A stretch of 35,987 nucleotides of DNA, from positions 1 to 35,987 of the IMG/VR virus record IMGVR_UViG_3300033518_000152, one strand, 5' to 3'. This DNA comes from a virus. Taxonomy: Duplodnaviria > Caudoviricetes. Positions within the stretch are counted from its first letter, which is position 1, and each line of letters starts with the position of its first letter. The notes under the pieces were generated by a model. It worked only from the letters and a program-made list of their open reading frames with translations, made no database searches and was not told where the DNA came from. Of this stretch, positions 1 to 35,987 are shown one piece after another. Made by a program: the position numbers and the translations under genes.

Positions 1-46
1 CTAATTTCTCCAATTGCGCTTTTTGTTCTTTTGATAATTTTGTCAT
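1..46 (-). CDS. N-terminus of a gene running off the left edge (MTKLSKEQKAQLEKL...)
   Basis: ATG at 46-44 after an A/T-rich leader; frame open to the window edge; translated by hand, not in the ORF track. Confidence 0.6.
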   Translation of the reverse strand, partial: MTKLSKEQKAQLEKL

Positions 47-111
47 GATTTCTAAATTTATTTGCTGTTAATTATTAATTGTTAATTTTACGTATAAACC
101 TTGTTAATTTT

Positions 112-657
112 TTATTGTTCTAAATATTGCCTAATTTTTACCAATCCGTCATTTACTATTAGTTTGACTTCTAATTCCTTTTCGTACTTATACCGCTTGT
201 TGCTGAATTGAAATACCTTTTTGATATCGAAGTTATGAATGAAAAATATCTTCATCAACCTCTTTTGCTTTTTGTCTACAAATAAGTCAGACATACTTTG
301 AAAACCTAACTTGATATCTGTTCTGGAAATTTCTAAGGTATCGTGGCCAACGGACAAATCATATAATAAATCTATGTCCACAGTATCAATTTTCCTCATG
401 CTCCTAACTATATCAGCCACCTCATGTGACATTACCGTTCTCAAGTAGAATTCAATCGGGATAGGTTTCATTCTGCCTGTTTGTTTATATAGTATGCATT
501 TTCTAGCATAACTTTTAATGGAAAGAAATAGCTTTATTTTCAATTCCTGTTTCACATCATCTAATTCCATCGCTTGTCGATTGATTAGCCTAACTCTGCG
601 AGCATAGCTTTCTGCTAAGTACTCATACCGTTTGAAATACACTTCTACTTTTGACAT
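112..657 (-). CDS. Putative phage RNA polymerase sigma factor (sigma70 region 2-like)
   Basis: N-terminal YEYLAESYARRV...MELDDVKQELKIKLF and FYLRTVM resemble sigma70 region 2; SPO1/Twort-like phages encode sigma factors near replication genes. Confidence 0.55.
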   Translation of the reverse strand: MSKVEVYFKRYEYLAESYARRVRLINRQAMELDDVKQELKIKLFLSIKSYARKCILYKQTGRMKPIPIEFYLRTVMSHEVADIVRSMRKIDTVDIDLLYDLSVGHDTLEISRTDIKLGFQSMSDLFVDKKQKRLMKIFFIHNFDIKKVFQFSNKRYKYEKELEVKLIVNDGLVKIRQYLEQ

Positions 658-658
658 A

Positions 659-877
659 CTAAAAACTTTCTGAAAAGAATATTTGTAAAAACTCGTCTAA
701 TTCTTCAAGGTCAAACTTTCCTAATGATTCTCCGTTTAGGTCGACTTGCGCCCCTATGACTTGACCTGATTCATTTTTGAAGTACGTCACTGTTACATCG
801 TCTCCTTTTCTGATCGAAATTTTTCGAGTGGTAACAATTTGAGTGTCTCTTTCTGATTTAAAAATTCTTGGTTCCAT
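659..877 (-). CDS. Hypothetical protein (72 aa)
   Basis: Tightly packed and co-oriented; stop lies 1 nt from the next start. Confidence 0.7.
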   Translation of the reverse strand: MEPRIFKSERDTQIVTTRKISIRKGDDVTVTYFKNESGQVIGAQVDLNGESLGKFDLEELDEFLQIFFSESF

Positions 878-904
878 CTGCTTGGTTTTATAAATTGTTA
901 ATAA

Positions 905-1243
905 TTATCCTCCGTACATCATTGCTCTGTCCATATCTGACTCAGACCACCATTGTCCGTCTCTGCCCTTAATATAAGGTCGGTTGTATTTTTCCATAGC
1001 TTGCATTTGCTCGGTGTAGAAAGTTTGGTCGAAGTAAAGCATTATTCTTTCTGGTTGGTCTTCAATCCAAGCCTCAAATTTGCTGATGTGACCGTTGCAG
1101 TCACCAAGTGGACAAGTTACGTAATTAACCGCTTTGGCTAATAACTTGTTTCCTGTTCTAAAAATTCGTTTGATTTCTTTTCTTGAAAGTCTTGAAGTTG
1201 AATCTTCAAATTCGTTTTTTGCAAAGAGAGATACGCTGCTCAT
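905..1243 (-). CDS. Hypothetical protein (112 aa)
   Basis: Co-oriented ORF preceded by a promoter-like intergenic region. Confidence 0.7.
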   Translation of the reverse strand: MSSVSLFAKNEFEDSTSRLSRKEIKRIFRTGNKLLAKAVNYVTCPLGDCNGHISKFEAWIEDQPERIMLYFDQTFYTEQMQAMEKYNRPYIKGRDGQWWSESDMDRAMMYGG

Positions 1244-1292
1244 GGTGTGAAATTTTCCGTTGTTAAATTATGTTGTAAACTTAATTACGTAG

Positions 1293-1300
1293 TAAAGGTA
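1293..1300 (-). promoter_or_regulatory. Candidate Bacteroidota-type -7 promoter element (TACCTTTA)
   Basis: One mismatch to the TAnnTTTG consensus; in an AT-rich intergenic region about 50 nt upstream of ORF 905..1243. Confidence 0.4.
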
Positions 1301-1383
1301 TTATAAATTAAATTAACGACCTAATTTTTACCAAAGTTTTTTTTAAACTTTTTTTATGTTCCTCGCTCTTATAGGGTTTCTTA

Positions 1384-1839
1384 TCAAAGAATCCTTCTAA
1401 TAAAATTCAAGTCAGTGGTTATTTCTTCCCCCCTTGAGTTAGAAACGACGCAACTTTGATTCGGTAAATCGTATGAAATTAATTTAACTCCTCTTCCATT
1501 GAAAGAGAAATTGGCTCCTACCCAATAATAAAAATATTTGTCTTTATTGGTAAGTTCTTTTGGTAGGCCAAATTCGCTATAGAATTCTTTTTCTATTTCG
1601 CCAAGCACCTCGCCATCATTGAACATATTTGATAGGCTATTAGCGTGACTAATATCCATTATCTTTTCTTCTTTGTATTTTAGTATCTCTTTGAACTTTT
1701 CTTTGTCAGCTCTGGACGGATAAATCTTCGTCCTGAATTGGTATAAAAGATATTCGAGTTGTAGCTTGTTAAAGTAGTCAAAAAGTGACAGATTCGTTTC
1801 GCTCATAATATTTCCCGTTTCGATAAATTTTTCTTTCAA
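1384..1839 (-). CDS. Hypothetical protein (151 aa; TTG start, or ATG at 1806)
   Basis: Long ORF directly downstream of the primase gene. Confidence 0.75.
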   Translation of the reverse strand: MKEKFIETGNIMSETNLSLFDYFNKLQLEYLLYQFRTKIYPSRADKEKFKEILKYKEEKIMDISHANSLSNMFNDGEVLGEIEKEFYSEFGLPKELTNKDKYFYYWVGANFSFNGRGVKLISYDLPNQSCVVSNSRGEEITTDLNFIRRIL

Positions 1840-1853
1840 TCTAATAATAGCTG

Positions 1854-2804
1854 TTAAAGGTTTCTAACAGTTTTCCTATTGAAATCTCTAGGACTTTTCA
1901 GATTGTAAAATATCTGCTCTATTTCTGAGTCAGTGCTTTCGTTTATATCTTTTGCAAAAGTGAAACCAACTTGCACGTTAAAGTATTTATTTAGTTCCAA
2001 TGAAAACTTTTTCATTTCCCGGATAGCGTCTCCATCAAAAATCAATATGATGTTTTTTATTCCCTTACCCAATATTTTTAAGATTTGACTTTTTGATATT
2101 TTCTTACCAAATGTAGCGCACGCTTTTATTTCTTCACTCTCATTTAAATGTAAGAAATTATCCAACGTATTTTTATCAATCAATCCCTCAACTAAAATAA
2201 TGGTTTGTGTATTTTCTGTAACCTTTTCAAATCCGTACAGTAACTTTGAAAATATTGCCCCCTTATCGTTTCTGTATCTAAGTATCTTTTTCTTTTTGGA
2301 TTCGGGAATAGGTTTTGAATATCTGGCGATATACCCTTTACAGCCTTCATCATCATTGATAGAAAATATTATGTAATCTCTGAGTTTGGGGAGCAAGTTT
2401 GTTATACCTATTATATTATCTTGGAAATTCTTTTTGGTGTATTTTCTAGTCTTCAAATATTCATTACTATATATACGTTTGAAACCTATTGGTAATTTTC
2501 GTATTTCGGTAACTACTGAAGAGTCGTCGTCATTAGTATCATTTTCATATTCGGCCAACATTTTAATCTTTATTCTTTCAATGCTTTTGAAATCTCCTAA
2601 AAGAAAAAGTTTATCAAGGAAACTTAGAAGTTTAAAAATATTACCATCTTCCCCGCAAGATTTGCAATCCCATTGTTGGGTTCCCCTATTAATATAAAAA
2701 TGGCTTGACTTACCACAAAACGGACAATCCGTTATTATATGGTTTCTTGGGCCATTCTTTATTTTGGGAAATAAACTTTCTAAATCTTCTTTGGATAGTG
2801 TCAT
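1854..2804 (-). CDS. DNA primase (Zn-binding domain plus TOPRIM)
   Basis: CPFC...H...WDCKSCGEDGNIF zinc ribbon; ILVEGLID and LIFDGD TOPRIM motifs; adjacent to helicase. Confidence 0.93.
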   Translation of the reverse strand: MTLSKEDLESLFPKIKNGPRNHIITDCPFCGKSSHFYINRGTQQWDCKSCGEDGNIFKLLSFLDKLFLLGDFKSIERIKIKMLAEYENDTNDDDSSVVTEIRKLPIGFKRIYSNEYLKTRKYTKKNFQDNIIGITNLLPKLRDYIIFSINDDEGCKGYIARYSKPIPESKKKKILRYRNDKGAIFSKLLYGFEKVTENTQTIILVEGLIDKNTLDNFLHLNESEEIKACATFGKKISKSQILKILGKGIKNIILIFDGDAIREMKKFSLELNKYFNVQVGFTFAKDINESTDSEIEQIFYNLKSPRDFNRKTVRNL

Positions 2805-4162
2805 CAGTCAATCACATAATCAATTGTTCTATTTTTATCATAAAATCTCGAACGTTTGAAATTCGTAACTACAGTGGTCACTTGACCAGATTGATAGTCC
2901 CTAATTTTATCAGCGTAAATTCTAATGATTGAAGCGTAATCGCCCTCTTCATTTTTATTTTTCTTTTCGTCATAGGTTTGATTAAAAGTATAGAAATAAT
3001 CAAATGCCCTAATTTTCCCCTTGTCTTCTGATAGGTACTCTCGAGTCATAACGAAAGAAGAATCATTTTTCAAGTCACTTTGTAAATTGGAAGCCTGAGT
3101 GACTGTTGCCAAAACCAAGTCTTCTTCCATAGCTATTTCTTTAAAGTGTTGTGCTATCTTTTGTTGACGGAATCTCTCCATATTTGGCCCATAATTTATT
3201 CCATCATCTAAATCACAAAGTTCAAGGTAATCAATACAAACTAAGCCAATGTCTCCATATAATTTCTTAGCTTCTTTAATGCTTTGCCTTATTCCCATAG
3301 TACTTATGCCTCCGAATTTTTCAAATGCCTCTACGTAAATTTCGCCTTTCATTCTCTTCAAAGCCGAATTTATTTTCTTTCGCTTTTCAGCCTCGTCGAC
3401 TCCAATGTTTGCATTTTTTATTTCATGATACGGTAACCCCGACCAAGCGGCATCCATACGAGTCATTACTTGTTTCTTAGTTCCCTCAATTTGAAAGAAT
3501 AAAACGTTCTTGCCAGATACTGCCGTTCTTACGGCATAATGTATCATGAATTGAGATTTGCCTATCCCGGATTCTGATAATGCTAAAACGGTTTCGCCCC
3601 TTTCCGGACCGCCAAGCGTATCTTCATCCATCTTATCAATATAAAAAGGTATTTTGTCTCCTTGATTTTCAGGATTCTTTCGCTCCTCATAACGTTCATT
3701 AAATTCAGAAAACAACTTTGTAAAAACTTTATCGTGTAAAGATAGCGTTTCAATCATTTGAGAGCCTTTCCTAAAAACATCCAACGCTTTATCTTGTTCG
3801 CCCCTATTATAAAGTTCAGCCGACTGTTCGAACGCTTCAACATACATACTTTCTTTTATGTATTGCTGTAACGATAAAATCAAATCTTTAGCTAAAACTT
3901 CATCGCTTGATTTTATATCATAAATAAAATCCCTCACATCAGAATCTTTACGCATTTCAGCTTGTATCAATCCTAAAGAGGGAGTTCTATTTTTGTCGTA
4001 ATAAAGTTGAGTCGCCTTTTTCCAAAATTTCTTTTCGTAATCGAATGTCAAATAAGAATACTTCAGATACTTTATCAAAGTCTCAAAAATCATTTCTTCT
4101 TTGAACGCACACTTGAATAATTCTAATACAAAAGTATCCGCCAATTTATTTTCTTTCGCCAT
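2804..4162 (-). CDS. Replicative DnaB-like (SF4) helicase
   Basis: Walker A SESGIGKS, FFQIEG, Walker B VCIDYLE, ATVTQ, DKIRD; overlaps the primase start. Confidence 0.92.
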   Translation of the reverse strand: MAKENKLADTFVLELFKCAFKEEMIFETLIKYLKYSYLTFDYEKKFWKKATQLYYDKNRTPSLGLIQAEMRKDSDVRDFIYDIKSSDEVLAKDLILSLQQYIKESMYVEAFEQSAELYNRGEQDKALDVFRKGSQMIETLSLHDKVFTKLFSEFNERYEERKNPENQGDKIPFYIDKMDEDTLGGPERGETVLALSESGIGKSQFMIHYAVRTAVSGKNVLFFQIEGTKKQVMTRMDAAWSGLPYHEIKNANIGVDEAEKRKKINSALKRMKGEIYVEAFEKFGGISTMGIRQSIKEAKKLYGDIGLVCIDYLELCDLDDGINYGPNMERFRQQKIAQHFKEIAMEEDLVLATVTQASNLQSDLKNDSSFVMTREYLSEDKGKIRAFDYFYTFNQTYDEKKNKNEEGDYASIIRIYADKIRDYQSGQVTTVVTNFKRSRFYDKNRTIDYVID

Positions 4163-4681
4163 TTATTCTAATCGTTTCATTTTGTTATTAAATTTCACCA
4201 AATATTCTCGCTTGTCGTTATGTAAGATAAACACAGAAGTTGTTTCCGAAGCGTAATCTGTTTCTGTGGCACTATTCCTGATAATCCATTCTTCATTATC
4301 GAATTTCTCCAAGCCTAATTCTTTCAGCCGACTACTCATCATAAATCTAACCGCCTTTTTAAAAGTATTTGAATTGTAATATTTTAAAGAGTTTGGATTT
4401 TTGATTAATAAATCTCTTATTTGTTCGAAGCCTTTAGAAGTTATTCTTACGATAGGCACCGAACCTATAAACCCTGAATTTTCAATGTCTGACTTATAAA
4501 CTTCAAACCACCCCTTACTCATATACTTATCCATGGGCAAGTTTCTATTTCCCTGTTTGAATAAGATATTTTCTTTTCTTAGAAGTTCTAAGAGTTTAAC
4601 ATTGGTGGTACCAAGAATCTTCGCCGTTTCGTGAAACGATAAATTTCTTTCGAATTTGAATTTCAAAATAGTCAGAGACAT
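4163..4681 (-). CDS. Phage antirepressor KilAC (ANT) domain protein
   Basis: ETAKILG...KLLELLRKENIL...NLPMDKYMSKGWFEV...VRITSKGFEQI follows the KilAC pattern. Confidence 0.8.
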   Translation of the reverse strand: MSLTILKFKFERNLSFHETAKILGTTNVKLLELLRKENILFKQGNRNLPMDKYMSKGWFEVYKSDIENSGFIGSVPIVRITSKGFEQIRDLLIKNPNSLKYYNSNTFKKAVRFMMSSRLKELGLEKFDNEEWIIRNSATETDYASETTSVFILHNDKREYLVKFNNKMKRLE

Positions 4682-4682
4682 T

Positions 4683-4835
4683 TTATAATGAATTTATCAG
4701 TTTGCTTCGCTCTTCTTTTAAACTTTGTAGTTCTAATACTTGATGTGTTTTAATCCTACCTTTCAACTGTTGCTCTTTTTCGATAGCTTCAACTTCTTTG
4801 TTGATTTTCTTTAAATTTAAAATAGTTACTTCCAT
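4683..4835 (-). CDS. Small coiled-coil hypothetical protein (50 aa, MEVTILNLKKINKEVEAIEKEQQLKGRIKTHQVLELQSLKEERSKLINSL)
   Basis: Translated by hand; fills the gap between its neighbours with 1-2 nt spacing; below the ORF-track cutoff. Confidence 0.7.
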   Translation of the reverse strand: MEVTILNLKKINKEVEAIEKEQQLKGRIKTHQVLELQSLKEERSKLINSL

Positions 4836-4837
4836 TG

Positions 4838-5056
4838 TTATTTGTTTTCGGGATTAAATGCTTTATAATTAGCTAATGAATATTTTTGTACTTTTTTAGA
4901 CGCTTTTGATTCACCATCTAATATAGCTTGATGTGCTTCTTTTAATGTTAGATTAACGAATTTCAAATGTCTATTTAATTCTCCTGTTATCGGATACGGC
5001 TTATTAGACCACTCTTTCCCGTCTTCTGATATGTACATTCCTTGCACTTCCCTCAT
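4838..5056 (-). CDS. Hypothetical protein (72 aa)
   Basis: Co-oriented, tightly packed ORF. Confidence 0.65.
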   Translation of the reverse strand: MREVQGMYISEDGKEWSNKPYPITGELNRHLKFVNLTLKEAHQAILDGESKASKKVQKYSLANYKAFNPENK

Positions 5057-5101
5057 ATCCGAACCATCTCTTGTTTTTCCTGTATAGAAGGCATATCGTT
5101 T

Positions 5102-5710
5102 TTATTTATTAACCATGTATCCTCTTGAAATATAAATTTTTGGATACAATACTTTTAACATTTGTTTACATTCTACGCTAAAATCACAAATCAAGCAATT
5201 CTTACTTTTGTGATTATATAAATTCGTCATCATCTGACAATAAATAAATCCATTCTCTTCATTCAAAAACCTTTCTTTATTAGCTTCTTCGATCTGGTTG
5301 GTTTTTGTTATTAAGTCTGACCAATCTTCGGTTTTCTTTTCCGTATCTCGTAAATCGTGAAAGGTTTTTAAGTTCTTTCTAACTATAAAATTGAGGTGCT
5401 TCTTATTAGCCTTTTTCCAATGCTCTAAAGCAGTTTTGCCGATAATCCAATTAAGTTGTATGGACTTATTTTTATCAAAGTTTACACTGTGGGTGTAGAG
5501 CTGATTGAATTGAAAACTAAAATAGCTATCAACCGCCTTTTTCTGTAAAAGGTTTGTTTTGTTTAATTCTTTAAATTCTATTACGAACTTGTGAATCATT
5601 ACGGAGATAGCATCAGAGTTTTTGAATATGAAATTCTGCTTACCTGAAATTTTCTTGTAGAAAAAGGTAAATGTATCCACTATCATTCTAAGCTCTTTTT
5701 TATTCTCCAT
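5102..5710 (-). CDS. Hypothetical protein with C-terminal Cys cluster
   Basis: 202-aa ORF; YC...NCLICDFSVEC near the C-terminus suggests metal binding. Confidence 0.75.
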   Translation of the reverse strand: MENKKELRMIVDTFTFFYKKISGKQNFIFKNSDAISVMIHKFVIEFKELNKTNLLQKKAVDSYFSFQFNQLYTHSVNFDKNKSIQLNWIIGKTALEHWKKANKKHLNFIVRKNLKTFHDLRDTEKKTEDWSDLITKTNQIEEANKERFLNEENGFIYCQMMTNLYNHKSKNCLICDFSVECKQMLKVLYPKIYISRGYMVNK

Positions 5711-5849
5711 AAGTATGGTGCTTTATAAAATCAAAACTCGAGTAATCATCTCGATTAAAATCTTGTTTCTTAGTTTCTTCCAACGCTTCAATTAACTCTG
5801 TATTAAACTTTTGGAGATTTGCAATGCTTCAAAAGAAATATTTAGCTGC
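5700..5849 (-). pseudogene. Orphaned 3' half of the zinc-finger gene interrupted by the cassette (AAKYFF*SIANLQKFNTELIEALEETKKQDFNRDDYSSFDFIKHHTYGE*)
   Basis: Continues the frame of ORF 6237..6461 once the 444-bp insert is removed; contains one internal TGA; its TAA overlaps the start of the next gene. Confidence 0.6.
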
Positions 5850-6222
5850 TATGCCGTTGGACACCCTGCAACATATCAATCAACATTAACAATTGCCACA
5901 TTTTATCAATCTTGATTTCTTGAAATTCTGTTCCTTGAACTATCTCAACTGTTGTGCTTTGACATTTGTATGTATCAAGTGCTTCAACGAACTTGAAACT
6001 ATCAGTAATATGAATTTCAAGGTTACCGACAATTTTCTTTTTGTATGTGACAATTTTTAATGAGTAATATTCATCTGTTGCAAGGTCCTTATCATAATCA
6101 AATTTACATTCAAAGCCGTATTTATCTTCCAAATGAGTGGACACGATAGGCACAGCAGCTAACAAGGTATTGGCAAAATTGCCGTTTTCGGCTTTATTCG
6201 ATGTTGGTTTTGTACTTTCCAT
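5842..6222 (-). CDS. Cassette-borne hypothetical protein (126 aa)
   Basis: Start lies inside the attC-like element, so the N-terminal ENGNFANTLLAAVP is encoded by the attC arm; the stop TAA lies in the distal core site. Confidence 0.75.
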   Translation of the reverse strand: MESTKPTSNKAENGNFANTLLAAVPIVSTHLEDKYGFECKFDYDKDLATDEYYSLKIVTYKKKIVGNLEIHITDSFKFVEALDTYKCQSTTVEIVQGTEFQEIKIDKMWQLLMLIDMLQGVQRHSS

Positions 6223-6285
6223 TTTCTGTTTTTAATTTAAAGATTAGGTCTTATTTTATCGACAATAAGACAAAGCCGTATAACG
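5842..6285. mobile_element. Integron-type gene cassette (444 bp) inserted in the phage genome
   Basis: TTAGCTGC direct repeat at 5842-5849 and 6286-6293; the left end TTAGCTGCTATGCC is 13/14 complementary to the R''-like GGCACAGCAGCTAAC at 6149-6163, as expected for a circularisable cassette. Confidence 0.7.
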
Positions 6286-6293
6286 TTAGCTGC
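6155..6293 (+). repeat. attC-like recombination site (139 bp imperfect inverted repeat)
   Basis: GCAGCTAAC (6155-6163) and GTTAGCTGC (6285-6293) are perfect inverted core sites with the conserved AAC/GTT triplets; the inner arms (GGTATTGGCAAAATTGCCG and CGACAATAAGACAAAGCC) pair imperfectly; length is within the attC range. Confidence 0.72.
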
Positions 6294-6461
6294 CATGTCA
6301 CATTCATAACACTTTATTATCTTGAGCCTAATATTATATCTAAAACATCTGTTGGTTTTACCATCGTACTTACAAACGGGACAATAGCTTAAAATATAAA
6401 CATTCTTGTTTATTTTCGATTGCCTCAAATATGGATTCCAATGTCTTAAAATTTCTAACAT
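6237..6461 (-). CDS. Primase-type zinc-ribbon protein, C-terminally truncated by the cassette
   Basis: YCPVC...CFRYN...KCYECD; the final residues (NVIRLCLIVDKIRPNL) are read from the attC arm. Confidence 0.65.
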   Translation of the reverse strand: MLEILRHWNPYLRQSKINKNVYILSYCPVCKYDGKTNRCFRYNIRLKIIKCYECDMAANVIRLCLIVDKIRPNL

Positions 6462-7948
6462 TATTTGTTATTTTCTGATAGCCATTCAACGATTGATTCT
6501 TCTATTTCTATCCAATCTCCATCGTTATAAATTTCTATCCTGTTTTTACCTATCTGTTCATCGTATAGTTCTAAGCGTTCTAAACTATGTTTTGAAAAGT
6601 ACTTTGACCCAACATCTAAAATATCAATTACGATAGACCTTGTTTTAGTATCGGTTGCCCCTAAAACTCGCCCAAATTTTTGTTGAACGTTTATCTGCTC
6701 CAATCCGCCATCTGATATAACTACCAACTCGACTTCCGGAAGCGTGATTCCTTTCTTGTAAATGTTTGATGCTAATAAAATACCGCCTTTCTTTTCCAAG
6801 AATTTTACCTTTTGTTTTTCCCTTTCTTCAGTTTTATCATCACCAGAAATGAAAACGCAATTTGTTAATTCTGAAACGATGTTACCGTGAATTTTGGAAT
6901 TGAATAAAAACAGAGCCTTTATTTTATTTCTTTTGCATAATTTAACAATATTCACTAATATCATATTCCTTTTATTATTTTCGTGAATCGATAATCGTAA
7001 ATAATCGTGGTAGCTTGTCGCCCCAAGTTGACGCCCAATTTGATTTGATATCAGTATCGCCTTATCCATAGAAAGATATCCCTCTTTTTGTAAGGTTTTC
7101 TTTTCAACATTATATGCCACACCGCCAAAAAATCCTTTTACTTTAAGAGCTGAAAGAATATCATTGTTTCTAAACGGAGTTGCGGACAGCCCCATTAAAA
7201 ATTTAAGGTTTGTTGCTTTGTTATAAATGTTCAGCCTTTTCTGGCTTGAGGTATCTTGAACCTCGTCCACAATCAGCATTGTAAGTTTTCTCATCACTGA
7301 ATTGAGAGCCTTTAATTTTACAGCGTCTTTCTTTTTACCGAAATAAATCGAATTCAACGTTTGAACCATTGCGATTGTAACATTTTGGGGATTGAATTCT
7401 TTTGCGTTTATTTTACCTAATTCGTTTTCATCAATTTTCAGAAACTTAGCGAATTCTTTAATGGTTTGATTAAACAAATCAACACCATCCACAATAAACA
7501 TTACTTGGCATTCCGGGATTTGGTATTGTAAATTTTTTACGGCAGAAGTCGCTATAAATGTTTTTCCTCCACGAGTTGGTACAATAACTATTCCTACATT
7601 GTTTTTGAAAAATTTTCTAACCGCCTCAGATTGGTATTCTCTATCGTCTTCATCAAAGACTAATTGCTCTTGATTTATTGGTACTTTCTCGTATTCTATA
7701 TTGTAAACGCAATTTATATCGTTCTCTTTGAATGCTTGTCTTAATTCCTGAGTGAGCCCCAAGTCAAATTCGTTAGCTTTATCGTATAATCGTATAAAAC
7801 CGTCCCAATGTCCATTTCTGTATGCTGGATGAAAAATGGCGCCCTCACTCCAAATTCTCATTATGCTGTCTACGACTACTTGTTCTTCTTCTTCTTCTTC
7901 TATGAAAAACCGCCCTCTGTTGAGTGATATTCTCGTTATTGTTACCAT
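6461..7948 (-). CDS. SF2 DEAD/DEAH-like helicase (UvsW-like)
   Basis: REYQ Q-motif, PTRGGKT, IVDEVQ, GLSATP, KGITLP, QKFGRVL. Confidence 0.93.
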   Translation of the reverse strand: MVTITRISLNRGRFFIEEEEEEQVVVDSIMRIWSEGAIFHPAYRNGHWDGFIRLYDKANEFDLGLTQELRQAFKENDINCVYNIEYEKVPINQEQLVFDEDDREYQSEAVRKFFKNNVGIVIVPTRGGKTFIATSAVKNLQYQIPECQVMFIVDGVDLFNQTIKEFAKFLKIDENELGKINAKEFNPQNVTIAMVQTLNSIYFGKKKDAVKLKALNSVMRKLTMLIVDEVQDTSSQKRLNIYNKATNLKFLMGLSATPFRNNDILSALKVKGFFGGVAYNVEKKTLQKEGYLSMDKAILISNQIGRQLGATSYHDYLRLSIHENNKRNMILVNIVKLCKRNKIKALFLFNSKIHGNIVSELTNCVFISGDDKTEEREKQKVKFLEKKGGILLASNIYKKGITLPEVELVVISDGGLEQINVQQKFGRVLGATDTKTRSIVIDILDVGSKYFSKHSLERLELYDEQIGKNRIEIYNDGDWIEIEESIVEWLSENNK

Positions 7949-7964
7949 TTCCGTATTTTTCCCG

Positions 7965-7972
7965 CAAAGTTA
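7965..7972 (-). promoter_or_regulatory. Bacteroidota sigmaA -7 element (TAACTTTG) upstream of the helicase operon
   Basis: Exact TAnnTTTG match, 16 nt upstream of the helicase ATG; no clear -33 TTTG. Confidence 0.6.
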
Positions 7973-8350
7973 ATTATTTTAGTCTAAACCTTGTACTTGG
8001 TCAATGTCTCTCGCATAAAACAGGAAATCTAAAATTCTTATTTCAGAAGGAGAAAGGTAAAGAAGAAGAGATGAGCTCTTGCCCCCCTTTCCCCCTTATT
8101 GGTAGAACCCAATAGAAGTACTCAACAGCTAAAAGCTCAAAACCTCAAATTCCAAATATTCATCGGATTTTAGGTGACACGTGCACAATTTAATTAGCTT
8201 ACCCCCATTATCCCAGTCGAGTGCGGTCGTGTTCTTATAATGAAGTCGTGGTTCCTTTTTGGCAAATGTGCCTTAGTATTGCAGGACTGAATAGTAAACC
8301 TTGAGGAAAGAAAAACTTTTTTACAAGGTTTTTTGAATTAAAATTGCACT

Positions 8351-8677
8351 ATGACAACTTATAACACATCAGTAGTAACTATAACTGTAAACCAATTAGG
8401 AAGAACTTCTTTTGCTCTTAACATCTTAGGGAGAGACAATGAGAGACTTTTTGCCGAACTTTTAGAAGACACAACTTGCAATACTGCCGCTTTTATCGGT
8501 ATATGTAGAGCGAGCAACGAATTCCCCGATAAAATAATATTGACCGACAATGCGGTTGCCGCCACTTGGGCCAAGGGAGCACCTTTGAATACTAAATTGC
8601 CGAACAAAATTGCTGAAAATTATTCTCGATTAATTCAAGCAAAAGCGATTCATCCTAATGTCACTTGTACATCGTAA
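8351..8677 (+). CDS. RNase H-like fold protein, probably catalytically inactive
   Basis: DTTCNTAAFIGICRA...IILTDNAVAATWAK...NTKL parallels the RNase HI pattern TNNxxEFxA...IYSDSxxAxxW...KTKL; the only convincing plus-strand gene. Confidence 0.55.
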   Translation: MTTYNTSVVTITVNQLGRTSFALNILGRDNERLFAELLEDTTCNTAAFIGICRASNEFPDKIILTDNAVAATWAKGAPLNTKLPNKIAENYSRLIQAKAIHPNVTCTS

Positions 8678-8766
8678 ATTTGCCCTCTATTTATTGAAAA
8701 TTTACGAAACCACATACTTATACCGAAAATAGTATAGAACCACGGATTCACATTTGGTTTTAAACG

Positions 8767-8799
8767 AAAAAGGCACTAGAAAGTTATTTCTAATGCCCC
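8767..8799 (-). terminator. Intrinsic terminator ending the structural operon
   Basis: Minus strand GGCATTAGAAA-TAAC-TTTCTAGTGCC-TTTTT about 20 nt after the stop of 8820..9644. Confidence 0.8.
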
Positions 8800-8819
8800 T
8801 AACGAGTTTAAAATTGGTC

Positions 8820-9644
8820 TTAGTCTAATTCAAAAATTATTTTAAAATCTTCTTTTGTGTTATGTTGAGCCTTGATTTCTTCTAAGGTCAAACATTCGTC
8901 ATCTTGTATTTTATAGTTCGAGTTTATTCTTCTTCTAATCCAAAGTCCTATAGAACCTCCTGCTACTATTTCGTCAGCTATTAGAGTTTTGTCGAGTAAA
9001 CCGCCTGATAAATTTACATTTGTAGCAAGTGCACTTCCTGAAGTAGAAAAATTAGAACTTACTCCCGTTATTCCAAAAACGGAATTTTGTATGTAAACCG
9101 TATTATCATCAATCTTCGACGCAGAAAACAAGCCTGAATCATTCAGTGCTTCAATTAAGTCGGCTTGGAAAGTGGCTAAACTATCTCCCGTCAAAGTTCC
9201 GTTTATTCCAAAGATGGAAAACGTATCTCCAATCGTTCCAGATTGAGTTAATGTTAAACGACAATCTTCTAATCGGGATTCGCTATTAAACCACTCAGCG
9301 TAAAATGGCTCTTCATATATGCTTCCTATTGCTTCTATTGAGCCATTTGGAGCGACTTCTACTACCGCAAAATCAAAATCCGCAAAATTTGTATATGCGC
9401 CTTGAAATCTTTCGTAAACTTCTTGTATGGTTAAATTTGTTATAAGATTAGTAGTTTCATTCTGTATGAAAAGTGCTAAGCAATTATTAACTTTATTTTG
9501 TAAATCATAAAGGGATACATCAGAAAAAATCGCATTCAACTTTGAGTTAGGAACAGGTGTACCTGACATAAATCCTCCCAAAGAAAGATTCGCTTCTTTT
9601 TGTTCTGTTCCTAAGTATTTCGCTCCTGAAAATAATAATCTCAT
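8820..9644 (-). CDS. Putative virion/baseplate-associated protein
   Basis: Last gene of the tail operon; beta-rich; SLGGFMSGT N-terminus and GLWIRR C-terminal motif. Confidence 0.6.
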   Translation of the reverse strand: MRLLFSGAKYLGTEQKEANLSLGGFMSGTPVPNSKLNAIFSDVSLYDLQNKVNNCLALFIQNETTNLITNLTIQEVYERFQGAYTNFADFDFAVVEVAPNGSIEAIGSIYEEPFYAEWFNSESRLEDCRLTLTQSGTIGDTFSIFGINGTLTGDSLATFQADLIEALNDSGLFSASKIDDNTVYIQNSVFGITGVSSNFSTSGSALATNVNLSGGLLDKTLIADEIVAGGSIGLWIRRRINSNYKIQDDECLTLEEIKAQHNTKEDFKIIFELD

Positions 9645-9648
9645 GATT

Positions 9649-11985
9649 TTATGTTTTAATTAAGAATAAGAATTTGTGGTAGGCTGGAGTGATATCAATA
9701 GGTCTCGTTCTTCCGTTTGTTTCACCACCTGTAACTCCAGAAGTTTTTGTGTGTAATGTGCCCGCAGCTTGCAACCAAGTATTGCTTGAACCAGAATCAT
9801 TAGCATCGTCACCACCAAACGTCATAGTGTGCGTATGCGGAGGAATGTTTTGGATGTCTAAAGTTTTAGTATTAGAACCGCCCACATCTCCCGCTAAATC
9901 GGGAGCATTGGTTCCCATAGGGAATTTATCTAACATTTCATCCATTATACTCCATCCGTAGAATCCCGGAACTTGTCCATCTCCATTAGCATCGAAATAG
10001 TTAGTCGGGACTTCCGCTTGCATCCTTACAGAACCCGCAGGAACAGTGTCGGTGTCATAGGTCGCTATCCAATTGCCTAATTCATTAAACGTGCAAACAA
10101 TGTAAAGTCCTTTTCTGGTAACGACCGAATTATTTTTTATGTAATTCATATCGTTCTTATTTAGTTCAGCGACTAAAGTGTAGGAACCAGAATTAATAAA
10201 ATCTTGAACAATTCTAATTTTAAAAGCGTCTAAATTTAAGAATTGAGATATGTGCAATATGAACGTATTACTTTCTCTACAAGGCACTAATTCATCGTCA
10301 TCTTTAAACTTTTTCAAGTTCACAAAAACATCCGTCGTAAGAGTTATGGGAGTGTCGTCTATCCCTTTAAAATGCTGATACTTTTTATCTTGGGTTACTT
10401 GTAGTTGTATTAAATTTAATCCCGCAGAAAATGCAGTAGTATTAACCCCTAACAAATCCCCATTATCAACGTAAGATTGGAAATTATCAAAACTTCTCGG
10501 TGCCTCAACTACTGTTAAGAAACCAACCGTCAAATCTCCAATATAGGGATTTCTTACTCTGTCTCCCTCTAATGGCTTTAAATTTCCATCATCATCAAAA
10601 CTTACTTCTTTATAAAAACCAACGGCATCATCGGGAAATTTCATCCAATCTGAATAGTCGTTAAAAATCTTATATCTAAAAACAGCGTTGTGATTATAAG
10701 TTCCCGCCAAAGCTGCAATTCTAAAACGAGCTAATGGTGTATTTATAGCAAAGGTATTGATTTCTTCGATATTCGCAAAAGGATATGGCGTGTCGCTTGA
10801 ATCGCCACTTGTTTTTACTTGTATTTCCTCATAAGGAGGACAAATAAATAAAACGTCTCCCGGAACGTAATCCTCTGGATTCAGAACGTCCAATGTAATA
10901 GCTATATAAGTACCGTCAGTTACAGAACCAACAATGTTCTGATAGCTTCCGTCTTTTGAATAAACTCTCCAATTATCAAAATTACCATTTGCGAAGTAAG
11001 AAGTATCTTTAAAAACACCGCCTTGGCCTGCTAAAAGAGTAATGGTTTTGGAAGAAGTTCCCAAAGTCCAACTTGACGACCTAAATCCCCAAGCCAATTC
11101 AACCCAGTTTCTATCTCTTGTAGCCTGAGGAATATCCCACTTAACGTTTTCAATTCCTATGAGAGGATTTTCAGAAACTCTATCTAAAGTTGTTAGAGCA
11201 TTTGAAGCCTCATTTTTCCACCATTCAATTCTTTTATCTTCCAATGTAACCGTACCACTGTTATTTTTTGCTCTTGCGATATAAAATTCTTCGCCTTGCA
11301 AATTACCAGGAGGAACGTTTGATAGAACTTCTAAAACTAATTCTATAGAACAGCTATCATATTGAAATATGTTCTTGTTACCGCCAGATACTACGAATCC
11401 CGGAGTAAAAGTTCCAATTACAGAATAAGTCAATCCGGATTCTGGAATGAAATCGCCTTGAAGAACTAACGTGTCATCATCAGTAACTGAAACAACTTCA
11501 TATTCATCGGAATTTCCTAAAGTGGAATTGGTGAATTTTATTTTAGATGGAAAGTTTGGTTGCCCTCTCAATGCACTTAAAAATTCAGTACTAACTCCCG
11601 TAACATTCCCTAAAGAATCTAGAGATATTGTTCCCTTTTCTACGCTTGTGAATTGATGAGATACTTTAATCCAATACCAATTATTACCGTTCGGTATTTG
11701 AAAATTTTGTGGCACCGTGTTTAAAATAAGATTCGCATTCTTATCCAAAGCAACACCGACATTTACGATAACTTCGTCTGTAGGTGTTCCCGCTTTTGAA
11801 ACATAAAAATTATCCTCAACTAAAATTTCTCCTATTCCCGGCAACTCCGTTTGTCTAATCAATCCAAACTTATCCGTAATTAAAAGAAATTGTCTTTTGT
11901 ATCCATCGTCTTCTAAGAATTTCTGAAACTTTTTAAGTTCTGAAACTCCTAAGAACAAATTTTCGCTAAACTTTACTTTTGACAT
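9649..11985 (-). CDS. Tail fibre/baseplate protein with C-terminal collar-like domain
   Basis: C-terminal FPMG...GDVGGSNTKTLDIQNIPPHTH...ITPAYHKFLFLIKT is typical of tail-collar/short-fibre tips; follows the baseplate genes. Confidence 0.75.
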   Translation of the reverse strand: MSKVKFSENLFLGVSELKKFQKFLEDDGYKRQFLLITDKFGLIRQTELPGIGEILVEDNFYVSKAGTPTDEVIVNVGVALDKNANLILNTVPQNFQIPNGNNWYWIKVSHQFTSVEKGTISLDSLGNVTGVSTEFLSALRGQPNFPSKIKFTNSTLGNSDEYEVVSVTDDDTLVLQGDFIPESGLTYSVIGTFTPGFVVSGGNKNIFQYDSCSIELVLEVLSNVPPGNLQGEEFYIARAKNNSGTVTLEDKRIEWWKNEASNALTTLDRVSENPLIGIENVKWDIPQATRDRNWVELAWGFRSSSWTLGTSSKTITLLAGQGGVFKDTSYFANGNFDNWRVYSKDGSYQNIVGSVTDGTYIAITLDVLNPEDYVPGDVLFICPPYEEIQVKTSGDSSDTPYPFANIEEINTFAINTPLARFRIAALAGTYNHNAVFRYKIFNDYSDWMKFPDDAVGFYKEVSFDDDGNLKPLEGDRVRNPYIGDLTVGFLTVVEAPRSFDNFQSYVDNGDLLGVNTTAFSAGLNLIQLQVTQDKKYQHFKGIDDTPITLTTDVFVNLKKFKDDDELVPCRESNTFILHISQFLNLDAFKIRIVQDFINSGSYTLVAELNKNDMNYIKNNSVVTRKGLYIVCTFNELGNWIATYDTDTVPAGSVRMQAEVPTNYFDANGDGQVPGFYGWSIMDEMLDKFPMGTNAPDLAGDVGGSNTKTLDIQNIPPHTHTMTFGGDDANDSGSSNTWLQAAGTLHTKTSGVTGGETNGRTRPIDITPAYHKFLFLIKT

Positions 11986-11998
11986 TTCTAATTATTTT

Positions 11999-13708
11999 TT
12001 AAATTAATACTTGCTTGTCGCCAACTTCAGGAGTAATTGGAATACTTATTATTTTTTGTTGATATGGTAGTAGGTAATTTTGTATGAAATTATCGACTTG
12101 GTTATCAGTTTTATCTTGACCATTGTTTTTTCTCCAATTCAAACAGAATGTAGTAGACTGTAGGAATTGAGGATTCTTCACATAGGGAGCCGAATCAGAA
12201 GTCGGGAGAATGTTTTTACCTCTTATCAAAGGTCTCATCTTTAAATTATGTAAAAATAATTGAGAGTCGCTCACGCCATAATCAGAAACGTAAACTGATA
12301 TCTTTAATTTCTCCACTTCATGATTCGTGGTACTAAAAAATTTTAGATTCTTACCTTTGTTTAAATTAGTTCTTCCGTCTGCTATTGGTATGGTTTTGTT
12401 AGCGTAAATTATACCTCTAAAAGAATAGAAGATTTGCGCTACTTTTGCAATATCTTCAATTCTTTCGCTTAAAATAGTATTTGTCAATCCTGTTCCGTCC
12501 ACAGCTAAAAAAGCATCCGGAATCAATACTCCATTGCGATTGAATCCTGTGACTCCAACGTTCAAAGTTGCATCAGCAATATTTCCACCGCCCCTACTAT
12601 ATTCAAAAGTAATCTCATAATCTAATTCATCGTCAACGATTATTAAATCTTCAAGAAGAGCTCCTACGGGAGGACTTTCCAATATGTATCCTAATCCTTT
12701 ATCTCTATTTAAAGAAACGCATAATTTGCTCAAAAAATACGTCTGGTCTAACGGACCATTGATTACGGTGTATTTTGACAAATCTTCAATCCCGTCAGTA
12801 TTTTCTTCAGTCTTGTTTAATTGTTTAGAAAAATAAGTTCCATTGTAAAGTGGTGACGATTCATCTAAACAAAAACCGCCCTTTTTCTTTTCTATTACTT
12901 CCAAAAGAAATTCATCATAATGGTTACGGCATAACAACCTAAGCCATTCTCCGTCTATTTGAGTAAATGAACCATCTATTAATTCCGTTCCTGATTTCTT
13001 GTAGGTCATTTGAGTTCCTCTTTTCCTAACTTCGTCATAGAAATTAGAAGAAAGAAAAAATAGGTGCTGATACGTTATTTCTTTTTCGCTGATTTGAATA
13101 TTGTATTGTCTAAGATATTCCGATAGATAATCTGACCTAAACACTATATCATCAAACCCTTTAGCAAAAGCCGAAAAATAAGAAATAAATAAGCAGACAG
13201 CACTCCAGAACGCAATGAAGTCTTCATTATCTACGCCATCCCCACGTTCTATGAATCTCGGCAAAATTCCGTGATGAAATATTTTTCTTAGGATATTGTT
13301 TCTAATTGCGACCGTGTAGAAATCGTTATCATACAAATCGTTAAAAATACTTACCATCGTGATAGTATTAACGCAAATTTGTATGTCGATGTTTCCCTCT
13401 AATTCTAAATTTACGAACTCTAATATTCCCGTAGAATCAGACCCGACCCTTTTATACCTAAATTCAAAAAACGATAATCCTAAAGATACACCATTTACTT
13501 GCTGTAGGTTCAAATCAGTCAGCTCAATCCAATCTGAATAAATTACTCCATCGAGAGAGTATCTGAATTTCTTTTCAAAGAATCTTGTTCCCGTTACTCC
13601 TGTAACTTGGTCGGTAAATGATGTCAAATTAATATTACCATTAACCACAGTTTGTGAGTATATTAAAAGTACATCGCCTATTTCTGAAAGAGAATTATTC
13701 GTTATCAT
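11999..13708 (-). CDS. Putative baseplate wedge protein
   Basis: Follows baseplate J; ILPRFI...YLRQYNI...VRKRGT and a C-terminal YLLPY resemble gpI/gp7-like wedge proteins. Confidence 0.6.
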   Translation of the reverse strand: MITNNSLSEIGDVLLIYSQTVVNGNINLTSFTDQVTGVTGTRFFEKKFRYSLDGVIYSDWIELTDLNLQQVNGVSLGLSFFEFRYKRVGSDSTGILEFVNLELEGNIDIQICVNTITMVSIFNDLYDNDFYTVAIRNNILRKIFHHGILPRFIERGDGVDNEDFIAFWSAVCLFISYFSAFAKGFDDIVFRSDYLSEYLRQYNIQISEKEITYQHLFFLSSNFYDEVRKRGTQMTYKKSGTELIDGSFTQIDGEWLRLLCRNHYDEFLLEVIEKKKGGFCLDESSPLYNGTYFSKQLNKTEENTDGIEDLSKYTVINGPLDQTYFLSKLCVSLNRDKGLGYILESPPVGALLEDLIIVDDELDYEITFEYSRGGGNIADATLNVGVTGFNRNGVLIPDAFLAVDGTGLTNTILSERIEDIAKVAQIFYSFRGIIYANKTIPIADGRTNLNKGKNLKFFSTTNHEVEKLKISVYVSDYGVSDSQLFLHNLKMRPLIRGKNILPTSDSAPYVKNPQFLQSTTFCLNWRKNNGQDKTDNQVDNFIQNYLLPYQQKIISIPITPEVGDKQVLI

Positions 13709-14037
13709 AAATTCATCATTAAGTAACCGTTTTCATCTATAAAATACTTGTCTTGATTGTAATCAGTAATGTTCAAAGTTCCATCGATGTCTATTGCATA
13801 CATTACGTCTTTCGAGTGATTGACTAACAATTCTCCCTCCATCCCCATAACACCATTCTTTCTTTTCTGAGCGTCTAATATTTCAACTTCATCGCTCGAA
13901 ACAGGATACAGTTCAACTATCGCATCATCAAGCCATTCGCTTGACTTTTCGTAATTTACGTTTATAGATATTTGTCCTGTGATACCTGAAATATCTCGCA
14001 CTTGAGATTTCGATACAGTGTTTAAAATTGATTCCAT
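13705..14037 (-). CDS. Hypothetical protein in baseplate cluster
   Basis: Overlaps both neighbours, suggesting translational coupling. Confidence 0.7.
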   Translation of the reverse strand: MESILNTVSKSQVRDISGITGQISINVNYEKSSEWLDDAIVELYPVSSDEVEILDAQKRKNGVMGMEGELLVNHSKDVMYAIDIDGTLNITDYNQDKYFIDENGYLMMNL

Positions 14038-15233
14038 TACAAAGATTTTAAAATTGTAGCTTGATAGGCAAAATCATTTACGCTCGGATAATACACAGGA
14101 TTCAAATTACCTTGGTAATCAGCAATCACCTTACCCTTTAAATCCATCATCATAAACCCTCTAATCCTTGGCAACATTCCTCTCGGTATGTTTGTGTAAG
14201 TAGATGGGAAAAAGAAATTATCCAAAACTCTTTTAACTCCTTGAACAGACTTAACGCTATTTATTAAATCAATCCAATCAATTCCATTTCCGTCTTCCCA
14301 ATATCTGTAATCAGCAACCTTACTCATATTGTTTTGGATGTCTTTTCTAACGATATCGGAATTATAAGACCCGTCAATGTCAACTCTAAAACTAACATCA
14401 ATTGGAAAATAATTTACATTTTGTAATTTTATTCCATAATTATTCAATCCGTTTGGTTTGAACTCATTCATTGAAAAGAATTGTTCCCCTTTGTACCCCA
14501 TATCTCTAAGTTGAGAGAAAGTAAAATTCACACCGTCAACGCTTGCGATAGCTAAAACCAAATCACCTACATCGTCCAATCCTAAATTAAAAACTCGCAA
14601 AACATTCGGTTGAAATTTCCTAAACACTTGCTCCAGATAAGATAAAGTTCCTCTTGAAATTACGTTCACTTCGTTTTTTATCCTGCTTCTAAAATCTTCA
14701 TCTTCCTCTTCGTTTCTTGCTCCCGTAGCAGCAAATTCATTTATCACATATTGGTGACCAGTCGGCTTTGGATTCACTTGAGTTATGGAAAGAGCCGAAA
14801 CGTTGGTTGATTTTCCGGTTTGTTGACAGTTTAATTTAGCATAAGAATATCCGACTGCCGGAATTACTAAATTTTCTAACAAGTCAAAATTAAATCCACC
14901 CCCAGAAAATACGTGCGTGTTAGTTGAATAGGTTGTTCCAGGAACTCCTACTACTCTAACAAAAACTGAAGAATTAGAAGCACCTAATCTCGGCGCAATT
15001 CCTCTTAATTTTGCTAAATTATCCAAATACTCTCCAACCGCAGAATCAGGAAACAAGTGAGCTTCTATGACCGCAACATCCTTTAGGATTTTTTGACCTA
15101 ACTTTGCGTTTGCGTAAGCAATTCCATTGACCACTGAACCGTCAGATATTTTGCTTATTTTATCTGTATGGTTCAGTAGCGATTCGGCGAATATTTGCTT
15201 CAACTCTTCTATTGATGTTACCTTTGTTATCAT
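14037..15233 (-). CDS. Baseplate J-like wedge protein
   Basis: FPDSAVGEYLDNLAKLRGIAPR, GARNEEEDEDFRSRI and SVKSVQGVKRV are Baseplate_J motifs. Confidence 0.92.
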   Translation of the reverse strand: MITKVTSIEELKQIFAESLLNHTDKISKISDGSVVNGIAYANAKLGQKILKDVAVIEAHLFPDSAVGEYLDNLAKLRGIAPRLGASNSSVFVRVVGVPGTTYSTNTHVFSGGGFNFDLLENLVIPAVGYSYAKLNCQQTGKSTNVSALSITQVNPKPTGHQYVINEFAATGARNEEEDEDFRSRIKNEVNVISRGTLSYLEQVFRKFQPNVLRVFNLGLDDVGDLVLAIASVDGVNFTFSQLRDMGYKGEQFFSMNEFKPNGLNNYGIKLQNVNYFPIDVSFRVDIDGSYNSDIVRKDIQNNMSKVADYRYWEDGNGIDWIDLINSVKSVQGVKRVLDNFFFPSTYTNIPRGMLPRIRGFMMMDLKGKVIADYQGNLNPVYYPSVNDFAYQATILKSL

Positions 15234-16156
15234 ACTACAATATTTTTTATTATGACTAAATCGTATTTTGTGTCAACTTTGTATTCTATGAACATATCCG
15301 AATCTACGATTTTAAAATCCTTAATTTCAAAATCCTTAAACAAATCATCACTCGCAAAATTGTTCCTAAGTTCTCTAACTATTGATGAATAATTTAATTG
15401 GGATAAATTTGCCCCCTTATAAATTTGTCCATCTAATCCCAATTGAGGAAATTCTGGAATATCACCCTTTTCTAATCCGGAAAGAATATCAGCCGTTTGA
15501 AAAACTGTTTCTTTGTATTGTAAACTTTCCAAGTCGTCATCTTTATACGTAAAGAGCCTTTTAATGTCCTTGCCGTATATTCTTTCGCCGACCGTATTAT
15601 CAATCATAGACGTGACTAAATTAGCTTGAAAAAGTCTTTTTCTTAACTTTATTCGCTCACCGCCCTTTATGTCGTAATTTATTTCTTCTAAATCGTTCTC
15701 AATCGCAATATCAATCCAAGAATCATCTGAATTTGAATCAGCTAAAACCGTTCTAGAAACATTTTCCAAAGTTTGCTCCGGAACCACATCATAATTAAAA
15801 ACAAAACCGCTTCTGTTTTGATTAGCTATCAAAGAGGAACGAAGATATTTTGATATATTTATAGTTGTTTCTAATTTTGTTTTTACATCTTCAAAGCTAT
15901 CCAATAATTCCCAATAGTCTACGGTGGTCATCAATTTCTTATTTCTAAGAAACAAATTAGAAATAACGAAACTTTGTTCGCAAAGTTGATTCAATTTCTT
16001 AACGCTCGTTTGGTCTAAAAAATTAGAATTCCCGCCAAAGAAATTTACGAAGTTCTTATAGTCAGAAAGAAAGAATCTCTTAGACGCAATAAAAAAGTCC
16101 CCAATTGGATAATTGGTTAATTTTTGAAACTTGTCTAATATTGTTTTATCTACCAT
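15230..16156 (-). CDS. Baseplate protein (LysM-like segment plus gp25-like C-terminus)
   Basis: QTLENVS...WIDIAIENDL (LysM/gpX-like) and KGDIPEFPQLG (gp25-like); directly upstream of baseplate J. Confidence 0.65.
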   Translation of the reverse strand: MVDKTILDKFQKLTNYPIGDFFIASKRFFLSDYKNFVNFFGGNSNFLDQTSVKKLNQLCEQSFVISNLFLRNKKLMTTVDYWELLDSFEDVKTKLETTINISKYLRSSLIANQNRSGFVFNYDVVPEQTLENVSRTVLADSNSDDSWIDIAIENDLEEINYDIKGGERIKLRKRLFQANLVTSMIDNTVGERIYGKDIKRLFTYKDDDLESLQYKETVFQTADILSGLEKGDIPEFPQLGLDGQIYKGANLSQLNYSSIVRELRNNFASDDLFKDFEIKDFKIVDSDMFIEYKVDTKYDLVIIKNIVV

Positions 16157-16887
16157 TATCCAAATAAATTAGTTACGGATTCTTGAATTCCTCCCAACGA
16201 TATATTATCAAATACTTTATTCACAGATTTGTTTATAACGGACATGGATAGTAAATTGTAAAGATTCTTTTTGCTATCTATACCACCAATAATCGTGTCT
16301 ATGTCTCCCAACATGGTAATTTCTATATTGTAATTCCACATCATATTGTTTTCCAAACTTTGACTTACTGTGAAATTAGTAACTTCAACTATGTTGTTTT
16401 GATTGTAAGTATGGTTGTAGAACAATAGAAATTTAGGTTGATTATCTTCGTCCAAGATTTGGCTATTCTCTATTATTTTTTCTAATAGTTTCAATGCACC
16501 ATATCCTGTTTTAACCTTTAAATCAAAATTCTGAAATAGCTTTGAATTAGTTCCGGCCACTTGCCCAACCTCTTTCGTCACCATCAGCCTAAACTTCCTA
16601 CCGAACGTTCCATTGATACTTATTTTCTTTCCTACGAAGCAGTCATTAAATTGGCTCAAATAACTCTGACCTGTCGCCTTAACAGTCAAGATTGATTGTC
16701 GAGCAACGGAAATTCCGGAGGGCATTACGGGAAAATGAAAAATATCTTCGATTATGTTCTTAGAATTTATCAATTCAAAAGTACAAGCATAATATTCAAA
16801 ATCGTCGGGTGCCAAAGCGTGCAATGCTCCTCTACCTATTTCAAATATTACTTCCGTCGCTTTTCTTTTTACCACTTCTACAGACAT
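16156..16887 (-). CDS. Putative tail tube initiator/baseplate protein
   Basis: FHFPVMPSGI...ISINGTFG...FTVSQSLENNMMWNYNIEI resembles Twort-like baseplate proteins; gene order. Confidence 0.6.
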   Translation of the reverse strand: MSVEVVKRKATEVIFEIGRGALHALAPDDFEYYACTFELINSKNIIEDIFHFPVMPSGISVARQSILTVKATGQSYLSQFNDCFVGKKISINGTFGRKFRLMVTKEVGQVAGTNSKLFQNFDLKVKTGYGALKLLEKIIENSQILDEDNQPKFLLFYNHTYNQNNIVEVTNFTVSQSLENNMMWNYNIEITMLGDIDTIIGGIDSKKNLYNLLSMSVINKSVNKVFDNISLGGIQESVTNLFG

Positions 16888-16888
16888 A

Positions 16889-17359
16889 CTATTTCCAATT
16901 AATTATTACGCTACTATTTACATTTATAGCTGTACCTGACATAAACCAAACATCAACCTCATCACTAAATTCTTCAGCAAATTGTTTTGCACTTGCTCCG
17001 TTCAATGCTCTGAGAAAAATAGGTCTCAAGTTTAGAACCCTTGTAGGCATTATTCCCGTAAAAGTGGGGAGCATTCCGGGAATCAATGACATGGCAAAAG
17101 TCTTGATTGAATTTTCAAAAATCAGGACACTCGCATCAAAATTATTAGAAGAACAAATTTGTTTTAGAATTACTTCGGCAGAATTCTTAGCAGTGTTAGA
17201 AGTCGTAGTCGTCGGCAAAATGTCCTTAGCATAAAGATAGTAAGCATTTGACCAACTTTTGGCTGCACTCGAACAAGTGGCGGGAAACCCCACGAACTGT
17301 TCGAATGTCGAATCGTTCAATTTTCTAATCTCGTCTTGTAATATTTGCCTTTGAAGCAT
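16889..17359 (-). CDS. Hypothetical protein downstream of the spike gene
   Basis: Coupled ORF within the baseplate cluster. Confidence 0.65.
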   Translation of the reverse strand: MLQRQILQDEIRKLNDSTFEQFVGFPATCSSAAKSWSNAYYLYAKDILPTTTTSNTAKNSAEVILKQICSSNNFDASVLIFENSIKTFAMSLIPGMLPTFTGIMPTRVLNLRPIFLRALNGASAKQFAEEFSDEVDVWFMSGTAINVNSSVIINWK

Positions 17360-18276
17360 TAGTCAGAATTTGTTAATTTACTAAAAAAGTTTTCAAATTT
17401 ATCCCTCACCAATTTAAACTCGGCTGCATTTATTCTCGTACCGCTTGGGCCAAAAGCAGTTGGAACGGTCAATTTACCTAATGCGTCGTCGTATTCGTCT
17501 AAAATAGATTTCAACGTTTCCGCCAAAACTACTGGCTCAGCCCCATCTCCAAAATCTATTTTCTTTGATTTGTCCGCCCTGAAATTTATCTTATCCTCAG
17601 AAGTTGTTATTTTGTTTTCAAATTCATCAGCATATTCAAGTCTGTTAGTCTCACCGCTTTTTATTTCTAATTTGGCTACAACCGTTCCGGCTTTATCTGT
17701 AGCTACATCGGAAATTCTTTTTTCGGAAAATCTTATTGTATCTCCAGAAGATTTTTGTATGATTTGTCCATTCACCAATAGAGAATATTTGGCGTCGTTA
17801 TTTACCGAATTGATGTTTATTTCTACCTCGCCACTAGAGGTCTTATTTCCGGTAACATTTATTGTGATCTTACCCTTTTTACCGTCAAGGTCGAAATCAA
17901 CCGAATTTCCATCTTTACTGTGCGTCGTTCTAGACCTAAATTCAGACAAGGAATAAAATTCTTCGTCGTATTTTAAACACGCTATCACCATTGGCTCATT
18001 GAACTTAGGCAAATTCAGCCAAACCACGGGAGTTCCAAATCCTATGCTGGTTTCAGGAAACCTAACCCTCTGAAGAACTTCTCTGTCAATTGGAATATCA
18101 TAAAAATTAGAATTTCCATACCCCCCGAATATAGATATTCTCCCGGAATCGTAAACGTCTTTTATATAAATTTTTCTATCTACTCCTGGTGGAACTATGA
18201 CATACCCTATCCCGCAAACTAAATTTTCAGCTTGTATCCCATTGACGCCAAGAGATTCTTCTTGATTACTATACAT
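17359..18276 (-). CDS. Putative central baseplate spike (gpV/gp5-like)
   Basis: Short beta-strand-rich middle, C-terminal EPVVLAETL...PTAFGPSGT; follows the hub. Confidence 0.65.
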   Translation of the reverse strand: MYSNQEESLGVNGIQAENLVCGIGYVIVPPGVDRKIYIKDVYDSGRISIFGGYGNSNFYDIPIDREVLQRVRFPETSIGFGTPVVWLNLPKFNEPMVIACLKYDEEFYSLSEFRSRTTHSKDGNSVDFDLDGKKGKITINVTGNKTSSGEVEININSVNNDAKYSLLVNGQIIQKSSGDTIRFSEKRISDVATDKAGTVVAKLEIKSGETNRLEYADEFENKITTSEDKINFRADKSKKIDFGDGAEPVVLAETLKSILDEYDDALGKLTVPTAFGPSGTRINAAEFKLVRDKFENFFSKLTNSD

Positions 18277-20203
18277 CTGTAGTATTTTGTTTTCTATTAA
18301 TAAAAAAGTCGAAAATTTTCCTATCTACTTGCCAATTTATTTCTTGTCCTATAACTTTTTCTTGTTTTTCTTGCTCGTATGGTTTAACGTAAAATTTAGC
18401 ATTCCTCTTGTGAGCTCTTTCAGCATATGAAGATTCGTTAGTGTTTTCATCATTATAAGCTACTATGTGATTACTTTCATCGACAAAATACGGTACTCCG
18501 TCTGTTCCTTTATTAAATTGTATTGATATGTCGGATTCAAGTTGCGCTCTTGTGATGTCGGTATTATTTTTCAAATATTCCGTTATGGCTATATCTTTAA
18601 TAAGCTGCGCTCTTTGTCTGGATAATTTCGGAAAACCGATTACATTATCCTCATCTATATTTCCCTCGCAAATAAATTTTTGCCCCTTATGTCTTTTAAT
18701 TAATTTTACAATTCCATCTATAGAAACTTTATTTCTCAATGCTAAATCTTTTCTTAAGCTCGGATATTGTTTTATCTGATTTCTTATTTTAACATCAGTG
18801 GCTGATGAAAGTTTGAATTCTTCATTTAAATCTATCAAATAATTTCTACCATTATCAAAATAAAATAGAGACACTAAATCCTTTACGGCTTCCTTATATT
18901 TTTGAGTAGTCTCTTTTTTATTATCGAATTTTATCAATTGAAAATATTTCTTAAAGTGTTTCTTTATTACTCCTCTAGAAACAACCAATGTGGTGGTGAA
19001 TGACGGACCCTCTTCGTTCGTATTGTAACTGTGGGATACGGAATCTACGTAAAAATATTCACCTGTATGCTGCAAAAATATTCTATACCCTCTCTTGATA
19101 GTGTTATCCCCAGCTACGACTATCGTACCATTTCTTGTGAAAGGTAAATACACGTTACTCTCTACCATATATCTAAGGTCAGCTATCGCTTTTTGCGACA
19201 TCCTATCCTTGTCGTCTATTTTATTAAATGTTATGTAATTGTTTACTTGTATGTTAGATTTGCTTCCCCAAATTTCAGCATATTCTTCAAAAAATACCGC
19301 CTTTATATAAGTGAACATAACTTCTTGACCGCTTAGTCCTATTCCTTTGGGTAAAAGTTGATACCAAGAATACACTGTTCCGCTATACCAATCCAAATCT
19401 GCAGATAGAACATCATTTTCTTGTATGTTTTTAACTATTGGTAATTTGACGAATCCTCTATAATCGAATGGTTCTTTTCTAGAGAAAAAATAATATTGGT
19501 CTCCCACTGTGTCGCCAAAAAATTGAAGCCAAGGCTGTTGAACCACCTTTTGAACGAAATTCAATAAACTTCCCTGATTAAAGGCTATCGTAGCATCGTT
19601 AATATTTTGACTCAAAGAATATTGGTCGGCCACTAATTTTATTACTTGCCAGATTCCAGAAGCCTCAAACTCATCGAATCCATTTACGACTGTTAGCATT
19701 TCATCAGAATCAGGCTCTGTAGTTTCTGAATCTTTCTCGGATATAGATGTGGTGCCGATTTCGACACTATAAGAAGGAACTTTCTTAGAATATTTTCCCT
19801 TAGGAACATATTGGTTATCTTTCTTAGGAATATTAAAATGAACTGGGTCTTGAATAGATTCAATATCTCCTCCCCATTCCAAACCGCTGTTTTTAGCAAT
19901 TCCGGGAATCCCAGATTTTCTCCAATCGGACTTAGTGCTTTTTTTTAATAATGTTACGCCATTCTTTGAGCAATTTATATCTATCGCTCCGTAGTGGCCA
20001 TGGTCTGAATTTCCAGGAGTCGCTGCTCCTTCTCCGTATTTTCGCTTTGTCGCTACTTGTTCGTCATAAGTTCTGTATCCACCACCATTAGAAATAACAA
20101 CTTTCCATCCCGCATTTTGAACCTTATCTATGAAATTTAGAAAAATATCTTTGTTAGGTTGAGGATATTTATTTAACGCACTGATGCTTTTATCGTATGT
20201 CAT
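18269..20203 (-). CDS. Baseplate hub C-terminal part with N-terminal M15 peptidase and OmpA-like domain
   Basis: M15 motifs GYRTYDEQ, PGNSDH..GAID, GLEWGG, DPVHF; hub-like YFYVDSVSHSY...FTTTLVVSRG; OmpA-like FYFD...EGNID...LSRQRA...RNAKF. Confidence 0.75.
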   Translation of the reverse strand: MTYDKSISALNKYPQPNKDIFLNFIDKVQNAGWKVVISNGGGYRTYDEQVATKRKYGEGAATPGNSDHGHYGAIDINCSKNGVTLLKKSTKSDWRKSGIPGIAKNSGLEWGGDIESIQDPVHFNIPKKDNQYVPKGKYSKKVPSYSVEIGTTSISEKDSETTEPDSDEMLTVVNGFDEFEASGIWQVIKLVADQYSLSQNINDATIAFNQGSLLNFVQKVVQQPWLQFFGDTVGDQYYFFSRKEPFDYRGFVKLPIVKNIQENDVLSADLDWYSGTVYSWYQLLPKGIGLSGQEVMFTYIKAVFFEEYAEIWGSKSNIQVNNYITFNKIDDKDRMSQKAIADLRYMVESNVYLPFTRNGTIVVAGDNTIKRGYRIFLQHTGEYFYVDSVSHSYNTNEEGPSFTTTLVVSRGVIKKHFKKYFQLIKFDNKKETTQKYKEAVKDLVSLFYFDNGRNYLIDLNEEFKLSSATDVKIRNQIKQYPSLRKDLALRNKVSIDGIVKLIKRHKGQKFICEGNIDEDNVIGFPKLSRQRAQLIKDIAITEYLKNNTDITRAQLESDISIQFNKGTDGVPYFVDESNHIVAYNDENTNESSYAERAHKRNAKFYVKPYEQEKQEKVIGQEINWQVDRKIFDFFINRKQNTTDV

Positions 20204-21708
20204 TTTTTGTCATTTTTTTTAACAAGTTCCAACTGAGCAACCTTGTATTTCGTTTTCCTATCTCCGTAATATTCGAACAGCCTATCATGACAAACGCTTA
20301 TATTTGAAAGGCGACTTATCAGTAAATTCATAACAAAATGAACATTCCTATTCGATTGATTATAAAGAACATCAATTTGGCCAGTTGTTATAAGTCTATT
20401 CGCTGTTCTTTTTCCTTTTTCCGCATTTGAATTGATATTATTAGAAGCATTTACTCCATCTCCTCTACTCGGCAATTTAAAGTTTTCAAAAACACTATTA
20501 CCGTTATCTGAATAAGAATTTGCGAAAAAATTACTATTATCTTCTATTAATAATTTCATACAATCTCTTCCGCTTATATTAGCTCCAAAGGAATCGCCCT
20601 CGTAAGTTACGGAGTCAGAATTTGTATCTATGAGTCCTATCATATCCCAATCAGCATAGGGCAAGTCCTGATTCGATTGAAAAAAATCTTCACAACTATT
20701 ATCCAGAAGTTCTTCATCATCTCTAAAAGTTATGAAAATAACATCGTTTGCTGATATTAGATTCTTGAAAAATAAATCGCTGCTCACTGTCTTTTCACTT
20801 TCTTTGCCAAGAACCAGAACTTCCTTTAGATTCGTATCCGGAGTTTTGGTAATATCATCATCCCCATTTATATTCGTATCTGGTTCGTAATCCGGAAATT
20901 TATCTTTCTTATTGAATCTTCCATTTAGAACATTTTTAAAGGCAAAGTTAAATTTATTGTTATGCTTGAATTTAATGTATCTGTCTTTTCTAGGACTCCA
21001 AACCCCAATTGGTTCTCCATTCTTAATTTTAATGAAACCCTCGATATTTATCAAGCTCAAGTTGAAATTTCCTCCTGTATCTGTTACATTTGTCTTTACG
21101 CTTTCTATGAATGGTGTGAGATTAAAGATAGAATTCGGATTGAAGACTCCATTTTCATTTAAACTTTTACACCAAATCCATACTTTAGGGTGAACATATT
21201 GTCTTCTTGTTTTTGAAATATCTGAATTTTTATTTGTGTTTTTATCTAATCCTTTTATGAAAGATATGTAATTTTTGAAAAATAAATTATTTTCAAATAT
21301 TGTCCCATCGCCCCCCTTACCATCCTCTGAAAATACTTTGACTGAAAAATCATCTGTAAGTAAAGAACTACTATTGATAATTTCATTCGACGATACATAT
21401 CCTGAGTCTATATTAAAAGAGCATAGAGGACATGGCATTTTTGCAGTTACCGACCTGAAATCTTTAGTGTCGTTTCCATCTTTATCCGCTAATCCTAATC
21501 TTATTCTCTGATTTATCGAATAAAAGTCATAAGCGATTTCCCTGTTAGATATCTGAATTTTAGAATCAGTCTCCCACACGTAATCTAAAAATTGTTCGGC
21601 TGTCAAACCGTAAATTTTAAACGTGTTTTCTACTACATCTTCAATGCCAGCAGCATATCCAAATTCACCATTGTAATCTAATTTTAAATTCTTTCCCATA
21701 TCCCACAA
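20200..21708 (-). CDS. Putative baseplate hub protein, N-terminal part
   Basis: Follows the tape measure; FNLTPFIESVKT...GGNFNLSL and MIGLID...ISGRDCMKLL are hub-like; ATGA overlap with the next ORF. Confidence 0.6.
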   Translation of the reverse strand: MWDMGKNLKLDYNGEFGYAAGIEDVVENTFKIYGLTAEQFLDYVWETDSKIQISNREIAYDFYSINQRIRLGLADKDGNDTKDFRSVTAKMPCPLCSFNIDSGYVSSNEIINSSSLLTDDFSVKVFSEDGKGGDGTIFENNLFFKNYISFIKGLDKNTNKNSDISKTRRQYVHPKVWIWCKSLNENGVFNPNSIFNLTPFIESVKTNVTDTGGNFNLSLINIEGFIKIKNGEPIGVWSPRKDRYIKFKHNNKFNFAFKNVLNGRFNKKDKFPDYEPDTNINGDDDITKTPDTNLKEVLVLGKESEKTVSSDLFFKNLISANDVIFITFRDDEELLDNSCEDFFQSNQDLPYADWDMIGLIDTNSDSVTYEGDSFGANISGRDCMKLLIEDNSNFFANSYSDNGNSVFENFKLPSRGDGVNASNNINSNAEKGKRTANRLITTGQIDVLYNQSNRNVHFVMNLLISRLSNISVCHDRLFEYYGDRKTKYKVAQLELVKKNDKK

Positions 21709-21710
21709 TA

Positions 21711-23507
21711 TTACATCATTCGGCCAGCCACATTTCTTTCTGAATACACTTTATTGCTTTGCGTATTTTTATTTTTAGTCTTAAAATAATTTGTAACTTC
21801 TTTAAAAAATTCTTTTTGGTCTATAGAAGACTGTTGTATTTGATTCAATAATTTTAGTTCAAATTCAGTAGTTACCCCAACTGAAGACTGAGCGTCGGCA
21901 TTCATTTGAGCCTTACCTAAAGTCGCTTTTCTGGTCGTGTTGATTCCCTTGCCCAAAAAAGCATCTAATGAACCCTCCTTACCCGCCATCACATCTCTAT
22001 ATATTTGCATATCTTGAGCACTTTGAGGATTAAATCTTGCAAAAAGTTCGTCCTGTTCCGCTAACTTGTTCCCCCCAGAACGTCTCTTTATTCCCTCAAA
22101 AGTCGCTTTCATGTAAGCTGGATCAGTTGACCCCCCAAATTTCAAAAATTCTCTTGCCGCTGCTGGGTCTCCCTTCAGCTCCGGATGAGATTTGAAGACA
22201 TCTTCGTATTTCATCATCATCAAATTGTCATTGCCTCCTTCCCCCAATCCTTCAATCGTTCTAGATAAAAATCCTGCTCCTCCCTCGCCTTTTTTTGAAA
22301 GTCCTACTTTCTCAAATGCAGCCAAAATCCTTAGAGATGAATTTACATCTATAGCATCTGTCTTGCTTCTCTGTATATTCATTATTGTCTCACCTGATTT
22401 TAATTTTTCAGACAATGTGGTCAAATCGTTTTCTTTCAAACTACTTTGTTTTATCGAAGTAAGAACATTTAAAATATCTAAACCAACATCTGTAGCACCT
22501 CTCCCACTGAATCTTTCCATAGGCGAAAACGCTTCTACACTTGCTCCGAACCCCTTATTAAAAGTAAAATCTTCTTTTGCTCTTTGTATTAAATTTCCTG
22601 ACATTCTCGACGATAAGGCTTTTTGATTAACGATTCCGGCGAACTCGTCGCCAGATAAACCTAATTTTGCTAATCCCTCTTCTCCGCTTAATCCAGATAT
22701 TCCTTTTTGGAATGCAACGTTAGCTAAAGAGCCAGTTTCCCCATAAGCTCCTCTCATGGCGGAAGTTGCTCCTATGGATTCTTGTATTTTTTCTCCTTGC
22801 TTCATAAAAAAAGCTGTTGCGACAACGGCTGCGGCTGTGGCTGCACCCGCAAAAGGAATAGCGGCAGCCACTGTAGTAATCACCCCTAATAAATCCCCCT
22901 TTGATGTGGCGATAACAGCAGAACCCGCAGTCCGCCTTAATCCAGCACCAGAATCTCTTTCTCCTGAACTAACTGCTCCTCCCGAACTACCTTGACCACC
23001 TGAAGTAGAATTCTCATCTATTGTTTTACCCATTCCAAAGAAAGACAAAAATCCACCGCCCTTTCCGTTCTTTTTAAATTCTTCAGAATCTTCTTGAGCT
23101 TTTTTCTCATCGACATTAGCTTGGCTTCTGAATTCGTCTAATATCTCTCTGAGAGTTTCGTTTTGTTCTATTAGTAAGGCACTTTGCTCAGCTCTTTCTG
23201 AAGCGTCTAATTCTCTAGAACTTTCTTTGAATTCTTTTTGTGCTCTTTCCCAATCTTTACCACTTATCTGACCGTCCTGAAATCTTTTTTGGTCGGCTGC
23301 AAAATCTTGCTTGTTAGTACTTCTTATTTGTTCGTAATCTTGTCTAATTGTATCTTTCTTAGCGTCGTAACTTTCAGCTACAACTCCTCTTACAGAATTA
23401 GTTTTAGTTGCGGCATCTCCAAGTGCTTTAACTTTTTCACGCAAGTTATCTATGACCGCTCCTGCGCCATCATCACGCCCCCTAATATTCAAACTAACAT
23501 CACTCAT
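21711..23507 (-). CDS. Tape measure protein
   Basis: MSDVSLNIRGRDD N-terminus, helical and Ala/Gly-rich, one hydrophobic segment; follows tube and chaperones. Confidence 0.75.
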   Translation of the reverse strand: MSDVSLNIRGRDDGAGAVIDNLREKVKALGDAATKTNSVRGVVAESYDAKKDTIRQDYEQIRSTNKQDFAADQKRFQDGQISGKDWERAQKEFKESSRELDASERAEQSALLIEQNETLREILDEFRSQANVDEKKAQEDSEEFKKNGKGGGFLSFFGMGKTIDENSTSGGQGSSGGAVSSGERDSGAGLRRTAGSAVIATSKGDLLGVITTVAAAIPFAGAATAAAVVATAFFMKQGEKIQESIGATSAMRGAYGETGSLANVAFQKGISGLSGEEGLAKLGLSGDEFAGIVNQKALSSRMSGNLIQRAKEDFTFNKGFGASVEAFSPMERFSGRGATDVGLDILNVLTSIKQSSLKENDLTTLSEKLKSGETIMNIQRSKTDAIDVNSSLRILAAFEKVGLSKKGEGGAGFLSRTIEGLGEGGNDNLMMMKYEDVFKSHPELKGDPAAAREFLKFGGSTDPAYMKATFEGIKRRSGGNKLAEQDELFARFNPQSAQDMQIYRDVMAGKEGSLDAFLGKGINTTRKATLGKAQMNADAQSSVGVTTEFELKLLNQIQQSSIDQKEFFKEVTNYFKTKNKNTQSNKVYSERNVAGRMM

Positions 23508-23841
23508 CGTCTTTAACGTTAAATTGGTTAATATCTATCTCGTCAAATTCTTCGTCGGATAATCCGGATTTTGAGTTTGATTCAAAAGTATCCGTAAAAT
23601 CGTACCTACTGATTCTTTTCTTCATCATTTTCTCTTCCTCAAAATCATACAACATGTCTATAAAAGACATTTGGCGATGCTCCGAACTACCGAATGCAAC
23701 GCCATACTTCTTTCTCCACAAAAAATCAATTGGGAAACTGTTATTCCAATGAACTATGAATTTTCTTAACTCATTTCTATTAGTTGACGGTTTCTGATTC
23801 TGACTCATTGCTTTCAGTTTGTAGTTCCTCATTATCTTCAT
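23500..23841 (-). CDS. Tail assembly chaperone, second ORF (gpT-like); true start uncertain
   Basis: Between the first chaperone and the tape measure; overlaps the upstream ORF in the +1 frame; WNNSFPIDFLWRKKY core. Confidence 0.6.
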   Translation of the reverse strand: MKIMRNYKLKAMSQNQKPSTNRNELRKFIVHWNNSFPIDFLWRKKYGVAFGSSEHRQMSFIDMLYDFEEEKMMKKRISRYDFTDTFESNSKSGLSDEEFDEIDINQFNVKDDE

Positions 23842-24184
23842 CGATAAGGAGCAACTCGTTATTTAAAGGCTTGAACCAAGGAATAAAATCTTTTTTAAAG
23901 GTTTTTACTAATTCTTTGGCTAATATCGCATCCATATCTCTCCAATTCTTTAATCCTAAGTCTTCCTTTATTTGGGGAATCAAGATAGCAAAGTAAGAAA
24001 TCATATCAGTTATATCTAACTGAAAAATTTGGATTTTTAGTGGTGACATTGCCATATCAGCATACCTACCATTAGTTAATGACATTTTATTGTTTTCAAT
24101 ATCAATCATCTGCCCTACGTTTGGAAATTTTACGATGTAATCATTTCCTCTGAACTTAATCAGTTTTTGACTATTATTTACCAT
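23780..24184 (-). CDS. Tail assembly chaperone (gpG-like)
   Basis: Immediately after the tail tube gene; acidic C-terminal tail. Confidence 0.65.
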   Translation of the reverse strand: MVNNSQKLIKFRGNDYIVKFPNVGQMIDIENNKMSLTNGRYADMAMSPLKIQIFQLDITDMISYFAILIPQIKEDLGLKNWRDMDAILAKELVKTFKKDFIPWFKPLNNELLLIDEDNEELQTESNESESETVN

Positions 24185-24209
24185 TTTGAAAATTGTTTAC
24201 GTTATTTAA

Positions 24210-24695
24210 TTAAACCGGAAATAGAATAGGAGTAATGTACTCAAAATCCACATCTCGACCAGAAATCTGCCCCTCTGAGATATCAAAACTTTCTTTCGTA
24301 GCGAACGCACCCCTAACACTTGCAAACAGCTCGAATTTAGGATAAATGATTCCGGTCGCTGGGTCTTGATAATCTTTGACTTTCTTCATGATGTCGATTT
24401 GAATACCGTTTTCCTGAAGAAGAACTGTATCCACAAAATTTTGAAGATTATTAACATTTCTCAAGAGAGCATTTTTAATCAAAGCGTCTTGATTGTTAAA
24501 CGTTATGCTATAAAATCCGGCATTCAAAGTTCCATCCCATTTTAAGGCAGGAAGTTCTTGCGGTGTCAACTCCCCAATACCTTGAACGTTTCCACGTTGT
24601 ATTGACTCGTTCACTCGGATATTTTTCATTTTTCCGATTGCTATGCCGTTCACTTTGATTACAGCGAGGGGAGCAGTCATGGTTTTAGTTGCCAT
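24210..24695 (-). CDS. Tail tube protein
   Basis: 161 aa directly after the sheath; IKVNGIAIG...VQGIGELTPQE...FEY pattern of Twort-like tubes. Confidence 0.85.
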   Translation of the reverse strand: MATKTMTAPLAVIKVNGIAIGKMKNIRVNESIQRGNVQGIGELTPQELPALKWDGTLNAGFYSITFNNQDALIKNALLRNVNNLQNFVDTVLLQENGIQIDIMKKVKDYQDPATGIIYPKFELFASVRGAFATKESFDISEGQISGRDVDFEYITPILFPV

Positions 24696-24726
24696 ATCTT
24701 TTATGTTTAATTGTTATTTATTTTGG

Positions 24727-26673
24727 TTATGCGTTTAAATTATTGTCCAACATGAAACCTGTAACAAATAATTTGTTCAAAGGACCATTAGGAACGAATC
24801 CGTATTTGATGTCGTAGTAATCTTCAATCAGTCTTACAGTAACATTTTTGAAACTCAAGATTAAATTATCTTCGTTTGTGGTTACTGTTCTTCCAAACAA
24901 ATATCCTTCAACATAAGTCTTAACATCCGCAGGAGATGCTTTTCCCCAATTGTTTCCTACGAATAAAGGTCGCATATTCAAAATCAACTCTTTGTTAAGT
25001 TGAGCCCCAATTCTCATGATAGATATTTCTGGAGAACTACCGTCAGGATTCACTAATTGGGAATTATTTTGAAGAGTATTAATCGCTTGGTTTGTAACGT
25101 TACCTATTCCGGGAACGGTGCGATTATGTATAACTCCATATTTCAATGCTTTTTCTCTTTGTTTTAATCCTAGAGGATGATTGAATTCTTGAATCTTCAA
25201 AGCCTTGAACGTCGCAGGAACTTGTGGCTCCAAACCTCCCAATCTTCCAACGAAACAAGCCGCATGATAAATTGAAGACATTTTTTCTTTTTTGTTGGTG
25301 AAACTGTTAAAACGTGTTTCCCCACTGTGAACAACTATAACTGAAGTTGAGTTGTAAAATTTAGCGATTTCTATACTTGAATTTGTATCGACATCGAATT
25401 TGGTTTCGTCTTTTCCTCCACCAATAACTAAGAATCTATCAAATTCAGAATTAGTTTGAATAGCATTCACAACTTTTAAATTCTCAGTCCCCTTAGCATC
25501 GTCACCGTAGCAATCGGTCAAGAAGAACGTATTTTGTAATTCTCTGACGTCTTCTAAAACCTTATCCAAATCAGTAGAATTGTAAACGCTTGTTCCTCCC
25601 GAAGCTAATTTCAAATCATCATTCGTTGTGAAGTCACCTGAAGCAATAACGCCAGTTCCTCTTATAACATAGTCTGGGTCAATTTCAAACAATTTGTTGA
25701 AAGTAAAATCATTCAACATCCATTGAATCAAAGTATCTATATTAGAAAACTCTACAGATTCAGTCACTAATACAGGAGCAGATTGAGTGGCGGTCAATTG
25801 ATTTATAGAACTTCCATTCTCATTGTATCCTGCGAAAGTCCCTTCATATATCGAAAGAATATATTTCAATGGGTCTTCGTCACCTATTCTTAATGTTGAA
25901 CCGTATCCTGTAGCTACTTGTGTTCCGGCAACGTATCCTGAAAAAGAAGTCGTAGTTTCTACAACCGCAACTTTCAACAATTCAACAACGGACATAGGAC
26001 CAACAATTACAGCAGTGTTTTTCTTCGAATTAACAACTATAGAACTTCCTTGAACTTTAGCTTTATATCCGGCAACGTTAGCACTTACAGCCGCAGCGAT
26101 AGAAGCAAGAGTTTGCGAAACAGATACAGAATCTGCGGTAAAAGTTCCAACGTTCGCTCCACCAACAGTTACATTGAAAACATTTCCAATAACTATCGCA
26201 TTCACTATTCGTAAGGTAGCAGTAGCAAGAGTTTCATTAGTCCAACCATTACCTACTTCTCCCTCGTTCTTACAAAGGAAAGATAAACTTCCTCCATTTG
26301 CTCCCGTAGGAAAATTATAAGAGATACTTGCGGGTGTGGTAGTACACGCTCTAACCATATAAACAGTATCGGGACCAACCGCTCCATTTATAGGATTAAA
26401 AATATAATCCGCTAAATCATAAAAAAGTCCTCCCTTATTAAATTGCTTAAAATCATCAACGTCTTGAAAGCCATAAACAGAATTTACGCCATTAGCGAAC
26501 TCACCATTTATTCCACTTCCACCACCCCACTCTTTACCGCTCTTCCCTGTGTCGATTAAAACTAAATCTCCAAAAGAAGAGTTGCTTGGTTTTGCAGGAA
26601 TACCACTTTTTATTTGGGCATATACTCCTGGCTCAATGATTTTCTTACCGTTAAAATTTACTACAGTTGGCAT
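24727..26673 (-). CDS. Contractile tail sheath protein
   Basis: FNGKKIIEPGVY N-terminus; GLEPQVPATFKAL, NQAINT and C-terminal PNGPLNKLFV sheath motifs. Confidence 0.92.
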   Translation of the reverse strand: MPTVVNFNGKKIIEPGVYAQIKSGIPAKPSNSSFGDLVLIDTGKSGKEWGGGSGINGEFANGVNSVYGFQDVDDFKQFNKGGLFYDLADYIFNPINGAVGPDTVYMVRACTTTPASISYNFPTGANGGSLSFLCKNEGEVGNGWTNETLATATLRIVNAIVIGNVFNVTVGGANVGTFTADSVSVSQTLASIAAAVSANVAGYKAKVQGSSIVVNSKKNTAVIVGPMSVVELLKVAVVETTTSFSGYVAGTQVATGYGSTLRIGDEDPLKYILSIYEGTFAGYNENGSSINQLTATQSAPVLVTESVEFSNIDTLIQWMLNDFTFNKLFEIDPDYVIRGTGVIASGDFTTNDDLKLASGGTSVYNSTDLDKVLEDVRELQNTFFLTDCYGDDAKGTENLKVVNAIQTNSEFDRFLVIGGGKDETKFDVDTNSSIEIAKFYNSTSVIVVHSGETRFNSFTNKKEKMSSIYHAACFVGRLGGLEPQVPATFKALKIQEFNHPLGLKQREKALKYGVIHNRTVPGIGNVTNQAINTLQNNSQLVNPDGSSPEISIMRIGAQLNKELILNMRPLFVGNNWGKASPADVKTYVEGYLFGRTVTTNEDNLILSFKNVTVRLIEDYYDIKYGFVPNGPLNKLFVTGFMLDNNLNA

Positions 26674-26679
26674 AATTTT

Positions 26680-26934
26680 TTATTTTTTAGATTCGTTTTT
26701 CTTTTTTATTTCATCAATCTTCTTTTGCTTTACAGCGTCAATTTCAATTTTTGGAGATTCTTTGACTTCCACTACTTTTTCGGGGGCAATAAAGTTCACC
26801 TTTCCCGTCAAAATGTTAATCCAATCGGACTCTTCTTTTTCCTCAGAACCGTATAATTTAGCTATGACATTTTTGTCGATGTTGCTAATTTTGTATTTGA
26901 AAGCAAATTGTGAGACGTTCATAATTTTATTCAT
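26680..26934 (-). CDS. Small hypothetical protein preceding the sheath
   Basis: 84-aa Lys/Glu-rich ORF, co-oriented. Confidence 0.7.
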   Translation of the reverse strand: MNKIMNVSQFAFKYKISNIDKNVIAKLYGSEEKEESDWINILTGKVNFIAPEKVVEVKESPKIEIDAVKQKKIDEIKKKNESKK

Positions 26935-26952
26935 TTTATGTTTAATAGCTGT

Positions 26953-27624
26953 TTATGGCGATTCTGCTTTTCCCGTAATCACAAATTCTTTAATCAACTT
27001 GGTAAAGAAAAAATTAGGCACATTTAATTCGTATGAAAAATTCAATAAAACGCTTCTATGAAATATATGAGTCGGTATTTTAGACGAATCTAAATTCACG
27101 TCTTGACCGCTAATTTTTGGCAAACGTAATCCCGATAATTCTAAGTGATAATTCAAGGCCAATAAGGATGATTTTAATAAATTGTAAATCAAAAGAAGCT
27201 CAAAGCTATTTTCGGAACTTATCAATAAATTATAGGTTGAATCATATTTCTGAGTAAACACTGCTCTGTAAGAAGTGGCGTCAACATTCTCATCATATGG
27301 TTGATAATTTTCATCAGCCCCAATACCTAATGGACTTCCATTTTCAGCGGGAAGAAGAATATGAACACAACCCATAGAAGCTACTTCTAAATTGTATCCC
27401 AAATTAACTTGAGGAGTCTTTCTAACAAAGGTCTCTATCGCCTGATTCAAATAATCAAAACTTTCAAATGCTATTCTATCGCCATTCTCATCTACGCCAA
27501 ATAAGCTGTAAAGCATTGTGTCTTCTAATGTATTACTATCATAATCATCTTTAACTAATTTGAAGACTGTCTTCAAAGTTTTGTAGATAATTACTTCGGG
27601 AATTATAATTGCTTCAGTTGCCAT
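26953..27624 (-). CDS. Putative tail completion/terminator protein
   Basis: Last neck gene before the sheath, as in Twort-like gene order. Confidence 0.6.
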   Translation of the reverse strand: MATEAIIIPEVIIYKTLKTVFKLVKDDYDSNTLEDTMLYSLFGVDENGDRIAFESFDYLNQAIETFVRKTPQVNLGYNLEVASMGCVHILLPAENGSPLGIGADENYQPYDENVDATSYRAVFTQKYDSTYNLLISSENSFELLLIYNLLKSSLLALNYHLELSGLRLPKISGQDVNLDSSKIPTHIFHRSVLLNFSYELNVPNFFFTKLIKEFVITGKAESP

Positions 27625-28408
27625 AGCCTAAATCATTTAAAATTTTATCCACGTTGTTCTCGCTAATCATTTCAATATCGGTATCAGCCAAAGCCTTGCC
27701 CATAAAATCCTTAGCTTGAATTCCTCTATGTATCCACGAATTAGGGTCAGAATTTTCACTAACTCTTCTAAAAGTTACATAAGTATTTTGAGCCACCTTT
27801 TCGTATGCTCCTGTTTTCTTAGCCAACCCCTCATAAATACTATGCTTATGCTGATACTCCGGAATTACTCTGGTAGGTAGAACAATAGCCTTTCTTGAGC
27901 TTGGGATATCAAAAGGACTTGGAATGTCCGTTTTCTTTAGTCCTACATCAGATGGCATTTTACTAACCAAACCGTAAATCTCGCTCGGCATTATGGAAGT
28001 GAAAGCAGAATTTTCCCCTACTATTCCGGGAGTTCCTATCCTGAAAGGAATCGTAAGATACCAACTCGCTATAAGATTCCCATTTTTATCGGTCTTGTAA
28101 GAATATTTCACCTTTGGGGAATTAGCGAATCCTGTTTTCATATCAAAAGCCGAACAGCCTTGTTCTAGCATGTTTGGTAGTTTCCCCGTCAATAAAATAG
28201 TTTTCGAGTAATCACCATTATTGATAATTTGAAGATTATTAATGTATTCATTTCTCGTAGAACCCAAGCCTTTTGAGGCTGCGAGTTGCCAGTTTCTATA
28301 AATCTCATCGGTAACTTTAGTCACAGTGTCTTTTACCATGAAATCCCCTATGTTAGTAGGTAGATTAAACTCGGCAATGATATCATCTATGTTAAGGTCG
28401 ATTGTCAT
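27614..28408 (-). CDS. Putative neck protein
   Basis: AFDMKTGF...WYLTIPFR...YVTFRRVSENSDPNSWIH resembles the Twort/SPO1-like neck protein. Confidence 0.75.
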   Translation of the reverse strand: MTIDLNIDDIIAEFNLPTNIGDFMVKDTVTKVTDEIYRNWQLAASKGLGSTRNEYINNLQIINNGDYSKTILLTGKLPNMLEQGCSAFDMKTGFANSPKVKYSYKTDKNGNLIASWYLTIPFRIGTPGIVGENSAFTSIMPSEIYGLVSKMPSDVGLKKTDIPSPFDIPSSRKAIVLPTRVIPEYQHKHSIYEGLAKKTGAYEKVAQNTYVTFRRVSENSDPNSWIHRGIQAKDFMGKALADTDIEMISENNVDKILNDLGYGN

Positions 28409-29097
28409 TATGATGCTTCTTTAAGTTCTCTTTTTAATCTCCAAGTTTCTTTGGCTTTTTCTTTTGCTTCTTGACTCATTTTCTTACCAAAATTAGGATT
28501 ATTATTACCTCTATAATTTTCTTTAAATTCTTCTGTTCTAGTTTTACCGAAGTTAGATGAACTGATTTTAATCTTTGTTTCTTCTCTACAAATTTTACCA
28601 GTGTTTGATTTGCTTATTTTAGCTCTGGTTTCTGGAGAATTAATATTTCCAATGTGAGCTTTTGAAATATTCAACTTAGTCTGTTCGCTTCTAATTTTTC
28701 CTGTATTGGCAATTCTTAATTTTTCTTTTGTTTCTTTGCTGAGTGTTCTACCTAAATTCAATTTACTCAATTTAATTCTAGATTCTTTAGACCACTTAGC
28801 TCCGATAGAACCATCTCCACCATTAGTCATATTAACTAATTTCCCTAATCCTAAATCTTTTCTTCCGTATTTCTTTATTAAATGAATTTCTAGCTTACAA
28901 GCTACTTTCCAAGATAAATTCTCAGCGACTATTTTGACGGTGTATCCGTATTTATTTACAATATTATTCCAATACGGATTTCTACCGGAATCGTAAGGTC
29001 TATTCTTGATTCCTATCCCAATATAAAAAATTTCATTCGTATCATTTCTAAGATGCAAATAAACTTTAACGTTTCCGTCCTTTTTTAGCTGTCTCAT
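28408..29097 (-). CDS. GIY-YIG-type homing endonuclease with NUMOD3 repeats
   Basis: VYLH...FYIGIG..R...E..LI...LVNMTNGGDG, followed by tandem SxETKxKIS repeats. Confidence 0.88.
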   Translation of the reverse strand: MRQLKKDGNVKVYLHLRNDTNEIFYIGIGIKNRPYDSGRNPYWNNIVNKYGYTVKIVAENLSWKVACKLEIHLIKKYGRKDLGLGKLVNMTNGGDGSIGAKWSKESRIKLSKLNLGRTLSKETKEKLRIANTGKIRSEQTKLNISKAHIGNINSPETRAKISKSNTGKICREETKIKISSSNFGKTRTEEFKENYRGNNNPNFGKKMSQEAKEKAKETWRLKRELKEAS

Positions 29098-30082
29098 TTT
29101 TTAATTTTGGATTAATCTTTCTTCTTCAGAATATTTATCGTTATCAAATAAATATTGAGCTTTTCTAGCAATTCCATTTATAGGCATATCTTTAAGTTCT
29201 TCGCCCACTTGCAAGCAATCTTCTTTTGTTCTAACTTTTAGAATATCTCTATTCATCTCAATTATATGATAAACCATTAAATGCTTGTATCGTATTGTTA
29301 AAACCGACTCTGGATTAGTTGCGCGTCCTCCGCTCAACATTTCAATTTTGGATTCTTCTAGAACTTCGTAGTCTGTTCCCTCTTCCAAAACCACTAATGG
29401 TAATTTATCTGAACTGAACATGTAGATTTTTTCAATCTCCACTATTGGATATTCTACAAATGCAACGATTTTATTACTCAACAGACGTGTTCTTATTATT
29501 TCATTATAGAATCCTTCAACTTCTCTGAGAATTATCCTATCCATGAAACCTAACTTATCAGAAGCTCTGGCAGTTACTCTGGCTGTCCCGGAAGTATTTT
29601 TGGTCCAATTTTCATATTTAGTATCTACTTTTATGGATTGTATAGCTATTCTTGTTTCTGCTCTAGAAGCAAAAATCCACCCAACTCCCAAGCAGTTGTT
29701 ACAACTAACCAACGGTTGTCCAGAACCTTTTACAGCACAAGGACAGCGATAGGCTTTATCCAAATAAACCTCATACCCTTTATCAAAAACAAGAGCATCA
29801 AATCTTTGCGGTTCAAAGCGAACTTGATGACCTACATTTTCGGCAGGTGTTTTGGTTACGGTCGCTCTTTTTGTAAAATTTTCAGACATTCGTTAAAACT
29901 TTAGAATTAGTATTTCTTTTTCTAGTCTCTAATCTTTTAAGTATTGTCTCGGGCGACGTTTTCTTTCCTTTATTCCAAGAAGTACCTCCTAAATTTCCTC
30001 TGTTCCCTAATCCTAAATCTTTTCTTCCGTATTTCTTTATTAAATGAATTTCTAGCTTACAAGCTGCTTTCCAAGATAAATT
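28841..30082. repeat. Direct repeat pair (28841-28920 and 30003-30082; 80 bp with one mismatch) shared by the two endonuclease genes
   Basis: Aligned by eye: 63 identical nt, one A/G mismatch, 16 identical nt; looser similarity continues to the 5' ends of both genes. Confidence 0.9.
29101..29889 (-). CDS. Putative head closure/neck protein with Cys motif
   Basis: AYRCPC...SCNNCLGVGWIF...LGFMDRI is typical of Twort-like head completion proteins. Confidence 0.75.
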   Translation of the reverse strand: MSENFTKRATVTKTPAENVGHQVRFEPQRFDALVFDKGYEVYLDKAYRCPCAVKGSGQPLVSCNNCLGVGWIFASRAETRIAIQSIKVDTKYENWTKNTSGTARVTARASDKLGFMDRIILREVEGFYNEIIRTRLLSNKIVAFVEYPIVEIEKIYMFSSDKLPLVVLEEGTDYEVLEESKIEMLSGGRATNPESVLTIRYKHLMVYHIIEMNRDILKVRTKEDCLQVGEELKDMPINGIARKAQYLFDNDKYSEEERLIQN

Positions 30083-30259
30083 TTTAGCAACTATTTTTAC
30101 GGTGTATCCCGATAGTCGGGCAGTATTTTTCCAATATGAACTTCTACCATTTTCAACGAACGGTCTATTTTCTATTCCTATTCCGATATAAAAAATTTCA
30201 TTCGTATCGTTTCTAAGATGCAAGTAAACTTTGACATCTTTTCTTTCTTTATTATCCAT
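29882..30259 (-). CDS. Truncated GIY-YIG homing endonuclease paralogue
   Basis: Closely similar to 28408..29097 up to GRKDLGLG, then lacks the NxTxGGDG motif and most NUMOD3 repeats. Confidence 0.8.
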   Translation of the reverse strand: MDNKERKDVKVYLHLRNDTNEIFYIGIGIENRPFVENGRSSYWKNTARLSGYTVKIVAKNLSWKAACKLEIHLIKKYGRKDLGLGNRGNLGGTSWNKGKKTSPETILKRLETRKRNTNSKVLTNV

Positions 30260-30269
30260 AGAAAATTAT

Positions 30270-31067
30270 TTACAAAGACATAAATAGAATCCCAAGGTAT
30301 TCGGATTTTAAATCTTTAATTGTTTGTTCTAATTCGTGCTGATATTGGTCAACTCTTCCGGAAAACGCTCCTTTTCCACCGCCTTTTGTAGTGCTATAAG
30401 TTTGAGATATTCCATCAATAGCGATGCTTTGATTTCCTATTCCTGCTCCGTATATTAAATCTCCTGCGATAGCTAAGATTTGTATAGAAGCTAACTTACC
30501 CACTGCGTCAGCGATATCAACGGGAATATTATCTGTATCCCATCCAGAGCAATATGTTATTTCCCAATAGTTAGGAATATTATTTGCTCCCGTCATTAAA
30601 CGACTCGGCCAAATACCTGAATAAGTACCTTGATACATTGTGCTCGTGTCTCCGTCTTTAGCGTTTGGTAAGATGTAAACGTTTCTGAATGAAACAGGGT
30701 CAGTAGAATCTTTTACGCTCAACCAAGATGCGGGATAATTTATTTGGGTAACATTGTTTATTCTACCTTTTAATCCTAATGGAGTGTGAATTGGAAAAAC
30801 TGTTCTTATGTAACCCCAACTTCCGTATTCTTGTCGATTGTAGTCTTGCTCTTCAATCATCTTTTGCTTTATCAGCTTGATTGATAGTATATTTTCAAAG
30901 TATTTTTGCGCTGCTTTTATTTTCTGCTTTATCAACTCCGGACTTATTTTAGCTCCCGATGGATAACATAAAGGTATTCCGGCAAGGTATAAGTTTTGTA
31001 AATTAGAGGGACTCATCAAAAGTCCCTCATTTTTACTGAATTGGATGTTGAAATTTATTGTTGACAT
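30270..31067 (-). CDS. Putative head-tail adaptor
   Basis: Second gene after the capsid gene; ITYCSGW...DAVGKLA...GAGIGNQSIAIDGISQ. Confidence 0.75.
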   Translation of the reverse strand: MSTINFNIQFSKNEGLLMSPSNLQNLYLAGIPLCYPSGAKISPELIKQKIKAAQKYFENILSIKLIKQKMIEEQDYNRQEYGSWGYIRTVFPIHTPLGLKGRINNVTQINYPASWLSVKDSTDPVSFRNVYILPNAKDGDTSTMYQGTYSGIWPSRLMTGANNIPNYWEITYCSGWDTDNIPVDIADAVGKLASIQILAIAGDLIYGAGIGNQSIAIDGISQTYSTTKGGGKGAFSGRVDQYQHELEQTIKDLKSEYLGILFMSL

Positions 31068-31399
31068 TATTCAATCGTTTTGATGATGAATTTAATTAAC
31101 AATGCTTTATTCTTTAGAAACTTGGCGTATGATGCTTCATCAACTCCGGATGTTTCTAAGATGGCTTTTAAATCTTCTAAACTAAGTTTGTTCAGAGATT
31201 CTTTACTTAGTGGATTTTCGTCCTCTGCTTGTTTCTTAACGGCAATTTCAAAATCAGGATGACCCTCTAGAATTTTTGCGCATTCTTTAGATACGCTCAA
31301 GCTTCCGTCAGCCTCAATGAATACTTCGCCATCAATTGGTAAATTTACTGTAGTTCCGTGAAAAACAGGTTTTGTTGATTTAATTTTAATATTTTCCAT
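31067..31399 (-). CDS. Hypothetical protein with C-terminal Rho-N/HeH-like helical motif
   Basis: LNKLSLEDLKAIL...G...NKALLIKFI; directly after the capsid gene. Confidence 0.6.
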   Translation of the reverse strand: MENIKIKSTKPVFHGTTVNLPIDGEVFIEADGSLSVSKECAKILEGHPDFEIAVKKQAEDENPLSKESLNKLSLEDLKAILETSGVDEASYAKFLKNKALLIKFIIKTIE

Positions 31400-31421
31400 T
31401 TTTTAAATTTTAATTGTTAAT

Positions 31422-31460
31422 AAAAAAGGGAGACTGATTTCACAATCTAATCTCCCTTTT
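31422..31460 (-). terminator. Intrinsic terminator after the major capsid gene
   Basis: Minus strand AAAAGGGAGATTAGATT-GTGA-AATCAGTCTCCC-TTTTTT, 24 nt after the stop. Confidence 0.85.
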
Positions 31461-31484
31461 GATATTCAATGTTTTGGAAACTCT

Positions 31485-32966
31485 TTACACTGGTGCGTTG
31501 TTTCCGATGTTTATGATTCTAACCATCTTTTTAGGAGCATACAGGAACGGAGTACCGTAAAGTAAAATCATAAAACGATAGGCAGGAGCAAGCAAAGCTA
31601 AGTCCATCTTCATCAACGGAGCAAGTTGAGCGAACTCAATAACTTCGTTATCCATTTGGAACAAGATAGCTTGGTCTGTATCTGGCATGTAACGGTTTCT
31701 GTCTCTAACAGTTCCGGCTGCTCCACCATCAAATCCAGCAACGTTTTCAGTTACTGAAACAGTGAACAAGAAGTAGTAAGTTCCAGAACCGCCCACTTTT
31801 TCGCGATAAACAGCATAAGAAGTTGCAGGATTTGCTCCTCCTCCGTCTGTGAAGTCAACTGTTACAGAAGTTCCAGCAGTAACTACGGTAGCAGCAGCAG
31901 AAACTCCAAGAGCAGATTCTCCGTAACGGTTTACACCAGCTACACCATATTTGAAACTTCCCGCATCAGAAGCAGCCCATTTAGATAAAGGGTCAGCGGC
32001 AGTAACTACAGAAGTAACACCTGTAGGAGTTTCAGGAGCCAAAATTGAAGTGGCGGCAGAAACAGAAGTTTTGGACGGTTTTTTGTTGAAGAAAATATCC
32101 CAATTCAAACCAATGTTTCCGAACTGAGATTCGAAAGACTTAACTCTTTGACCCATAACACCCGCACTTAACGCTTGAGTATTCGGTTGGATGAATTTAT
32201 TTCCGTAGAAATTTTTCACAAAGTTAGAAAGAACAGCTGGTGGTGCAAAAATTTCATTACCCAAACCAAAGTTTTGGATGATACCATTAGCTGAGTCTTC
32301 GATTAATTCCTCAGTCAAATACGTTCCACGAGCGTCTTGAACAACTCCAGAAGTGTGATACTCTTCCAAAGACACAGCACCTGAATTTCTTTGGTGTTGA
32401 GCTAAGAAACCATTGAATTCTTGAGGAACCAAAGATTCGTCTCCAAAATACAACGATTTGTTCAATTGACGTAAAATCCAAAGAGTACCGTTTTTGATTT
32501 CTCTTTCAACGATATTCCCAACGTTGGTATTAACCAAAGTCATAGGGTGAGAAACGGATTTCACAACTCCCATAAATTTAACCAATTGCGCACGTCTAAT
32601 GTACAAAGAGTCTTCTTCGTTCGGAAGTTCCCCCTCATTATAGAATCCACCACGACTTTGTCCGTAGTCAGCTAATTGGTTGTATTCTTCAACGGTGTTG
32701 TATGCTGCTTTTTTAGGCACCATTTTCCAAAGTTGAATGTCGCTTTCCTTGAAAGTCAAGTGCTTTAGATTTTTATCTAAAGATTCTACTTTCAATGGAG
32801 CACCAGACGCTGTAGATAAATCCGTGGTTTCACGACCCGTGATTGACCCAGCTTCCAATGCTTTCTGTAATTGGCTTAATTCTTCCATCGAAGAACCACC
32901 AAAAACCGCAGATTGACTGCTGGCAGCCGTTCTTGCGTAATCCTGTAAATTTAAACCTGAGTTCAT
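31485..32966 (-). CDS. Major capsid protein (Twort/SPO1-like)
   Basis: GAPLKVESLD..LKHLTF, YFGD...EFNG and C-terminal LAPLMKMDLA...LLYG...APKKMVRIINI match my recollection of the phage K-type capsid; terminator follows. Confidence 0.93.
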   Translation of the reverse strand: MNSGLNLQDYARTAASSQSAVFGGSSMEELSQLQKALEAGSITGRETTDLSTASGAPLKVESLDKNLKHLTFKESDIQLWKMVPKKAAYNTVEEYNQLADYGQSRGGFYNEGELPNEEDSLYIRRAQLVKFMGVVKSVSHPMTLVNTNVGNIVEREIKNGTLWILRQLNKSLYFGDESLVPQEFNGFLAQHQRNSGAVSLEEYHTSGVVQDARGTYLTEELIEDSANGIIQNFGLGNEIFAPPAVLSNFVKNFYGNKFIQPNTQALSAGVMGQRVKSFESQFGNIGLNWDIFFNKKPSKTSVSAATSILAPETPTGVTSVVTAADPLSKWAASDAGSFKYGVAGVNRYGESALGVSAAATVVTAGTSVTVDFTDGGGANPATSYAVYREKVGGSGTYYFLFTVSVTENVAGFDGGAAGTVRDRNRYMPDTDQAILFQMDNEVIEFAQLAPLMKMDLALLAPAYRFMILLYGTPFLYAPKKMVRIINIGNNAPV

Positions 32967-32998
32967 ATTTCTTGATTTAATTGGTTATTAATGAGTAT

Positions 32999-34534
32999 TT
33001 ATTGTGTAATTGTAATTCCTTCTTCTTCTCTGATGCGGTTCAAAATAGAAGCAGGAAGATTTCCACTTGCTTCAAAGTTTAAACACGCTTTGCTAAATTC
33101 TTCGTCAAAACCTTTTTCAAAAGTTTTGTGGTCTAGCACTTCCAGAATTTGCGCTCTGTTCCGAGCAACACTCAAAGTTTTACCTCCGGCATTATTCTCC
33201 TTACCTTTTTGGATATTTTCATCTCCTTCAAAGCGTGGCGCAAATGTTTTTGCAATTGATTTACGAGCGTTTGGGACGGCACCGAAGTTTTCGATTGTTT
33301 CCATTAAACCTTTAATCAATTCATTTTGTTGTGAGATTGCTTCGTTTTGAACGGCGAACGCTTCCAAACTTTCATCAATCTTACCTTTTAGGATAGCGTT
33401 TTCTTTCAACGTTTCTCCAACAAGAACTCCGATAGCTCTATTTTCCAATGTTGCTATTTGTCTTGATTTTTCAATTTCTCCAAATATAGCGTTTGGAGTT
33501 TCAAGAGTTGGCAAGGCTTTTTTAACTTCCTTATCATCTTTGTCGTCCTTTTCGTCTTCATCAGACTCTTTACGGTCGTAGAACTTTTCTTGAACTTTTT
33601 TGGCAACTTTTTCAGCTTCTTCGTCTTCTTCTTCCTCAGTCTTAGCCTTAGCCTTAGCCTTAACTAAGAATGGGTTTGAATTTGCTGCATCCAAACCTAA
33701 AGCAGCCATTGCTTTTTCGATTTGCTCGTCTTTTATTTCACCTGTTTTCATTTTTTGACTTATTTTCGTTAGTATTGTAAAAACTTTTTCCGCCTTTTGT
33801 ATATTAATAACTGGAAACGTATCAAAAATTTTATCATACATTTTTTCTTCGTCTAAATCTACAAATTCGTACTTAGATTTTGCGAAATTAGTTACCTTTA
33901 ATTTTTCATCTAAGTCCTCTTTTATGATTGATTTGCTATTGGCAGTTGTAATGCCCTCGCCATTAGCCGGAACTTCGCCCTCTTTTTCTAATTCGTCCTC
34001 ATCTTCTTCAACATCATCATCGCCTAACGCTTTAATAATATTAGCAAAAGTTTTTGGATTTTTAGGCATATGTGTAATGGCCACACCTGTTATATTAGCT
34101 TTAAGAACTTTTTTGTAAAGTGGATTATTTTTGTCATTACTACCTCTCTGAAGAACTTCGCCCTCTATGGAAAATCCAAGTCTTCGGGTGCTACTATTAG
34201 CTTCTAAGATTTGAGCTGTTTCGTAAATTTCTTGAGCTACTTTTGATGCTGGATAAAGTTCGCATTCGATATACATGCCCTCTTTCTTTATTTCCGCTTT
34301 TGTCGGTTCACCTACAATGGTCTTAGGAGAACCCTTAACTTGGTGATGCCAATTTACTAATCCGGATTTCATAAAGTCATCCATCACGAACCCATTTGGG
34401 TCTAGAAATTCTCCATCAGAGTCTTCGTCGATAGTGGAAGCAATTCCACCCATCTTCATTATCTCTTCTCCCTTTTCGTTTTTAGATTTCTTTATTTCTA
34501 AAGGAGTGTAAAATTTAAACTTATTGACAGACAT
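32999..34534 (-). CDS. Prohead protease fused to scaffold-like C-terminal region
   Basis: GIAST..EDSDGE, VNWHH, LGFSIEG and VAITHMPKNP protease motifs in the first ~170 aa, then an acidic/coiled-coil region; upstream of the capsid gene. Confidence 0.88.
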   Translation of the reverse strand: MSVNKFKFYTPLEIKKSKNEKGEEIMKMGGIASTIDEDSDGEFLDPNGFVMDDFMKSGLVNWHHQVKGSPKTIVGEPTKAEIKKEGMYIECELYPASKVAQEIYETAQILEANSSTRRLGFSIEGEVLQRGSNDKNNPLYKKVLKANITGVAITHMPKNPKTFANIIKALGDDDVEEDEDELEKEGEVPANGEGITTANSKSIIKEDLDEKLKVTNFAKSKYEFVDLDEEKMYDKIFDTFPVINIQKAEKVFTILTKISQKMKTGEIKDEQIEKAMAALGLDAANSNPFLVKAKAKAKTEEEEDEEAEKVAKKVQEKFYDRKESDEDEKDDKDDKEVKKALPTLETPNAIFGEIEKSRQIATLENRAIGVLVGETLKENAILKGKIDESLEAFAVQNEAISQQNELIKGLMETIENFGAVPNARKSIAKTFAPRFEGDENIQKGKENNAGGKTLSVARNRAQILEVLDHKTFEKGFDEEFSKACLNFEASGNLPASILNRIREEEGITITQ

Positions 34535-34551
34535 GTTTATTGTATTTTATC

Positions 34552-34563
34552 AATAATAGCTGT
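34552..34563 (-). promoter_or_regulatory. Candidate phage late-promoter motif ACAGCTATTA (also at 26943-26952 and 1845-1854)
   Basis: Identical 10-mer in three short spacers, always on the coding strand just upstream of a start codon. Confidence 0.5.
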
Positions 34564-34594
34564 AAATAAAAAAAGAAGTGTTTAATCTGTAAAT

Positions 34595-35014
34595 TTATAA
34601 TTTTTCTAAGGTTAGGATGCCTATGTCCATTTGATTCTTAAAAAGAAAACTGTAGAAGAAATCTAATTTGGTTTTAGGGTTTTTTGAAGAAAATTCATTT
34701 TCAGAAACTTTTTTGTCAGATAGATACTTCAGGAATTTATCATTGTAGAATTTTACTTGCTCAGCAAAATATATATCCTCTTGATAATGTAACGGTAGAT
34801 CTTCAAACAGATGGTGATTTTGACATTCTTTCAAAAAGACGCTTTGTTCTAATGGGTCAATTATCGGGAAATGAAAATCAAAAGGTATCTTAGTTGGCTC
34901 CTTTTCAAAAAGCATAGAACTAACGTTACTAACTCGATTGAATAAAATATCCATCGAACGTTCTTGAGTTTCTCTTTCTCCCTTTTCATCGTAAATTATA
35001 TAACTCTTATCCAT
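34595..35014 (-). CDS. Hypothetical protein (139 aa)
   Basis: Co-oriented ORF in the head module. Confidence 0.7.
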   Translation of the reverse strand: MDKSYIIYDEKGERETQERSMDILFNRVSNVSSMLFEKEPTKIPFDFHFPIIDPLEQSVFLKECQNHHLFEDLPLHYQEDIYFAEQVKFYNDKFLKYLSDKKVSENEFSSKNPKTKLDFFYSFLFKNQMDIGILTLEKL

Positions 35015-35025
35015 AACAATATATT

Positions 35026-35987
35026 TTAATCAAAATCTTTAACAATAACTTTTCCTCTGTTCAGAATAACGCAAAAATCCGTATCTCCATTCCAACCCTT
35101 TTTCTGTATAATGGCGTCGTATCCTTTTATGGCCGCATAAAATCCTCTAAACTCCCCTCCTGGCTTTTTAGCTATCTGAGCCATAATATTATTCAAGCCT
35201 GAATTGACTCCGCCTTTCTTACTATTCATATCGTCTGTGATAGCTTGAATTTTGATTTCAGCGTCATGAACATCTTGTTTTATGCTTATCAATTTAGGAT
35301 TGAATTTATTTTCAAATTCTATTTTCTTGATTACCCTTTCACGTATTCCTCCAAAATGTTCGTTTATGAAGAAATCTTTCAATAGAGAGTATTGGAAATT
35401 ATACTCGTCCAAATGCGCAGCTTTTCTCTTCAACGCTTCTGGGTCAGAAGCCGAAGTTTTGTTAAATCTAAAAGATTTCCCGTTCGTCAATCTGATATCA
35501 TAGTTCAAGTCATCTACTTTCTCTATCGTTGCTCCAATACTATTAGATACGGCAGTAAAGTATTTCAAAGTCTTTTCAAATTTATGAATGTCTGTTTTAG
35601 CGTAAACAGTTTCTGGATGAGACTCCTTAAGAACTTTAAAGGTTTTTTCATTCCAACCTAATTCTTTTTTGTAATCTTCTTCGATGTCTTTCTCTATTTT
35701 TTGTTTTTCCGCTTTGAGTCTGTTTATTTCCTTAGCTTGTAAATCATAGGCTATTTTTGCTTGTTGAAATTCGGGACCAAAAAATTCACTCATCATTTCT
35801 TTATCCAAATCGTCCCCGTCAACAATGTTCATATTTTCGGGAAGAATCAAATCTAAGATGTGGTCTGAATTACTATTAGCATAACCGTATGCAATTCTGT
35901 AGTTAGGATTATTCTTATCGTTTATCTTGGTTTTATTTACCGCACCATAAATTCCCGCACCATACATCGCTTTTTTTCCATAGAAGC
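35026..35987 (-). CDS. C-terminal part of a larger protein with an ADP-ribosyltransferase-like fold (5' end outside window)
   Basis: Frame open to the edge (...FYGKKAMYGAGIYGA); YGxGIY and GYDAI...VILNR motifs flank a coiled-coil insert. Confidence 0.5.
   Translation of the reverse strand, partial: FYGKKAMYGAGIYGAVNKTKINDKNNPNYRIAYGYANSNSDHILDLILPENMNIVDGDDLDKEMMSEFFGPEFQQAKIAYDLQAKEINRLKAEKQKIEKDIEEDYKKELGWNEKTFKVLKESHPETVYAKTDIHKFEKTLKYFTAVSNSIGATIEKVDDLNYDIRLTNGKSFRFNKTSASDPEALKRKAAHLDEYNFQYSLLKDFFINEHFGGIRERVIKKIEFENKFNPKLISIKQDVHDAEIKIQAITDDMNSKKGGVNSGLNNIMAQIAKKPGGEFRGFYAAIKGYDAIIQKKGWNGDTDFCVILNRGKVIVKDFD

Follow-up and report, generated by a model that had tools for sequence, protein, structure and literature searches.

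Phage-borne clusters of attC sites and lone integron cassettes have both been published already (Qi et al. 2023, PMC9892861; 10.1101/2022.09.11.507474), and the locus described here was compared with these accounts and with the classical integron (Bouvier 2009, PMC2727003), in each case within the portions of the source that bear on the point in question. CALINs in virulent phages, as described by Qi et al., resemble it in being attC-like phage sites without intI, and off-target homologous or illegitimate recombination is raised there as a possible route of entry. SALIN cassettes at attG sites (10.1101/2022.09.11.507474) resemble it in being lone, in having one hairpin site and no nearby integrase and in interrupting a gene; the present unit differs in its left junction (TTT, not GWT), in the 8-bp identity of target and cassette end, in its inverted gene, in its non-canonical site and in its location in a phage. 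With the classical integron as set out by Bouvier (PMC2727003), the phage family treated here has in common the AAC and GTT core boxes, a covarying stem, the G after AAC, the G^TT unit boundary (seen in relatives of the unit) and, in four phage records, a non-hairpin terminal site beside a tyrosine recombinase, whereas it differs in carrying its gene on the bottom strand behind a hairpin that contains the predicted start, in an arm offset of 3–4 bases without a single extrahelical R''-L'' base, and in a neighbouring phage recombinase without the IntI insertion. Hairpins of the same family, 72–78% identical to the one analysed, occur in Flavobacterium phages 11b (AJ842011) and vB_FspS_snusmum6-1 (MN812234), in the same inverted layout and with leaders read through the hairpin; these phages differ in having several intact sites in rows, against one damaged site here, and their cassettes are not annotated as such in the records. 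The unit described below functions as an integron cassette would and has the appearance of a SALIN, but lacks several of the features that mark membership among attC sites. No description of the inverted class, of starts within sites or of the simpler recombinase was found in the open literature (subscription journals, bioRxiv supplements and the Dryad files of Qi 2023 excepted).

The window, that is, the whole stretch of DNA that was analysed, has 35,987 bases and represents an entire virus record estimated to be 36% complete. Genes for capsid, baseplate, helicase, DnaB and primase are encoded in it, and its gene order is syntenic with that of Chryseobacterium phage MA9V-3 and Bacteroides phage SJC03, which makes a Bacteroidota host likely; a close relative of the window phage was not found. 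In both syntenic phages the orthologue of 8820–9644 is followed directly by the orthologue of 5102–5710, and the block 5710–8820, being absent between them, was classified as accessory. This block holds a helicase, a zinc-ribbon gene fragment, the cassette and a 108-aa ORF on the plus strand (8351–8677) without family match. Promoter scanning gave chance-level results. Read-through of TGA in the window phage was considered and ruled out, as TGA terminates 6 of 33 long ORFs.

The cassette unit (5842–6285, 444 bp) consists of a left repeat, an inverted gene and a hairpin up to the G of a G^TT. The sequence elements listed in the initial annotation were recovered: a 139-bp inverted repeat ending in GCAGCTAAC at 6155–6163 and GTTAGCTGC at 6285–6293; the 8-mer TTAGCTGC, which the plus strand carries in just two places, 5842 and 6286, separated by 444 bp, and the complement of which is present once in the window, at 6155; pairing of 13 of 14 bases between the 5842 end and 6149–6162; and a 126-aa ORF running on the minus strand from 6222 to 5842, beginning in the hairpin loop and ending in the TAA that the left repeat contains. 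When the circle junction was built from the window in silico, it folded better than the integrated form (-23.5/-24.5 kcal/mol for 160 nt versus -18.5/-19.8 kcal/mol for 159 nt). Two points were added that the initial annotation did not contain, namely that the base preceding 5842 is T, not G, and that, within the hairpin, neither inner arm pairs with the other. The left repeat (5842–5849, plus strand) contains the TAA stop of the cargo gene on the minus strand, and the first ~17 codons of the cargo ORF, counted from its predicted start, lie in the hairpin.

The gene travels as a unit. Homologous DNA (90–93% identity) was found in five IMG/VR contigs representing three contexts, and every alignment ends at 5842. 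Of eight sequencing runs compared, X1, X2, X6, X7 and X14 contain 5842–6188 and X3 contains 5890–6188; in X6, X7 and X14 three different hairpins are joined at 5842, each with CG before TTAG and hence with G^TT. Judged by these shared ends, the natural boundary of the unit is G^TT at 5842, and the proposal that 5842–6285 is a real mobile cassette was borne out by the contigs and runs alike. For the cassette class as a whole, the survey of related sites makes this very probable.

Which hairpin belongs to the gene was assessed from copies in different surroundings. L001/L002 and L005 share the same 5' hairpin and have different upstream genes and different 3' hairpins, and in L003/L004 only part of the same 5' hairpin is retained. 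(In L003/L004, after the cargo copy, three hairpin-like sites follow in a row at 5360–5600 with almost no gene between them.) In addition to L001/L002 versus L005, three same-gene pairs were present among 145 units; in all three the 5' hairpin is common to both members and neither flank is, compared with 5/300 random pairs. The gene therefore travels with the hairpin that contains its predicted start, as had been suggested, because the 5' hairpin is kept while the flanks change. These data bear directly on a conventional reading, in which the minus strand shows a canonical cassette: the upstream gene would own the hairpin, and a downstream attC would have been lost from the cargo; the palindrome permits this, and homologues of the cargo have several different leaders, but the 5' hairpin moves with the gene while the 3' hairpin varies, the minus strand has bottom-strand polarity, and bacterial genes at such sites face the other way in 8/8 cases, so that this reading is hardly credible.

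The same polarity was then scored across sites. Among 169 viral hairpins, an ORF was found on the same (bottom) strand in 132 and on the opposite strand in 11, with none or an unclear one in 26; the count covers loci L020–L099, 80 of the 129 fetched, the rest having short flanks. At bacterial hairpins (12 loci from 151 genomes) the gene was on the other strand in 8/8 that could be scored, and a Myroides plasmid agrees in polarity with the bacterial loci. The cargo gene of the window likewise has bottom-strand orientation and follows its own site, whereas in attC cassettes the gene is on the top strand and upstream of the site. The motif TAACG...TGTTA on the gene strand (hairpin region 6155–6293, minus strand) is oriented like the bottom strands that Qi 2023 (PMC9892861) lists in Table S3, and the G after AAC on the bottom strand has the same polarity in the sites given by Bouvier 2009 (PMC2727003). 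On these counts the inversion of the gene relative to bacterial cassettes is real and phage-typical, and the annotated layout proves to be a phage-wide pattern in the viral hairpin survey. An ATG lies inside the hairpin in 54/79 long same-strand viral hairpins, and a translation start within the hairpin is likely from gene prediction; the A-rich stretch before the predicted start of the cargo presumably fits initiation in Bacteroidota.

The hairpin of the window copy was examined by folding and by a covariance model (R1) built from 51 other sites. The minus-strand fold has a z of -3.09, with 0/200 shuffles as good, and the model matches 6157–6291 with 61.4 bits and E 3.6e-11. This was the sole significant match in the window, so that a single site without a recombinase nearby is present in 36 kb; a second hairpin candidate at 24452–24505 scored at chance level, and no Rfam family reached the gathering level for the window hairpin. 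Its core boxes are inverted, with AAC and GTT triplets at 6155–6163 and 6285–6293, and match 6/7 to the RYYYAAC/GTTRRRY consensus. The initial annotation had treated this as an intact attC, a view that was not supported in this form. The same gene carries in L001 and L005 one long continuous stem with an arm score of 32 and model scores of 89–90 bits, whereas the window hairpin has an arm score of 12 and 61 bits, lacks the continuous stem joining the inner (L) arms, and adopts a branched fold with 4/17 model pairs broken. The arm at 6155–6188 (minus strand) is that of the gene's own family (L001, L005, runs X1–X3, X6, X7 and X14); from 6188 rightwards the window departs from the gene's usual hairpin, and loop and far arm (6182–6289, minus strand) match the family of 11b and snusmum6-1, with the switch point in shared bases at ~6182–6188. 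The window hairpin is, by this alignment, a chimera of two families, and would no longer excise well; the window copy is likely to be immobile now.

A chimeric element in a sparsely covered phage could also be produced by the assembler, if a low-depth phage contig had been routed through abundant cassette or hairpin repeats of the same sample. Depths would allow this (17–20 for the cassette contigs of X1 and X2, ~3 for the phage flanks). The window copy, however, differs from the abundant copy at 10 positions, and run contigs reach both ends: an X2 contig covers the right junction (6260–6571, 26 letters left of the G) without differences, and outside the window the left junction is seen in a single X3 contig that passes the repeat by one base, the same base as in the window. 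An assembly artefact is accordingly very unlikely.

The right end of the unit cuts into a zinc-ribbon gene on the minus strand (6237–6461). The ORF upstream of the cassette encodes the first 58–59 residues of a zinc-ribbon protein with relatives in MaF61 (ORF51), P0031 and L015, and then continues into hairpin sequence, ending at 74 aa. The right 8-bp repeat (6286–6293, plus strand, preceded by G) lies within the zinc-ribbon coding sequence and corresponds on the minus strand to codons 57–59; from these alignments, the gene is truncated by the cassette. Zinc-ribbon homologues (n=26, repeat protein P0042 excluded) have 89–164 aa and all end in xPF. Removal of the 444 bp in silico gave a zinc-ribbon frame that stops after 63 residues. 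The downstream flank (5700–5841, minus strand) contains what resembles the remains of an ORF, with a stop that overlaps the 202-aa gene at its start. Its assignment as the C-terminal half of the zinc-ribbon protein was dropped as unproven, since homology to zinc-ribbon C-terminal halves was insignificant (best P 0.01 of 78 comparisons) and the xPF end was absent, and the two flanks may not be halves of one gene. At 5809–5812 the T run of the window is one base longer than in a contig from run X4, which shifts the frame of the downstream remnant. The zinc-ribbon gene is also found in unrelated contexts (L015 3973–4420, L008 2989–3345); the L015 copy lies between the two copies of a 14-bp direct repeat, so that the gene may itself be mobile.

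Clean integration by IntI at G^TT, as assumed in the initial annotation, was not supported at the left end. The right junction of the window unit is G^TT and the left one T^TT, against G^TT in 150/151 surveyed units; the terminal TAA is followed by C in 150/151 units, including 56/57 without a detected following hairpin. Matched outer core bases were found in only 3/230 hairpins, where ~2% would be expected, and the 8-bp repeat of the window copy belongs to this rare class. The breach of the junction rule together with the rare matched core points to an entry helped by the 8-bp match. A lone copy from a phage pool of inverted integron-like cassettes, entered by a crossover in that match, is accordingly the reading to which about even chances are given.

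Run X4 provides a further allele of the left flank: one contig (depth 4.5, ~97% identical to the flank) shares the flank and the 8-mer with the window and continues with 18 different letters, which belong either to a different cassette occupying this site or to a different resident gene. The X4 contig likewise lacks the G, and this is a difficulty for an alternative in which a recombinase inserted the unit in the ordinary way at a secondary G^TT site, as in SALIN/attG, the left G was lost afterwards and the 8-bp match is coincidental. The right junction, G^TT, is as this alternative predicts; one extra base at the left would align a downstream frame that resembles, by eye, the N-I-x-x-L-x-H of the homologues, and gene-disrupting IntI insertion at GWT sites is documented in the cited portion of 10.1101/2022.09.11.507474. 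It requires a 2% coincidence and a deletion, and the downstream homology it would explain is not significant; it was considered unlikely, though not negligible. Distinctly unlikely, in turn, is import of the zinc-ribbon fragment, hairpin and gene as one block from another phage, joined to the flank at the 8-bp match, which would imply an illegitimate left junction and flanks from different genes. The downstream flank without xPF end agrees with such an import, as do the different sequence that X4 has next to this flank, with an in-frame TAA at its end, the absence of the whole block 5710–8820 between orthologues in MA9V-3 and SJC03, and the truncated hairpin accompanying the gene in L003/L004; the 8-bp match at the right junction would still be a 2% coincidence, and a search for the donor block found none.

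Empty alleles were sought by several routes. The joint 5841–6286 was absent from the 8 sequencing runs, the exact pattern of the empty junction gave 0 matches, a search of viral contigs with the flank proteins returned nothing, and alignment of the zinc-ribbon protein against metagenome contigs yielded a single relative, whose context was unrelated, and a match of 13 residues.

The enzyme was approached through site geometry and through genes beside arrays. The arms of the phage sites are offset by 4 bases in 126/175 and by 3 bases in 41/175, a family offset unlike that of canonical sites, which is about 0, judged by eye, in Table S3 of Qi 2023 (PMC9892861); this is a second respect in which the window site departs from an intact attC. 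In alignment A4 no single extrahelical base was seen on the R''-L'' arm, and stem covariation was 0.688 versus 0.157 for shuffled sequences, in a set of sites pre-selected for arm pairing. The published site P12002L_attC1 of Polaribacter phage P12002L (L149, ~29,990–30,040) has the same arm offset as the phage hairpin family and sits between two methyltransferase genes on its own bottom strand, and of six sites assayed in PMC9892861 it is the one that was not integrated by IntI1. The portion of PMC9892861 on the P12002L sites calls them only 'divergent', and describes there no systematic inversion, in-site starts or other recombinase.

Among 41 phage records with such sites, PF00589 was matched in 5 and 36 had no match. 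Four recombinases of 267–294 aa begin 40–52 bases after the terminal TAAC of an array (L162 1210–2079, L163 1405–2286, L164 1198–2082 and L165 1180–1983; in L163 the hairpin of the last unit went undetected by the scan). Against TIGR02249 they score 133–157 bits (cut-off 265), aligning to profile positions ~1–179 and 239–314 and skipping ~180–238, which amounts to absence of the IntI insertion. In bacterial genome G020 a homologue immediately precedes a canonical array; close homologues (E 1e-40) were absent in 3 of 5 bacterial array genomes tested. The short non-hairpin stretch between the terminal TAAC and the recombinase is a candidate attI-like site. The recombinases in L162–L165 are directed away from the array, the bacterial homologue in L167 towards it. 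With insertion-less recombinases beside arrays and a published site of this type that failed with IntI1, IntI, named in the initial annotation, is probably not the enzyme that moves these cassettes, and the position of the four genes suggests a tyrosine recombinase without the insertion instead. The statement that the window has no integrase stood insofar as no PF00589 match was found in it, and is limited by a record that is only 36% complete.

Under the preferred reading, entry by crossover in the 8-bp match, the unit would normally move as a circle, and a tyrosine recombinase without the IntI insertion would cut its folded bottom strand at AA^C; the host, another phage or the unsequenced part of the window genome would supply this enzyme. 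Hairpin and A-rich loop would supply the translation start, so that any phage operon running in the same direction could read the cassette. In the present case GCAGCTAA in the zinc-ribbon gene would have provided the homology that helped the circle to enter, by one crossover within the 8-bp match to the cassette's own core box, and the unit would have settled alone in the accessory block; a further exchange at shared bases ~6182–6188 would have replaced most of the hairpin, and the entry and the exchange could have occurred in either order.

More broadly, it is tentatively proposed, at slightly less than even chances, that an integron-like system other than IntI/attC is common to Bacteroidota and their phages, with asymmetric hairpins devoid of the usual extrahelical bases, an insertion-less recombinase and a phage pool of inverted, start-carrying cassettes, in which phages without arrays are colonized through 8-bp core-box matches and one site takes different cassettes according to strain. 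If true, single genes carrying their own recombination site and translation start would constitute a route to phage mosaicism, with genes exchanged among unrelated phages by an enzyme borrowed from the host, and single-strand hairpin recombination would proceed without the IntI insertion or canonical attC geometry. Such sites may escape current integron detectors, and the cultured phages 11b, snusmum6-1 and P12002L make the system testable. The window locus itself would be an added case of escape from arrays, as a damaged copy with an unsettled route of entry.

The cargo protein was analysed separately. It had no match in PHROG, NCBIfam or Pfam, Atlas matches of at most 0.85 and no Foldseek match at E 0.001; the best VIA match (Z 7.0, rmsd 2.9, 80 aligned) was inside the background range. 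In the predicted structure (pLDDT 77.5) short helices accompany a mixed beta-sheet, and residues 1–16, encoded by the hairpin, are disordered (pLDDT under 50). Of 33 candidates 29 were homologues, 11 of which begin with one leader type; the others have different leaders or are fusions. Genome contigs contained only one distant homologue, without hairpin match, and two weak matches. DNA methyltransferases are carried by many neighbouring cassettes, from which a role of the cargo in host interaction is guessed, with low odds.

Two further features of the window were recorded. Positions 4838–5098 comprise 259 bases with a 72-aa ORF (5056 to 4838) that are absent from a contig of run X4; no hairpin was seen there, and the difference is a second insertion or deletion. 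Two homing-endonuclease-like ORFs (28408–29097 and 29882–30259) lie amid structural genes (27614–30259).
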